From assembly GCA_965140415.1 (NCBI GenBank), contig OZ223209.1, positions 5,184,001-5,248,000 on the forward strand: a DNA stretch of 64,000 nucleotides, given 5' to 3'. Below the pieces are notes generated by a model. The model searched no databases, was not told the DNA's origin, and was given only the letters and a program-made list of their open reading frames with translations. This document shows, one piece after another, positions 1 through 64,000 of the stretch; positions within the stretch are counted from its first letter, which is position 1; each line of letters begins with the position of its first letter. A program made the position numbers and the translations under genes. This DNA is from Myxococcota bacterium (lineage in GTDB: Bacteria; Myxococcota_A; SURF-8).

Positions 1-556
1 GCACCCAGCCGCCGGATTTCAATCCCTTTCCTCCGATGCGCGTATAGTTGTAATATTCGGTGAAACTGCTGTAACCCCAGTACCAGATATCCGAATACTC
101 CACCGTGGGCACGTTCAGGTACATCATCGAAGCCAGAACGCTTAGTGACTTGTCATCGTATAGGCCCATTCGATGTCGTTCCAAATATACCGCTACGAAC
201 TCCTCTGCGCTAAATCCCCGCAGCTTCATTCGAAAGGTGGCCTGGCGCTCGGTATCCGAGTATTGATACCCGGCCATTCGCAACTGTTTTTCCTGATCTT
301 TGCTGAAAGAATACGGCCATTCCTGAATGGCCGTATTCTCAGGTGGGTTTTTCTGTTGCACGTTTTTTTGCATGGCACGTTTACCGACGGGGCGTTTTGC
401 AATTAAAACGGGAGAATGATCGACCGCTTCACCGACTCCCGACACTCTCGAATCCTCAAAGGTATCCAATGTAACCGCCCATGCTCCGGTTGGTTGTGCA
501 AGAATGACGATTACGAAACAAGCAACACAGGTTTGCAACCATGACATCGTCTGCAT
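1..556 (-). CDS. Secreted hypothetical protein, partial (runs off the left edge; not in the ORF track)
   Basis: ATG at 556 after a GGAAGGA RBS; frame open to the window edge: MQTMSWLQTCVACFVIVILAQPTGAWA... (signal peptide-like, AWA cleavage site). Confidence 0.75.
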   Translation of the reverse strand, partial: MQTMSWLQTCVACFVIVILAQPTGAWAVTLDTFEDSRVSGVGEAVDHSPVLIAKRPVGKRAMQKNVQQKNPPENTAIQEWPYSFSKDQEKQLRMAGYQYSDTERQATFRMKLRGFSAEEFVAVYLERHRMGLYDDKSLSVLASMMYLNVPTVEYSDIWYWGYSSFTEYYNYTRIGGKGLKSGGWV

Positions 557-581
557 TGTTTTTTCCTTCCAATGATAAATA

Positions 582-3500
582 TTAGGGTGTAGCTGTCGGA
601 TCGATTTCCATATGGCCGCCGCTGATGCATTCGTCGTCCACCGAATCCGTATTGCCGTCGCTGTCGTTATCGACACCATCCTGGCAGAAATCCTGGATGC
701 ATCGGTGATGGTCCAGGTTGCAATAGAAACCGGACGCGCAGTTAGCATCGCTGGTGCAATCCCAACTTCGGTCGGGGAGTTGGTTGCTTAAGTCGTACAG
801 GCCCAGAGTGTCGTCCCAACTGCCTGCGGTCAGCCACTCATCGTTCGGATCGAAATCGAGGTCGTAAACTTCTCCCTCTTGTTTGGCCAACGTGCGAAAG
901 AGCACCGGAAGTGTCGGCGGTGTGCTCCACAAACCGGAGGCGTCCCACAGTTTTGTCGTGTGATCGAGGCTGACACTGCCTAACGTGGAGCCTTCGTAAG
1001 AGAATTTGACGGTGTATCCGATCTTGTCATGGGTATCGATGGTGCCGATGTCTACTGGTGATTGTGGGTCGGTAATGTCCCAGATCCTGATCTGTCCGAT
1101 AGCCGGAGAGCCTCCGTCGCTCGTGCTTACCGCCAGGAAGGATTGATCGGGACTGATCGTCACTCCAAGCACGGCTCCTGTGGTGGTCAGTCTTTTCAGT
1201 TGCGTGCCGCTCATCAGCTCGTAGATGTAAATGATGCCTTTGTCACCCGTTGCAGAGGTATTCCCTCCAGCAACAACCAGCAAACGCCCATCTACGCTTA
1301 AATCCAGTGCTTGGGTTTGGTAATCGCTGTGGGAGTATCGCTTCTTTTCCAAGCCGTCTGCCATGGAGTAAATTACAACGTTCCCTGAAAGAGGGCTATA
1401 GTAGCCGTTTCCAACCACCAGGTAACGCCCGTCCGGCGTGAACTTGATGTCTTTGGGATCGTTGCTGGTCATCGTCAACGTGTGTACGAGGATGCCTGTC
1501 AGGGTTTCATAAACGACCACTGCACCTCTGTAACCGGCTGCAATCAGGGTGCCATCCGGAGAAAACGCGAGTGAATAAGGAGTGCTGGCAATGCTCAGCG
1601 TATTGATTTCGCCCAGGTCGGATGTGTTGTGGATTTTTACTCCCTGGTAATAGGCTCCTGCGACCATGGTGCCGTCGCCGGAATAGTCCACCTCTCGTAC
1701 CCAATCTGGATGTGTAAGGCGATAGTACATCTGGCTTTCGCAGATGCCGTCTTGGCAGTAATCCCAGGTGTTGAAGATACCATTGTCACAGTATCCATCC
1801 TGATTAATGGCGTGGCTTCCGTTGCAGCATTCGTTCACCGTGCTACAGGCGATCAGTTCTCCTTCGCTATCCAGATCGCCATCGGGAGCGGCTTCATCGC
1901 GCACGCAGCGAACCTGGAACTGATAGGAGTCGTAGGCATAGGTAATCTTTCCCCATTTGAAATCAACGTACCAGGGTTTCCCCGCCAGACCGGATTCCAG
2001 GGTAGACGACCAATTCCGCCAGCAGGTTCCCTCCAGATTCGCATTCCAGTAGCAGCCATTTTCCGGACCCATGTTGTAGTCACAGCCACTGCAATTGGTG
2101 CTCCAGCAGGATTCAATGGCGCAGCTATCGGTCACGCCGCAACTGCCCCCGGTTTCAGTTGCCGGGCAGCCTTCCACCAGGGTGCGGAAATCATCGATGG
2201 TCGGCAGCCGCCAGTCGTCGTAGCCATCCCAGCTCAGGTTGTCGCAATAAGTAACTTGCGCCGATTGGTAACTGATTTCCAGTGGCGGGTTCTTCTGCCA
2301 TCTTAGATTGTTGGTGGTGTCCAGCCAGGTTTTCTCGACGATTACCTCGATATCGGCTTCCGGTTCAAGTTCTTGCTCCGGTTCCGCATCCGGCTCGCTG
2401 TCTGGTTCGATGTCCGGGTCGGCATCGCCATCAATTGCCGAGTCTCCGTCAGTCTCGGTATCTCCGTCAGTCTCGGTATCCCCATCGACCACAATGTCAC
2501 CGTCGATTTCGGAATCACCATCAACCACAATGTCACCGTCGACTTCGGTATCACCGTCAATTACAAAGTCCCCATCCGGTTGACCGGCGTCTCTGACGCA
2601 CAATACGGACAAATCTTCGTTTTCGGTATGGCTGACGACATCGGCACCATCGAAATGAATTGCCCAGTAGTTCCCGGCTTGACCGGTATCGCGGGAGGAA
2701 GACCAGTAGAGCGTGTCGCAGCCGGGTAACATTTCCTGTGGCCAATAACAGCCTTGACTCGAGTCACAACTGTTACTCATACAGTCGATGGTCCAACAGG
2801 TATTGTAGTCCAGACAATCCAGCAAGACCGGACATGCACCCGTGGGGGATGTTGCATCGCAGCCCCGTACCAACTGACGCAGTTCCAGAATGTTCGGCAT
2901 GCGCCAGTCTTCATTGCCGTTCCAGACTAGTGCATCGCAATGATGAAGTACTTCGGTATATGTTGCCGTAAAGGGCTGCGCTGGATTCTGCCATTGCAGG
3001 TTTTCGACTAAAAGCACATCCTGTGGTGCGGACTCTAAATCTGTTTCATATTCCTGATCTGCTTCCAGTTCCTGTTCGGCTTCCTGCGCATCCCCGTCTG
3101 CATCCTCGTCTGCATCTTCATCCAAATCACCATCAGTTGGATCGGGGTCCGCATCCGCCACAAGGTCATCGTCGCCATCGACGGTGGGAGTTTCCACGAT
3201 GGTAAGAATCCAGGTTCGGTACATGCCGACCGTACCGTCATCCGACTGCAAAGCCCATAAGAAGGTCAGCACATCGCCAACTTCGATTCCCTGTCCCAGG
3301 AAATTTCCATTGACCTGATAACTTTCCCCCACCATTTCTCCAGTGATTTCCATATAGCTTTCGCTGTTGGGCACCGACAGGATGGCAGCGTCGATGGTTC
3401 CCGGGAAATCCGTATCCAGATTGATGGTAAATCGTTCCGATTTGGCAACGGTCTCCGGTGCATCTAAAAACGTGATCTGCGGTGCCGAGCTGCCGCCCGA

Positions 3501-4085
3501 TCCGGGTGGAGGTGGTTCGTTGATAAGTGTTGCCCCCTGCATGTCGAGCAGATCCATCTGTTCTTTTGCGTCGGGCAGCGGCGTGTCTTCGATGAGAATG
3601 CCGAACTCGATGTAGGGCCCGGTAAGCCATTCTCCTGCTGTGGCCGCTTCGATCTGCAAGGCGAATGTCAGTGTAAAGCGCTCGCCGTGCAGCTGGGCAT
3701 CGTCTTTCAGACTTCCAACGATCGTCATTATCTGCTCTTGCAAATCACCGGTCACGATCCAATAACTGGTTGCGCCTTTGACATACACGATGCTGCGTTT
3801 CACCGCTTCAGGTTGATCGTAGCTGCTGACCAACTCCATTGCAAAAGTGGAGTCCGGGTATAACACTCCACTCATATTCACCTGATCGATGACGGGGGCT
3901 CCGGTTCCATCGCTGGATTCGGGAGGTTCTCCCTCGTTTGGAACGCCGTCTTCGAAGTCGAGCGCATCGGTCAAGCGATCCGCCAGAGTCTTGGCGATGT
4001 CACCCGCGTCGGTATCGTCCGAGCAGGCCGTTAAAGCCAGAGCAACCCAGATGGCTGCGATCACAAAAAATGCATATTTTGACAT
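582..4085 (-). CDS. Large modular lipoprotein: two N-terminal duplicated domains, acidic DGD linkers, two DUF1566/Lcl-like domains, WD40 beta-propeller, Cys-rich tail
   Basis: Lipobox LTAC; two 'L.WQ...YC..L.W.G..DWR.P.I.EL...W.SS...W.V.F..G.......VRCVR' domains; WD40 repeats (e.g. GSWDDTLGLYDL, SLDHTTKLWD); GGGAGG RBS. Confidence 0.85.
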   Translation of the reverse strand: MSKYAFFVIAAIWVALALTACSDDTDAGDIAKTLADRLTDALDFEDGVPNEGEPPESSDGTGAPVIDQVNMSGVLYPDSTFAMELVSSYDQPEAVKRSIVYVKGATSYWIVTGDLQEQIMTIVGSLKDDAQLHGERFTLTFALQIEAATAGEWLTGPYIEFGILIEDTPLPDAKEQMDLLDMQGATLINEPPPPGSGGSSAPQITFLDAPETVAKSERFTINLDTDFPGTIDAAILSVPNSESYMEITGEMVGESYQVNGNFLGQGIEVGDVLTFLWALQSDDGTVGMYRTWILTIVETPTVDGDDDLVADADPDPTDGDLDEDADEDADGDAQEAEQELEADQEYETDLESAPQDVLLVENLQWQNPAQPFTATYTEVLHHCDALVWNGNEDWRMPNILELRQLVRGCDATSPTGACPVLLDCLDYNTCWTIDCMSNSCDSSQGCYWPQEMLPGCDTLYWSSSRDTGQAGNYWAIHFDGADVVSHTENEDLSVLCVRDAGQPDGDFVIDGDTEVDGDIVVDGDSEIDGDIVVDGDTETDGDTETDGDSAIDGDADPDIEPDSEPDAEPEQELEPEADIEVIVEKTWLDTTNNLRWQKNPPLEISYQSAQVTYCDNLSWDGYDDWRLPTIDDFRTLVEGCPATETGGSCGVTDSCAIESCWSTNCSGCDYNMGPENGCYWNANLEGTCWRNWSSTLESGLAGKPWYVDFKWGKITYAYDSYQFQVRCVRDEAAPDGDLDSEGELIACSTVNECCNGSHAINQDGYCDNGIFNTWDYCQDGICESQMYYRLTHPDWVREVDYSGDGTMVAGAYYQGVKIHNTSDLGEINTLSIASTPYSLAFSPDGTLIAAGYRGAVVVYETLTGILVHTLTMTSNDPKDIKFTPDGRYLVVGNGYYSPLSGNVVIYSMADGLEKKRYSHSDYQTQALDLSVDGRLLVVAGGNTSATGDKGIIYIYELMSGTQLKRLTTTGAVLGVTISPDQSFLAVSTSDGGSPAIGQIRIWDITDPQSPVDIGTIDTHDKIGYTVKFSYEGSTLGSVSLDHTTKLWDASGLWSTPPTLPVLFRTLAKQEGEVYDLDFDPNDEWLTAGSWDDTLGLYDLSNQLPDRSWDCTSDANCASGFYCNLDHHRCIQDFCQDGVDNDSDGNTDSVDDECISGGHMEIDPTATP

Positions 4086-4442
4086 ACCTTACCTCCCATT
4101 GTAGGTAACCGTAACTGCATACTCTGGATAGTTAAATATTATGATGTCACCATAGCACTCATGTTTGAAAATGAGAAGGATTTTCAGAGGCGGTTTTACC
4201 AAGAGTAAAGAATAAATATTCTGTGAAGGACGCGTTTTGAAAATCTCAGTCTTGGCTTGGGTGAGTTTTGGGATTCCCTTGTGAATTCATGTGGGTAGAG
4301 TGCGGCTTGGTGAGATATGTCGGATCTCATTTGGTTTCGTGGTTCAATCGTCTTGAACGTGATCCAATCAAGCGATTTACCAGAGTTCATGTTTGTAGAA
4401 TCAAACGTAAAAGTTTGAGCTTGATCGTCAACTTGACTAAAA

Positions 4443-6257
4443 CTATTGCTTGTCCTTTATCGCTTTTGTGTTGGCAATAAGTTCCTTTTCAATACGACAT
4501 CCTTCCTCAGATCCTAAAGCACAACCTTTGCTGGCATAGGTCATTGCTTCATCTAACTTTCCTTTCTCTTGGTACAATTTCATCTGTGCATCACAGGCTT
4601 CTGCCAATCCCAAGTCACAGCCTTTGCTCGCATAAGATGAAATTTCTTCATGTCTCCCCAGCTTTTGTAAAATCTCGGTTGCTTTTTGGCAGGAGTTGGC
4701 AGTTCCCATGTTTGAACTTCCAACTTGTGTCACCTTGGGGGAATTTAAATCCTGTATCGTAATCGAAATCGAAGAGTTGTCCTTCAGAGGAGAAATTGTG
4801 TCCATTCCCTTTTCACATCCTTGGCTTGCGTATCGAAACGCTGTTTCCAAGTCGCCTTTTCCTTCATACAATACAGCCGCTTGTTCACAAGCATGACCCG
4901 TTCCCAGTTCGCAACCTTTCTGAGTGTATGGCAGAGCCTCGTTTTGCTTGTTTTGTTCCAGAAGGAGTTTTGCAGCATTTAAGCAAGATTGCCCATTTCC
5001 TAAATCACAGCCTTTTGAAGCCGGCTGTAAAGCTTCCTCATTTTTCTCCATCAGTACCAGGATAGAAGCCTCATTGCCGCAAGCTAGGGCATTTTTAAGA
5101 TTGCACCCATTGTTGGCATAGGATAATGCTTCTTCAGGTTTTTCCTGCTTGACTAGAATCACGGCAGCGTTGTTACAAGCTAAAGCATCTTTCTGTTTAC
5201 AGCCTTTGATTGCATAGGTCATTGCTTCATCAAGTTTGTTCAGACCGATCAGGGCCCCTGCTGCGTTGCCACATGTGTTTTCTCCTCCTAATTCACATGC
5301 CATGATTGCATAAGAGGACGCTTCTTCGAACTTTCCTTGTTTGGAAAGGATTCCTGATGCGCTGCTGCATGCTTCACCATTTTTTAGCTGACAGCCTTTT
5401 TCAGAAAAGCGCCATGCTTCATCTTCTTTCCCTTCTAACAACAAAATGTATGCCGAACGGTTGCAAGCCAGACCATCTTCCAATTCACAACCTTTTTTTG
5501 CGTATGGTAATGCATCCTTGAATTTTCCCTGGCCAGCCATAACATTGACGATTTCTGAGCAAGCTGATCTGTTTCCCAATTCGCAACCTTGTTTTAAACA
5601 AAATGTTGCTTCATCTTGTTTCTTTTGATGCTGTAGGATATAGCCAGCTTGCCAACAAGCAAAAGCATCTTTCATCTCGCAGCCTTTTCTTGCGAATGGT
5701 AATGCCTCGTCGAGTTTTCCCTGATTACCCCAAATTTCAGCGCCTCTTTTACAGGCGATTCCATTTCCCAGATCACAACCAGTTTTTAGATACTGCGTTG
5801 CTTCATTGGATTTCCCTTGGTCCTCCAATATTTTAGCTGCCATGATGCAGGAAACGTCACTTTTTTGTTCACAGCCACTCTTTGCATAGGGCCATGCCTC
5901 AACTAATTTTCCTTGCATCGCCAGGATTCCCGCTACTAAGCTGCATGCGTTTTGGCTTCCCGTTTCGCAGCCTTTCTTTCCAATAGGCAATGCTTCATCC
6001 GCTTTGTTCTGGTCTATCAATATTTTTGCAGCAATAAAACAACTCGGACCGTTTTTCAGCTCGCATGCTTTTTTGGCGTAGAGCAACGTCCCGTTCAAAT
6101 CGCCTTTTTCAATAGTGGCAGCCATCACATCAAGGCATGCCTTTACACTTCCTTCAAGGCAATCCGATTTTTCATCCGCTAGTGCAGTAGATCCAAAGAT
6201 TGACATTGTGAACATCACAGTCAAGAAAGAGAGATGCTTTAGCATGACTACCTCCAT
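4443..6257 (-). CDS. Secreted Cys-rich Sel1/Hcp-like helical repeat protein
   Basis: Signal peptide ending ALA; 17 Cys pairs (mostly CX7C) in ~32-aa repeats of the form 'EA..YA.KGCELG.G.AC..AA.IL'; true start probably the second Met (MLKHL). Confidence 0.85.
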   Translation of the reverse strand: MEVVMLKHLSFLTVMFTMSIFGSTALADEKSDCLEGSVKACLDVMAATIEKGDLNGTLLYAKKACELKNGPSCFIAAKILIDQNKADEALPIGKKGCETGSQNACSLVAGILAMQGKLVEAWPYAKSGCEQKSDVSCIMAAKILEDQGKSNEATQYLKTGCDLGNGIACKRGAEIWGNQGKLDEALPFARKGCEMKDAFACWQAGYILQHQKKQDEATFCLKQGCELGNRSACSEIVNVMAGQGKFKDALPYAKKGCELEDGLACNRSAYILLLEGKEDEAWRFSEKGCQLKNGEACSSASGILSKQGKFEEASSYAIMACELGGENTCGNAAGALIGLNKLDEAMTYAIKGCKQKDALACNNAAVILVKQEKPEEALSYANNGCNLKNALACGNEASILVLMEKNEEALQPASKGCDLGNGQSCLNAAKLLLEQNKQNEALPYTQKGCELGTGHACEQAAVLYEGKGDLETAFRYASQGCEKGMDTISPLKDNSSISITIQDLNSPKVTQVGSSNMGTANSCQKATEILQKLGRHEEISSYASKGCDLGLAEACDAQMKLYQEKGKLDEAMTYASKGCALGSEEGCRIEKELIANTKAIKDKQ

Positions 6258-6389
6258 TTTTATCTTTGAGATGAGTCTGATGGTATTAGTTGCATTGGGT
6301 GGTTGTAATGGTGCAATGACTCATTAGAACTCCCCAAAATGTTAATCTTCGTATGTGACTAATGTGACTGAGTACATTCTTGTTGTCAA

Positions 6390-6421
6390 GTACTAATCAT
6401 GATGCGTACTAATCATGATGC
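6390..6421. repeat. Perfect 16-bp tandem duplication (GTACTAATCATGATGC x2)
   Basis: Read directly in the AT-rich intergenic region. Confidence 0.9.
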
Positions 6422-6598
6422 GGTTCAAGTTAAGAAAGGTGGAAAGTAGGTAAATCCTATTATATCAAATTGATACTAAGATTAGTAATATTACACTGAA
6501 TATACTCCATAAAAGCAAGATGACGGCTGCTGTTGCCGTCGGCGGGGTGGTGCGGGTTGTGATTGTGATTGAATCGAGAAGGGGGAGTTCTGTTTTTT

Positions 6599-7369
6599 TT
6601 ACAATACGCTTTCCTGGGCGGCGATCGCTTTTTTCACCTTTAGGATCGCCTTGCTGTGCAGTTGCGAAATCCGTGATTCCGACAGATCCAGCACTTTTCC
6701 GATTTCCTTGTAGTTCAATTCATCGAAGTAGTACAGCGACAACACCAGGCGCAGTTTCTCCGGCAGATCGGCGATGGCTTCGGTCAGTTGTTCTTTCATC
6801 GATTTCTCGGCCAGTTCCCGATACGGTTGAAACTCGGTATGGCCGGCATCCACGGCGTCGGCTTCGCTGGCCTGTACGGCAATCGTGCCGGTGGCGTCTT
6901 GGATGTCCAAAAAAACCAGGGAGCGCGTTTGGCTCATCATGGCTTGTAACTCCTGTAGTTCGATCCCCATTTCTTTGGCGATTTCTTCTTCCGTGGGTTT
7001 GCGTCCCAGGCGACCCTCAAGTGTTGCCACGGTTTGTCCGACCGTGTTGGCCATTCTGCGACTGCCGCGCGAAAGGCTGTCGTTGCAGCGTAATTCATCT
7101 AGAATCGAACCCTTGATGCGCAATTCGGAATAGGCGGCAAAGCTTTTGCCTTTACTGGGATCGAATTTTTCGGCAGCGTCGATCAGACCCATCGTGCCCA
7201 CGGAAATGAGATCTTCGACTTGAATGGTTTCCGGTAAGCGAGAGACTATCCGATAGGCGACTCGTTTCACGATGCGCAGGTGGTCCAACACCAGTTTGTC
7301 GCGTTCCGCTTGCGATCGGAAAGGAGACTGTCGCTGTTCTTTTTCTCTATGTTCTGCTTCCTGATACAT
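6599..7369 (-). CDS. fliA: Flagellar sigma factor sigma28 (FliA/WhiG)
   Basis: EDLISVGTMGLIDAAEKFDPSKG...RIKGSILDELR; region 4 EIGKVLDLSESRISQLHSKA; downstream of flhF/flhG. Confidence 0.95.
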   Translation of the reverse strand: MYQEAEHREKEQRQSPFRSQAERDKLVLDHLRIVKRVAYRIVSRLPETIQVEDLISVGTMGLIDAAEKFDPSKGKSFAAYSELRIKGSILDELRCNDSLSRGSRRMANTVGQTVATLEGRLGRKPTEEEIAKEMGIELQELQAMMSQTRSLVFLDIQDATGTIAVQASEADAVDAGHTEFQPYRELAEKSMKEQLTEAIADLPEKLRLVLSLYYFDELNYKEIGKVLDLSESRISQLHSKAILKVKKAIAAQESVL

Positions 7370-7377
7370 AACTATTC

Positions 7378-8205
7378 CTAATCGATAATTCGAGACCAGA
7401 GCAAAGGCGTTTCACCGGCACGCGTACGGGCTCGCTTGGCAAGTATGGCCTCCGAGAGACCTTTGAGAGCCAGCGAAGCAGGTGAAGACGGGAACGCATC
7501 GACAAAGGGACGCTGCTGGGTGATGGCTTTGCTTACGACTTTGTCATAGGGGATCGAGCCCATGTAGTCGATGACGACATCTATGAAATTATCCGCGACA
7601 TCCGAAAGCGTCTGGTAAACGCGCAACGCGGCTGCTTCACTGTGTGCGGAATTGACGACGACCTGAAAGCGGCTGACGTTGTATTCCTGGCGCAGAACTT
7701 TGATGATGGCATAGGAATCGGCCAATGAAGTCGGTTCCTGGTTGACCACCACGATCACGTGCTGACTGGCGGCGGCGAAATTCAACACCGACGATCCGAT
7801 GCCCGCAGCCGTGTCGATCAGGATCATATCGTAGCGATTACCCAGGGTTTCCAACTGTCCCAGAACCAGCATCTGCTGGTCGGCGTCCAGATTGGCCATT
7901 TTGCTGATGCCGCTGGAGGCGGGCAGGATGTGAATACCGCCCGGTCCGCGCACGATGATGTCATTGATGCTTTTCTCTTCGTCCAATAAGTGTTGGAAAT
8001 TGTATTTCGGGCGGATGCCGTACATGATATCGACGTTGGCCAGACCCAAATCGCCGTCGACGACCAGAGTTTTGCGGCCAGCCGCCACAAAGTTGACGGC
8101 AAGATTGACCGTGAGCGACGTTTTTCCAACACCACCCTTTCCGGACGTTACGGCGAGCACCATCGGTGCATAACCACGGGATTTTCTTAGGGGTCTATCT
8201 GCCAC
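7378..8205 (-). CDS. flhG: MinD/ParA-family flagellar number regulator FlhG/FleN
   Basis: Deviant Walker A SGKGGVGKT, DGDLGLANVD, EPTSLADSYA; lies between flhF and fliA. Confidence 0.93.
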   Translation of the reverse strand: MADRPLRKSRGYAPMVLAVTSGKGGVGKTSLTVNLAVNFVAAGRKTLVVDGDLGLANVDIMYGIRPKYNFQHLLDEEKSINDIIVRGPGGIHILPASSGISKMANLDADQQMLVLGQLETLGNRYDMILIDTAAGIGSSVLNFAAASQHVIVVVNQEPTSLADSYAIIKVLRQEYNVSRFQVVVNSAHSEAAALRVYQTLSDVADNFIDVVIDYMGSIPYDKVVSKAITQQRPFVDAFPSSPASLALKGLSEAILAKRARTRAGETPLLWSRIID

Positions 8206-8252
8206 GAGTCAAGCCTCCTTGCTATGGGCAGTTGCGCATCATGCCTTGTAAA

Positions 8253-9602
8253 TCAGTGGAATAACAGCTCGTTCAGTCGCTTGGACGTTGCTTGTTCTAT
8301 ATCTTCCGGTACGCGCTGGCCAGTAGTGAAATAGCTGAACGGGCGCTTGGCGGCCATGTACGCATTTAATAGACCGCCGTAGGTCACGGTTTCATCCAAT
8401 TTTGAGAAGACCATGTAATGATATCCGATCTGATCGTACAGTTCGGAGAAGGAAACCAGGTCGCGCTCTTTGGTTGGCGCGGACAAAACCAGGTGTCGTT
8501 CGATGCCGGGAACGCTGTCCAGCGTCTGGCTTAAACGCTCTAACAGCTCCATATCACGCGGGTTTTGCCCGGCAGTGTCCACCAGTGTAACGTTTCTGCT
8601 CTTAAAGGCCCGGATGGCCTGCTGAAAATCACGTTTGTTGGATGCGGCCAGCAGGGGAATACGGCTGGAATCCGCAAATTTGCGAAGCTGATCGACTGCG
8701 CCAACGCGGAAATTATCGACGGTGATCAAGCCTACGGAGATGTTTTGCCGGGCCAGTCCCGCAGCGATTTTGGCGATGGTGGTGGTTTTTCCCACACCGG
8801 TCGGACCGATCAGCGCTGCAATACGGCGTTTGCGGGTTTTACCCAGCGCGCCACCGGTGCGCACGTTTCCGGCGACCAGAGAATTTAAAAAGGTTTGTAC
8901 TTTTTGCGGTTGCCAGGGTTTGTGCGGGTTGAAGCGGCTGCACAGCCGATTCAGCATTTCCTGAGCGATATCAGGTTGAACGCCGGTATCCAGCAGGTAG
9001 AAATACAAGGAGGTCACCTGCGGCGGCATCGGTTTTTTCAGGCTGTTGGGGTCGGGCAGAGGAACCGAAGCAATCGGCTCCGGGCTGAAAGCCGTTTGAT
9101 GCCAGTTGCCTTGCGATTCTTTCACCGAAGCGGTCGGGTGGATGTAGTCTTCCGTCTCTTCCGTCTCTTCCGTCTCTTCCGTATCGTACGAATCGGCAAC
9201 GCTGTCCGTTACGGTTGTGGTTGCAGCACGGTGAGAGGTCGTCGAGCGCGCGGCGCGTGCATTGTGCAGCGGACGCGCTTTATCTTCGGCAGGAGCCATT
9301 TCGGCATAAAGCTGACTGAGCAGCTGTTCCGCTTCTTTGCGTTCGGCATCCGAATGGACACTTGCAGGCGCCGAGGTGTTTTCGGCAACGACAGGCTTGG
9401 CTTCGTAGTCGTCTTTGGCGTTTTCCGGGGCGTCCTGATCTTCATCCGGACGACGAGCCAGAATTTCCACCCTGCGACGTTTACCGGCCAAGCCGTTTTT
9501 CTTTTCCTGGACGGAAACGATCACCGCGTCCCTACCCAGTTCTCCACGGACGGTCATCAAGCCTTCCGGAATGCTGTCGGCGACGTAACGATGAATTTCC
9601 AT
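8253..9602 (-). CDS. flhF: Flagellar SRP-type GTPase FlhF
   Basis: GPTGVGKTTTIAKIA, DTAG, SKLDET, TTGQRVPEDI; N-terminal 'VRGELGRDAVIVS' motif. Confidence 0.95.
   Translation of the reverse strand: MEIHRYVADSIPEGLMTVRGELGRDAVIVSVQEKKNGLAGKRRRVEILARRPDEDQDAPENAKDDYEAKPVVAENTSAPASVHSDAERKEAEQLLSQLYAEMAPAEDKARPLHNARAARSTTSHRAATTTVTDSVADSYDTEETEETEETEDYIHPTASVKESQGNWHQTAFSPEPIASVPLPDPNSLKKPMPPQVTSLYFYLLDTGVQPDIAQEMLNRLCSRFNPHKPWQPQKVQTFLNSLVAGNVRTGGALGKTRKRRIAALIGPTGVGKTTTIAKIAAGLARQNISVGLITVDNFRVGAVDQLRKFADSSRIPLLAASNKRDFQQAIRAFKSRNVTLVDTAGQNPRDMELLERLSQTLDSVPGIERHLVLSAPTKERDLVSFSELYDQIGYHYMVFSKLDETVTYGGLLNAYMAAKRPFSYFTTGQRVPEDIEQATSKRLNELLFH
9148..9183. repeat. In-frame 9-bp tandem repeat x4 (TEE) in the FlhF linker
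   Basis: TCTTCCGTC x3 plus TCTTCCGTA. Confidence 0.9.
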
Positions 9603-9636
9603 GACCTCGCTCCTTTACGTTCTCGGCTCTTCCGCT

Positions 9637-11709
9637 TTATGCGGAAACGGTGCCCAACAATTGAATCTGTACATCCTGGTCCAGTTCCCGGTGCGAAATG
9701 ACCGCCAGATCGGGAACCACCATTTGGATGAAGTTATGAATCGCTTTACGAATCTCAGGCGAAACCAGCAGCACCGGCTGCACGGCCTGGGCGCTGGAGT
9801 CGCGATATTGCTTTTCGATTTTTCCCAGCACGGAACGAGCCTGCTCGGGCGAGAGCGAGACCTGGATTTCGTCTTCGACGATGCGCTGGGAATTACGGAA
9901 CATGTCTTCCACCTGCTGGTCGAGCATGATGGCATAGAGGTTGCCGTTGGGGTCCAGGTAACGGCTGGTGATGGCCTTACCCAGTCGCTGACGCACGATT
10001 TCGGAAAGAATTTCGGTGTTTTTGGTTTGCGGTGCGGTGTCCGCCAAGGTTTCCAGAATGGTGCGCAGATCGCGTACGGAGACCTGTTCGGCCAGCAGAT
10101 TTTTCATCACTTTAAGCACTTCACCCAACGACAGCAGTCCCGGAATCAGGTCTTCGACCAGCTTGGGATTGGAGCGGGAGAAGATATCCAGCAGTTGTTG
10201 CAGTTCCTGGCGACCCAGTAACTCGTGTGAGTAGTTCTTCAAGACTTCGGAAAGGTGGGTGGCCACGACGGTGGAAATGTCCACGACCGTATAACCGAAC
10301 GCTTCCGCCTTTTCGCGATCCTGTTTGGTGACCCACTTGGCCGGCAGGCCGAACGCCGGTTCCACAGTATCGATACCGGGGATATCCGAATCGACGTCGC
10401 CTGGATTCATGGCCAGGTAATGATCCGGCTTGATGGAACCGGAGGCGATTTCCACGCCTTTAAGTTGAATGACATAGCGTTCCGGGTCGAGTTGCAGGTT
10501 GTCGCGAATGTGAATCGGAGGAATGATCAGGCCCAGCATGGTCACGAATTGGCGACGCAGACCGGTGATGCGGTCCAGCAATTCGCCGCCCTGGCGCTGA
10601 TCCACCAGGTTGATCAGACCGTAGCCGACTTCCATATCCAATAGATCCAGGGGCAGCATCTGTTCGAGTCGCTCGGTTTCACTGACTTGCGGCGGCAGCA
10701 TTTCCGGCGGCATTTCCACTTCCGGTTTTTGCGCCTTTTTCATCTTGTCGTAGGAGTGCTTCGCCGCAAACAGCAATAAACCACCAAGCATCAGGAAGGT
10801 GAAGGTCGGCATGCCCGGCACTAACGAGAACATGCACAGGAAGATGCCGACCATGGCCAGTACGCGCCATTGTTTGAGGATCTGGCGGAAGAGATCGTCG
10901 CCCAGATGGGTGTCCGAAGCGGTGCGGGTCACCAGAATACCGGCGGCGGTCGATGTGATCAGCGACGGGATCTGTGACACTAATCCGTCACCAACCGTCA
11001 AAATCGTGTACGTGGTGGCGGCTTCGGAGATGGGCATGTTCATCTGCACCACACCGATGATGAAACCGGCGATGATATTGATGGCGGTGATCAGCAATCC
11101 GGCGATGGCGTCACCGCGAACGAACTTGCTGGCACCGTCCATTGCGCCGTAGAAATCGGCTTCGGATTCGATCTCTTTACGTCGCTTCTTGGCGTCTTTT
11201 TCCTTGATAATTCCAGCATTTAGATCGGCGTCGATGGACATCTGCTTGCCGGGCATGGAATCGAGCACGAAACGTGCAGCCACTTCGGCAATACGGCCTG
11301 CACCTTTGGTAATGACGATGAAGTTGATGATCACCAGAATCAGAAAGACAATGATTCCAACGACATAATTACCACCGACGACGAACTGGCCGAAGGATTG
11401 AATCACGTGACCGGCAGCGGCGGGACCGTTATGTCCGTTGATCAGAATCAAGCGAGTCGTCGCAATATTCAGCGACAACCGGAACAGGGTCATCACCAGC
11501 AAGATCGAAGGAAATACGGAAAATTGCAGGGGTTTATTGATGTAAACCGTGGTCAACAGAATCAACAGGGACATCGTGATGCTGATGGCCAGGAACAAAT
11601 CCATGGCGGCGGGCGGAACCGGCATGATCATCATCATCAAGATACCGACTACGCCGATGGCGGTCATGATATCGGTTTGTTGACTGATCTGTTTTAAGCG
11701 TTCCAGCAT
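9637..11709 (-). CDS. flhA: Flagellar export gate protein FlhA
   Basis: FHIPEP motifs GRIAEVAARFVLDSMPGKQMSIDADL and FYGAMDGASKFVRGDAIAG; start set at MLERLK (11709) after AAGGAA; the ORF-track extension crosses the promoter. Confidence 0.96.
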   Translation of the reverse strand: MLERLKQISQQTDIMTAIGVVGILMMMIMPVPPAAMDLFLAISITMSLLILLTTVYINKPLQFSVFPSILLVMTLFRLSLNIATTRLILINGHNGPAAAGHVIQSFGQFVVGGNYVVGIIVFLILVIINFIVITKGAGRIAEVAARFVLDSMPGKQMSIDADLNAGIIKEKDAKKRRKEIESEADFYGAMDGASKFVRGDAIAGLLITAINIIAGFIIGVVQMNMPISEAATTYTILTVGDGLVSQIPSLITSTAAGILVTRTASDTHLGDDLFRQILKQWRVLAMVGIFLCMFSLVPGMPTFTFLMLGGLLLFAAKHSYDKMKKAQKPEVEMPPEMLPPQVSETERLEQMLPLDLLDMEVGYGLINLVDQRQGGELLDRITGLRRQFVTMLGLIIPPIHIRDNLQLDPERYVIQLKGVEIASGSIKPDHYLAMNPGDVDSDIPGIDTVEPAFGLPAKWVTKQDREKAEAFGYTVVDISTVVATHLSEVLKNYSHELLGRQELQQLLDIFSRSNPKLVEDLIPGLLSLGEVLKVMKNLLAEQVSVRDLRTILETLADTAPQTKNTEILSEIVRQRLGKAITSRYLDPNGNLYAIMLDQQVEDMFRNSQRIVEDEIQVSLSPEQARSVLGKIEKQYRDSSAQAVQPVLLVSPEIRKAIHNFIQMVVPDLAVISHRELDQDVQIQLLGTVSA

Positions 11710-11747
11710 GGTTTTTTCGTTCCTTTTCTTTCGCTGCCGGTTAGTAA

Positions 11748-11764
11748 AGCAAAACCCGTGCCTA
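11748..11764 (-). promoter_or_regulatory. sigma54 (-24/-12) promoter of flhA
   Basis: Minus strand TAGGCACGGGTTTTGCT = GG-N10-GC, close to the TGGCAC-N5-TTGC consensus, about 40 nt upstream of the ATG. Confidence 0.8.
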
Positions 11765-11930
11765 CTCTTAACCTCGCGAAACTGGGCAAAAATTTCCGAT
11801 CGAGCTGAAGCTTTTGCCTGCCTGGAAATTCGTGCCCGAAGCTTGTTGTGGATTTTGATTTCGGGGTAGTCGTCCGTTGGAGCATGGTCGTGCGTTGGAA
11901 CATGGCTCCCGCCATGTTCCGCATGTTTTG

Positions 11931-12042
11931 GTCGGGTCTCCTGTCCCGACACCTATCCAGGGGTAGTAGGTGTAGTAAAGTAGTAAAGGTCGGATTAAAT
12001 TCTAATCCGACACATATGATTGTCGGATACATTGTATCCGAC
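11931..12042. repeat. Cluster of GTCGG...CCGAC hairpins (REP-like), left of the orphan ORF
   Basis: Inverted repeats at 11931-11950, 11989-12011 and 12022-12042; reiterated GTAG at 11963-11983. Confidence 0.65.
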
Positions 12043-12078
12043 CGGGGCTAAGAATAACATTGGGAGCCGGGAGGTACA

Positions 12079-12372
12079 ATGATCGACTTTTCATTAGGTT
12101 GCTTCAGCGCACTCTTTTTACTGGTTGTTGTATTCATTCTGCTCGTCATGGCCGGACGTAGCTGCTCCTCGGCGATTGATACCACCTGGGATTCGGTTAA
12201 AGACCTGCCCGTCCCGATTTCGATACCGGAAGTCGAAACGGATCTTGACGAAGATTGTGACGGAGAGTGTCTAACGCCGTTTGAGCGTGGCCGCCGTGAT
12301 GCAAGAGAGGGTCGAGGTTGGAACCCTCCAACAATCAAGTTCAAATCCACTCAAAAAAAGAATCCAAACTGA
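12079..12372 (+). CDS. Small single-pass membrane hypothetical protein
   Basis: GGAGG RBS, N-terminal hydrophobic helix, 97 aa. Confidence 0.65.
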   Translation: MIDFSLGCFSALFLLVVVFILLVMAGRSCSSAIDTTWDSVKDLPVPISIPEVETDLDEDCDGECLTPFERGRRDAREGRGWNPPTIKFKSTQKKNPN

Positions 12373-12385
12373 TCGCTTGAATAAA

Positions 12386-12446
12386 GTAGAATGGGTAATT
12401 GTTTTGCCCATTACTCTGAAAAGATGGGCATGGATGCCCATCCTAC
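12386..12446. repeat. Inverted GTAG-REP doublet (REPIN-like)
   Basis: Plus strand GTAG-AATGGGTAA-ttgtt-TTGCCCATT; minus strand GTAG-GATGGGCAT-cc-ATGCCCATC. Confidence 0.7.
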
Positions 12447-12644
12447 TATCTGGCATCTCATCGCCGACAGTTCGCATTCGGACGGGTGGCCGTGACTCGA
12501 ATGAATGAGAAGGACGGGCGGGTGGCCCAGATAAAGTGTGGCACCTGGCCAAGCGGAGTAAAGCGATAGCTTGCCCATGTGACTCTCGAATACGGGCAAA
12601 CCTGCGGTTTAGCCCGCGCCACCCTGAAATCACTAGACTGGTAT

Positions 12645-12710
12645 TAGTCCGACATCGGTTCGTGATTGTCGGTCAGAAAATCTGACCGACCTACAATAAC
12701 TACAATAACT
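12645..12710 (-). repeat. GTAG-REP-like hairpin, right side of the cluster
   Basis: Minus strand GTAG-GTCGGTCAGA-ttt-TCTGACCGAC, preceded by a duplicated TTATTGTAG. Confidence 0.7.
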
Positions 12711-12744
12711 GCTCTCGCCCCCCTGTATTGATCCCTTGCGCAAC

Positions 12745-12852
12745 TGGCACATTTTGTCCCACCTGCACTGACTATCAAAATACACGTGTAATATCATCCA
12801 GTTGCAAAAACCACCCCGATTAACCCACTGCTTTGTGGGACATTTTGTCCCA
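12745..12852. promoter_or_regulatory. Two palindromic upstream activator sites (TGG[C/G]ACAtttTGTCCCA)
   Basis: 12745-12761 and 12836-12852; the second is a perfect 7-3-7 palindrome; both upstream of a sigma54 promoter. Confidence 0.7.
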
Positions 12853-12915
12853 GTCTGCTGAATCCTGATCCGCCAAAAACCAACTTATTATGTGTAAATA
12901 CATATGGTTACACAT

Positions 12916-12932
12916 CTGGCCCGGTGATTGCT
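12916..12932 (+). promoter_or_regulatory. sigma54 promoter of the two-component/SLC13 operon
   Basis: CTGGCCCGGTGATTGCT = GG-N10-GC, about 40 nt upstream of the ATG at 12973. Confidence 0.8.
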
Positions 12933-12972
12933 TTAGCCCAATGGAGGAACGTGGCAAAGGAGTCAACCGACC

Positions 12973-14685
12973 ATGGAACAAAACGGATCACAAATTTCGC
13001 ATCGCGCCGCCATCGCCCGCGCCTTCAAGCCGACGGACATCTCCTTGAAGCAGCTTCGAAACACCATTTTATTACGATTGCTGCTGGTGGCGCTGATTCC
13101 GCTGCTCATTCTTTCCATTTACTTTCACTACCAGTTCAAATCCACATTGGAGCAGCGCAGCAAGCTGCAACTGGAAACCCTGGCTTCCAGCCATCGCCAG
13201 AGCGTGGATCGCTTTATCCATAACAAGATTTCCGCCCTGCGAGGCATTGTAGACTCCAGCCTGATCAACCTGCCACCCAACAAAACGGAAGTCGAGAAAC
13301 TACATAAAGTACTGAAATCACTGGACGACACCATTTTAGACGTCGGCGTCTTCGATGCGACGGGACACCATGTCGCCTATTCCGGTCCATATGAGTTTCT
13401 GGAAGGAAAAAACTACCACAACGAAACCTGGTTCAAAGTTCTGATCGATACCGACAGCCTCTTTTTCATCAGCGATGTTTACCTGGGCTACCGTGATCAA
13501 CCTCATTTCGTTATCGCAGTCAAAGCCAATAAAGACAAAGAAACCTGGGTGTTACGGTTAACGGTCAACTTGCAGAAATTCCAACAGTTTGTCGATGACA
13601 TCGGCCAGATCGAAAAGGCCCACGCCTTTATCGTCAATAACGATGGCATCTGCCAGGTCGTACCAACCAACGTCGGCCAGACGCTGCAAAAGTCTCCGAT
13701 GTGGCCGGCGCTGAAAAAGATCGGCGGCGGCTTATACGAAACCGAAGTCGGAGACGAAAATTATCTGGCGGCCACGCAAAGCCTGACCAAGGTAGACTGG
13801 ACCCTGGTCGTCATCCAGCCGACCTCCGCCGCCTATGCACCCATTGCACAGGCGCGTGTGATTATGGCGTTCATTATTCTGCTGGGTGTCATCATCACGA
13901 TTGTCACGGCGCTACTGGCCACATCCACCTTGATGCGTCAATATGCCCGTTCCGAAGCCAACCGCGCCGAGTTGATCAGCCAACTCGTGCAGGCCGGGAA
14001 AATGGGCACCATGGGAGAAATGGCGGCGGGCGTAGCCCACGAAATCAATAATCCACTCGCGATCATCCTTTCGGAAATCGGCGTGATGGAAGATCTGCTG
14101 GACCCGCGTCTGGGTGGCACTTTCGACGCCGATGATTTCCGGCAACGCCTCAATTCGATCCGCGAAGAATCCAACCGATGCAGAAGCATCATTCATAAAC
14201 TGCTCGGCTTCGCCCGCCGCAACAAACCCAAGATCTCCGACTGCAACGTCGCAGACATCATCCACCAGACCGTCGATATGGTGCAGCGAGAATTGATGCT
14301 GGAGAACATCAACATCCGAACGGACGTAGACGAGAGCATCCCGCTGATTCACACCGACGACGATCAATTGAAGCAGGTGCTGATCAACCTGATCCGCAAC
14401 GCCACCGACGCCATCGGTAAAGGCGGCACCATCACGGTCAGTGCCATGGATATGATTGACAAGGTGAGCCTGGTAGTTTCCGATACCGGCAGCGGTATCT
14501 CGCCCGAACACATCGAACAGATCTTCATGCCCTTTTTCACCACCAAGGAAGTCGGCAAAGGCACCGGCCTGGGGCTTTCCATCACACACGGCATCGTCAC
14601 CGCACTGGGCGGAAGCATCAACGTGACAAGCGAACCCGGACACGGCACGGCGTTTGAAATCATTATTCCTAAAACACATAGTTGA
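12973..14685 (+). CDS. Sensor histidine kinase with periplasmic Cache-like domain
   Basis: Two TM helices; H-box AAGVAHEINNPL; N, G1 and G2 boxes (PFFTTKEVGKGTGLGLS). Confidence 0.95.
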   Translation: MEQNGSQISHRAAIARAFKPTDISLKQLRNTILLRLLLVALIPLLILSIYFHYQFKSTLEQRSKLQLETLASSHRQSVDRFIHNKISALRGIVDSSLINLPPNKTEVEKLHKVLKSLDDTILDVGVFDATGHHVAYSGPYEFLEGKNYHNETWFKVLIDTDSLFFISDVYLGYRDQPHFVIAVKANKDKETWVLRLTVNLQKFQQFVDDIGQIEKAHAFIVNNDGICQVVPTNVGQTLQKSPMWPALKKIGGGLYETEVGDENYLAATQSLTKVDWTLVVIQPTSAAYAPIAQARVIMAFIILLGVIITIVTALLATSTLMRQYARSEANRAELISQLVQAGKMGTMGEMAAGVAHEINNPLAIILSEIGVMEDLLDPRLGGTFDADDFRQRLNSIREESNRCRSIIHKLLGFARRNKPKISDCNVADIIHQTVDMVQRELMLENINIRTDVDESIPLIHTDDDQLKQVLINLIRNATDAIGKGGTITVSAMDMIDKVSLVVSDTGSGISPEHIEQIFMPFFTTKEVGKGTGLGLSITHGIVTALGGSINVTSEPGHGTAFEIIIPKTHS

Positions 14686-14697
14686 ACAGGATTTCAC

Positions 14698-16719
14698 ATG
14701 GCAGCCAATCACAAAGACATCTTGATCGTAGACGATGAAGTCAAATGGACGGAGAACCTGGCGCAACGGCTACAGCTTCGCGGCATGAGCGTACATACGG
14801 TCAATCGCGGAGAAGAAGCCATCCGGCAGGTGCGGCTGTATGAGTACGATGTGGTGCTGCTCGATTTGAAAATGCCCGGCATGAGTGGCGAAGAGGTGCT
14901 TAAAGAAATCAAGCAGCTTCAACCCACCTGCCAGGTGATCGTGCTGACGGGCCACGCGACGTATCAATCCGCCACGGAAATCGGACGGCTGGACGCCTAC
15001 GCCTTCCACGAAAAAACCCTGGAGTTCGAGGAACTGCTCGCCGAGATCGAAATGGCCAAGCGGGATCGCATCAACCTGCTGACCCGTCACGACATCATTC
15101 CCGATCCGGAGCCGAGCCTCTGGCGAAAGATGTTGGGCGTCACCAACTATCGACCTCTTTTCATCCTAATCGGATTTCTATTATTCGGATTGATTCTGAT
15201 CATGCCAACGCCCGATTCGATGCGGGAGATGGTTTCAACGCCGAAATCCGGCGATATCAACGACGCCATCGGAGGCTACGCCTCCTACCGGGACATGGCC
15301 GTCGGCATGACGATCAAGGACTACTACGGTAAAAGCGCCAAGCTGGATAAAGACAAGCCGATGAGCACGGAAACGGCGGCCTTCAAAATCAAGATCATGA
15401 TCGGTCTGCTGGTCATCGCCGCATTTTTCTGGGGCACTGGCGCAATCCCCATCGGCTTTACCGCTATTTTGATAGCCGTGGTGCTGTACTGGTTTCAGAT
15501 CATGCCGCCGGAACTCGTTGCCAAGAGCTTTTTAAAGGACTCCGTACTCTTTATTTTCGGTGTGCTGGCGATGTCGGTCGGCATTGCAAAAACGGGCCTG
15601 GACCGGCGCATCGGTGTGCTACTGCTTGGCTTAAGCAGCAATATCCGGCGCTTCCTGTTTATTTTCGTACCGCTCTTTTCGGTTACCGCCTCCTTTATTT
15701 CCGAGCACGCGCTGGTCGCCTTTATCACGCCCATCATGCTGGTGGTCTATATGGCAACCATTAAAACCGCCGGGCTGAAGGAAGATAAAAATCTGGCGCT
15801 GCTACTGCTGTTGATCGTCACCTGGGCGGGTAACATCGGCGGTCCCGGCTCTCCCAGCGCGGGAGGACGTAACGCCATCATGCTCGGTATCCTGAAGGAT
15901 TACGGTGTTGCGCCCTCCTATGGCGAGTGGGTCACCTACGGTTTGCCCTTCGTTCCGGTCATGGCGCTGGTCATCGGCCTGTATTTCTATCTGGTCATTG
16001 CCCGCAAGGTCAAAGTCAAGGACGTCAACATCTCGAAAATCGTCAAAGCCGAATCCAAACGGCTGGGACCGATGGTGCGCAAGGAATACCAGATGGCGGC
16101 GGTGTTGGGTATCGTAATCCTGGGCTGGATTACGCTGTCGAGCACCTTCGGCATGGCCGGACCCGTACTATTGGGACTGCTGTTGATGTCGTTGATGCGC
16201 CTGGTTCGCTGGAAAGACATCACGCGCATCAACTGGGAGGTCGTTGCACTCTATGCCGCAGCCACCGCGCTGGGTAAGGGGCTGGCCGTCACCGGAGCGG
16301 CGCTGTACATCGCCAAAGGTTTCCTTGCGATTCTTCCCGAGTCGATGAGTTCCGGTTCCGGCCTGGCCGTAGCGGCCAGTGTCATGACCGGTGTATTGAC
16401 CAATCTGATGAGCGACGGCGCCACCGTTTCGGCGGTCGGTCCCATTACGGTTCCGATGGCGGTATTGTCCAACACGCATCCCTGGATGATCGGTCTGGCG
16501 ACCGCGTTTGCGTCTTCCTTCGCACACATTCTGATCATCGGAACGCCCAATAACGCGATCGTCTATGCCCTTGCGGAAAATCCCGAAACGGGCGAGCGAC
16601 TGATTACGCTTGGAGATTTCGCCAAACACGGACTGGCGATTTTCCTTCTTTCGCTACTCGTGCTTTGGATCTGGATTATCGGCATTTACTGGAATTGGCT
16701 GGGATTCCCTGCCACCTAA
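14698..16719 (+). CDS. Fusion of a response-regulator receiver domain and an SLC13/DASS-family anion transporter
   Basis: N-terminal ILIVDDE...LLDLKMPGMSG...LTGH; then a polytopic DASS domain (GLDRRIG, GGPGSPSAGGRNAI, INWEVV, GTPNNAIVY). Confidence 0.88.
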   Translation: MAANHKDILIVDDEVKWTENLAQRLQLRGMSVHTVNRGEEAIRQVRLYEYDVVLLDLKMPGMSGEEVLKEIKQLQPTCQVIVLTGHATYQSATEIGRLDAYAFHEKTLEFEELLAEIEMAKRDRINLLTRHDIIPDPEPSLWRKMLGVTNYRPLFILIGFLLFGLILIMPTPDSMREMVSTPKSGDINDAIGGYASYRDMAVGMTIKDYYGKSAKLDKDKPMSTETAAFKIKIMIGLLVIAAFFWGTGAIPIGFTAILIAVVLYWFQIMPPELVAKSFLKDSVLFIFGVLAMSVGIAKTGLDRRIGVLLLGLSSNIRRFLFIFVPLFSVTASFISEHALVAFITPIMLVVYMATIKTAGLKEDKNLALLLLLIVTWAGNIGGPGSPSAGGRNAIMLGILKDYGVAPSYGEWVTYGLPFVPVMALVIGLYFYLVIARKVKVKDVNISKIVKAESKRLGPMVRKEYQMAAVLGIVILGWITLSSTFGMAGPVLLGLLLMSLMRLVRWKDITRINWEVVALYAAATALGKGLAVTGAALYIAKGFLAILPESMSSGSGLAVAASVMTGVLTNLMSDGATVSAVGPITVPMAVLSNTHPWMIGLATAFASSFAHILIIGTPNNAIVYALAENPETGERLITLGDFAKHGLAIFLLSLLVLWIWIIGIYWNWLGFPAT

Positions 16720-16756
16720 TGGCTCACAAACGGGCCTCTTTCGACAGGAGATCGAT

Positions 16757-17242
16757 ATGGAAAACAAAATCCGCTTGCTGTTCGTAGATGACGAAGAGAA
16801 ATTCTTGAACAACATGTCCACCCGGCTGAGATTGCGCGACATCGAAGTCAGCGCGTACACCAGCGGCGCGGAAGCGCTGGCCGATCTGAAAGACGGCAAA
16901 CACTTCGACGTAGCCCTGCTGGATCTGAAAATGCCGGGCATGGACGGAGAAGAACTGCTCAACCACATCAAGCAGCACGATCCTACAATGGAAGTGGTCA
17001 TCCTGACCGGGCATGGTTCGATCCAGTCCGCTACCAGCCTGACTCGCTCCGGCGCTTATGAATACCTGCTGAAACCCTGCGAACTCGACGCCGTGATCGG
17101 TGCGCTTTCAAGCGCCTATTCCAAACGTCTGCGAGCGAAGGGAGAACAGCACGCAAAGAAAGTGGAGGAGGTCATGAGCCGGGCGCTGGGAATGAGCCCC
17201 ATGGAGATTCTGACGGAACTGAGAAACATTCAGGAAGATTGA
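16757..17242 (+). CDS. Response regulator (receiver plus short C-terminal helix)
   Basis: LLFVDDE...LLDLKMPGMDG...LTGHGS...YLLKP; start at MENKIR after AGGAG. Confidence 0.92.
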   Translation: MENKIRLLFVDDEEKFLNNMSTRLRLRDIEVSAYTSGAEALADLKDGKHFDVALLDLKMPGMDGEELLNHIKQHDPTMEVVILTGHGSIQSATSLTRSGAYEYLLKPCELDAVIGALSSAYSKRLRAKGEQHAKKVEEVMSRALGMSPMEILTELRNIQED

Positions 17243-17323
17243 TTTCCCGTTTCCTTCTCTTCCAGCAACGCGGGCATTGCTTTACACCCGCTTCGACACC
17301 GCAACCAATGAGAAGTGGAATTC

Positions 17324-18427
17324 ATGTCGCAAAATGCGTACAATAGGTTCGAGTCGGGCGATGCTTCCAGAATTCGGGAACTGGCTCCGCTGCCATTGGC
17401 GGCTTTCGTTCTGACGGTGCTTGTAATTGCAGCGGTTGGCATCCTATGCGAGCATTGGGTGGCGGCGGTCATCGCCGGAGCAGGCATGGTGCTGTTATCG
17501 ACAATCGGCCTGATCGACAAGCGTCGCATGGCATTAAGATACCGCTCCGGGATTCGCGAGATTTCAAGTGCCTGGATCAAAGCGCTGACCGCCGAATCCG
17601 GAGATTTGCAACTTAACAAACGGCTACAACGGGACAAGGAGTTTGCCGTTTTGATCGCAGCCATTTCCAACAGTTTGAATTCGACTTCGACGCAGGCTAT
17701 GCCACCGCTGCAAAGCAGCTCCTTTTCCGACATCACGGAAGTAGCCGCCGGGCTGGCGCACGAGATCGGAACACCGCTGAACGTGGTGCGCGTCAATGCC
17801 CAGTACCTCGCACGCAATTTCGAGCAGGACAGCCGGGAGAAACGCCACCTGGATAAGATCGTGCAACAAACGGATCGTATTGCGGATCTGATTCGGGAAT
17901 TATTGGAAGTGGCAGGAGAGGAATTTGTCAGTCGCGGCGAGTTCGACTTTCAACCCCTGCTGCATGCCTGTCTGCGCCGTATCGAAGAAGCCTACCCGGA
18001 ACTGGAATGGGTAAAGGAAATCGAAGAGGGCGACATGCCGATCCATGGCTCAGCGCGCCGCATGAACAGCGCCATTATGAACGTGTTGCAAAATGCATGT
18101 CAGGAAATGAACGGCCACGGCGTACTGGGCATACGGTTGCACCGGCTTCGCTATCGCGGAAGCGAGCACCTGCGCCTGCTGATTGCAGATACCGGCGGTG
18201 GTATTTCCAATGAGATTTCCAACAAGATCTTTCAACCCTTTTTCACCACCAAGTCATCCGGCGAAGGTACGGGACTGGGGCTGGCCCTGGTCAACCGGGT
18301 GATTCGACAACATCACGGAACGATTCACGTGCATTCGAGCAGCGGTCAGGGAGCCGTTTTCGAAATTCTGCTGCCATGTGCACCTACCGAACTTTCCGAA
18401 ACCGTAGAGGAGCAGCATGCCGGATAG
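17324..18427 (+). CDS. Membrane histidine kinase
   Basis: Two TM helices; AAGLAHEIGTPL; QPFFTTKSSGEGTGLGL. Confidence 0.9.
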   Translation: MSQNAYNRFESGDASRIRELAPLPLAAFVLTVLVIAAVGILCEHWVAAVIAGAGMVLLSTIGLIDKRRMALRYRSGIREISSAWIKALTAESGDLQLNKRLQRDKEFAVLIAAISNSLNSTSTQAMPPLQSSSFSDITEVAAGLAHEIGTPLNVVRVNAQYLARNFEQDSREKRHLDKIVQQTDRIADLIRELLEVAGEEFVSRGEFDFQPLLHACLRRIEEAYPELEWVKEIEEGDMPIHGSARRMNSAIMNVLQNACQEMNGHGVLGIRLHRLRYRGSEHLRLLIADTGGGISNEISNKIFQPFFTTKSSGEGTGLGLALVNRVIRQHHGTIHVHSSSGQGAVFEILLPCAPTELSETVEEQHAG

Positions 18428-19748
18428 CAGACCGTTGAAAATCCTGGTCGCCGAGGACGACCGCGAAATGCTGGAACTGCTGGAGCAGGTGCTCAGCGAA
18501 GATGGCTACCTGGTCAAAGGCGTACCGGATGGCGCTGCGGCGTTGCGTGCGTTACAAGAAGGGGATTTCGATCTCGTGCTGACGGACATCCGCATGCCGC
18601 AGGCTTCCGGTCTGGACGTCTTGCAACAGGCCCGCGCCAGCTACCTGCATCAGCCGGTCATTTTGATGACCGCCTTCGGCAGCATCGAATCTGCTGTGGA
18701 AGCCATGAAGGCAGGGGCATATTCCTACATTCCCAAGCCCTTCGATCTGGATGAACTGCTCGCCCAGGTAGGTGAAGTTGCACATCAGATTCACCAGACC
18801 CAGCGCGCTGCCGGATCACCCGACCCGGACACGCCCTTCCCCATCGTCTTTAAAAGCAAGGCGTTCCAGCGCGTCATCGATCTGGTGGCAGATGTCGCCG
18901 AAAGCTCTGCAACCGTACTGATTACGGGCGAAAGCGGCACCGGTAAGGAACTGATCGCCGAGCAGATCCATCGCCGCAGCAGTCGCAAGGACAAGGATTT
19001 CGTCGCCTTCAACGTCACCGCCATAGCCGAACATTTGGTAGAAAGCGAGTTGTTCGGGCATGTCAAAGGTTCGTTTACTGGCGCCATCGGCGATAAAACC
19101 GGCCTGATCGAAAAAGCTTCGGGCGGAACCTTGTTTCTAGACGAAGTCGGCGACATGGACCTGGCAATGCAGATCAAGCTGTTACGTTTCATTCAGGAGC
19201 GGCGCATCCGCAAAGTCGGTTCCGTCGATTCGATCCCGGTGGATATCCGCCTGCTGGCGGCGACGAACCAGGACCTTGCCGAACTGATCAAGCAAGGGCG
19301 CTTCCGCGAGGATCTGTTCTACCGCCTGTCGGTCGTCAACATTCACCTGCCGCCGCTGCGCGAGCGCCGCGAAGACGTTATGGAGCTTGCATTTCACTTC
19401 CTGCGCCGCTTCAACCAGGATGGAGCCATTACCGGTTTCAACCCGGATGCTATCAATCTTTTAACGGATCACCCCTGGCCAGGCAACGTGCGGCAACTGG
19501 AAAACGCAATCGAATATGCCTGTTTGCGTAGAAAGAAAGGGACGATCTCGAAGGACGATCTGCCGCAGTGGCTTGGCTCCTATTCCACCGAGCACCTCAC
19601 TGACGGACGCGCTCTCGACGTGATCGAGCGCCAGCACATCGAGCAGGTGCTGGCCGACTGCGACGGCAACCAGTCTCGCGCCGCGCGCGTGCTGGGTATC
19701 AATCGCCGCACACTGGGACGCAAACTGAAACAATATGAAGAAAGCTGA
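18417..19748 (+). CDS. sigma54-dependent response regulator (NtrC/AtoC family: REC-AAA+-Fis HTH)
   Basis: GESGTGKE, ESELFGHVKGSFTGA, LFLDEVG, FREDLFYRL, WPGNVRQL, GNQSRAARVLGINRRTL. Confidence 0.95.
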   Translation: MPDSRPLKILVAEDDREMLELLEQVLSEDGYLVKGVPDGAAALRALQEGDFDLVLTDIRMPQASGLDVLQQARASYLHQPVILMTAFGSIESAVEAMKAGAYSYIPKPFDLDELLAQVGEVAHQIHQTQRAAGSPDPDTPFPIVFKSKAFQRVIDLVADVAESSATVLITGESGTGKELIAEQIHRRSSRKDKDFVAFNVTAIAEHLVESELFGHVKGSFTGAIGDKTGLIEKASGGTLFLDEVGDMDLAMQIKLLRFIQERRIRKVGSVDSIPVDIRLLAATNQDLAELIKQGRFREDLFYRLSVVNIHLPPLRERREDVMELAFHFLRRFNQDGAITGFNPDAINLLTDHPWPGNVRQLENAIEYACLRRKKGTISKDDLPQWLGSYSTEHLTDGRALDVIERQHIEQVLADCDGNQSRAARVLGINRRTLGRKLKQYEES

Positions 19749-19784
19749 TTGTCGGTTTTACATCACGACACCGAACAGGAGGTC

Positions 19785-20156
19785 ATGTTGACTGCTACGG
19801 AAAGCATCCTGCTGGTTGATGATGAAAAAGATTTCATCGACGCCTTAGCCAAACGACTGCAACGGCGCGGGTTCTCCGTCCAAGTGGCTTACAATGCCGC
19901 CCAGGCCCGGGAACTTGTAAAGGAAACGATCTTTAACGCCGCGATTCTGGACGTCAACCTGCCCGACGGCGACGGCCACGAGTTGTTTAAGGAAATCGCC
20001 GCCATCCAACCCGAAATCAAAGCGATCATGCTTACCGGTTACGGCAACTTGCAAAAAGCGTTTCAACTTGGGAAAAAGGGGCTATACTCCTATTTTGCAA
20101 AACCTTGCGACATCGAAAAACTGATCGAGGCGTTATCTGAGTCCATGAAGGGTTAA
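19785..20156 (+). CDS. Single-domain response regulator
   Basis: ILLVDDE...LDVNLPDGDG...LTGYG...AKP; AGGAGG RBS before ATG 19785. Confidence 0.9.
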   Translation: MLTATESILLVDDEKDFIDALAKRLQRRGFSVQVAYNAAQARELVKETIFNAAILDVNLPDGDGHELFKEIAAIQPEIKAIMLTGYGNLQKAFQLGKKGLYSYFAKPCDIEKLIEALSESMKG

Positions 20157-20158
20157 GG

Positions 20159-21928
20159 ATGGCTTCCCCTGCTGCCGCACGTTCGATATCCCTTAGACGT
20201 ATGCTCGCCATATGGCTGCTTGCCATGATCGTTCTGCCCGTGCTTCCGCTGGCGGTCTTTACCTGGCATGGATATCAAAGCGAAACACAGCAACTGGAAG
20301 CGCAGTTACAAGACAGCAACCGACAGTTTTCCCTATTGGCCGTCGAGTTGCTTGCCAGTACCTTGCAGGAGACAGCTCAATTCCTTCAGGACTGGAACCC
20401 ATCCGATTTAAGCACGGCTGATCTCCCTTTCGATCATATGGAATTCGCCTCTCAAAGCGGCGACATCGTTACCTCAAGCATCGATCCGAAGCGAGTCGGA
20501 CAAGCGCTTCAAGACGGATTGAAATGGACCCGTGTCTCCGCCATCGGCGGTCTGACATTCGACCTTTCCGCAGTGACCCGCATTCCTATGCTGGGTAGCT
20601 CGCGTGTGCTGGTGCGGATTTCCGATCCCGCAGGTCATGGCTATCGCATCGCATATCTCAATCCCATTTTCCTTCACGATCACCTGACCTCGCGTTTCGA
20701 TTCGATGATCAATCGTCACATCTACGCCATCGATGCAAACGGCGCACCGATCTTCTATACCCATCCGGAATTGGTCGAACGACCGGAACTGTTTGCCGAA
20801 AACGAACCGGTACAGCGCTTTCTTTCAGGCAAAACGGGCCCAGTCAAATACGCCAGCAACATTTCCGGGCACGATCGACTCGCCTTCGTTTCCCGTATGC
20901 CGCAAACGGGCTGGGCCGTCATAGTCAGCGCAGACATCGCGGAAAGCATGTTGGATATCCGTGAGCGCTTCATGTGGCTGATTGTCGCCGGCTGCGTTTC
21001 CTGCGCGCTTGCGTTGATTATCTTCTTTTCATTCAGCACCCTGCTTGTGTTACCGCTTTCGGAAGTGGCGAAGGAAATTCGCAGAAAAGATCGGGATCCG
21101 CATGCACACATCTCGCCTCCGCTCTCCGTCTATCGCATCCGAGAACTTGTTCAACTGGTCGAAGACGTCAACCTGCACATCGATCATTTTGTTGCAGCAG
21201 AACAGAAGACCATTCAGGCCGAAAAACTTTCGACATTGGGCGAATTGACCACGGGACTGGCGCATGAACTGGGCACCCCGCTAAACGTCGTGCGAGGCAG
21301 CGCGCAGATGATCAAACGGAAGTGCCCGGACGACTCCAGCCAGGTGGCGTTGACGCGAATCATTCACCAGACGGAACGCATCACGGATCTGATTCGTAAC
21401 CTGCTGGACATTGCCCGGTTGGAACAGGTTCACACGGAAACCCTGGATGTACGCCAGGTCATTGAAAAGATCGGAGAAACCGTTTTAGTCATGTATCCTG
21501 GCGTCAAGCAGCAATTTGATTTCCCAGAAACACCGGTGCGTGTGAATGTTCGAAGGCGTCCAATCGAACACGCTTTACTCAACCTGTTCACCAATGCCTG
21601 CCAAGCGATGGAAGGCAGCGGCCTGCTTACCGTTCGCATCGTATCCAAAATCACATCGGATCATGGCGAGCAATACCTGATCGACATCAAAGACACCGGC
21701 TCTGGAATTGATGAACAACACCTGGCGCATATCTTCAAACCCTTTTACAGCACCAAAAGCGCAGGGCAGGGTTCCGGGTTGGGGCTGGCGCTGGTAGAAC
21801 GTGTGATACGCGAAAACGATGGTTCTGTTCAGGTCGAATCTCCCCCTGATGGCGGCTCACTCTTTCGCCTTGTTTTACCTGCAAGCTCTTCGGAGAGCGT
21901 CCATTCGGAAAGCGTCCTGGAATCGTAA
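20159..21928 (+). CDS. Sensor histidine kinase with Cache-like periplasmic domain
   Basis: Two TM helices; GLAHELGTPL; PFYSTKSAGQGSGLGL. Confidence 0.93.
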   Translation: MASPAAARSISLRRMLAIWLLAMIVLPVLPLAVFTWHGYQSETQQLEAQLQDSNRQFSLLAVELLASTLQETAQFLQDWNPSDLSTADLPFDHMEFASQSGDIVTSSIDPKRVGQALQDGLKWTRVSAIGGLTFDLSAVTRIPMLGSSRVLVRISDPAGHGYRIAYLNPIFLHDHLTSRFDSMINRHIYAIDANGAPIFYTHPELVERPELFAENEPVQRFLSGKTGPVKYASNISGHDRLAFVSRMPQTGWAVIVSADIAESMLDIRERFMWLIVAGCVSCALALIIFFSFSTLLVLPLSEVAKEIRRKDRDPHAHISPPLSVYRIRELVQLVEDVNLHIDHFVAAEQKTIQAEKLSTLGELTTGLAHELGTPLNVVRGSAQMIKRKCPDDSSQVALTRIIHQTERITDLIRNLLDIARLEQVHTETLDVRQVIEKIGETVLVMYPGVKQQFDFPETPVRVNVRRRPIEHALLNLFTNACQAMEGSGLLTVRIVSKITSDHGEQYLIDIKDTGSGIDEQHLAHIFKPFYSTKSAGQGSGLGLALVERVIRENDGSVQVESPPDGGSLFRLVLPASSSESVHSESVLES

Positions 21929-21982
21929 TTTCGGTCGACCCATGCTATACTGGCAACGTTATGAGTATGACGGAGTGCGGCC

Positions 21983-22327
21983 ATGAGCGATCGGAAACGA
22001 CATCCCGACATCCCCGATGAATTCTATGATGAAGCTTACGACCCGGAGCCGGTGGAAATGCCTATCGACGGCACCCTGGATCTGCACACCTTTCAACCGC
22101 GCGAAGTCAAACAGTTGCTACCCGACTATCTACACGCCTGCCGCGAGGCCGGTATCCTTCAGGTGCGCGTGGTTCACGGTAAAGGCAAGGGCGTGCTGCG
22201 CCGGACGGTGCATGCACTTTTGGAACGCCTGCCGGAAGTGCGCTCTTTTTCGCTTGGCGGTTCCGATGCGGGAAGCTGGGGCGCCACCGTCGTAGATTTA
22301 TGGCCAATGGATTCTCAACCGGAATGA
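21983..22327 (+). CDS. Stand-alone Smr/MutS2-domain protein
   Basis: LDLHTF...VRVVHGKGKGVLR...GSWGATVV. Confidence 0.9.
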   Translation: MSDRKRHPDIPDEFYDEAYDPEPVEMPIDGTLDLHTFQPREVKQLLPDYLHACREAGILQVRVVHGKGKGVLRRTVHALLERLPEVRSFSLGGSDAGSWGATVVDLWPMDSQPE

Positions 22328-22457
22328 GTCTCAATCGTTGAAAAACCTGCTTCCCCTTTTCCCGGAACAACAACCCTGTGGAGACAGCACCGCTGCAAGG
22401 CCGAGCATGGCAGTGACAAAGACTATAGGCAGATCGACTTTGCGTTTCTGCCATCGA

Positions 22458-23252
22458 TTATGAGGACACGCTTTTTTTAGAGACTATGTAGGGACGTTTG
22501 GTCTGCTTGTCGATAAAGACAGACGCCTGCACGCCAAACTGCTTTTCGATCATTTCAGAAGTGATGATTTCCTCCGGCGTTCCAAGCGCCAACATGTGGC
22601 CTTGCTGTAACACCACGATTCGGTCGGCGTGTATCGACGCCAGATTCAGATCGTGCGTGACGGTCATCACGGCCAACCCGGACTTGCGCTTCATTTCGGA
22701 AAGCAGTTCATACACCTGCAACTGATAACGCAGATCAAGCGAATTCGTTGGCTCGTCCAGCAACAGCACGGAGGTCTGTTGAGCAAACGCGGCGGCCAGC
22801 ACCACACGCTGGCGCTCTCCACCGGAAAGCTCCGTTACGATACGATCCCGCAAATGATGAGTTTCCGTGCGGCGCATGGCCTCTTGCGCGATGCGGTCAT
22901 CCTCCTCGCTGGCAAGACCGAACAAACCCTGATAGGGTCGCCGCCCCAATAGTACGTAATCGTAAACACGGTAGGGAAAATGAAACACCGTCGTCTGTGG
23001 AACCAGCGCAACCTGGCGCGCAGCGTCGATGCGGCCAAGCGATTTCAATGACACGCCCCGGTACAGGATCTCACCTGACAACAAGGGAAGATACCCGATC
23101 AGGCTTTTCATCAGCGTGGATTTCCCGGACCCGTTCGGTCCTACGATAGCCACAAACTCGCCTTCGGATAAGGACAGGGAGATGTTCTTCAGGATTGGAG
23201 TTTTTCCGTATCCCGCCTCCAGATCGATGATAGACAATACCGGTTTCGTCAT
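22458..23252 (-). CDS. ABC transporter ATPase, FecE/BtuD-like (iron-siderophore/heme/cobalamin class)
   Basis: GPNGSGKST, LVPQ, LSGGERQRV, LLLDEPT, HDLNLA; start set at MTKPVL. Confidence 0.9.
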   Translation of the reverse strand: MTKPVLSIIDLEAGYGKTPILKNISLSLSEGEFVAIVGPNGSGKSTLMKSLIGYLPLLSGEILYRGVSLKSLGRIDAARQVALVPQTTVFHFPYRVYDYVLLGRRPYQGLFGLASEEDDRIAQEAMRRTETHHLRDRIVTELSGGERQRVVLAAAFAQQTSVLLLDEPTNSLDLRYQLQVYELLSEMKRKSGLAVMTVTHDLNLASIHADRIVVLQQGHMLALGTPEEIITSEMIEKQFGVQASVFIDKQTKRPYIVSKKSVSS

Positions 23253-23489
23253 GGTTCGGCGGTATCCACTTGAAGAATGCAGTAGTAAAACGCTTCGACG
23301 ATCTTGAGCATTTGCGCTCCCGACGATGCTGATGCGCTTGCTCTTGTATGCTTCGATATAGCCCAGCGGTTGCCTAAGTGCAATTTCTTTTTCGCGCAAC
23401 ACTTTCGTCAACGTTTCCGGAAACAACCCGATCGCCATTTCAACAATGAATTGGGCTTGACGATTTCTTATAGTTTTGCTATTGAATGG

Positions 23490-23652
23490 ATTATCCAGGT
23501 TCGCGAATTTGTCGCGACGCAAGCCAGGAAGCCGGTGAGATTCCGGCGCGATCCCGTCACGGTGATCGGTCACGCCCATTCAACTATGCCACTGGGAACC
23601 CCCGGGAAGGCGAATGGGATACAGGCCGTAAGCCCGGAGACTGACCTGGATG
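23490..23652 (+). ncRNA. Cobalamin (B12) riboswitch
   Basis: P1 ATCCAGGT/ACCTGGAT; GGAA-GCCGGTGAGATTCCGGC; GCCACTGGG...GGGAAGGC; B12-box-like AAGCCCGGAGAC; downstream hairpin covering the GGAAAGGAG RBS. Confidence 0.88.
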
Positions 23653-23776
23653 AACCCTTTGGGCGCGCCTCGGGGATTGGGCGTGGGGGAGTCGCAGCAC
23701 ATCACTCCTTATTTTCCAATCCAGAATCGGGGCGGCAATAACCCCTTTCTTCCATTTTTTGGAAAGGAGCCGCACC

Positions 23777-24031
23777 ATGCCGCGAAAGAACGGAACCGTA
23801 TTGTATTTCACCTCAACCGCGCGGGACTATTCCGAAGAAGACCTTCTGCGCATCATCGACAACAATCATCTCGACTTGCGCCTGTGCCAGGTCGCAGAGG
23901 AACGGGATGCCGCCGACGCATTGCGTCTGTTGGTTCAGCGTGGTGCGCGAGTGGTGGATGGGCTTTGTGTCAGCAGCACAGAGGATGGCTCGTTTCAAAC
24001 CGTCGGCGCTCCCATGCGTTTATACGGGTGA
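23777..24031 (+). CDS. Small hypothetical protein (84 aa) under cobalamin riboswitch control
   Basis: AAGGAG RBS, ATG at 23777, directly after the riboswitch expression platform. Confidence 0.75.
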   Translation: MPRKNGTVLYFTSTARDYSEEDLLRIIDNNHLDLRLCQVAEERDAADALRLLVQRGARVVDGLCVSSTEDGSFQTVGAPMRLYG

Positions 24032-24128
24032 AACGACTCGTCGAGGCTTTTTTGTCGATTTCTTTTCGATAGACGAGCGGCAGCCGTGATACACTCCCCG
24101 CTATACGCTTTACAAGGAGAATCACGCC

Positions 24129-25655
24129 ATGTCCGAACGCGTTCGCTGGGAAAATCATATCAAGGTCAGCACCATGGATTCGCTTGTGCGCATTGCCAAG
24201 GCGCTGCCGGATATCCGCAAACATTCGCGCGCGGCGGATAAACTCGTTAATGAGTTGCAACCGCTCGATGTCGAACTGCCACTGCCGTCGAACGAACGGA
24301 TGTTGTCGTGGATCCAAGAGATCGCCTCGACACCGCATCGACGTCCGGGTACAGAGGAAGGACGCAAGGCGGAGGATTGGGCCATCGAGCGCTTCAAGGA
24401 AATCGGGCTAGACAACGTCCAGGCGGACCCGGTGCCCATCACGGTCTGGACGGCCTCCCGCTGGTCATTGCACATCGAAGGAGAGGCACTAGCCAGCTTC
24501 TTCATCTTGAACACCGGCTTTACCGGGTCGGAAGGGATCAGTGCGCCACTGGTCTACGTCGGCAAGGGGCGACCCCAGGATTTCGAGAAGGCGGACGTCA
24601 ATGGAAAAATCGTGGTGGCTGAAACCGCCTTTCCGCCGTTACCTTCTGGACTGCTGATGAAAGGCATCAAAGCCTGCTACCATCTTTCCGATCCTGAAAA
24701 CGAACTGAAGCTGGGCGACGTGCAGTATCTGAACTTCGTGCGACGCAATTTCGTAGGAGGCTCCGCTTCGGTGGAGGAAGCCCCGGATCGCGAGGTTTAC
24801 TGGCAGGCGGTCAAACACGGCGCGGTCGGAATCTGCCTTATTCTGAAGAGCCAACCCTCCGGCAGCAACAGCCACTATGGACCATACGACGGTCTCATGA
24901 AACCGATGCCGGGTCTGTGGATCGGTAAATTCGAAGGCGACACGCTGCGGCGCGCAGCCAAAAAGAACGCCAACGCCACAATCGTTTTGCAGGGAGAGCA
25001 GAAACCCGGAGAAATGCGCAACGTATGGGGCGTGCTGCCCGGAGTATCCGAAGAAACCATCCTGATGACCTCGCATCTGGACAGCCCCTTCCAGGGCGCG
25101 GTGGAAGACGCCTCGGGCATTGCGCAGGTATTGGCACAGGCCGAAGCATGGTCGAAAATTCCAATGGAGCAGCGCCCGCGAACGCTGGTGTTCGTGGCCG
25201 GCTCCGGGCATTTTTACGGTTCGGAGGGTGGGCACGCCTTTGCTAGCACACACAAGGAGTTGATGCAGCGCACCCGTATCCTGCTTACGCTCGAACATCT
25301 GGGAGGGAAAGAGGTGCGCGAACAGGGGCGCAGCTATCAGGAAACCGGACGACTGGCCTTGTCGGTTTTATTCACCACGCCTGATCCTGCCGTTATCGCT
25401 ACGGTAAAAAAAGCGCTCTCGACACACCCGACCCGCATGAGCGCCGCCATTCCGTCTACGCTATTCGGACCGGTGCCCACCACGGATGCCATGGGCTACG
25501 TGCTGGAATCCGGTGTCCCGGTAATTTCGTGGATCGGCTGCCCGTACTATCTGCTGGACGAGCATGACACGCTGGATAAAATCGATGCGGCCAGCTTGCA
25601 GGATTTCAGTAAAGCGGTAGGCGAACTCGTTAAATTACACATGACGGCGCAATAA
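24129..25655 (+). CDS. M28-family metallopeptidase with PA domain
   Basis: HRRPGTEEG, LVYVGKG...DVNGKIVV (PA domain), SHLDS...AVEDASG, HDTLDKID. Confidence 0.8.
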   Translation: MSERVRWENHIKVSTMDSLVRIAKALPDIRKHSRAADKLVNELQPLDVELPLPSNERMLSWIQEIASTPHRRPGTEEGRKAEDWAIERFKEIGLDNVQADPVPITVWTASRWSLHIEGEALASFFILNTGFTGSEGISAPLVYVGKGRPQDFEKADVNGKIVVAETAFPPLPSGLLMKGIKACYHLSDPENELKLGDVQYLNFVRRNFVGGSASVEEAPDREVYWQAVKHGAVGICLILKSQPSGSNSHYGPYDGLMKPMPGLWIGKFEGDTLRRAAKKNANATIVLQGEQKPGEMRNVWGVLPGVSEETILMTSHLDSPFQGAVEDASGIAQVLAQAEAWSKIPMEQRPRTLVFVAGSGHFYGSEGGHAFASTHKELMQRTRILLTLEHLGGKEVREQGRSYQETGRLALSVLFTTPDPAVIATVKKALSTHPTRMSAAIPSTLFGPVPTTDAMGYVLESGVPVISWIGCPYYLLDEHDTLDKIDAASLQDFSKAVGELVKLHMTAQ

Positions 25656-25692
25656 GCTTACGTCTTCAGCGCGATGTACTTACTTGGCACGC

Positions 25693-28600
25693 CTAGACAT
25701 CACCCGATTTTTCGGAGTCCAGCACCTCGCGCACCTTCTGCACCAGCGACTGCGGCCCGTAGGGTTTACCCAGGAAATTGATCCCCTTTTCCAGCACACC
25801 ATGATGGGCAATGACATTTTCCGTATAGCCGGAAGTAAACAGCACCTTCAATTTTGGATTCATCGCAGTCAGTCGGGTCGCCAACTCGCGGCCATTCATC
25901 GTCGGCATCACAATATCGGTCAATAACAGATCCACATTTAGCCGATCCTTTTCCACCATGGCAATGGCAGTTGCTCCCGTGTCCGCGTGATGCACCTTGT
26001 ATCCCTGACGCGCCAGGATCTTGATGGCAATATTGCGCACCATGGACTCGTCTTCCACAACCAGTACACTCTCCGTGCCCATCGGCAAGCCGCTCCAAAC
26101 CGAACCCCGAGTTAATTCCTCCACCTTTTCATGCACTCTCGGCAAGTATACTTTGAACGTGGTACCTTTACCCAACTCGGAGTAGATCTTGATATGACCG
26201 CTATGCTGCTTGATCACGCCATAGGTTGTCGCCAAGCCCAGTCCGGTTCCTTTACCTTCTTTCTTCGTAGTAAAAAACGGATCGAACACCATCCGCTGTG
26301 TCTGTAAATCCATTCCCTCCCCGTTATCGGAAACGGCCAGCATCACGTAATCACCCGGTTCCACCTGAGAGTTAGCCCGGCAGTAGTCTTCGTCCAAAAC
26401 GACATTGCCGGTTTCGATGGTCAACTTTCCACCATCGGGCATGGCGTCTCTGGCATTGACGACGAGATTGACCAGCACCTGCTCTACCTGTCCCGGATCT
26501 ACCTTGATACGCCCCAGTTCTTTCTTTGGAATCGTGCGCAGATCGATGTCCTCGCCGATCAAGCGTTGCAACATATTGTGCATGGACTTGATCACCTGGT
26601 TCAGATCCAGCACTTTCGGATCGATGATCTGTTTGCGGGAGAACGCCAGTAACTGCCGGGTCAATGACGCGGCGCTGTCGGCAGCCTTTTTGATTTCCCC
26701 CAACGTTTCGATTAACGGGTCTCCCTGGGATAAATCCATCAAAGCCAGGGTAACATTGCCTGTAATTCCAGTAAGCAGGTTGTTGAAATCGTGCGCCACG
26801 CCTCCAGCCAGCCTTCCAATAGATTCCATCTTCTGCGCCTGGCGGAACTGTTCTTCCAGTTTCTTGTTTTCATCTTCCGCTTGCTTCAGATCCGTAATAT
26901 CCGGGAACACCGCAATACCTGCAATCGCTTTCCTAGTATCATCCAGAATCGGCGCCGCATGCATCCAGACGACCCGGTCTTGTTCGTCCGGTCTGTGGAT
27001 CACCAGTTGCCGATCTCCGGTTTCTCCGAATTTGATCGCACGCACCAAGGGAATTTCATCCCTCTGACATATCGAACCATCCAGATGATGTATCAACCAA
27101 CTATCGATGTAGGTTTCTGTCTCTTCTCCATCCTGCCGTTGCCCGTTTCCTTTCCCCTTGATCCGCAAAGCCGCATCGTTGGCATAGCGGATCTTGGCAT
27201 CGGGTGCATCGGCAATCACGATGCCGGCAGGACTGCAATCCATGGCAGCTTGCAACAAGGCATTTGCCTGCTGCAATGCGGTTTCCGCTTTCTTCCTTTC
27301 CGTAATGTCTCGCGTCACACCCTGCAAGGCAATCGGAGCACCAAGATCATCAAGAATAACCTTGCCAACAATCTCAACAGGGAATCGCTCTCCACTCTTC
27401 TTGATGAATACAGACTCGAAAACCACGCCTCGATTTTCCGAATCATTCATCATTTCGCCGCCGGCAATCTCCGCCATCTTGACGAATTCCTCCTCATCGC
27501 AATGGTCGGACAAATTCGTTCCGATCCATTCTTCAGGCGAAAACCCCGTAAGCTGAACGATCGACGGATTGACGTAGGTGAAAGTCAGGTTTAAATCCAT
27601 CAGCCAGATGACATCCAGCGTATTATCCGCTAACAGGCGATAGCGGCTCTCGCTGTCGATCAGCGACTGCTCCATTTTCCTTCGCTTTGTGATATCCCGA
27701 ATGGTAGAAAACACGCCGACCACCTGCCCCTGCTCGTCTCTCATCGGTCCGCAGATATCCGAAACCCAAATGATGTTTCCCTCGCGCGATCGTGCTTTAA
27801 ACTCCTTTGCCGGCGGAAACTCTCCCCTTAAAGCTTGTTCTAAGCGTTCAACAACTCCAACTTTCTCCAAGAAGGGGAATAGCTCCGTTGCAGGTTGATT
27901 CAGTACTTCCTTCTCTGCAAATCCACTTAACCTTTCCATGAATGGATTCCACATTTTGAAGTTAAGGTCCGTATCGTAAACGATGATACCTTCATTGACG
28001 TTGTTGATGATGTCCGCCAACAATCGATCTTTCTCGCCGATGGTCGCCTCGGCTTTTTTCGCCTCTGTAATATCAGTTGCGATAAGCATCACCCGATCGG
28101 AATCAAACTTCTTTTCCAGTTTCACCAATCGTATTCTTGCCCAGTTTCCCTTTATGATTTGGCATTCGAATTCCTGCATCTCCCCGGTAGCAAAGCATAA
28201 CTCAACCTTTGCTCGATTCAGTTTCTTCGCTCCTTCCGACATAATCCCGATGCAATCCGAGTTGAGCAATTCCTTGGCCGTATACTTTCCAATACGTTCC
28301 CGGTTAACACTTACAATTTTCATCTCTCGATTGATGACGAGAATCAGATCCGGTGAATTGGCAAACTGTGTCTGTAGCAGTGTTTTGTTTTCATTCAACG
28401 CCAACTCGGCACGCCTTCGCCCGATCATATCCATGGCTAATCCTGCCAGCGTTTGCACCTTTCTCACATCCAACTCGGTGTATTCAGTCGGCTTGTTTCC
28501 CAATCCAATAATCGCCGTTACCTTCCCGTTTTGAATGATGGGAACCGTTAATTCCCGAATCACAGGCGGATGCCCTTCCGGCAATCCTTTCTTGTTCAGA

Positions 28601-30027
28601 CAAGACTTATAATCATTGTGAATCACGGGTTCTCTCGTACCAATGCACTCCACCCATACACCAGCCTGATCAACTGAATAATGCAGGCCTCTTCCTGCTG
28701 CCTGACATTTGTTTTCTATCGTGTTGGTCGACCAATTCTGTAAACTCAATGATTGCTGATCTTCATTTACAAAATGAAAAAAGCCGATGTCGCTGTCTGT
28801 CAGCATTTCCGCCTGATCCAGGCAGTATTGCAAAATCGTATCGATATCCGCATCTGCCAATCTTTCGGACAATTCAAGACGGGAGCGCAACAATAATTCC
28901 GTGGTCTTCGTTTCGGTAACATCGCTATGCGATCCACGCATGTGGGCGGCATTTCCTGCTTTATCCAGCACAACCGAGGCCTGCGCAAGAATCCAGCGGT
29001 AGGTTCCGTTCTTGTGTTTAAAGCGAAACTCGATCTGAAAGTCCGACCTTGTTTCTTTAATCGAGCGATTGACTTGTTCCCTTACCCAGGGCAGATCTTC
29101 CGGATGAACCCGGCTCTCCCATTCCATGAAATCATCGCCGATTTCACTGTCCTGATATCCGATCTGACTCTTCCATTCGGTGGAGTAGCGTACCTTGTTC
29201 GTTTTAAGATTCCAGTCCCACAAGCCTACATTGGCGGCCTTGATCGCTTCGATTTCGCGTTGGTTCGCCTCTTGAATTTGCGCTTCAGCTTGTTTTCGTT
29301 CGCTGATATCGACATGAGTTCCCACAACACGTATGGCTTTTCCGTCTTCATCTCGATAGGCGGTGGCCCTGGATAACACATCCACCCAATGACCATCTTT
29401 GTGAAGCATCTTGAATTCAGTTTCAAAGCGCTCACGCTTTCCTTGCAGATGTTCGTTCAGGATCTCCCAACTTCGCTTGACATCCTCTTTATTCGTCAAT
29501 TGCTCCCATACCGAGAAATCATTTTTAATTTCATCATCTTCATATCCAAGTATGCGTTTCCAACCGGGGGAAAAATAGATTTCATTGGTGGTCAGGTTCC
29601 AATCGAAAATGCCATCGCGGGAGGCGTCCATAGCCAGATTGAAGCGATCTTCGCTCCTCTGCAACTCCTTTGTACGAATTTCCACCAAAGTTTGCAGACG
29701 TTCTTTATCTAAGGCCACCAAGTGCTGATTCTCAAGTTTTTCAAGTATCACAGCGAGCATGTTGGCAGCATTTTTAATCAACGATAGGGTTTCCGGTGTC
29801 CCTTCACCGTTGGGAGCCTGGACTTCCAGTATCCCGTATTTTTTATTGAATGTAGCAACAGGAACTTGCTGCCGGTTTCCTTCCTCTTTATCCTCCAACC
29901 ATTTCAATGAAATAGGATGAAACAGATCCTGTAGCGCGTCCTGAAATATCGTTTTAATTCGATCGGCAGATGTCTGCTGGCTTAGATTGATCAGCAGCAA
30001 TAACAGATCGTGCGCGGCGTTGGTCAT
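25693..30027 (-). CDS. Cytoplasmic hybrid histidine kinase (multiple PAS/PAC, GAF, HisKA, HATPase, REC)
   Basis: Repeated DITERK motifs; GRLAGGVAHDFNNLL; PFFTTKKEGKGTGLGL; C-terminal receiver LTDIVMP. Confidence 0.95.
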   Translation of the reverse strand: MTNAAHDLLLLLINLSQQTSADRIKTIFQDALQDLFHPISLKWLEDKEEGNRQQVPVATFNKKYGILEVQAPNGEGTPETLSLIKNAANMLAVILEKLENQHLVALDKERLQTLVEIRTKELQRSEDRFNLAMDASRDGIFDWNLTTNEIYFSPGWKRILGYEDDEIKNDFSVWEQLTNKEDVKRSWEILNEHLQGKRERFETEFKMLHKDGHWVDVLSRATAYRDEDGKAIRVVGTHVDISERKQAEAQIQEANQREIEAIKAANVGLWDWNLKTNKVRYSTEWKSQIGYQDSEIGDDFMEWESRVHPEDLPWVREQVNRSIKETRSDFQIEFRFKHKNGTYRWILAQASVVLDKAGNAAHMRGSHSDVTETKTTELLLRSRLELSERLADADIDTILQYCLDQAEMLTDSDIGFFHFVNEDQQSLSLQNWSTNTIENKCQAAGRGLHYSVDQAGVWVECIGTREPVIHNDYKSCLNKKGLPEGHPPVIRELTVPIIQNGKVTAIIGLGNKPTEYTELDVRKVQTLAGLAMDMIGRRRAELALNENKTLLQTQFANSPDLILVINREMKIVSVNRERIGKYTAKELLNSDCIGIMSEGAKKLNRAKVELCFATGEMQEFECQIIKGNWARIRLVKLEKKFDSDRVMLIATDITEAKKAEATIGEKDRLLADIINNVNEGIIVYDTDLNFKMWNPFMERLSGFAEKEVLNQPATELFPFLEKVGVVERLEQALRGEFPPAKEFKARSREGNIIWVSDICGPMRDEQGQVVGVFSTIRDITKRRKMEQSLIDSESRYRLLADNTLDVIWLMDLNLTFTYVNPSIVQLTGFSPEEWIGTNLSDHCDEEEFVKMAEIAGGEMMNDSENRGVVFESVFIKKSGERFPVEIVGKVILDDLGAPIALQGVTRDITERKKAETALQQANALLQAAMDCSPAGIVIADAPDAKIRYANDAALRIKGKGNGQRQDGEETETYIDSWLIHHLDGSICQRDEIPLVRAIKFGETGDRQLVIHRPDEQDRVVWMHAAPILDDTRKAIAGIAVFPDITDLKQAEDENKKLEEQFRQAQKMESIGRLAGGVAHDFNNLLTGITGNVTLALMDLSQGDPLIETLGEIKKAADSAASLTRQLLAFSRKQIIDPKVLDLNQVIKSMHNMLQRLIGEDIDLRTIPKKELGRIKVDPGQVEQVLVNLVVNARDAMPDGGKLTIETGNVVLDEDYCRANSQVEPGDYVMLAVSDNGEGMDLQTQRMVFDPFFTTKKEGKGTGLGLATTYGVIKQHSGHIKIYSELGKGTTFKVYLPRVHEKVEELTRGSVWSGLPMGTESVLVVEDESMVRNIAIKILARQGYKVHHADTGATAIAMVEKDRLNVDLLLTDIVMPTMNGRELATRLTAMNPKLKVLFTSGYTENVIAHHGVLEKGINFLGKPYGPQSLVQKVREVLDSEKSGDV

Positions 30028-30041
30028 TATTTTTCCCCCAT

Positions 30042-30701
30042 CTACTCACCGGGAAGCAGGAACTCCGGAGCATGATTGCGAAGCCAGATCGCCGGATCGA
30101 TAAAGTACGGGTTTTCCATGATCATATCGCCGTTAATGACGTAGGGATGAGTCTGTAACACCTGCATAATCGTCTTGCCTGAAAACTTTGTAACGTTATA
30201 AAAACAAATCGAAATCCAGGGTTTTTCCGGAATGAAGAAATTCAGGCGTGCTTCATACGCCATTAGATGCTCCGCGCCTGGAATCGCTTCCAAAGCCCAA
30301 ACCATCTCCGCAGTGGCACGAATGTTACGCTTTCCCTCTTTCTGGCTCTGCTTGTAAAACTCTTTTAAACTGGTATCCATCTGAAACGGAGAAAATTCAC
30401 CGTCCGGATAATACAGTTCCTTTGTGGAAAAAAATTGAAAGCGTGATTTATCTTTTGTGTGCGACGCGCAATGCGGACAATAGCGAGCGTAGCATTGATG
30501 AAAGTCTTCTTCGGTGCGTTCGGTCGGGCAATATAGCTGCAAATCCCCGGCTAAATCTCCACTGCTTAAAAAACCGAGGAGAATTTCGTCTCGTTTCTTT
30601 TCGGTTTCATACAGACCGGCGATATGCATTCCCCAGTTGCAGGTATACTCGCCAAATCCCAATTGAAGTTTTTCCTGATCCGATGTTTGAATATGCGGCA
30701 T
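30042..30701 (-). CDS. MEDS (DcmR-like sensory) domain protein
   Basis: HIAGLYET...YYPDGEFSP...IRATAEMVWAL...YEARLN...ICFYN...LQTHPYVI...ENPYF. Confidence 0.85.
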   Translation of the reverse strand: MPHIQTSDQEKLQLGFGEYTCNWGMHIAGLYETEKKRDEILLGFLSSGDLAGDLQLYCPTERTEEDFHQCYARYCPHCASHTKDKSRFQFFSTKELYYPDGEFSPFQMDTSLKEFYKQSQKEGKRNIRATAEMVWALEAIPGAEHLMAYEARLNFFIPEKPWISICFYNVTKFSGKTIMQVLQTHPYVINGDMIMENPYFIDPAIWLRNHAPEFLLPGE

Positions 30702-31466
30702 TGTGTTTCTCCCCAGAAGTGAAATGCAGGATTCTCAATTCAGCTTTTCTCGGGTACTGATCGCTCGCACTCCAACAGGACTCCCCCGATACCATCGCAA
30801 GTTTTCTCTGCGCTCAGTTTACTACTTTTATTGCTGATTTCAATACTATTGATTGTCTCTCTTTTTTACCCTATAGTTTTCATTATAATCCATATAATTT
30901 ATCCACTATATTTTACAAACATGTCAGTTATCTCGTAGAATTCTTACTCTGCGTAGGTTCCAGAAACGCTGACATTCAAAATCTCGTTGTTTTCCAAACA
31001 ATTACGTCTCTTGCAATTCAAGTATCAGATCTCCTTTATCTGCATCACAGATCCTTACCAAAGAGTAAGTCCCAACCACAATAGCGACTGGAAAATTGAA
31101 ATTTCTTCCAATGTCACAATGGAAAAATAATGTCATCTTTTTTCTGGCGGGAATGGTGAAATCAGTGATTTTGCCACTAAAAGTGCAAGTTGCTCGATTT
31201 CTACGACTGAATTGGGTGGCGTTTTGCATAACACCAACGGACCGTAAATGACCAGTTACTGCCCCTAAACGCACGTATCCACGCAGTTGGAAAATGGGAG
31301 TTATTGCAGATTTCAGGCGTTTTTCATGGTTCTCTGCAAGTTTCAATCCGTAAGGACACTTGCCTGGTGCTTGTTAGTGTTTGTTAGTGTATGTTTCGTG
31401 TTGATTTCGGTGCAGATGCACATAGGAAGGTGTATGAGGCAGCAGGAGGTACTATCGGCTGATTGC

Positions 31467-31826
31467 TTATTTATTTTCTACTTTTTCACGAGGTCCGAAA
31501 AGCTTCTCCAGACCGACCGCCAAAATGACGTTCCCCGCTCCCACGCTGAAACCGATAAGCGACACCTGCCCCCAAAATAACAGGGCTACAGCCACAGCCG
31601 ACCAGGATAATATCTTCAACGGCAAGATCCCCACAAACACCAGCGGTTTGTCGGGCAGAAGCTTCAATGCAAGTAAGATCGTCGTAACCAGACCGCCAGT
31701 CATAATCGCGCCACCGGAAAGAATACCCGAAATATGAACGCCATAGCCCATCTGCAACGCAACGAGCACCATGATGATACTGATCACCAGGCTGGCGATG
31801 ACGATCCAAATCTGCCGACGATCCAT
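31467..31826 (-). CDS. Four-helix membrane protein, possibly ATP synthase protein I (AtpI)-like
   Basis: 119 aa with four hydrophobic segments; LK.L...V..IGF..G pattern; AGGGAG RBS. Confidence 0.5.
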   Translation of the reverse strand: MDRRQIWIVIASLVISIIMVLVALQMGYGVHISGILSGGAIMTGGLVTTILLALKLLPDKPLVFVGILPLKILSWSAVAVALLFWGQVSLIGFSVGAGNVILAVGLEKLFGPREKVENK

Positions 31827-31923
31827 AGCGACACTCCCTTGACGAGGAAAATTCGACCTCGCACAAGCTACCGGAAAGACTAGCAGTCTGTCAATCTTTC
31901 ATCGGCAGCATAATTTGTAGTGC

Positions 31924-31960
31924 AAAAAAATCCCCCGACTCCAACGAGCCGGGGACGTTC
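31924..31960 (-). terminator. Intrinsic terminator after trxB
   Basis: CCCCGGCTC/GAGTCGGGG hairpin followed by a T-run on the minus strand. Confidence 0.75.
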
Positions 31961-31988
31961 ATTTGTTTTTTTCCGGGATTGCGAGTGG

Positions 31989-32921
31989 TTATTCCTGTTC
32001 TGCCAGCCAGCGTTCGGCTTCCAGCGCGGCCATACAACCGCTACCGGCAGCGGTAATCGCCTGGCGATAGGTATGATCCTGGACGTCACCGGCGGCATAA
32101 ACACCTTCCACGCTGGTTTTTGCTCGTCCCGGCTCGGTGAGAATATACCCGGCTTTATCCAAATCCAGTTTATCTTTGAAGATTTCGGTATTCGGAGTAT
32201 GCCCGATCGCCAGGAAGAACCCCTCTGCCTTGACGTCAAATTCCTCACCGGTTTTCGTATTCTTCAATTTCGCACCGGTTACACCCATCTTGTCACCCAG
32301 CACTTCAATCGGTACTGCATTCCAGATAACTTCGATTTTCGGATTTTCCAGCACACGCTTTTGCATGATTTTGCTGGCGCGGAATTCGTCGCGACGATGC
32401 ACGATATACACTTTTTTCCCGAATTTTGCCAGGTGCATGGCTTCTTCCATCGCGGAATCGCCACCCCCGACCACGATGATATCGCGCTCGTTGTAAAATG
32501 GACCGTCGCAGGTAGCGCAGGCACTGACGCCTAAGCCCATGAATTTCTGCTCACTTTCCAAACCTAAATAGCGGGCAGAGGCTCCGGTGGCAACGATGAC
32601 AGCTTTGGCTTTAATTTCTTTGCTCATCGATTTGATAGCGAATGGACGATTGCTCAAGTCGATCTGGTCGACCGGTTCCGGCACGATTTCCGTTCCAAAA
32701 CGCTGAGCCTGTTTCATCATGACATCCATCAATTCCGGCCCCTGAATGCCATTTTCAAAACCTGGGAAATTCTCGATTTCCGTAGTGGTCGTCAATTGTC
32801 CACCCGGCTGCATGCCCTGAAATAAAATGGTCTTCAAATTCGCGCGCCCGGTGTAAATCGCCGCCGTGTAACCTGCCGGTCCAGCGCCGATCACCGCGAT
32901 ATCATACATAGTTTCCGACAT
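31989..32921 (-). CDS. trxB: Thioredoxin-disulfide reductase
   Basis: GAGPAG, GGQL, CATCDG active site, GGGDSAMEEA, HRRDEFRAS, YRQAITAAGSG; start at MSETMY. Confidence 0.97.
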   Translation of the reverse strand: MSETMYDIAVIGAGPAGYTAAIYTGRANLKTILFQGMQPGGQLTTTTEIENFPGFENGIQGPELMDVMMKQAQRFGTEIVPEPVDQIDLSNRPFAIKSMSKEIKAKAVIVATGASARYLGLESEQKFMGLGVSACATCDGPFYNERDIIVVGGGDSAMEEAMHLAKFGKKVYIVHRRDEFRASKIMQKRVLENPKIEVIWNAVPIEVLGDKMGVTGAKLKNTKTGEEFDVKAEGFFLAIGHTPNTEIFKDKLDLDKAGYILTEPGRAKTSVEGVYAAGDVQDHTYRQAITAAGSGCMAALEAERWLAEQE

Positions 32922-33045
32922 ATTCCGCTCCTTTTGAGAAAGGGTCATAACCAATCGTGCATTAATCATAACGACGCTTTTCTTCGATGCAACCCGAAAA
33001 GCGTTTCAAGCCCTTTTTTATGGAAGAACTTGTTTTTAAAACAGC

Positions 33046-33071
33046 AAAAACCGGGCCGAAACCCGGTTTTA
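33046..33071 (-). terminator. Intrinsic terminator after htpX
   Basis: AAAACCGGG-ccgaaa-CCCGGTTTT. Confidence 0.75.
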
Positions 33072-33092
33072 GAAAAAGTTTCCGTCAATTAT

Positions 33093-33953
33093 TTAATGAC
33101 TCGCACTCAATTGCTGTGTGAGTTCCTGCAACTTGGCGATGCGATCTTCCATCGAAGGATGCGTGCTAAATAAATTCATCAAGCTGCGCCCGGATAGCGG
33201 CGAGGCGATAAACAGATGCGCCGTGGCCGGACCTGCTTCGCGCATCGGGATCTGCTCGGCGGCATGATGAATTTTGTACAACGCCTCGGCCAAAGCCATG
33301 GGATCGCCGGTGATTTCACCGGCAGCACGATCCGCGTGATATTCACGACTGCGCGAAATCGCCATCTGCACGATCAAGGCCACAATCGGAGCGACGATCG
33401 CCATCACCAGCAGCGCCAATCCACTGTCGCCATCCTCATCGCGACTGAAACCACCGAAAATCATTCCCCATTTTGCCATCCAGGCAAGCGAACTGATCGC
33501 TCCGGCCATCGTTCCGGCAACTGTACCGATTAAAATATCGCGATGCTTGACGTGCGCCAACTCATGCGCCAGCACACCTGCCAATTCGCGCTCGTTCAGC
33601 ATGCGATACAATCCCTGCGTAACGGCCACCGCCGCGTGCTCGGGATTTCGTCCCGTGGCGAAAGCGTTAGGCTGTTCACTTGGCAACACGTACACTTTCG
33701 GCATAGGTAAACCGGCTTTTTTGGCCAGCTTTTCTACCAATTCGTAAAGCTGCGGTGCATCCTGACGTCCAACCTCCTGGCCCCGATACATCTTGAGCAC
33801 GATCTTGTCGGAGTACCAATAGGAAAAGAAATTCGTAACGAGTGCAAAACCCACTGCGATCACGATTCCAGTTTGTCCGCCTAACGCACCACCAGCAAAA
33901 ATAAAGATGGCCGTCATAACTGCCATCAATAACCCGGTTTTCAATACGTTCAT
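33093..33953 (-). CDS. htpX: Zinc metalloprotease HtpX (M48)
   Basis: PNAFATGR, HELAH, ISRSREYHAD, FSTHPS. Confidence 0.96.
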   Translation of the reverse strand: MNVLKTGLLMAVMTAIFIFAGGALGGQTGIVIAVGFALVTNFFSYWYSDKIVLKMYRGQEVGRQDAPQLYELVEKLAKKAGLPMPKVYVLPSEQPNAFATGRNPEHAAVAVTQGLYRMLNERELAGVLAHELAHVKHRDILIGTVAGTMAGAISSLAWMAKWGMIFGGFSRDEDGDSGLALLVMAIVAPIVALIVQMAISRSREYHADRAAGEITGDPMALAEALYKIHHAAEQIPMREAGPATAHLFIASPLSGRSLMNLFSTHPSMEDRIAKLQELTQQLSASH

Positions 33954-34072
33954 CTAATACCTCCGTTACTGGTATAACCACCTGGGTCGACAAGTCATTC
34001 CCGACCCGATCGTTTTTCATCCCGAAATAAAACTCGGTTCTTGTATACAGTAAGATCGCTTTCATAAAAAGC

Positions 34073-34108
34073 AAGACGCCCGCCGAAGAACTTTCGGAGG
34101 GCGTTTTG
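34073..34108 (-). terminator. Terminator of the rrn operon
   Basis: GC-rich hairpin immediately downstream of the 5S gene. Confidence 0.65.
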
Positions 34109-34144
34109 TCTGCGCCTTGTTATCAGACGCATAAAAGTAAAATA

Positions 34145-34262
34145 GCTTGGCATCGACCTACTCTCCCACGGAAACAGACCGCAGTACCATCGGCGCTGAA
34201 GGGCTTTACCATCGAGTTCGGTATGGGATCGGGTGTACCTCCTTCGCTATTAACACCAAGCT
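34145..34262 (-). rRNA. rrf: 5S rRNA
   Basis: Conserved CCGATCCCATACCGAAC and GATGGTACTGC...GGGAGAGTAGG; ends approximate. Confidence 0.95.
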
Positions 34263-34333
34263 AAATTCTATGAATAGATCGTTAATTTTACATGTGACTT
34301 GTTCCCAGCCTTAACTTAGCTCAAATCAAAAAA

Positions 34334-37332
<2,999 letters not shown>

Positions 37333-37482
37333 AATGTTGGTCTAAGCCAAGTTAAGGCTCGGAACAAGTCCGATATCATCTCAACCTATTACTCAAATAG
37401 GTGTTCAATGCTCATGTATTATCAACGATCTATTCAATTTTCAAAGATCCATATATGCAGCCGTTACCGGCGTACAATCGAA

Positions 37483-37558
37483 TGGTGGAGGATGTCGGAA
37501 TCGAACCGGCGGCCTCCTGCGTGCAAAGCAGGCGCTCTACCAACTGAGCTAATCCCCC
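37483..37558 (-). tRNA. tRNA-Ala (UGC)
   Basis: GGGGGATTAGCTCAG...TTTGCAC...TTCGATT...TCCACCA; G3:U70 pair. Confidence 0.95.
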
Positions 37559-37620
37559 GCCGACAGGGCCGATGGATTCTCGGTTAAAAACGCTTTCGAT
37601 CAGCTAACCCGATAAGATTG

Positions 37621-37697
<77 letters not shown>

Positions 37698-37861
37698 AAT
37701 CTTTGGCGGAAACCGATTCGGGCGTCAACCCGTTATCCGACCGGTTATCTTCCTACCTTCAGGATTCAAAGAGCTTCCTCGATGCCTGAAAACTGAATAG
37801 CAGATGTGAACTCCGATTAACGGTGCGATTGAGATCGACCAGGATGGTTTGCCAGAGCAAA

Positions 37862-39424
<1,563 letters not shown>

Positions 39425-39498
39425 ATTTAAAAGAGTAGATCCATCAGATACGCTATGCATATCTGAGTTTTCGCAAAAAAACTCAATCACTATGTTCT

Positions 39499-39527
39499 AT
39501 CTGCTATTCAGTTTTCAAGGATCGAGG
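39499..39527 (-). other. rrn leader boxA-like sequence / 5' arm of the 16S processing stem
   Basis: Minus strand CCTCGATCCTTGAAAACTGAATAGCAGAT can pair with the spacer segment 37777-37805. Confidence 0.75.
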
Positions 39528-39545
39528 TACAAGCACGAAATCAAG

Positions 39546-39946
39546 TTTCTAAAGTACTACGCTCCAATTGTCAAGAAAAATTTTTATCCCCGTTCGTTTT
39601 TTTTCAAAGCCCGGTTTTTCAACCGGCGTTGACCTCCAGGCGATCAACAAGGGATTTTCAATTTTCACCCGGTTTGTGTTTCACCCCGTTGGATGATCCG
39701 CTGTTCCGGAGAGCGTCAGAGCGAGCGAGGTTCTATCAAACCTCCGACTCTGCGTCAAGAAATTTTTTGTCCCTTTTTACTTTTTTTTCATCGCCACGTT
39801 CAGACGATGATTGCCGACCTTGATCGCATCGGCTGGGGATATTTGATTTTCAAATTCGGTTCTGTCGTTCGCCCCGTTGGGCGGCTCAAGAACCGATTGC
39901 CTTGAAGCGAGCGAGGTTCTAACAAAACGATTGGGTTCCGTCAAGA
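39546..39946 (-). promoter_or_regulatory. Three tandem sigma70-type rrn promoters
   Basis: TTGACG-N17-TAGAAC at ~39943 and ~39758; TTGACA-N17-TAGAAA at ~39574; T-rich UP-like tracts upstream. Confidence 0.75.
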
Positions 39947-40418
39947 AAATATCTCAACTTTTTTTATTAATTTTCAAACATAAAAATTAATTCATGTTTT
40001 CAGTACGTTACAAATGCGAGGAATCGTGTCTGGAAACGCTATAGATGGGCTAGACGATTAATTTTGCTGGGATTTTGCCATTTAGCCCCATTTTTCCATT
40101 TCATTTTCGAGTTGGTTTCCCTAAAACCCCATCCCGCCCCCAACCTTGCTGTCATTCCACCGCCGAGGGATCGAACAAAACCCCCTCTATAATGGTAGGG
40201 GTCAGTTTTCAGCAAGTAACCCTTATGGCAACAGACAGACTGGCGACAAGGAGCAATCTGCACAATTCCTGTGTAATATCATCATGATACGCACTTCGAC
40301 ATCTTCTTCTGAATCCTTGGTACTTTTAAAGTGATTTTCTCTCCTTCGGATCGTCCTTGCCGGGATGTAGAACATATGCTAACAATCGGCAGGTCATTTC
40401 GTCCTAAAAAACCAGGAG

Positions 40419-41426
40419 ATGCCAATGAGTTCGACTTCGGATTGGGATCAGATCGACCGGGATATTATGGCTTTTCGAAAAAGCAGCACCATTTTAGCTG
40501 CGGTTGAACTTGGTCTGTTCGATCCACTCTACGAGCAAGCTCTCCCTCTGGATCGACTTGCAACTCTGTGCAAAGCTGCACCGAATCGCCTATCCGCACT
40601 GTTGAACTTACTATGCGGATACGGTCTGTTCCAACGCGAAAAGGACTTATATCGGCTCAGTAATGACTATCGACCTTTGTTCGATCCCGATGCAGAGGAC
40701 AACATTCAAACACGTTACGCCCATACCGCACACAATCGTAAAAGCTGGGCATTAATCGCGGATTCATTGCGCCAAGATCTACCCGTATCCGCACTGAATA
40801 CTTCATCACGACGTTCACCCGAACGCATTCGCGCATTTCATAAAAGCCTGGGTTCGCGTAGCTACAGGCTAATGAAACAACTCATTGAACATATTCCATT
40901 TACACCAGGAGCGCGCGTCCTGGACATCGGTGGCGGCTTTGGCGACATGTGCCGTCCATTTCTCGAAGGAGATGAAACCAGTTCCGCCACCCTGTTCGAA
41001 TCCCCGGCGACCATCGCCCAAGCCGATTCGTATCTACAACAATTGGGATTGCAAAAACGCTTTACGTTGCACGAGGGAGACTTCCTGATCGATCCCATTC
41101 CGCAAGGTCATGATGTGACTTTGCTCAGCAGCATTCTGCATATCTACGACGAGCAGACCGGCTGCGATTTACTGCAACGCCTGCATCGAGCATCTGCTCC
41201 TGGCGGTCTGATTCTTATTCGCGAAGTTACGGTCGAACCCGACTACAGTGGTCCATTATCCGGTCTTGAATTCGCCGTCAACATGGCGATCAATACGGAA
41301 TCCGGTAATGCATATGCACAATCGGCCATTCAGGACTGGCTACAGCGAAGCGGCTGGTCGAAGGTACGCACACTATCAGTTGGCGATTCCCCTTATTACG
41401 TTCTGATGGCGGAAAAAGCAGCATGA
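40419..41426 (+). CDS. SAM-dependent O-methyltransferase (methyltransf_2 plus dimerisation domain)
   Basis: AAVELGLFD, VLDIGGGFG, GDFL, LSSILH. Confidence 0.9.
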   Translation: MPMSSTSDWDQIDRDIMAFRKSSTILAAVELGLFDPLYEQALPLDRLATLCKAAPNRLSALLNLLCGYGLFQREKDLYRLSNDYRPLFDPDAEDNIQTRYAHTAHNRKSWALIADSLRQDLPVSALNTSSRRSPERIRAFHKSLGSRSYRLMKQLIEHIPFTPGARVLDIGGGFGDMCRPFLEGDETSSATLFESPATIAQADSYLQQLGLQKRFTLHEGDFLIDPIPQGHDVTLLSSILHIYDEQTGCDLLQRLHRASAPGGLILIREVTVEPDYSGPLSGLEFAVNMAINTESGNAYAQSAIQDWLQRSGWSKVRTLSVGDSPYYVLMAEKAA

Positions 41427-42163
41427 ATCGACCACCCATTATAGGCATAACATGCTCGTTATGGGCGAGTGAAAATACAACTAACGAACCCTTCAAACAC
41501 GACTATCAACGGGTCGGCTCCTCACTGATCGAGGCTGTCGAGCAGGCCGGAGGCGTTCCCATTCTGCTTCCCAGTATGAGCGAATCAGAGTCCATGAAAA
41601 ACATGCTTTCAGCCATCGATGGCTTACTGCTTTCTGGTGGAGACGATCCCGATCCTGCTTACTGGAGCGAGGAAAACCTGTACCCACAGGCCGTGATTCA
41701 TCCGCTGCGAGACGCGGCAGAATTCGCTTTATTGCAGGCTGCACTAGACACTGAGCTGCCGATTTTCGGCATCTGTCGCGGCATGCAATTACTCAATATC
41801 GCACTTGGTGGCGGTCTTTACCAGGACAGTTCTCTGTTTCCACAAGCGAGCAAACACCGTAGCGCAGAAGGCGAAACGGAACTTTTCCATATTGTTCGTT
41901 TTGCCAAGCAATCTCGTCTACATAAACTTGCCGGACAAGCCGAATTATCGGTCAACAGCCGCCATCACCAGCTTTTAGGCAAAATCGGTGACGGTTTGCG
42001 AGTTACGGCTACCGCCCCGGATGGTTGCGCGGAAGCTATCGAAGCCACCGATCCAGCTCGCTATCGGCTAGGCGTACAATGGCACCCGGAATCTTCACTG
42101 TCAGATAAATTTTCATGCCGCCTGTTTTCCGATTTCGTTCAGGCTTGCCACCCCCTGTATTGA
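41423..42163 (+). CDS. Peptidase C26 / gamma-glutamyl-GABA hydrolase (PuuD-like glutamine amidotransferase)
   Basis: DGLLLSGGDD, GICRGMQ, VNSRHHQ, GVQWHPE. Confidence 0.92.
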   Translation: MNRPPIIGITCSLWASENTTNEPFKHDYQRVGSSLIEAVEQAGGVPILLPSMSESESMKNMLSAIDGLLLSGGDDPDPAYWSEENLYPQAVIHPLRDAAEFALLQAALDTELPIFGICRGMQLLNIALGGGLYQDSSLFPQASKHRSAEGETELFHIVRFAKQSRLHKLAGQAELSVNSRHHQLLGKIGDGLRVTATAPDGCAEAIEATDPARYRLGVQWHPESSLSDKFSCRLFSDFVQACHPLY

Positions 42164-42247
42164 CATAGCTCTCACTACGGATTTGTGATAGACTTCAAAC
42201 AGTAGTCGTGACAATCAAGCAGATCATCTATTTTAATAGAGGACACT

Positions 42248-43288
42248 ATGTTTAGAATCGGATCAAGCGTTATTGTTTTACTTCTCTTCTTGCTGACTGC
42301 CGTGGGTGGCTGCGATAAACGCCCGAATCCTCCCGGTCAAGCTGCACCTGTAACACGAGACGTTGTGGAGAAACACGCCAAGACTTCACACACCGCCGTG
42401 CTCAAAGATCCGGTCTCGCAGGCACATAACTATATCGAAGAGGGAAACTACCCCCTGGCACTTAAAAGCAGCGAGGCGGCCTTTAAGGAAGCTTATGCCA
42501 CCTCTCCGGAATCACCCTCAACCTGGATCATCTTCTTAAAGAAATGCCAGGCGCAGGCACTGATGAATTCCCTCGATACCATTGCTTGTTACGACAAGTT
42601 TTTCGACAATACCAAAAACATTGCTATTGACGACTTCACGATGGCGACGGCGCTGCGCTGGCGGGTCATATTTGCACTGGAAGATGCAAACCGCACCGAG
42701 GCCAACTACTACTTCAACATGCTAAAGCCGCTGGACACCAAGCTTGAAATTACAGGCATGTTGCCAACTGAAATGCGGGCCTATTCCCATAGCATCCGCG
42801 CCGGGGTGGCTGCATTGAATCAACAGTTTGAACAAGCTGCGGATGAAATGGCACAAGCAGTTTCCCTTTTCGATCAAAGTGGAGAAGACAATCCACCGCA
42901 ATTGTTCAGCTACCTGGAAAAACTGGCGGACTACCAGATGATACTGGATCGTAAGCTTGATGTAATTGACACGCTGGAACGATTCGAGAAGGAGTTGCGC
43001 AAGACTTACGGAGACTATCACCCTGCCCTGTCTCTTCCATTGATGAAAACCATTCATGTTCTGGCCAAGGTCGGCGAAAAAGATCTGGCACGTAAAAAGT
43101 GGGAGTATGTACGACGCATCTACGCATCCACCGATCCCAAAGACAACCCACCGGAATTGGAAGAACTGTACAAAGATACCTTCTGGCTGATCGAGGCGCT
43201 GGACGAACCACTCTTCCCGGAAGATGAAATCAAAGCGCGTGAAGAGAGGGACAGGGCTAAAGCCAATCAGGATGCACCGAATCCGTAA
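42248..43288 (+). CDS. Lipoprotein with TPR-like helical repeats
   Basis: Lipobox VGGC; all-helical pattern; YGDYHPAL motif. Confidence 0.7.
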   Translation: MFRIGSSVIVLLLFLLTAVGGCDKRPNPPGQAAPVTRDVVEKHAKTSHTAVLKDPVSQAHNYIEEGNYPLALKSSEAAFKEAYATSPESPSTWIIFLKKCQAQALMNSLDTIACYDKFFDNTKNIAIDDFTMATALRWRVIFALEDANRTEANYYFNMLKPLDTKLEITGMLPTEMRAYSHSIRAGVAALNQQFEQAADEMAQAVSLFDQSGEDNPPQLFSYLEKLADYQMILDRKLDVIDTLERFEKELRKTYGDYHPALSLPLMKTIHVLAKVGEKDLARKKWEYVRRIYASTDPKDNPPELEELYKDTFWLIEALDEPLFPEDEIKAREERDRAKANQDAPNP

Positions 43289-43345
43289 AAACATTCTAAA
43301 GAGAAGTAGGTATATCGGGGTAGGCATTACCCCGACATCGTTTTA

Positions 43346-45574
43346 CTACTGCTCGATCTTGACAGAATCATAGTAGGTGTTAAATACAACGGTGTTTCCG
43401 GCACTGCTTGTCGCCAATTTCAATGTGGTAATGGCCCCCGTGTAATTGACGACCGTGCTTTCCGAATAATTTGTTTTCAGACCACTGACTTCCGAAACCA
43501 CGGAGTCATTGATCACGATCAAGCGTGACGGAGTCACGCAGCCGGAACCGTAATTGTCATCGAAAGTAGTATGATTGCAGGAAGTGTAGGTATGCCCGTC
43601 CGCACCGGTTCTCCACGTAACCGTAATGGTATACTCTCCGACTGGAAGATTAAGGGTCGCGGTCAATTCGGCTTCGTCATAGCAGCCAAGCGAAACCTGC
43701 TCTTCGGTTCCATTATTCGCGAACTGAACCAGATTGGGATTGCCACACACCAGCGGATCGCCAAAGGGGTAGCTTATCGTAGTGAATTGACCAGAAGAAC
43801 CATTGAATTCTTCCAGAAAAACTACAGGATTATTGTCTAGTCTCCGCCAGTCCGACCCGTTATATCCCATAAAGTTTCCGATTGTGGTATCGAAAATCAT
43901 CATTCCGGCAACCGGCGAGGCGATCGCATCGCGCTGGGTCGAGGTCATGCGGGGCAGCAGAAATGCCTGCGTAGTAGATGAAAGATCGAGAATGGCGGAG
44001 GCTTCCGGGGTTGCCGTGCCGATGCCCACTGACGTTCCGTTGTCGAAAACCAATGAATCACCCAGCTCGGTTGAGGCGGTGAATTTCGAAATATAGTTGA
44101 TCGTTCCGCTTCCGACGACGCCTTGGTCATCCTCTTCGCATTGGATCTGGCCGGTTGAATTGAAACCGCTGGCCACCATTCCATCCGGGCAGGACTGGCT
44201 ACTCAAGGCAAAGTCTTCCCCGCTGTAGGTGGAATTATCATCGGCTTCACATTGGATCAGGCCGCTTGAGGTAAAACCATTGGCCACCATTCCATCCGGG
44301 CAGGACTGATTACTCAAGGCGAAGTCTTCCCCGCTGTAGGTGGAATTGTCATCGGCTTCACATTGGATCAGGCCGCTTGAAGTAAAACCATTGGCCACCA
44401 TTCCATCCGGGCAGGATTGATTACTCAAGGCGAAGTCTTCCCCGCTGTAGGTGGAATTGTCATCGGCTTCGCATTGGATCTGGCCGGTTGAATTAAAGCC
44501 ATTGGCCACCATTCCATCCGGGCAGGATTGATTACTCAAGGCGAAGTCTTCCCCGCTGTAGGTGGAATTGTCATCGGCTTCGCATTGGATCTGGCCGGTT
44601 GAATTAAAGCCATTGGCCACCATTCCATCCGGGCAAGATTGGTTGCTCAAGGCGAAGTCTTCCCCACTGTAGGTGTTTTGCGTATCCATATCTTCAGAAC
44701 AGGCCCAGGCTTCGCCATCCCATTTGGCAACCTGCCCTTCCTCGCATTCAAGCGCGTCCAGCGTATCCGTATCCACATCCTCCGAACATTCCCACTCGGC
44801 ACCGTTCCAACGTGCCACAGCACCATTCTCGCAGTCCAGAATCGCGGTAGCCAAGGCATTCACAGTCGGATCGATTTCCGTGTAGCCTGTCAGGTAACCC
44901 GCTTCAGAATGATCTCCCCAGCCATAGCAGGCATTCCAGTTCGCAATATCGGTATCACCGATACCGAAAGCCGGAGCTTCGGAAAAGACCGGATCGCTTT
45001 CCGCTTCGAGACCGCTCATATCCACCGCACAGATCCAAGCCGCCCCATCCCATTTGGCCACTTCATTCGTCTGGCAGTTCAGTACAGCCTTAGCCAGGGC
45101 ATTCACGGTCGGGTCGGTTTCGTCGTAGCCGGTCAGGTAGCCACCGCCATCGATGATATCCTGCACCTGTGCTTCGGTCATGGCATTATCCGCCACCGAA
45201 GCCCGCACCGCATACGGAATACTGCTGATTGGTGTGCGCGGTGACAATTCCTCTCCGTCATCGACGCGAATTCCAAGCCACAATGCATCGCTTCCGAAGA
45301 TATTGGCGTCCAGCGGATTACTCTCTCCGAGAATCGCCGTAAAGGCACCACGTTCGATAATCGCGCCGACCACTTCCGTCCATACGGCATTGCCATCCTC
45401 TTCGGCATCGTACAGCGTGAACGAAATGGTGTAACCGCCATCAAGCGCTTCGCCATCCGCGTCCGTCAGGTAGCCCTGAAACTGCATTGTCGCGGGAACG
45501 GCTGCCCAAGTGATGGAACCGAGTAGAAGCGCTAAAACTCCGACAAACCAGGGAAGTAACTGTCTGGTATTCAT
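43346..45574 (-). CDS. Secreted fibre/adhesin-like repeat protein
   Basis: Signal peptide; N-terminal VPATMQFQGYLTD...F.LYD domain; C..G.VAKWDG..W.C modules; GIGTATP...LDLSSTTQAFLLPRMT module. Confidence 0.8.
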   Translation of the reverse strand: MNTRQLLPWFVGVLALLLGSITWAAVPATMQFQGYLTDADGEALDGGYTISFTLYDAEEDGNAVWTEVVGAIIERGAFTAILGESNPLDANIFGSDALWLGIRVDDGEELSPRTPISSIPYAVRASVADNAMTEAQVQDIIDGGGYLTGYDETDPTVNALAKAVLNCQTNEVAKWDGAAWICAVDMSGLEAESDPVFSEAPAFGIGDTDIANWNACYGWGDHSEAGYLTGYTEIDPTVNALATAILDCENGAVARWNGAEWECSEDVDTDTLDALECEEGQVAKWDGEAWACSEDMDTQNTYSGEDFALSNQSCPDGMVANGFNSTGQIQCEADDNSTYSGEDFALSNQSCPDGMVANGFNSTGQIQCEADDNSTYSGEDFALSNQSCPDGMVANGFTSSGLIQCEADDNSTYSGEDFALSNQSCPDGMVANGFTSSGLIQCEADDNSTYSGEDFALSSQSCPDGMVASGFNSTGQIQCEEDDQGVVGSGTINYISKFTASTELGDSLVFDNGTSVGIGTATPEASAILDLSSTTQAFLLPRMTSTQRDAIASPVAGMMIFDTTIGNFMGYNGSDWRRLDNNPVVFLEEFNGSSGQFTTISYPFGDPLVCGNPNLVQFANNGTEEQVSLGCYDEAELTATLNLPVGEYTITVTWRTGADGHTYTSCNHTTFDDNYGSGCVTPSRLIVINDSVVSEVSGLKTNYSESTVVNYTGAITTLKLATSSAGNTVVFNTYYDSVKIEQ
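44126..44674. repeat. Five tandem 111-bp (37-aa) coding repeats
   Basis: TYSGEDFALSNQSCPDGMVANGF(N/T)S(T/S)G(Q/L)IQCEADDNS x5, near-identical at DNA level. Confidence 0.95.
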
Positions 45575-45588
45575 GGGGCTATCCTTTC

Positions 45589-46041
45589 TTATCGAATCGG
45601 GCTAAGCGTGACGCTTGCATTCAAGCGATATTCATTATTTTCGGATTGGATGCTAAGAACCGCCGGAGCCAGCCGGAACGTCATCTTATACGCATCGGAA
45701 GCCGCCGTTCCTGCCGACGCGGCAAACCCACTGAAAGCGGGAGCGAATGCAGGCTCGGAATGCTCCTGTTCGATGTCGAGATCACCATCAGCGGTCTCAC
45801 CATCACCATCCGTAGCATCACCGTCGCTATTGTCTCCATCCGTGGCATCACCGTCGGAACTGTCGCCATCAACGGGAAGTTCGCCCGATCCATCACCGTC
45901 GGAGCTTGGAATGTCACTGTCGCCTTGAGCGTCGATTTCATCAAAGTCTCCCGGATTCTGGTTTTGAACGCCGTCATCCGAACAACCGGGAAATGAGGCA
46001 AGGAAAACAAGGAAAATCAGATAGATTCCTACATGGCGCAT
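45589..46041 (-). CDS. Small lipoprotein with DGD linker, upstream partner of the fibre gene
   Basis: Lipobox FPGC; DGD repeats; short beta-rich C-terminus. Confidence 0.8.
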   Translation of the reverse strand: MRHVGIYLIFLVFLASFPGCSDDGVQNQNPGDFDEIDAQGDSDIPSSDGDGSGELPVDGDSSDGDATDGDNSDGDATDGDGETADGDLDIEQEHSEPAFAPAFSGFAASAGTAASDAYKMTFRLAPAVLSIQSENNEYRLNASVTLSPIR

Positions 46042-46300
46042 ATATACTCTCCAATTATCTTGAAGGATGTTTGCATAAATGCCTTCCGCTGATCCGCATG
46101 CTTACAAATCAACTCTGCTTTGTTTGGCTGTATCTCCGTGAATTCAGGATAGTGGTCTTCCCCATCACTGTCAAGCACCTAACAAAAAGAGGCATGATTT
46201 AAGATACATAGAATGGATTGTAGGATGTATTGAATTGCTTTTGGGGGAAACCAGGCAGGGGAGTGGGTCGGGAAAGTTTTAGCCTGACATAAACTGCGAA

Positions 46301-46327
46301 GTGCAGGGGCAAAGCCTACCCCTGCAC
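46301..46327 (-). terminator. Hairpin after ablB (terminator candidate)
   Basis: GTGCAGGGG...CCCCTGCAC. Confidence 0.55.
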
Positions 46328-46345
46328 CTTGACTTTCACACGCCG

Positions 46346-47410
46346 TCAGGTGGTTTTCTTCAAGCGTTTTACCCAAATGTTCATATCTTCGAATTGGCCG
46401 AAGATATCGCAGTTATTGACCAGCCTTCCCGAAAACTCGTAACCCAGTTTGAAAAAGGACCGGTTCATACCCACGCTCATACCGCGCGCCAGGGTATAAG
46501 CGGTTAAAATTCCTTCGTCGATCAGATCCTGTTCCAGGTGCAGCAGCAGATGTTGCATCAGACCTTTTCCCTGCGCTTCCGGAACGGTGGCGCAATCGGT
46601 CATTTCGGCGTTCAGATGCTTGCGATCCATGTCCGCACTGGCAGCGGCCAGGGCCGTGTCACCGCGCATGGCAAGCCGATAAATCAGGTTCCGATCCATC
46701 GTCGATTTGATATAGTCGGGATTGGTCAGCGGAGAAGGATAGGTTTCGAAAACGCTTCGGTAAATAGCCGCCAAGAGCGGAATCTGGTCCTCGTTGGCAC
46801 GTACGATTTCTATTTCCGGATCGAGTTGATGAATGTGACCCGGTTCCGAACTGTAAATCAAGTCTTCGATCAATTGAGCTTCTTCCAGCAGATCGGAACT
46901 GCGCACCCGCTTATCGGAAGAAAAACGCGACAGGACATAGGCATCCTTGCCTCGGAAATAATAACGCAAGATGCCTTCCATCATGTAACCGTGCGAAAGA
47001 AACTTCTGAAAGTCTTCCTTATCGGCCTTCACGAAAATCTTGTCGAAATCGTTGGCTTCCGCCAACCAGGCCAGACGCCGGATCATGGCGGTGTAATCGG
47101 TCGCATCATAATCCACGACTTTCAGGCGCTTGTTGTAATAGTCGAAAAAGACTTTGATTTTATGGCCTTCACCTTCGATTTCGAAATCCAGTCCGTATAC
47201 CGTACCTACCACGGTGGTCTTCACTCCTTTATCCAGGGTAAACTGAACCAGCCCCATCTCCTTGTCCGTCGGCTCCAGACCGCTCCATTCATCCTGCATC
47301 TGATCCAGATCCTCAACTGAAGGCAGCATTTCCGGCGATTCTTCGACGGACTGCAACACAACCGGTTCGGGGGTATCTTTCTTAATATTACTCGACTTTT
47401 GTTCACTCAC
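46346..47410 (-). CDS. ablB: Putative beta-lysine N-acetyltransferase (GNAT)
   Basis: DYYNKRLK...KIFVK...EGILRYYFRGKDAY; VFETYPSPL; NAEMTDCAT...GKGLM; YTLAR..S.GMN..F...GY...G.L.NNC.I....EDMNIW.K; GTG start at 47410. Confidence 0.85.
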   Translation of the reverse strand: MSEQKSSNIKKDTPEPVVLQSVEESPEMLPSVEDLDQMQDEWSGLEPTDKEMGLVQFTLDKGVKTTVVGTVYGLDFEIEGEGHKIKVFFDYYNKRLKVVDYDATDYTAMIRRLAWLAEANDFDKIFVKADKEDFQKFLSHGYMMEGILRYYFRGKDAYVLSRFSSDKRVRSSDLLEEAQLIEDLIYSSEPGHIHQLDPEIEIVRANEDQIPLLAAIYRSVFETYPSPLTNPDYIKSTMDRNLIYRLAMRGDTALAAASADMDRKHLNAEMTDCATVPEAQGKGLMQHLLLHLEQDLIDEGILTAYTLARGMSVGMNRSFFKLGYEFSGRLVNNCDIFGQFEDMNIWVKRLKKTT

Positions 47411-48824
47411 GACTCGTCTCCATGTTGGTAATAGTGGATGCCGAAGAAGGCCACAGCAAGGTTGCCACAACCAGCACCAGGGCTGAAAGCGGCAAGGCGA
47501 CCAGGATCGCTTCGTCCACCGGATTCAAAGAAGGTACGATATTCAACAGCAGCGCGCAGCCCCCGCCGCTGAGCATGCTTAAAAATGCGGCCCGTGCGCT
47601 GACGCGCTTCCATAACAACCCACCTAGCGTCGGCACGAACAAGCCGGAAACCATGAACGAATAAGCCAGCAAAATGCTATCAAGCACCTTGGGAACCGCC
47701 ATGGCGATCCATACCGAAGCCACTCCCACCAAAATCGTCATGATGCGGCTTACCCGCAACACGTGTTGCTCGTCGGCCTGGGGGCGGATATATTTCTGAT
47801 AAATGTCGTTCACGAGATTGCCGACGGAGGCCATCAGACAACTATCCGCCGTGCTCATGATCGCGGAGAAATAGGCCGCGCTGACCAAACCCACCAAGCC
47901 GATCGGCAGAATGGTCTTGATCAACATCGGCAGAGCCATTTCCGATTCCACCTCGGGAAACAGCACCCGTCCAAACATACCCAGCAATACGCCAAGGAAA
48001 GCCATGAGCGGCCATTCCAGCAATCCGGCCAGAAACCAGGCGCGCTGGGCGGTCTTGACATCGCGCGTGGCATAGATGCGCTGATAGAGCGTCATTCCTA
48101 CAAACCAGATTGGAACGATGGTAAACATCCAGGTCACAAACTGTCCGAACCCGATGTTCGTCAAGCTGAAATGCGAGGCAGGCAATGTCTGACGAATCGT
48201 CTCCCATCCCCCGATTTCGACATAGGAAAAAGGCAGCGCGAAAAAGAGCAGGCCGCTAAGCAATACCACCCACTGGATGGAGTCGGTATAGATCACGGCT
48301 TGGATGCCGCCAAAGGAGGTGTAGAGCACAGCCACTCCGGCCATTACCAGCACGGCGGTCAGGATGCTGACGTCGAACACGGCGCTGCCCAGTTTGGCTC
48401 CGGCCAACACCTGCGCACCTACAAATCCGGCGTAGCCGATACCGGACACGATCGCCGCGACCAGACGTGTTTTGCCATCGAAGCGTTTTTCCAGGAAATC
48501 CGGGTAGGTCAACATGCCATAGCGGTCGCCGATGCGTTTTACTTTGGGAATTAAAATCACCGCCGCCAGCCATGCACCCAATAAGCCTGTGAAAAGCAAC
48601 CATGAACCGGATAAACCCATCGCAAAACCCAGGCCGCCCAGGCCGATGGAAAACCCACCACCGACATCGGTCGCCACCACGGAAAACCCGATGTGGCCTG
48701 CACCCATTTTGCGATCTCCAACAAAATACTGGTCGATGCTGGTCTGTTTGCGCAGAAAAAACACACCCACACCCAGCATGGCCGTCATGTACAGGGCGAT
48801 AATTCCGATGTCTATCCAATGCAT
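47403..48824 (-). CDS. Sodium:solute symporter (SSS/PutP family)
   Basis: YFVGDRKMG, GGIQAVIYTDSIQ, YQRIYA, SAIMSTADS; ~13 TM helices. Confidence 0.93.
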   Translation of the reverse strand: MHWIDIGIIALYMTAMLGVGVFFLRKQTSIDQYFVGDRKMGAGHIGFSVVATDVGGGFSIGLGGLGFAMGLSGSWLLFTGLLGAWLAAVILIPKVKRIGDRYGMLTYPDFLEKRFDGKTRLVAAIVSGIGYAGFVGAQVLAGAKLGSAVFDVSILTAVLVMAGVAVLYTSFGGIQAVIYTDSIQWVVLLSGLLFFALPFSYVEIGGWETIRQTLPASHFSLTNIGFGQFVTWMFTIVPIWFVGMTLYQRIYATRDVKTAQRAWFLAGLLEWPLMAFLGVLLGMFGRVLFPEVESEMALPMLIKTILPIGLVGLVSAAYFSAIMSTADSCLMASVGNLVNDIYQKYIRPQADEQHVLRVSRIMTILVGVASVWIAMAVPKVLDSILLAYSFMVSGLFVPTLGGLLWKRVSARAAFLSMLSGGGCALLLNIVPSLNPVDEAILVALPLSALVLVVATLLWPSSASTITNMETSRE

Positions 48825-48845
48825 GGCGCTTGTAGCCGGTCCTTT

Positions 48846-49292
48846 CTATGAATCGTCGTTTTCCAACGGTTCCAGTTCGTTTGAAATCAGCGAATCGATC
48901 TTGGGCACCTGTAACAGGGGATTGTCCTCCATTTGCGGCGTCTGCTCCTCGAATGCAGCCCGTTCCGGCTTGGACAGGCGATCGATCCTGGCTTCTACGG
49001 AGAGAACCAATTCCCGGCGCTGCTCCTTCGAAAATTTGCGTAACAGGCCTAGGATGACTTTCACCCCGGCCAGATTGACCTTCTCTACCGAAACCAAATA
49101 ATGAATAAAGGTCAACTGCTCGACATCCTTCTGGGAAAACAAACGACGGTTTCCGTCCGAGCGGGCAGGTTTGATAATTCCTTTGGATTCATACACCCGC
49201 AGTTGCTTCTGGGACGCACCGATCATATCCGCCACTACACCGATGGGAAACATGCCTTTCTCCGGGTCAGCGATTCGCATGGCCTTTTTCAC
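48846..49292 (-). CDS. MerR-family transcriptional regulator (HspR/GlnR-like)
   Basis: FPIGVVADMIG...LRVYESKGIIKPARSDGNRRLFS...VNLAGVK. Confidence 0.9.
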   Translation of the reverse strand: MKKAMRIADPEKGMFPIGVVADMIGASQKQLRVYESKGIIKPARSDGNRRLFSQKDVEQLTFIHYLVSVEKVNLAGVKVILGLLRKFSKEQRRELVLSVEARIDRLSKPERAAFEEQTPQMEDNPLLQVPKIDSLISNELEPLENDDS

Positions 49293-49545
49293 CCCACTTC
49301 AACATATACTTGACGCTTCACTTTTACCAATTCGTACCCTAAACCGTACAGATTATATAGCCTGCATGGAGTAGCTTTGTCAACCGCAGGGGGGGATGAA
49401 CGTACCTGCCGCTTCTCTCCATGCATTCAACTTGTTGTTGGTTCAAGGCTCCCATCCCTAACATGAAACCAAGAGAGAGGAGCAGGACGGGAATTGCTGC
49501 TCCAACATCAACAATCACACGATGCACAAGGAAAAAGACCGTTTC

Positions 49546-50202
49546 TTAGCGCCGCCGTCGACTTTTTCTGCGTTTTCGCTTGGAGCGGCTACTGCGCTTG
49601 GTGGGCTCCTGGGGTTGGATGATCGTCCAGCGCGATTGCCAGACCAACCGAAAGAGATAGCGGTCTTCCGGATCGATGGTGAGATAGGCCAGTTCGTCGT
49701 CGTAATCCAGTAGCACCAGGTTGCGGTTCATCCACAATACCGGCGCGCTGGAAAAAAGCGACGCATCCCGAGAAACTTCGTAAACGCCGCATTCGCAGTC
49801 GTATTCCTCGGCAACCTCTTCCGAGACTTCGATCAGGGCGTGAAATTCGCCGTGCTCGTCTTTCTCTATGCCGATCAGATCCAAACCCTGGGCGTGTCCG
49901 TGGGCATAGCTGCGCCAATGCTCACCATGATGCATCACGGTGATAATCCCGTTGGATTCCCGCACCCGCACCAATATTGCTTTTCTTCTGGCTTCGTTTC
50001 TGGCCTCTATCTCTTCCGAGCCGAACAAGGCGGAACAGTCGTCCTCGTCGATGGGTTCATCAACTGCTTCCTGCGCTTCGGCTTTTACCCGATCCGGCGA
50101 GAAATCCGAATCGGATCCATCCTGTTCTTCCGCACTTGCAAGGCCGGAATACAGAATAATTCCAAGTAGTAAGCAAACGATTAACCATCCCTTTCGAAAC
50201 AC
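49546..50202 (-). CDS. Secreted hypothetical protein with an Arg/Lys-rich tail
   Basis: Signal peptide ending ASA; AAGGAG RBS; GTG start. Confidence 0.7.
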   Translation of the reverse strand: MFRKGWLIVCLLLGIILYSGLASAEEQDGSDSDFSPDRVKAEAQEAVDEPIDEDDCSALFGSEEIEARNEARRKAILVRVRESNGIITVMHHGEHWRSYAHGHAQGLDLIGIEKDEHGEFHALIEVSEEVAEEYDCECGVYEVSRDASLFSSAPVLWMNRNLVLLDYDDELAYLTIDPEDRYLFRLVWQSRWTIIQPQEPTKRSSRSKRKRRKSRRRR

Positions 50203-50483
50203 GATATCCAGCCTCTCCTTTCCCTTCTCATGGTTCGACCATCAGTTCGACAGCCAATTAAATTTTTCGTTTCTACCCTTTCATGGGCATATTTCTTGCC
50301 CTATAATAGACACATTACAGCCCATTGTCAAGGGTAGGTTATTGGGATGGACTAGCTCACGGACGATAACAACAGACGGGGAGGATGCCGGGAAAACTCC
50401 AACCATCCCGAATGTCGTACGCAAATCGGTGGCACCCATATACCAGGTGCACTCACCGACAACGATAACTGATTTGCAGATTA

Positions 50484-51638
50484 TTATGCGGTCTTGTCCG
50501 GGACCAGCAGCCAGAAGGTGGTTCCGTGACCGCTGCCGGAATAGAAGCCGACTTCCCCACCTAAAACGGTTTCCCCCAATAATTTCATGGAGTACGTTCC
50601 ATATCCGTGCCCGATACCCTGCTTGGTGGTGAAGTGGCGTTGGAAGATACGAAGTTGGTGATCTCTTGGAATGATCTGAGGATTGTGCACCGAAAACTTG
50701 ACCTGACCAGCCATGGGATCGACTGAAAAGGTGATAACATCACCGTCAGTTGCAGCATCTAATGCGTTATTCAGCATGTTCATCAGTACCCGCACGACGA
50801 TACTGGCATCGGTTTGAATGCGTTGGTTTTCAATCTCCGGGTCCAGGTCCACTGCAATCCTGGTCTGCGATCCATTCAATCTGGAGCCTATACGCCCGAT
50901 TGCTTCCGCCACCAGCTTTTGCAAAGTGGTTTCTTTTACCCTCAACGGATAGTTGTGGTCCCTGGAGTAAGCGATAGTTTTGTGCAGATCAACCTCGGCA
51001 CATAAACGTCTGACATATTCCTGAATCGTCGAGTATATTTCTTCGCCTTCCGACTGGCATTCCTCTACGGCGAATTCCGCATAACCCATCAGCACTTGCA
51101 GCATATTGGTCATATCGTGAAAAAACACGCGTTCCATGGTGACACGGCGGTTCTCTTCGGTCTGATCGCGTAGGAAAAACAGTAAGAACTTTTCATTTCC
51201 AATCAGGATTGGTTGTGAGCGGACCTGGAAGAACAGCTCCACTTCCTGCCCATTTGCCTGAACGGTAGCTGCGCAATCTTTTTCCACGGGTCTGTCATGT
51301 TCGAGGGCGGCCAGCATGGAGAGCACCGCGCCGCAACTGCGACAATGCTTGCCGGTGCCGCAACCCCCTGGACCTTTGTTTGCGTGAATACAGCCGATGG
51401 CTTCACCCACGCGAAGACCGAATACCTGGCTCAGGTCCGGTTCTCCGAGAAACTGGCATAGATCTTCGTTCACCGTGAGAATTTGCCGCTGCTGGTTCAA
51501 TACGGCCAAAAAGCCGGAAATGCTGGCTAGAACACTACAGATAACCGCATTATTCGTGATCAAATCGAGGTGGCGCTCCAATCGATGACCTGCCAGACGT
51601 TCGGGTGATGCAAAGTAGGTGCTAAGATGATCCGTCAT
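50484..51638 (-). CDS. Cytoplasmic histidine kinase with Cys-rich PAS-like sensor
   Basis: GEAIGCIHA...GGCGTGKHCRSCG; H-box FFHDMTN; NMLNNAL; FQRHFTTK.G.GHGYGTY. Confidence 0.85.
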   Translation of the reverse strand: MTDHLSTYFASPERLAGHRLERHLDLITNNAVICSVLASISGFLAVLNQQRQILTVNEDLCQFLGEPDLSQVFGLRVGEAIGCIHANKGPGGCGTGKHCRSCGAVLSMLAALEHDRPVEKDCAATVQANGQEVELFFQVRSQPILIGNEKFLLFFLRDQTEENRRVTMERVFFHDMTNMLQVLMGYAEFAVEECQSEGEEIYSTIQEYVRRLCAEVDLHKTIAYSRDHNYPLRVKETTLQKLVAEAIGRIGSRLNGSQTRIAVDLDPEIENQRIQTDASIVVRVLMNMLNNALDAATDGDVITFSVDPMAGQVKFSVHNPQIIPRDHQLRIFQRHFTTKQGIGHGYGTYSMKLLGETVLGGEVGFYSGSGHGTTFWLLVPDKTA

Positions 51639-51776
51639 GGCGTACTTCCTCCCAAATATGCAAACACCTCTATTTTATTCGGGTACAAGGGGACTGTCAA
51701 ACAAGTATTTGATTTTGTATGCGTTTTTACAGGTGTGAAAAAAATGCTGTAGAAAAAAGAGGTTAGCATGAAGCAA

Positions 51777-51800
51777 ACCGGCCACCCGAAGGTGGCCGGT
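51777..51800 (-). terminator. Terminator after etfA
   Basis: ACCGGCCACC-cgaa-GGTGGCCGGT. Confidence 0.75.
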
Positions 51801-51831
51801 GATGCGTACAAACGAAACGCTTTAGGACGAT

Positions 51832-52797
51832 TTACAGGCCCTTGGCGTTTTTGATCTTGGCGACCAGTTCCGGCACCGCGTTGAACAGGTCCGCTACCAG
51901 GCCGTAGTCGGCCACGGTGAAGATCGGAGCCTCTTCGTCTTTGTTGATGGCGACGATGGTCTTGGAGTCTTTCATACCCGCCAGATGCTGGATCGCACCG
52001 GAAATACCGATGGCGAAATACAGATCCGGGGCGACGACCTTACCGGTCTGGCCGACCTGATAGTCGTTGTGGATCCAGCCCGCATCGACGGCGGCACGGG
52101 TCGCACCGACGGCGCCGTTGAGCAGATCCGCCAGTTCCTCGACCACCGGGAAGTTGTCGCCGCTCTTCAAGCCGCGACCACCGGAAACGACCACGCCGGC
52201 TTCGGTAAGCGGCGGACGGGAGGAAACGGTTTCTTCCATGCCGACGAACTTCTTGTTGTAGCTGGCCGGATCGGCGCTGATGGTGACGGCCTCGACAGCC
52301 GCTTCCGCGCCTTCAGCGATCGGATCAAAGGCGGTACCGCGAACGGTGAGCACCTTTTTGTCCGTCAGAATTTCGACTTCGGCGTTCAGGTTACCGGCGT
52401 ACATCGGACGGATGAAGTTGGTGCCTTCGCCCAGGCCGATCACGTCGGAGGCCATACCGGCTTCCAGTTTGGCGGCGACGCGCGGCATAACCGCTTTGCC
52501 CTGCGTGGTGGCCAGACCCAAAATGCAGGTAGCGCCGATCTGATTGGCGACATCGATCACGATGTCCGCGTACAGTTCGTCCATGTACTGATCCAGTTTG
52601 GCGTCTTCGGCCACGTACAATTTGCCCGCACCGGTTTTGGCGGCGGCGGGGGCGGCGTCGTTTGCACCAGGACCGACCAACAGGATGTCATAACCGGAAC
52701 CCAGTTTCGCGGCGATCTGGGAGCCCAGATTGATGGCGCCCAACGAAGCCTTGACCAGGTTTCCCTTTTTCTGTTCTGCAAAAATCAATACCGACAT
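51832..52797 (-). CDS. etfA: Electron transfer flavoprotein alpha subunit
   Basis: [46 protein letters not shown]. Confidence 0.97.
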
Positions 52798-52828
52798 ATC
52801 TTGCTCCTTTTCCTAGTCAGGGTTGCCG

Positions 52829-53584
52829 TTACAGGACTTTGGCTTCGTTGAGAAGCTTGTCAACCAAGGTGTCCACACTGTCCACGATCATACCGGCTTT
52901 GCGTTCCGGCGGGGTGGTCAGCTTGACAACCTTCACCTTGGGAGCGGGAGCCACACCCAGACTATCGAAGGTGAATTCGTCGATCTTCTTGCGCTTGGCC
53001 TTCATGATGTTCGGCAGCGAAGCATAGCGCGGTTCGTTCAGACGCAGATCGCAGGTAACGATCGCCGGGAAGCTGACTTCCACGGTCTCCAGGCCGCCGT
53101 CCACTTCGCGGATGACGGTCGCGGCGTCTTTGGCGTCGTTCAATTCGACTTTGGAAGCATAGCAGGCTTGCGGATAGCCGGTCAGCGCGGAGACGATCTG
53201 TCCCGCCTGGGTGGCGTCATCGTCGGTGGCTTGCTTGCCCATCAGGATCAGGTCCGGCTTTTCGTTCTCGATCACCTTGGCCACGATGTGCGCCACGGCG
53301 TCGGAATCCAGCGTTTCGTCCGTCACGACGTGGATGCCGCGCAGCGAACCCATCGCCAGACAGCTGCGGATCTGGGTGGTGATGTCTTTGGAGCCGATAC
53401 CCAGCACGACCACTTCGGTGTCGCCATGTTTTTCGCTCAGGCGCAGGGCCTCTTCGTTGGCGATTTCATCGAAATAGTTAACGACGTATTTGATACCGTC
53501 GGTGCTGATGCCGGTTCCGTCGGCATTCAACTTGACCTTGATATCCGGATCGGGCACTTGCTTGCAGGTTACTAAAATTTTCAT
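52829..53584 (-). CDS. etfB: Electron transfer flavoprotein beta subunit
   Basis: KQVPD, GKQATDDD, REVDGG, LRLNEPRYASLPNIMKAK. Confidence 0.97.
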   Translation of the reverse strand: MKILVTCKQVPDPDIKVKLNADGTGISTDGIKYVVNYFDEIANEEALRLSEKHGDTEVVVLGIGSKDITTQIRSCLAMGSLRGIHVVTDETLDSDAVAHIVAKVIENEKPDLILMGKQATDDDATQAGQIVSALTGYPQACYASKVELNDAKDAATVIREVDGGLETVEVSFPAIVTCDLRLNEPRYASLPNIMKAKRKKIDEFTFDSLGVAPAPKVKVVKLTTPPERKAGMIVDSVDTLVDKLLNEAKVL

Positions 53585-53694
53585 TCGACAGCCTCCTTCC
53601 TCAGGTTTTCGAACCGGAACGGTTCCGGTAATACAGGACTCTCGTCTTGATCGAAGACTCTTTATTAGGTCTTCCGTAAAAAACAGTTGATCAT

Positions 53695-54303
53695 CTACCC
53701 TATATCGCCCGCCGTCAACCCCCTAATGAAGAATTCACACATTTCTTCGGCGATACGGTCGATATCGTATTTCGGATGCGTCTGTGTCAGCACGATATAC
53801 AGTGAAATTTCATCGAGCATACCGAACAACGCACGTTTCATGATGCCGGGGGAAACGTCCTTGCGAATAGCTCCGGCGTCTTTGCCCTCGCGAATCATAT
53901 CCGACAGAATCCGCAGGTACAAGGTGAATTTCTGGTTGTCGTATTCTTTCATGAAGCGGGTGGACTGGCGCAGTTCCAGGGTGATGACCTGGGCCAGATC
54001 CGGCATCTGCCGCGCCATGTCGATATGGGAGCGGATGTAGATGCGGATTTTCTCCAGCGGATCGGTCACGCCTTCCAAGCGATTGTGCAGCGCTTCGATG
54101 ATCTGGGACATCTTGTCTTCGAACAACGAAATCAGGATGTCGTCCTTGTTTTTGAAATACAGGTAGATCGTACCGTCGGCGACGTTCGCTTCCTTCGCGA
54201 TTTCATTGACTTTCGAGTTGTAGAAACCGTTCTGAGCGAACACTTTCATCGCGGCGTTCAGAATACGCTGGTGTTTATCGTTCTGTTTGGAACCATTTGC
54301 CAT
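53695..54303 (-). CDS. TetR-family regulator (B. subtilis FadR/YsiA-like)
   Basis: ILNAAMKVFAQNGF...IAKEANVADGTIYLYFKNKDDIL; LELRQS; upstream of etfBA. Confidence 0.92.
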   Translation of the reverse strand: MANGSKQNDKHQRILNAAMKVFAQNGFYNSKVNEIAKEANVADGTIYLYFKNKDDILISLFEDKMSQIIEALHNRLEGVTDPLEKIRIYIRSHIDMARQMPDLAQVITLELRQSTRFMKEYDNQKFTLYLRILSDMIREGKDAGAIRKDVSPGIMKRALFGMLDEISLYIVLTQTHPKYDIDRIAEEMCEFFIRGLTAGDIG

Positions 54304-54335
54304 ATGCGCCTCACAGCGAGTACGGATTTGAGATA

Positions 54336-54349
54336 TGAATAGTCATTCA
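54336..54349. promoter_or_regulatory. Palindromic operator (TGAAT-N4-ATTCA) for the TetR/FadR-like repressor
   Basis: Lies between a TTGACA promoter (54382-54387, minus strand) and the tetR ATG; resembles the FadR/YsiA TGAATGA half-site. Confidence 0.65.
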
Positions 54350-54717
54350 GTTTAGCGGGTGTAACACAGCTATATAAGGAGTGTCAAGATTAATGTCGGT
54401 TTTGCCTGGGGGAAAAAGTACCGGTTGGGTGAATCACTGGTTGAAACACTCGTATAGGTCAATCTCAGCCCCGATATTTGTCTCCATGGTGTTGGAGCAG
54501 GGCTGCCGTCCTGTTTGTTTTACAGATTGTGTATGTTGAATTTCTTGTCCGATATTTTCTCATCTGCTTGTCGTCATTCGTCATCGAATCTCCCCTCATG
54601 CCGAGCGCTTCAATTGTGAGAACTCGTCGAATAGATGGCTAACCGAAGGAACAGCGGAAACACGGAATCCCGTAAAAAAACTTACCACCTTTCTTGACAG
54701 TTACTGCCATGTTTGAC

Positions 54718-54746
54718 TTGACAGGCATTCCCGCGAATGATATCTT
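54718..54746 (+). promoter_or_regulatory. sigma70-type promoter
   Basis: TTGACA-N17-TATCTT upstream of ATG 54794. Confidence 0.65.
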
Positions 54747-54793
54747 CACTGCAAATATTCAACAACATATTCTATTAACGTGGAGGAATCGCT

Positions 54794-56485
54794 ATGCTCC
54801 AGAAGCATCGAGTCGCCTTTATGCTTACGCTCTTATTCCTCGTCGTGCTTTCCGCTTGCAGTTCAAGTGATGAAAACAACGATCTTGAAAATCCATGGGA
54901 AAACACTGCTACAGCGACAACCAATGAAAGCGGTGAAGTTTCCTTTTCGTCAACATTCCACGAAAAAGAATTTACTGTTGAAGCCGTCGATCAAAATGGA
55001 GATCCTGTTCAGGGCATTGATGTGACCTTCGGTGAGAATGAAGACATCATTTCAGTAGTTATTCTTGATCCGGATGAACGTTACCTTCCCTCATTGTACA
55101 TCGGTCCCCCGGAAGGACCGGAAGGAAGTATGGAGAGTTCAAGCGAAAGGAAGTTTACTGCAACCAATTCAAACCTGAAATTTAGACTTCCAAGCAAGGG
55201 AGAAGTTGTCATACGTTATGGTGCAATTGCAGTTATCAAGGCTGGTGAATATGTCGCCTCTCCCTTTATTGAGCTAGGAGAAGGAATTTACGATAGCGTA
55301 ATGTTTGATTTGAGTCATATGGATAATTCGAAACCATGGTTATACTACGTCACACCTGAGGAAATATTTGAAGATATACAACGACAGGGAAAAATCAAGT
55401 TTGCTGTTTTGGGAATTGCTAATACAATTATTTCTGGCTTTGATCTTAAAAGCGGTGCCATAAAGACTGCAAAAGGATTCCTAGCATTCATTTTAAAGGA
55501 AGGTGCGAAAGAGTGGACAAGAACCACAACACTAAAAGGCTATGAGATACTTACTGATCTAATAGGTCAGCAGGTAGCCAAAGACAAGCCCTGCTTGAAA
55601 GCAGTAATAATAATGCTGCCAACTTTATCCCGGCTTTTCCTCCCCCTCGAAATTGTCGATGATTCCTATTGCGAAGAAGAGCAAGCGGCTGATGATAATG
55701 ATGGAAGTGAAGAACTGGACTACAGGCATATTTGTGAATTCTCTATTTCGTGTGGAGAGGGAACTGATGAGGATATGCAGGATTGCCTCTCCCATTTTCC
55801 AAGAGCACTACAATATGGGATTTATACTACGGAATGTTTAAACTGCTATGCTTCCATAGATGAATGCGAAGACTTTCATACCTGCGATCAGATTATCGGG
55901 TGCAGGGCGGTTTTATGGAGCCATTCCCCTGGTTGGCCAACCGATTTCTCAAATTGTCCTGAAGATTTCTATATTTATTCCGGCCTAAATGATGATGGCA
56001 CTATCAATAATCAATCCGACTGTCAGAATTTCTGCCAATTGACCGGTCATAATATGTGTGCATATGGGGGAGACTGCGCTTGCAGCATTGATGGCTCCGG
56101 CAACTACACCCCCAATACAGATGGAGATTCAAGCAATACATGTTCAGGCGCCTGGGATTGTGACAGCGACGAAAAGTGCATCGATGGGAAGTGCGTTTAC
56201 CAGGAATGTTCGAGTTCTTTCGACTGCTCAGGAGCAGGTGAGGTTTGTGTTGAAGGATCTTGCGTTCTTCCTGTTTGCGACTTGGTGAGTCCGAGCGGGT
56301 GCTGTTCCCAGAACCCGGCTTGTTCCGACTATTGCTCGGATCATGAAGAATTACCTACAGATAAAAGTGCTGCATGTAGAGAAGGATTGGTGGAGGTAGG
56401 GTTTGCCTGTCGGTCCAACGACTACGTATACGCCTGTCACGATGACGGACGAATGTCTCAAAGCGGAAAATGTACGTGTCCGTAG
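54794..56485 (+). CDS. Lipoprotein with Cys-rich C-terminal modules
   Basis: Lipobox LSAC; GGAGG RBS; C.S..DC....C..G.C repeats. Confidence 0.8.
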   Translation: MLQKHRVAFMLTLLFLVVLSACSSSDENNDLENPWENTATATTNESGEVSFSSTFHEKEFTVEAVDQNGDPVQGIDVTFGENEDIISVVILDPDERYLPSLYIGPPEGPEGSMESSSERKFTATNSNLKFRLPSKGEVVIRYGAIAVIKAGEYVASPFIELGEGIYDSVMFDLSHMDNSKPWLYYVTPEEIFEDIQRQGKIKFAVLGIANTIISGFDLKSGAIKTAKGFLAFILKEGAKEWTRTTTLKGYEILTDLIGQQVAKDKPCLKAVIIMLPTLSRLFLPLEIVDDSYCEEEQAADDNDGSEELDYRHICEFSISCGEGTDEDMQDCLSHFPRALQYGIYTTECLNCYASIDECEDFHTCDQIIGCRAVLWSHSPGWPTDFSNCPEDFYIYSGLNDDGTINNQSDCQNFCQLTGHNMCAYGGDCACSIDGSGNYTPNTDGDSSNTCSGAWDCDSDEKCIDGKCVYQECSSSFDCSGAGEVCVEGSCVLPVCDLVSPSGCCSQNPACSDYCSDHEELPTDKSAACREGLVEVGFACRSNDYVYACHDDGRMSQSGKCTCP

Positions 56486-56524
56486 TGAAAAGAAGACTAA
56501 TAAAGCTCTGACAGTATTGTAACT

Positions 56525-58231
56525 ATGGAGAAAAACATGAGATTTACTATTTCACTATGCTTGGTTGTCATTTCCGGATTCATCATCACTTTCTCCGGCT
56601 GTAGCGAAGGAGACTCCTCTACGGATGATGATTCTCCTTTCAGCGATGGCGACAATGCAACCACAGACGGTGATTCGTCCTCCAATCAATGTTTTCCCGG
56701 TTTTACCTGGGACCAATCAAGCGGAATGTGTTTGCCGGATACAGATGGCGACACTTCGGATGGAGATGTCGCGGATGGCGATAATCAGGTCGATGGGGAT
56801 GCGCAACCGGACGGAGATGCGACGGATGGTGATCTTCCTGTTGATGGCGATGATATGGATTGCCCGGGTTGTGAGGGATTTGCAGGCGATTATTGCATTG
56901 AATCGCAAAGCGGTCCCTATTGCTACCTGCTTTCCATCGAAAGCGCCATTATCGAAAGGACACCCGATACCGACTGTGATTACACTGTGACCGTGACGGC
57001 GAATGGTGAACCACCTGAGTCCGAGCAGGTTACCGGGTGTGATTTTGTAGATAGAGATATCATGGGTATGTGTGGCCTAACGGTCAATTCTGATGGTTCT
57101 ATTACGGTAGAATGTCCTGAGGACTGTACGCTCATTTTCACGCAGCAGGCGTGTGGCTGCGGAGATATGAGCGGTGTTCAGGAAGGGGCCGCGTGGCCGA
57201 TGGAGAGCTATTGCCAGAACCGACATGGCTTAAGTCCACAAAAAGGGCCAGACAATCCCACGTTATTATGGTCGAAGCATATCAGCAACGGAAAGTTTTC
57301 CGGTGCCGCCGTTGATAGCGAAGGGAATGTGTTTTTCAGCAGCAGCGATGGTTTCTATTCTCTGTCATCGAGTGGTGCTGAAAGATGGCAAGCAGGTGCA
57401 GGAGCCGCAAGTGATCCTCCTGCCATTGGCTCAGATGGGACGATCTATTTTTCCTCGAATAACGGTGTTTACGCTTTCTCGCATTCTGGTGAGAGAAAAT
57501 GGAAATATGATGATGGAAAATCCAATGGTTCTGCATTGATCGATAGCAACCATATCGTTTATCTCTCTACAGGAACAGGATTGAAAGGCTTCAACTCGAC
57601 AGGAGAGGTTGTTTGGGAGAGCGAAGAAACAGGTACGGTTTTAGGATCGCCCGCGATGGGTTCGGATGGAAAAATATATTACACAACAGTAGACCCACAT
57701 CAGTTCGTTGCGGTAGATACGGACGGGTCGGTTCTTTGGAAAAAATCTGTAGATGATTACCCATGGTCTGGTCCAACAATCACTCATGCCGGAAATATCC
57801 TATTTGGTGCGGCGGATGGAGTTTTGCGATGCTACTCACCTTTTGGTAATCTGAAGTGGAGCAAACAAATCGACGCTACCATGCAATCTTACCCGGCGAT
57901 TGGAGCCGATGGTACGATTTATACCGGTGGTGCCGATTTAACAGCGCTAGAGCCTTCAACTGGTTCTGAATACTGGAGTTATTCCACTAACGGTTTGATC
58001 AATGGACCAATACTCGTCGATAAGGATGGTACGATCATTTTCGCAGGATCGAATGCCAAGATAAATGCTGTCAACGCAAACGGAACAAAGAAATGGGAGT
58101 TTGATGTTGACTGCCAGGTGAGCTCTATCTCACTGGGTTTTGACCATACGATATATGCCTCGGCAACCTGTGTCGACTGGAACAATGGTGGGCAAATGTC
58201 TGGCTACTTCTATGCGATTGGGGACAGATAA
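56525..58231 (+). CDS. Lipoprotein: DGD linker, Cys-rich domain, PQQ/BamB-like beta-propeller
   Basis: Lipobox FSGC; repeated PAIG.DGTIY...G..KW blades. Confidence 0.85.
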   Translation: MEKNMRFTISLCLVVISGFIITFSGCSEGDSSTDDDSPFSDGDNATTDGDSSSNQCFPGFTWDQSSGMCLPDTDGDTSDGDVADGDNQVDGDAQPDGDATDGDLPVDGDDMDCPGCEGFAGDYCIESQSGPYCYLLSIESAIIERTPDTDCDYTVTVTANGEPPESEQVTGCDFVDRDIMGMCGLTVNSDGSITVECPEDCTLIFTQQACGCGDMSGVQEGAAWPMESYCQNRHGLSPQKGPDNPTLLWSKHISNGKFSGAAVDSEGNVFFSSSDGFYSLSSSGAERWQAGAGAASDPPAIGSDGTIYFSSNNGVYAFSHSGERKWKYDDGKSNGSALIDSNHIVYLSTGTGLKGFNSTGEVVWESEETGTVLGSPAMGSDGKIYYTTVDPHQFVAVDTDGSVLWKKSVDDYPWSGPTITHAGNILFGAADGVLRCYSPFGNLKWSKQIDATMQSYPAIGADGTIYTGGADLTALEPSTGSEYWSYSTNGLINGPILVDKDGTIIFAGSNAKINAVNANGTKKWEFDVDCQVSSISLGFDHTIYASATCVDWNNGGQMSGYFYAIGDR

Positions 58232-58344
58232 CCCTGAGATATGTTCCCGAAGACACGAACAATCGTCTGAACGTGGAAAAATGTATTCTACATTCTAGTC
58301 TAGTCTGATTTTTACCTGGAATGTCGGGCACAATGCAGCCGCCG

Positions 58345-60009
58345 CTATTCCTCCGCCAGAACGTCGCAGTCGATGAACTGCACGCCCTGCTTGTCGCGGA
58401 TGGGAGAGGCGCAGTATTCGTAGAGATACGGCAGTTCCATCATGCGGCTGACTCCGACTTCGTGCTGGCTGCCGTCCGCTTCCGTAACCGTCTCCCGGCT
58501 CGACGCTTTGTCCGAATTCAGCGATTCACCGTCCTGCATGCTGTTCCAGGGGTCCCAGTGCGGCCATGCGCGATAATGATCGGCGGCTTTGCCGTACCAG
58601 GTCTGGATATGACGCGCCTCATCGGCGGTCAAGGGATAACCGTGGGTGGCCGCCACCAGCAGCCAGCCAGCCATGGCGGAGTCGAAGTCTACGTCGTCGC
58701 GGTGCGCAACATCCGGGTTGTGCATCAGTTCGTCGAAACGTTCCGCCAGACCGTCCATCAGCGCCTCGGCGATCTCGTCCTGCCGCCACAGAATCGCAGC
58801 GGCCATGGCACCGATATGGAAGTGGACGTAAATCTCGTAGTTGAAGAAATGAGTGGCAAAGGCCAGTTTCTCGAAATCCATTCCCGCCAGTCCGCGCTGG
58901 CAATCGCCTTTTCCATGCGGGTCACCGTCCGCCGTCAATGCCGCACCCAACTGCGCATTGCATTCGGCATCCTCACCGAAAATCAGCTCCCAATGCACGA
59001 ACGACCCCAAATCCGCCTCCGGGTTCCCTTCGCGGTCGATGTCGTACATGTGCCGGGCGACGCCGTCGTCGTATTTGGTCAGGATGTACCAGTCGTTCTC
59101 CACGATACTCTGGGTAAAGCCGCGTAAATACTTGATATACAGCCGCGCCGCCTCGCGCAGTTCGGGATCGTCGGCTTCGTAGTAGGCGCGTGTGGCCATC
59201 AGCATCGACTGGTACACATAGGGAATATCGTCTTTGCTGCGCATGTTCGACACCCAGATGTCGCCGTATTCGGGATTGTCCGGAATCTCGAAAATGTGCA
59301 CGTTCCACTTGGCGCTGGCGACGCAGGAGGGCGAATAGTCGATTTCCAACTTGCGGTCATCGACCGTGTAGCCGTGGTTGTGGTTGAAAATCGCACGTGA
59401 TTGCAAGTACTTGACGATCGGGTCTTCGCGCTCGAATTCGAATCCCAGTGACAGCGCTACCATGCCCTTCATGTACTGCCTGGCCACGTCGGCCATGCGT
59501 TGATTGCCGGTGAGCAGGTAGCCGCCGATGGCGTTGGGCAGCAGCTTCATGGTGCGTTCCGCGATGTTTTCCGCGCGGCCATGATGGAACAGCACGAGCG
59601 TGTCGCCTTCTTTTCTCATGCCGACATCCTGCCACCAGAGCTTGTAGTCCATCATGTTTTCATCGTAGCTTTTATCCAGACCGTGGCTGATACGCCAGAC
59701 CCAGTCGAAATATCCGACATCCTTGTAGAAATCCGCCATTTTTTGGCTGAAATCCGCGATTTCTTCCTGGCTGACAGGCTCGCCGGAAGGCTCGCGTGCG
59801 GGACGCTCAAAGCCCAAGGTATCCAAGGGTTTAGGTGGAATCAAGGGGTCCGGTGTTTCGCCTTCGATGTCGGTGGTATCCGAGTCGCCATCGGTAGCGG
59901 CGGCATCCTGGTCGCCGTCTATAGGAGCGACGTCCGAGGAATCTTCGTTGCAGCCTAAAAGCAACAGGGCCAGCAACAACACATAAACGGGTAGAGTTAG
60001 GGTGCGTAT
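58345..60009 (-). CDS. Lipoprotein of unknown function (DGD linker plus large helical domain)
   Basis: Lipobox LLGC; long open frame; start ambiguous (GTG at 59982 or ATA at 60009). Confidence 0.75.
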   Translation of the reverse strand: MRTLTLPVYVLLLALLLLGCNEDSSDVAPIDGDQDAAATDGDSDTTDIEGETPDPLIPPKPLDTLGFERPAREPSGEPVSQEEIADFSQKMADFYKDVGYFDWVWRISHGLDKSYDENMMDYKLWWQDVGMRKEGDTLVLFHHGRAENIAERTMKLLPNAIGGYLLTGNQRMADVARQYMKGMVALSLGFEFEREDPIVKYLQSRAIFNHNHGYTVDDRKLEIDYSPSCVASAKWNVHIFEIPDNPEYGDIWVSNMRSKDDIPYVYQSMLMATRAYYEADDPELREAARLYIKYLRGFTQSIVENDWYILTKYDDGVARHMYDIDREGNPEADLGSFVHWELIFGEDAECNAQLGAALTADGDPHGKGDCQRGLAGMDFEKLAFATHFFNYEIYVHFHIGAMAAAILWRQDEIAEALMDGLAERFDELMHNPDVAHRDDVDFDSAMAGWLLVAATHGYPLTADEARHIQTWYGKAADHYRAWPHWDPWNSMQDGESLNSDKASSRETVTEADGSQHEVGVSRMMELPYLYEYCASPIRDKQGVQFIDCDVLAEE

Positions 60010-60189
60010 GGCTCGACTCGCTTTCGATAAAAGTTGAAATCAGGAAAATACTTGCGGAAACGATACCGTTATCGAAGAGGGCTTGTCAAGCCTTTGGGTG
60101 AGGCTTTCAGGATGGAAAATAAACGATGAAAATCTAGCCCGTTGGAGCAACGGCTCCTGTCCTGCTCCAACCGTATGTCTTGACCTCAT

Positions 60190-60219
60190 AAAAAATCCGG
60201 GAGGCCAATCGCTCCCGGA
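60190..60219 (-). terminator. Terminator after the yeeE-rhodanese gene
   Basis: TCCGGGAG...CTCCCGGA followed by TTTTT on the minus strand. Confidence 0.75.
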
Positions 60220-60243
60220 AATGTCAGCACACAAATCTGCCGA

Positions 60244-61563
60244 TCAACCGCAACCGCCGGTAACTTTGGCTTTCGCCCGGATCTTCACCTTGGCGTCGTA
60301 GGTATATTTCGGCCATACGGGACGATGCCCCTTGCCTTCGATGTTCGGATTCTGCTTGTCGCATTCGTAAGGAATGACTTCCTTGCAGCCACATTCGGGA
60401 TGCGCATTGTAGGCGCGTCCACCGACCGCGCGCAGAAAACGGAAACCCAGTTCTTCATCCGCTTTGCGTAGTTCCGGCGCCGCATTAGCGAGACAGGGAG
60501 TTGATTGATACTTGCTCAGCCAATTGTTGTAACCGCCTTCAACCACATAGATATTGGGCACCCCCGCCGCATACAACTCCCGATAGGCTTCTGTCGCCCA
60601 CTGTTCACCGTTGGAGATGATAAACGTAGCAGTGTTGGTCGGTTGCTTTTTCAAACGCTTGATTAACGCCGGATCGCCCGCCGTTCCTGGCTCAAGGCGC
60701 ACGGCCCCCTGCAAGTGGAAAAGGTTGAAATAGGCTTCAGGACGCACATCCAGCGTGGTTACGTAAACTCCCGGATTTCCACGGAAAGCAACCACTTCCG
60801 CCGGATGCACGTACACCGCGCGAGACTCCAGCGTTTCTCCGGCTTTCGGCTGCAACTGCTCCCAACGCTTCTCCAAACTCGGCTGACCGATCAGCAACAC
60901 AACCAATCCCACCAGCACCAGCGCGCCAGCCGCCGTCACATGTCGGCGATTGCTGAAACGCCACAATGAGCCACTCGGGCGGGGCTTATCGCCAAACACG
61001 CTTTCCGAGATTTCACCCAGGAAAAAGGCGAACAGCGCCATCAGGATCAATCCGACCAGCACCACGCCTGCATCGACGCCCAACCAGTCCATCATCGTAA
61101 AACGACCGTAATAGCTGCTGTGCCAGAAGGCATCGATCGAACCGACCCATTCACCGAACACGAAGGTGCCCAGCGTCACGCCCAGGGCGAACACCATGCC
61201 GTCGATTTTCATCGTGCTGGCCGCCACCAGGGAGGTTCCCGGACAGAAGCCGCCGATAATGAAGCCGACTCCCATAATCAGGCCGCCCACAATTCCCGGC
61301 CACAAATAGGTGGGATTGACGAACACGCGGGAAAAATCCAATAATCCCAGGGAAGTGGACAAGAAGATCAAGGTCGCCGCCACGACGATACCGGTGAACA
61401 TCACCTTTAAAACCGTCATTTCCTTCAAGTAGAACTGCGCCGCCAGCTTGCGGCTGTCACCGAATCCGGCCATTTCCAAGGTCGCACCGAATCCCGCTCC
61501 GATCAGGAAGAAAACGAGGAAATAGGTGACGTCGCTCCAGGTGCTTAAATCATAGGGTGCCAT
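60244..61563 (-). CDS. YeeE/YedE sulfur-compound transporter subunit fused to a rhodanese-like domain, ending in GGCG
   Basis: GAGFGATLE, QFYLKEMTVLKVMFTGI, GGFCPGTS; DVRP...FNLFHLQGA...NIYVVEGG; start at MAPYDL after GGAGG. Confidence 0.88.
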   Translation of the reverse strand: MAPYDLSTWSDVTYFLVFFLIGAGFGATLEMAGFGDSRKLAAQFYLKEMTVLKVMFTGIVVAATLIFLSTSLGLLDFSRVFVNPTYLWPGIVGGLIMGVGFIIGGFCPGTSLVAASTMKIDGMVFALGVTLGTFVFGEWVGSIDAFWHSSYYGRFTMMDWLGVDAGVVLVGLILMALFAFFLGEISESVFGDKPRPSGSLWRFSNRRHVTAAGALVLVGLVVLLIGQPSLEKRWEQLQPKAGETLESRAVYVHPAEVVAFRGNPGVYVTTLDVRPEAYFNLFHLQGAVRLEPGTAGDPALIKRLKKQPTNTATFIISNGEQWATEAYRELYAAGVPNIYVVEGGYNNWLSKYQSTPCLANAAPELRKADEELGFRFLRAVGGRAYNAHPECGCKEVIPYECDKQNPNIEGKGHRPVWPKYTYDAKVKIRAKAKVTGGCG

Positions 61564-61577
61564 CTCGTGATCCTCCC

Positions 61578-62111
61578 TTAATTCCAATGCCGACGGAAGA
61601 AGTAGGCCAGCGCATAGCCGCCGCCGAAAACGGCGAACATGAAAGCGAAGCTGCCCACACTAAGCACTGCGCCGCCGCTTAATGCCTGCCCGGAGGTGCA
61701 GCCGCGCGCCATGCGCGCTCCCACTCCCATAATCAGCCCGCCAAGCAGCGCAAACACAATGCGCGTTCCCGTTTTGGCGTTCGGTCCCTTGCGCAGTTCG
61801 AATTTGAAGCGCCGGTTGAACAGACCGGAAAGCGCCCCACCGAAAAAGGTGCCAAGCAACATGTAAATGCTGGAATGATGCAAGGGGTTTTTGTCGCCTC
61901 CCGCCGTTTGCGCGAAGTAAGCAACCTGGTTGACGTGCTCCGATGCGACCAGATCCAGTACGGAGATCTGGATACGGTTGATCGCGCCGCTGGCGCCCAG
62001 TCCACCTCCCGTAATATAGAAGGAAAGGAAGAGCACTACTCCCAGTATCGTACCCGCAAGATACGGGTTCATGTAGGGACGCGCGGTTTTCTGTTTACTA
62101 TTCGCAGACAT
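61578..62111 (-). CDS. YeeE/YedE family transporter subunit
   Basis: NPYLAG, GLGASG, LGTFFGG, GARMARGCTSGQALSG. Confidence 0.92.
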   Translation of the reverse strand: MSANSKQKTARPYMNPYLAGTILGVVLFLSFYITGGGLGASGAINRIQISVLDLVASEHVNQVAYFAQTAGGDKNPLHHSSIYMLLGTFFGGALSGLFNRRFKFELRKGPNAKTGTRIVFALLGGLIMGVGARMARGCTSGQALSGGAVLSVGSFAFMFAVFGGGYALAYFFRRHWN

Positions 62112-62114
62112 GGC

Positions 62115-64000
62115 TTACCTCGCTGTGTTCGATTCGGAATCGGAGGCGACTTCGATATCTTCATACCCGGTGACCATCGCTTTCAGGTTGGAAGTCAGCG
62201 TATGGCCGGTGGTGATCAGGTACAGATGGGCTGCAATAAAGCTGAGCAGCAACCAGCTTCCAAGATTGTGTAACGGCGCAACCAGGCTTAACCCCTGAAT
62301 ATTCGCGGCGGTTTCCGGCCACTGCGACACGGCCCAGATCAATAAACCGGTAACGACCTGGAAGGGGAACAGCACGTTCATCAATCCCATATAGGTGATC
62401 TGCTGCAAGGGATTCAGCTTGCGTTCCGGTGTCTTTTCGATGGGATGCGGTGCACCGACGAAAATGCCGTTCAGGTAATATTGGGCCTGCACCAGCACAT
62501 CCTGAATGAACGATTCCCGCCTGGGAATGAACTGCCGGATGTTGGCAGTCGCCAGATGGTAGAAAAGAGAAAGCAGCGCATTGACGATCATAATCACCGC
62601 CAGCACATTGTGCATGTCCACGGCGAGGCGGAAGCCGAATAGGTGCAGGCTACCCATGTAGTGGATTTCCAATCCCGTCAACGCCAGCAGTATGATACTT
62701 GCAGCCATCAACCAGTGCCAGATGCGCTCGTATAGCTGGTACATATACACGCGCTTCATCTTGGCGTGCGACTGTTGCCGATGTTTGCGGGTGAAGATGC
62801 GGTAGGAAGCGTGCGCGCCCAGTCCCAGCGCGGTCATGATGAAGAAGGCCAATCCGAGCAGATCGCTCCAGGGCTGACGGTCATGCCCGAGGATATAAAC
62901 ATCCCCGCTGCGTTGCGGTGCGAAGGTCACGCTCGCTCTGTCCTGTACGATTGAGCCGCCAACGGCCAATCCGTCCGTGGACGGTCCCTGTGGGGCCATA
63001 CCTCCAACAAGAGAAGCCGTCAGCATCACCGGGCGGTCGATCGCGGTCTGCTCGCCGTGACAGCGCGTACAATCCAAGGTAACGGCGTTATGATCTTTCA
63101 CGCCGTGCGAGACAGCAAGCACATCCAGGCGCGAAACGATTTTCGGGTCGTTCACGCCAACCGCAACAAGCCGCGCCCTGGCCGCTGCGATTTCCGAGTC
63201 GTCACCAAGCTTCCATTCGCCGTCTTCCACCTTGCCGTCGTGGTCGTCGTCCAAAGCGGCAGCCAGATTGGGATGCAGCTCGCCATCGACGAAAAAGGCT
63301 TTCATCAGCAGTTCGCGAGAAAGCGGCTCATCGATTTCTTTTCCGCGCCAATACCAGCTTGTCAGCATATTGGCCGCATGAACGCGGGACTGACCGTCAT
63401 CATCCAGAGCAGTCAACAAAAACGGTTGATAACGACGAACGTAGCGAACATTGGCGACTTTTCCACGGTCCGCATCCGCGTTCCAGTATTCCACCTGCGA
63501 TCCGCCATCGGCAAGCGGCAGAGTCGCATCAATCGTGCGTGCAACGGGGGCCGTCCATTCAGGGACGTGACAGCTCTGGCAGGAAACGCGCTCCATATGG
63601 CGCTGCTTGTAAGGCAGATCCTCATGGATCACCATCGGATCGTGACAATCGGTGCACTTCGAGCTTAACAGGCGATGATCGGGTTTCTTCAGAAAGTCAC
63701 CAAGGTCCATGCGGCGCGGGTCGTTGCGCAGATGCGCCAGCGGCTCGGCTTCCTTTTTGCTGTGCTTAGGTGAATTGGCCGGGTAATGACAATCGGCGCA
63801 GGAAAGCAGCCGTTCGGCATGTACGTCCCAGGCATACGGTTTGTCGTCCTTGCCTTCAATATTCAGATAGGAATCGCGGATCGGGTGACGCGAAAAAATA
63901 ACGCCGCTTCTCCGCGTCTGACTGAACGGATCTTCATCCGTCAGCAAACTGGCTTTGCTGTCGAAATCGTTGGGGAGACGCATGGGAAAACGGTCATCGT
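62115..64000 (-). CDS. Multiheme cytochrome c fused to a cytochrome b (FdnI/HupC/PhsC-like) membrane domain, partial (5' end beyond the window)
   Basis: CADCH, CTDCH, CQSCH, CTRCH; ERIWHW, MHNVL, KLNPLQQ, LHN...FIAAHLY; frame open to the window edge. Confidence 0.88.
   Translation of the reverse strand, partial: DDRFPMRLPNDFDSKASLLTDEDPFSQTRRSGVIFSRHPIRDSYLNIEGKDDKPYAWDVHAERLLSCADCHYPANSPKHSKKEAEPLAHLRNDPRRMDLGDFLKKPDHRLLSSKCTDCHDPMVIHEDLPYKQRHMERVSCQSCHVPEWTAPVARTIDATLPLADGGSQVEYWNADADRGKVANVRYVRRYQPFLLTALDDDGQSRVHAANMLTSWYWRGKEIDEPLSRELLMKAFFVDGELHPNLAAALDDDHDGKVEDGEWKLGDDSEIAAARARLVAVGVNDPKIVSRLDVLAVSHGVKDHNAVTLDCTRCHGEQTAIDRPVMLTASLVGGMAPQGPSTDGLAVGGSIVQDRASVTFAPQRSGDVYILGHDRQPWSDLLGLAFFIMTALGLGAHASYRIFTRKHRQQSHAKMKRVYMYQLYERIWHWLMAASIILLALTGLEIHYMGSLHLFGFRLAVDMHNVLAVIMIVNALLSLFYHLATANIRQFIPRRESFIQDVLVQAQYYLNGIFVGAPHPIEKTPERKLNPLQQITYMGLMNVLFPFQVVTGLLIWAVSQWPETAANIQGLSLVAPLHNLGSWLLLSFIAAHLYLITTGHTLTSNLKAMVTGYEDIEVASDSESNTAR

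Follow-up and report, generated by a model that had tools for sequence, protein, structure and literature searches.

A YeeE-type half-channel with a rhodanese domain and a terminal GGCG motif, encoded in an operon with an OTR-family octaheme cytochrome: a candidate tethered sulfur carrier

Among the described systems with which this locus may be compared, SoxY (TIGR04488, SoxY_true_GGCGG) provides the pattern for the C terminus: it carries a Cys within a Gly-rich motif at the end of a flexible tail, preceded by K-V-K/T and lying on the outer side, and serves its partner enzymes SoxXA/B/CD as a covalent sulfur carrier. A rhodanese fold is found in Sud of Wolinella, a soluble periplasmic polysulfide-sulfur transferase that serves polysulfide reductase and uses the Cys of its rhodanese loop. 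On the enzymic side the relevant protein is the octaheme cytochrome OTR of Shewanella oneidensis (PDB 1SP3; TIGR04315), which was reportedly crystallised in 2004. According to a recent account (PMC12949373, 2026), its physiological role has never been established and it is dispensable for tetrathionate respiration in Shewanella, where the soluble enzyme is thought to be fed via CymA; in vitro it reduces free tetrathionate, nitrite and hydroxylamine. The otr of an Acidobacteriota MAG showed a 36-fold rise with added tetrathionate (PMC8528874). Finally, channels of the YeeE/TsuA type are represented by StYeeE (PDB 6LEO), a single chain of nine transmembrane helices in which helix H7 joins two Sulf_transp halves containing the essential residues C91 and C293; its N terminus lies outside, and owing to H7 the second half is oriented the other way round (PMC7449682). 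In PMC11582611, PmpA and PmpB are described as the C-half and N-half of such a channel made as separate proteins, and a relay from a Cys of SoxY to a Cys of SoxT is proposed.

The window analysed here, 64,000 nucleotides of DNA from a Myxococcota bacterium, contains a gene whose product combines elements of several of these systems (Table 1). The preliminary description had confined it to 60244-60800, an interval that does cover the rhodanese domain and the tail, but the gene itself extends to 61587 and encodes 447 aa from a TTG codon; the ATG at 61563, which would give 439 aa, is probably the true start, as it matches the start of a database copy (P0001) and the family consensus MAPFDL. The ending, KAKVTGGCG followed directly by the stop codon, had been read correctly and is that of the confirmed ORF. 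No published description of a module combining such an arm with OTR was found in the literature.

Table 1 Features of the locus, with coordinates in the window unless otherwise indicated.
Feature	Position	Strand	Basis
PmpB-like YeeE half with extra TM helix, Cys-less rhodanese domain and basic tail, ending GGCG	60244..61587	-	ORF, Pfam, homologs
Sulf_transp N-terminal half; FCPG Cys at 61243-61245 (equivalent of StYeeE C91)	60892..61440	-	Pfam
Sixth membrane helix, predicted to run inside to outside, so that arm and rhodanese domain would lie outside	60883..60942	-	Hydropathy, loop charge, StYeeE topology
Rhodanese-fold domain; active-site loop FIISNGEQ without Cys or Arg	60514..60756	-	Pfam, alignment to 6mxv and YnjE, AF2, Foldseek
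Post-rhodanese region; invariant Cys aa 365 (60493-60495) and aa 409 (60361-60363), basic stretch KVKxxxK	60271..60513	-	Conservation
C-terminal arm AKVTGGCG (final 8 residues), predicted flexible; TGC codon for Cys at 60250-60252	60247..60270	-	Sequence, pLDDT, homologs
PmpA-like C-terminal half of YeeE (177 aa); Cys of GCTSG corresponds to StYeeE C293, at the outer mouth	61578..62111	-	Pfam profile 169-309 of 310, 77.4 bits
Fusion of heptaheme cytochrome c and PhsC-like cytochrome b; longest ORF 823 aa	62115..64000, continuing past the window to ~64451	-	ORF, profile matches
OTR-family octaheme cytochrome, upstream of the c::b fusion	G000:C1:5248451-5250037, outside the window		TIGR04315

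Both this gene and its upstream neighbour score above the curated cut-off of the YeeE/YedE family model PF04143 (Sulf_transp). In the 447-aa protein the match spans aa 50-232 (49.4 bits against a cut-off of 27) and corresponds to profile positions 12-192 of 310, while the Rhodanese model matches aa 278-358 (44.4 bits, cut-off 22.2). FCPG and GCTSG had both been assigned to this one protein; FCPG is indeed there, but GCTSG lies in the separate 177-aa gene upstream, and the transporter is therefore split into PmpA-like and PmpB-like halves rather than forming a single-chain YeeE. On this reading of the sequence, the protein with the arm corresponds to only the N-terminal, PmpB-like half of the channel. 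FCPG is present in 80 of 81 sequences and GC[TS]SG in 78 of 79, so that equivalents of both essential Cys of StYeeE are represented in the module, divided between two proteins as in PmpA/PmpB, whereas none of the invariant Cys of the arm protein corresponds to C22, the first Cys of StYeeE. A further difference from StYeeE and PmpB is that the arm protein keeps an H7-like helix and adds a sixth helix, a rhodanese domain predicted to lie outside, and the Cys arm.

In an AF2 model the rhodanese fold has pLDDT above 90 and the half-channel alone 50-65, while the last 8 residues fall below 50, from which the tail is predicted to be flexible. A Foldseek search with the whole model returned rhodanese structures and nothing else, and a search with the half-channel alone (pLDDT 50-65) did not retrieve 6LEO. 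Stand-alone rhodanese-plus-tail proteins of 114-364 aa were absent at E ≤1e-5 from a word-indexed search, which distant relatives could escape.

The C-terminal domain thus has the rhodanese fold as well as a match to the Pfam model PF00581, and its description as Cys-less is borne out, as no conserved Cys occurs in the active-site loop among 120 homologs. The further statement that Ser occupies the catalytic position needs correction: in alignments with 6mxv and YnjE it is the second Ile of TFIISNGE that falls opposite their catalytic Cys, with the Ser one place further, and Gln stands at the Arg position of the loop (CxxGxR). As far as can be judged from these alignments, the domain appears to be catalytically dead. 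The Cys that are invariant over the 120 homologs lie elsewhere, namely in FCPG, in STPC (aa 365), in YEC (aa 409) and in the terminal GGCG. Of the cluster of tail Cys picked out in the preliminary description only that of YEC is among them; the two of PECGC are present in 18/120 and 17/120 homologs, for which reason PECGC was rejected as a metal or haem site.

As regards topology, the tail had earlier been placed in the periplasm, and this agrees with the position outside the membrane predicted here for the rhodanese domain and arm from homology to StYeeE and from the bias in K+R counts (means over 120 homologs: N terminus 0.04, loop 1-2 2.83, loop 2-3 0.93, loop 4-5 1.04, loop 5-6 4.06). The tail itself is strongly basic, the last 25 residues having on average 6.4 K+R and 1.0 D+E (net about +5.4) over the same homologs; a naive positive-inside reading of that stretch would fit a cytoplasmic tail.

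The terminal motif, whose absence from homologs would, like a cytoplasmic tail, have spoken against the earlier idea, is retained very widely. The best 120 database homologs end in GGCG (116/120) or GGCS (4/120), and at 80 genomic loci from at least seven phyla the ending is GGCG in 73, GGCS in two, GGCGG in one (L042) and GSGCGS in one; the remaining three comprise one with TGA at the Cys codon, one with a frameshift, where a different frame encodes GGCG, and one that is broken. Conservation of the GGCG ending is far above chance level; in the source genome, 4 of 17,853 ORFs of at least 80 aa end in GGC(G/GG/S). The resemblance to SoxY is nevertheless one of motif only, the arm being in most cases one Gly short of GGCGG. 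It is not accompanied by a SoxY fold, there being no match to a SoxY or SoxZ model among Pfam and NCBIfam at E ≤0.1, and the arm hangs from a rhodanese fold fused to half a channel. A C-terminal Gly-Gly thiocarboxylate of the MoaD/ThiS kind was also considered and rejected, because the motif is GGCG and its invariant residue is Cys or Sec; such chemistry is further disfavoured by the lack of ATP on the outer side, where the tail is predicted to lie.

Beyond the end of the window, upstream of the c::b fusion, lie the octaheme cytochrome and an Rrf2 regulator. The octaheme protein scores 542.6 bits on TIGR04315 (cut-off 375), matches 1SP3 over its full length (458.6 bits) and has eight CxxCH motifs; its K159 and C167, which align with K56 and C64 of 1SP3, are invariant in 31 module OTRs, and on all these counts the operon enzyme belongs to the OTR family. 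Of these two residues of 1SP3, K56 is reportedly the haem ligand and C64 an active-site Cys (Mowat et al. 2004). The cytochrome b part of the fusion reaches 125.8 bits on the PhsC-like model, under its cut-off of 204. The OTR stop codon overlaps the likely start of the c::b cytochrome by 1 nt, and the genes within the window overlap or abut. Where at least 4800 nt of upstream sequence is available, the order OTR, heptaheme c::cytochrome b, PmpA, arm gene, all on the same strand, is kept at 60 of 62 loci; PmpA is upstream at 77 of the 78 loci having at least 700 nt of flank. The two departures from the full order are L057, with only ArsR-PmpA-PmpB, and L008, which is scrambled, neither having OTR or the c::b fusion beside the channel pair; at L079 (3849 nt of upstream flank) PmpA and PmpB-Rhd-arm are likewise found with no adjacent cytochromes. 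The arm can therefore occur without an adjacent OTR. It must also be borne in mind that the module OTRs were gathered by way of the arm gene, so that in this set the linkage of OTR to the arm is true by construction.

The preliminary description had called the system Sox-independent, and as far as tested this holds, since no SoxY was found in the source genome (93.7% complete). No SoxZ-like gene occurs among the conserved neighbours of the module loci, and no YeeD/TsuB-like gene in the operon. Regulators at module loci are of ArsR or Rrf2 type, and the source organism carries DsrAB. It also encodes a second paralog of OTR as a fusion with an NrfD-like protein, and no arm lies near that gene. 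Three sequencing runs, all from one study, contain the source DNA, with no RNA run listed.

Further relatives are found in the Chloroflexota order to which genomes G180 and G002 belong. The protein is present in 12 of 56 genomes of this order, and in 9 of the 12 the arm Cys is replaced by an in-frame TGA, reading GGG-TGA-(G/S)-stop; in four of these nine the FCPG Cys of the channel is TGA as well. A hairpin 14-16 nt 3' of the arm TGA is kept in 9/9, including a change of closing pair from C-G to A-U, and SelA is above cut-off in 8/9. With TGA at a Cys position, the frame kept to a later stop, a hairpin and the machinery for Sec, these relatives have the features of bacterial selenoproteins, and the codon at the arm and at FCPG is accordingly read here, from sequence, as selenocysteine; the window's own gene has a Cys codon rather than TGA. 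Because Sec thus appears to replace Cys at the arm in 9/12 genomes, the arm residue would be expected to perform chalcogen chemistry. A scan of the two Sec-type loci against Rfam matched no SECIS family and gave sub-threshold chance matches only. Folding energies of the 45 nt after Sec and Cys codons (arm p = 0.019, channel p = 0.67) do not usefully separate the groups, the comparison being confounded by base composition and terminators. In G180, where the contig ends at the gene, no PmpA partner was found with the query used.

Arms tipped with Cys also occur beside OTRs in a quite different setting. At 7 of 30 gammaproteobacterial OTR loci a membrane-anchored DUF302 protein (PF03625), with a Gly-rich tail ending GGC or SGC, is encoded directly upstream of OTR and near a cytochrome b, which is followed by a Redoxin-like protein; the other 23 have no Cys-tipped neighbour within 1.5 kb. 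These DUF302 proteins share with the arm protein the membrane anchor, the Gly-rich Cys-ended tail and the position beside OTR and a cytochrome b, but their fold is unrelated, and at five DUF302-type loci there is no PmpA or PmpB within 16-20 kb. The DUF302-paired OTRs form their own clade (support 99), apart from the 61 module OTRs (support 98). The pairing of OTR with Cys-tipped arms on unrelated scaffolds looks, at the level of sequence, like convergence. A further case is provided by lucinid symbionts, in which, according to PMC11237559, soxY-S3 adjoins otr.

The reading that we prefer, to which we would give an even chance of being right, is that the penultimate Cys is a tethered covalent sulfur carrier serving both OTR and the channel, like SoxY in its action but unrelated to it. 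The gene product would pair with the PmpA-like product encoded upstream as a two-piece YeeE-type sulfur channel, and on the outer side the arm thiol would acquire a sulfur group, oxidised or sulfane; an S-thiosulfonate arising with tetrathionate or another polythionate, or else a persulfide, are examples. The arm would then present this group to the active site of the co-encoded OTR, supplied with electrons from the quinol pool via the heptaheme c::cytochrome b fusion, and the arm persulfide so produced would pass to the GCTSG Cys of PmpA at the outer mouth, on to the FCPG Cys of PmpB, and so into the cytoplasm. We infer that the arm lies outside, that it carries a covalent adduct, which way electrons flow and which sulfur species is involved, the direction and substrate being drawn from family names such as PhsC-like cytochrome b. 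In so far as a rhodanese fold outside the membrane would bring bound sulfur to a quinol-dependent respiratory reductase, the arrangement recalls Sud, except that the loop Cys is missing and the Cys sits instead on the C-terminal arm of a membrane protein. The preliminary description had linked the arm to the neighbouring cytochrome; the synteny with the cytochrome operon is indeed conserved, but the likelier chemical partner is OTR, one gene further upstream, the adjacent heptaheme c::b fusion probably serving electron transfer. The near-constant presence of the arm gene in an operon with OTR suggests that OTR works on arm-held sulfur. A complex prediction for OTR (88-528) with the rhodanese-tail part (232-439), with alignments supplied for both, reached 0.08 where the mark was 0.32, and this speaks neither for nor against binding.

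It may be, however, that the arm serves the channel alone, capturing thiosulfate, polysulfide or persulfide outside and feeding it to the Cys of PmpA/PmpB, while OTR reduces a free molecule such as tetrathionate or sulfite and is co-encoded because its product is imported. L057 and L079, with PmpA and PmpB-Rhd-arm but no adjacent cytochromes, are what such a scheme would lead one to expect, and the four genomes in which the arm and FCPG Cys are both TGA tie the arm to the channel; the activity of OTR on free substrates in vitro and the rise of otr with tetrathionate noted above also fit. What makes it unlikely, though still to be taken seriously, is that another clade of OTR keeps a Cys-tipped DUF302 arm with no YeeE half within 16-20 kb, and that soxY-S3 is reported to stand next to otr. 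Since DUF302 arms and soxY-S3 both adjoin OTR, it is OTR, not the channel, that is the recurring partner of such arms.

The same observations bear on the idea of the terminal Cys as a redox sensor or gate: by bonding to a Cys of the channel or domain as a disulfide or persulfide, it would open or close the split YeeE in response to sulfur or redox conditions outside. The two further invariant Cys of the outer domain (aa 365 and 409) could provide partners, the tail is predicted to be flexible, and exchange of Sec and Cys occurs also in thiol-disulfide switches; but neither the near-obligate synteny with OTR nor the DUF302-GGC arms that stand beside OTR with no channel would then be explained, and we consider a sensor very improbable. 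Least probable of all is a module for selenium rather than sulfur, in which OTR would reduce selenite, the arm bind selenium and a YedE-like channel import it. Among NCBIfam models the PmpA-like half matches YedE/FdhT, a selenium protein, best (48.1 bits), the rhodanese domain scores 17.2 bits on a model for a rhodanese-related selenoprotein, and some relatives appear to be selenoproteins themselves. However, these scores are far under the curated cut-offs (350 and 115 respectively), the module is carried by two genomes (G001 and G003) in which SelA had no match and SelB none above cut-off, and the ArsR or Rrf2 regulators and DsrAB fit sulfur metabolism.

A wider proposal, offered tentatively and with the balance of probability somewhat against it, is that OTR-family enzymes naturally act not on a free ion but on sulfur bound to a tethered arm through its terminal Cys or Sec. 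Bacteria would then have arrived at such arms three times or more, using as unrelated scaffolds the rhodanese domain attached to a split YeeE, DUF302 and SoxY, and at the present locus quinol-driven reduction outside the cell together with a Cys relay through the channel would make up a Sox-independent carrier-arm pathway of both sulfur respiration and import, present in hundreds of species of many phyla. Whereas the OTR of Shewanella is soluble, that of the module has an arm, a channel and its own quinol-linked c::b fusion encoded alongside, and a near-obligate operon partner with a SoxY-like Cys or Sec arm makes the question of what OTR does experimentally approachable. If the carrier reading is true, this would be the first YeeE-type channel with a built-in external sulfur donor, an arrangement proposed in trans for SoxY and SoxT (PMC11582611), and the carrier-arm principle would extend past the Sox system. 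Annotations such as “tetrathionate reductase” and “thiosulfate transporter” may miss a pathway, because the module is widespread: relatives occur in at least 587 of 185,579 species genomes scanned, and in 45 of the 301 genomes sampled from one Chloroflexota class.

The locus in the window is best understood as belonging to a widespread module made up of an octaheme cytochrome of the tetrathionate reductase family (OTR), a quinol dehydrogenase, a split YeeE channel and a Cys-tipped arm. This module is apparently undescribed in print, as no description of the operon or the arm was found in the open full-text literature. The preliminary description had envisaged one YeeE transporter carrying both the FCPG and the GCTSG channel motifs; both motifs do exist, but on two separate proteins, and because the other half of the channel is a separate gene upstream, the transporter is split like PmpA (C-terminal half) and PmpB (N-terminal half), a split channel of this kind being described in PMC11582611. 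The OTR stop codon and the probable start of the gene for the heptaheme cytochrome c fused to cytochrome b (the c::b fusion) share 1 base, the remaining junctions measure 3 to 14 nt, and the genes from the Rrf2 side through to the arm gene are one operon.

Features of the module, its relatives and related genes (G000, the window's own genome, and C1, its contig; G001, another genome; L-numbers, loci of relatives)
Feature	Location	Strand	Details
Arm gene (PmpB-like)	window 60244-61587	minus	447 aa
Terminal Cys codon	window 60250-60252
PmpA-like half	window 61578-62111	minus	177 aa; Sulf_transp profile 169-309, 77.4 bits; contains GCTSG Cys
Heptaheme cytochrome c fused to PhsC-like cytochrome b	upstream of PmpA-like gene, past window end		7 CxxCH; Ni_hydr_CYTB 91.6 bits
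OTR-family octaheme cytochrome	upstream of c::b fusion		TIGR04315 542.6 bits, cut-off 375; 8 CxxCH
Rrf2 regulator	upstream of OTR in window genome
Lipoprotein-like and secreted proteins flanking the operon	window 58345-59982	minus
	window 54794-56485	plus
	window 56525-58231	plus
Second OTR paralog	G000:C1:1966423-1970601		496.5 bits; 1074-aa ORF
DsrA	G000:C1:1450456-1452729		580.9 bits, above cut-off
Separate full-length YeeE	G000:C1:4182540-4183556		205.1 bits
ArsR-PmpA-PmpB locus	L057:7987-10116 (PmpA-PmpB pair)
PmpA-PmpB without adjacent cytochromes	L079:3214-5097
Single-frame OTR/c::b locus	L074 (G001:C3:585115-587145)
Arms (~181 aa) upstream of OTR	L118, L119, L124, L125, L127, L129, L134		longer stretches L146-L150
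TGA at arm codon	L086, L154-L160, L163
TGA at FCPG codon	L158, L159, L160, L163

OTR, the c::b fusion and PmpA keep their order and strand in 60 of the 62 loci having at least 4800 nt of upstream flank. PmpA was found in 77 of the 78 loci whose upstream flank reaches 700 nt, and the c::b fusion in 64 of the 67 whose flank reaches 3200 nt. The exceptions are L057, which has only ArsR (directly upstream of the pair), PmpA and PmpB; L079, where a small secreted rhodanese lies a few genes upstream; and L008, where the gene order is scrambled. An ArsR-type regulator is the sole other recurrent neighbour (24/80 loci), its place being taken by Rrf2 in the window genome and in relatives L002, L005 and L019. 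In L074, from a gammaproteobacterial MAG that holds two further OTR paralogs, the OTR and c::b parts occupy a single open frame of ~904-909 aa, which may be a genuine fusion or an artefact of the assembly. Downstream of the arm gene, the 545-aa gene matches nothing in Pfam or NCBIfam, and other genomes do not keep it beside the module; the lipoprotein-like and secreted proteins in the operon's flanks have long Asp/Gly-rich (DGD) linkers and Cys-rich modules.

On the minus-strand reading frame (439 aa if the start is the ATG at 61563, which both the database copy and the consensus of the family use) the arm protein does end KAKVTGGCG, as had been stated, and conservation of this ending, which had been named as a check, was borne out. 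Of the 8000 candidates that a word-indexed protein search scored, 4492 were relatives at E up to 0.001, the best 120 of which (48-57% identity, 419-451 aa, same two Pfam domains) end GGCG in 116 cases and GGCS in 4. Across 185,579 species genomes, a scan confirmed at least 587 relatives, and the best 80 loci, from Myxococcota, Chloroflexota, Eisenbacteria, Acidobacteriota, Gemmatimonadota, Gammaproteobacteria and Bdellovibrionota-like MAGs, end GGCG in 73 cases, GGCS in 2 and GGCGG, GSGCGS and GGG-TGA-GGC-TAA in 1 each, one more being frameshifted (with GGCG in another frame) and one broken. In the window genome just 4 of 17,853 ORFs of at least 80 aa end GGC(G/GG/S); the observation stands, well beyond what chance would give, and the core of the first reading is supported.

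Four Cys residues are invariant in the 120 homologs, namely that of FCPG, aa 365 just past the rhodanese domain, aa 409 in YEC and the terminal Cys; the PECGC cluster, to which attention had also been drawn, fared less well, its Cys occurring in just 17-18 of the 120. The proposal that Ser replaces the rhodanese catalytic Cys was one residue off, as in a phmmer alignment to solved rhodaneses the catalytic Cys of 6mxv and YnjE pairs with the second Ile of TFIISNGE, and the Arg of the catalytic loop with Gln, but the loop is indeed Cys-less. Its residues N318 and F314 are conserved in at least 90% of sequences. In an AF2 model pLDDT is >90 across the rhodanese fold and <50 for the final eight residues, and Foldseek with this model returns rhodaneses.

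The locus ending in TGA belongs to a class of Chloroflexota in which the protein occurs in 45 of 301 sampled genomes and GGCG is the ending at 29 of 30 loci, the sole exception being the query genome itself. Within the order of this genome the protein occurs in 12 of 56 genomes; the arm reads GGG-TGA-(Gly or Ser)-stop in 9 of these 12 and has Cys in the other 3, and in 4 of the 9 the FCPG Cys codon is also TGA, at the exact position, while the GCTSG of PmpA remains Cys in 8/8 TGA-type loci where it is visible. A 7-bp hairpin begins 14-16 nt past the arm TGA in 9/9 loci, with five pairs invariant and a closing pair that alternates between C-G and A-U. The presence of two TGA codons at two functional Cys positions, together with the kept frame and kept hairpin, argues for selenocysteine, and on this sequence evidence the in-frame TGA would be hard to explain otherwise. 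SelA scores above cut-off in 8 of these 9 genomes, G726 being the one where none was found, and does so as well in the order's 3 Cys-type genomes, and SelB is present in genome G002; Rfam gave no matching SECIS family at the two TGA-type loci scanned, and a rough comparison of folding energies was uninformative. Cys/Sec exchange marks residues doing redox or chalcogen-transfer chemistry, and here it ties the arm to the channel Cys. The FCPG TGA is followed by a GGUC-looped hairpin within the coding sequence, near-identical across the four loci. The window genome itself holds SelA and SelB, though the window's arm uses Cys.

As to the placement of the arm, PMC7449682 gives StYeeE an outside N terminus and an inside C terminus, H7 flipping the second half in its topology; C293 is found at the outer mouth, C91 and C22 nearer the cytoplasm. 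The arm protein has six hydrophobic segments (four belonging to the N-half, a fifth resembling H7, and a sixth), and its mean K+R content over 120 homologs (N terminus 0.04, loop 1-2 2.83, loop 2-3 0.93, loop 4-5 1.04, loop 5-6 4.06) fits an N-out arrangement with loop 5-6 inside, so that the sixth helix would put the rhodanese domain and tail outside. This agrees with the preliminary description, and is a prediction from StYeeE homology and residue counts; the sole feature that could be counted against it, on a naive reading, is the very basic tail, whose last 25 residues contain 6.4 K+R on average.

The module OTR aligns full-length with Shewanella OTR (1SP3; 458.6 bits), and the residues at the positions of 1SP3 K56, the haem-ligating Lys, and C64, an active-site Cys, are invariant among 31 module OTRs. 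According to PMC12949373, no physiological role has ever been established for OTR, Shewanella ANA-3 can respire tetrathionate without otr, and the enzyme might reduce sulfite; in an Acidobacteriota MAG otr rose 36-fold on tetrathionate addition (PMC8528874).

The arm might be partnered with the OTR or with the channel. OTR was found (E up to 1e-60) in 34 of 401 sampled Gammaproteobacteria, and in 7 of 30 gammaproteobacterial OTR loci a ~181-aa membrane-anchored protein with a Gly-rich tail ending GGC or SGC lies directly upstream (Pfam calling DUF302 in both of the two tested), the order in longer stretches being DUF302-arm, OTR, cytochrome b and a Redoxin/thioredoxin-like protein; in five of these loci, each spanning 16-20 kb, tblastn detected neither PmpA nor PmpB. 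The OTRs of these operons have a C-terminal hydrophobic segment. A FastTree tree of 92 OTRs, informative on clade separation only as module OTRs were sampled via the arm gene, places 61 module OTRs on one side of a branch (support 98), gammaproteobacterial OTRs in another group (100) and, in a single clade (99), the 7 DUF302-linked OTRs with one further OTR. In lucinid symbionts soxY-S3 is reported to have otr on one side and soxZ on the other (PMC11237559). Together these loci indicate that terminal-Cys arms recur beside OTR on unrelated scaffolds, channel or not. Against a universal link stand the 23 of 30 gammaproteobacterial loci with no Cys-tipped arm within 1.5 kb and the second OTR paralog of the window genome, with none in its vicinity. 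That paralog is fused to an NrfD/PsrC-like membrane domain, with a Tat-signal NrfC-like 4Fe-4S protein upstream.

Thiols readily form S-thiosulfonates with tetrathionate. The basic, flexible tail might attract such anions, the arm Cys would be loaded outside the cell, and OTR would reduce the arm-bound group with electrons passing from quinol via cytochrome b and the heptaheme domain; the resulting arm persulfide could then be handed on, first to the outer-mouth Cys of PmpA, next to the FCPG Cys of PmpB and from there towards the inside. The Cys-less rhodanese fold, whose loop residues are still conserved, may act as an anion-binding or docking scaffold. The reductive direction is suggested because the cytochrome b is PhsC-like and the operon contains no hydrolase, though the module could conceivably work oxidatively. 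Independence from Sox, as first proposed, is consistent with the lack of a SoxY match in the window genome (93.7% complete), which does encode a separate full-length YeeE and DsrA, with a weaker DsrA-model match just downstream of the latter.
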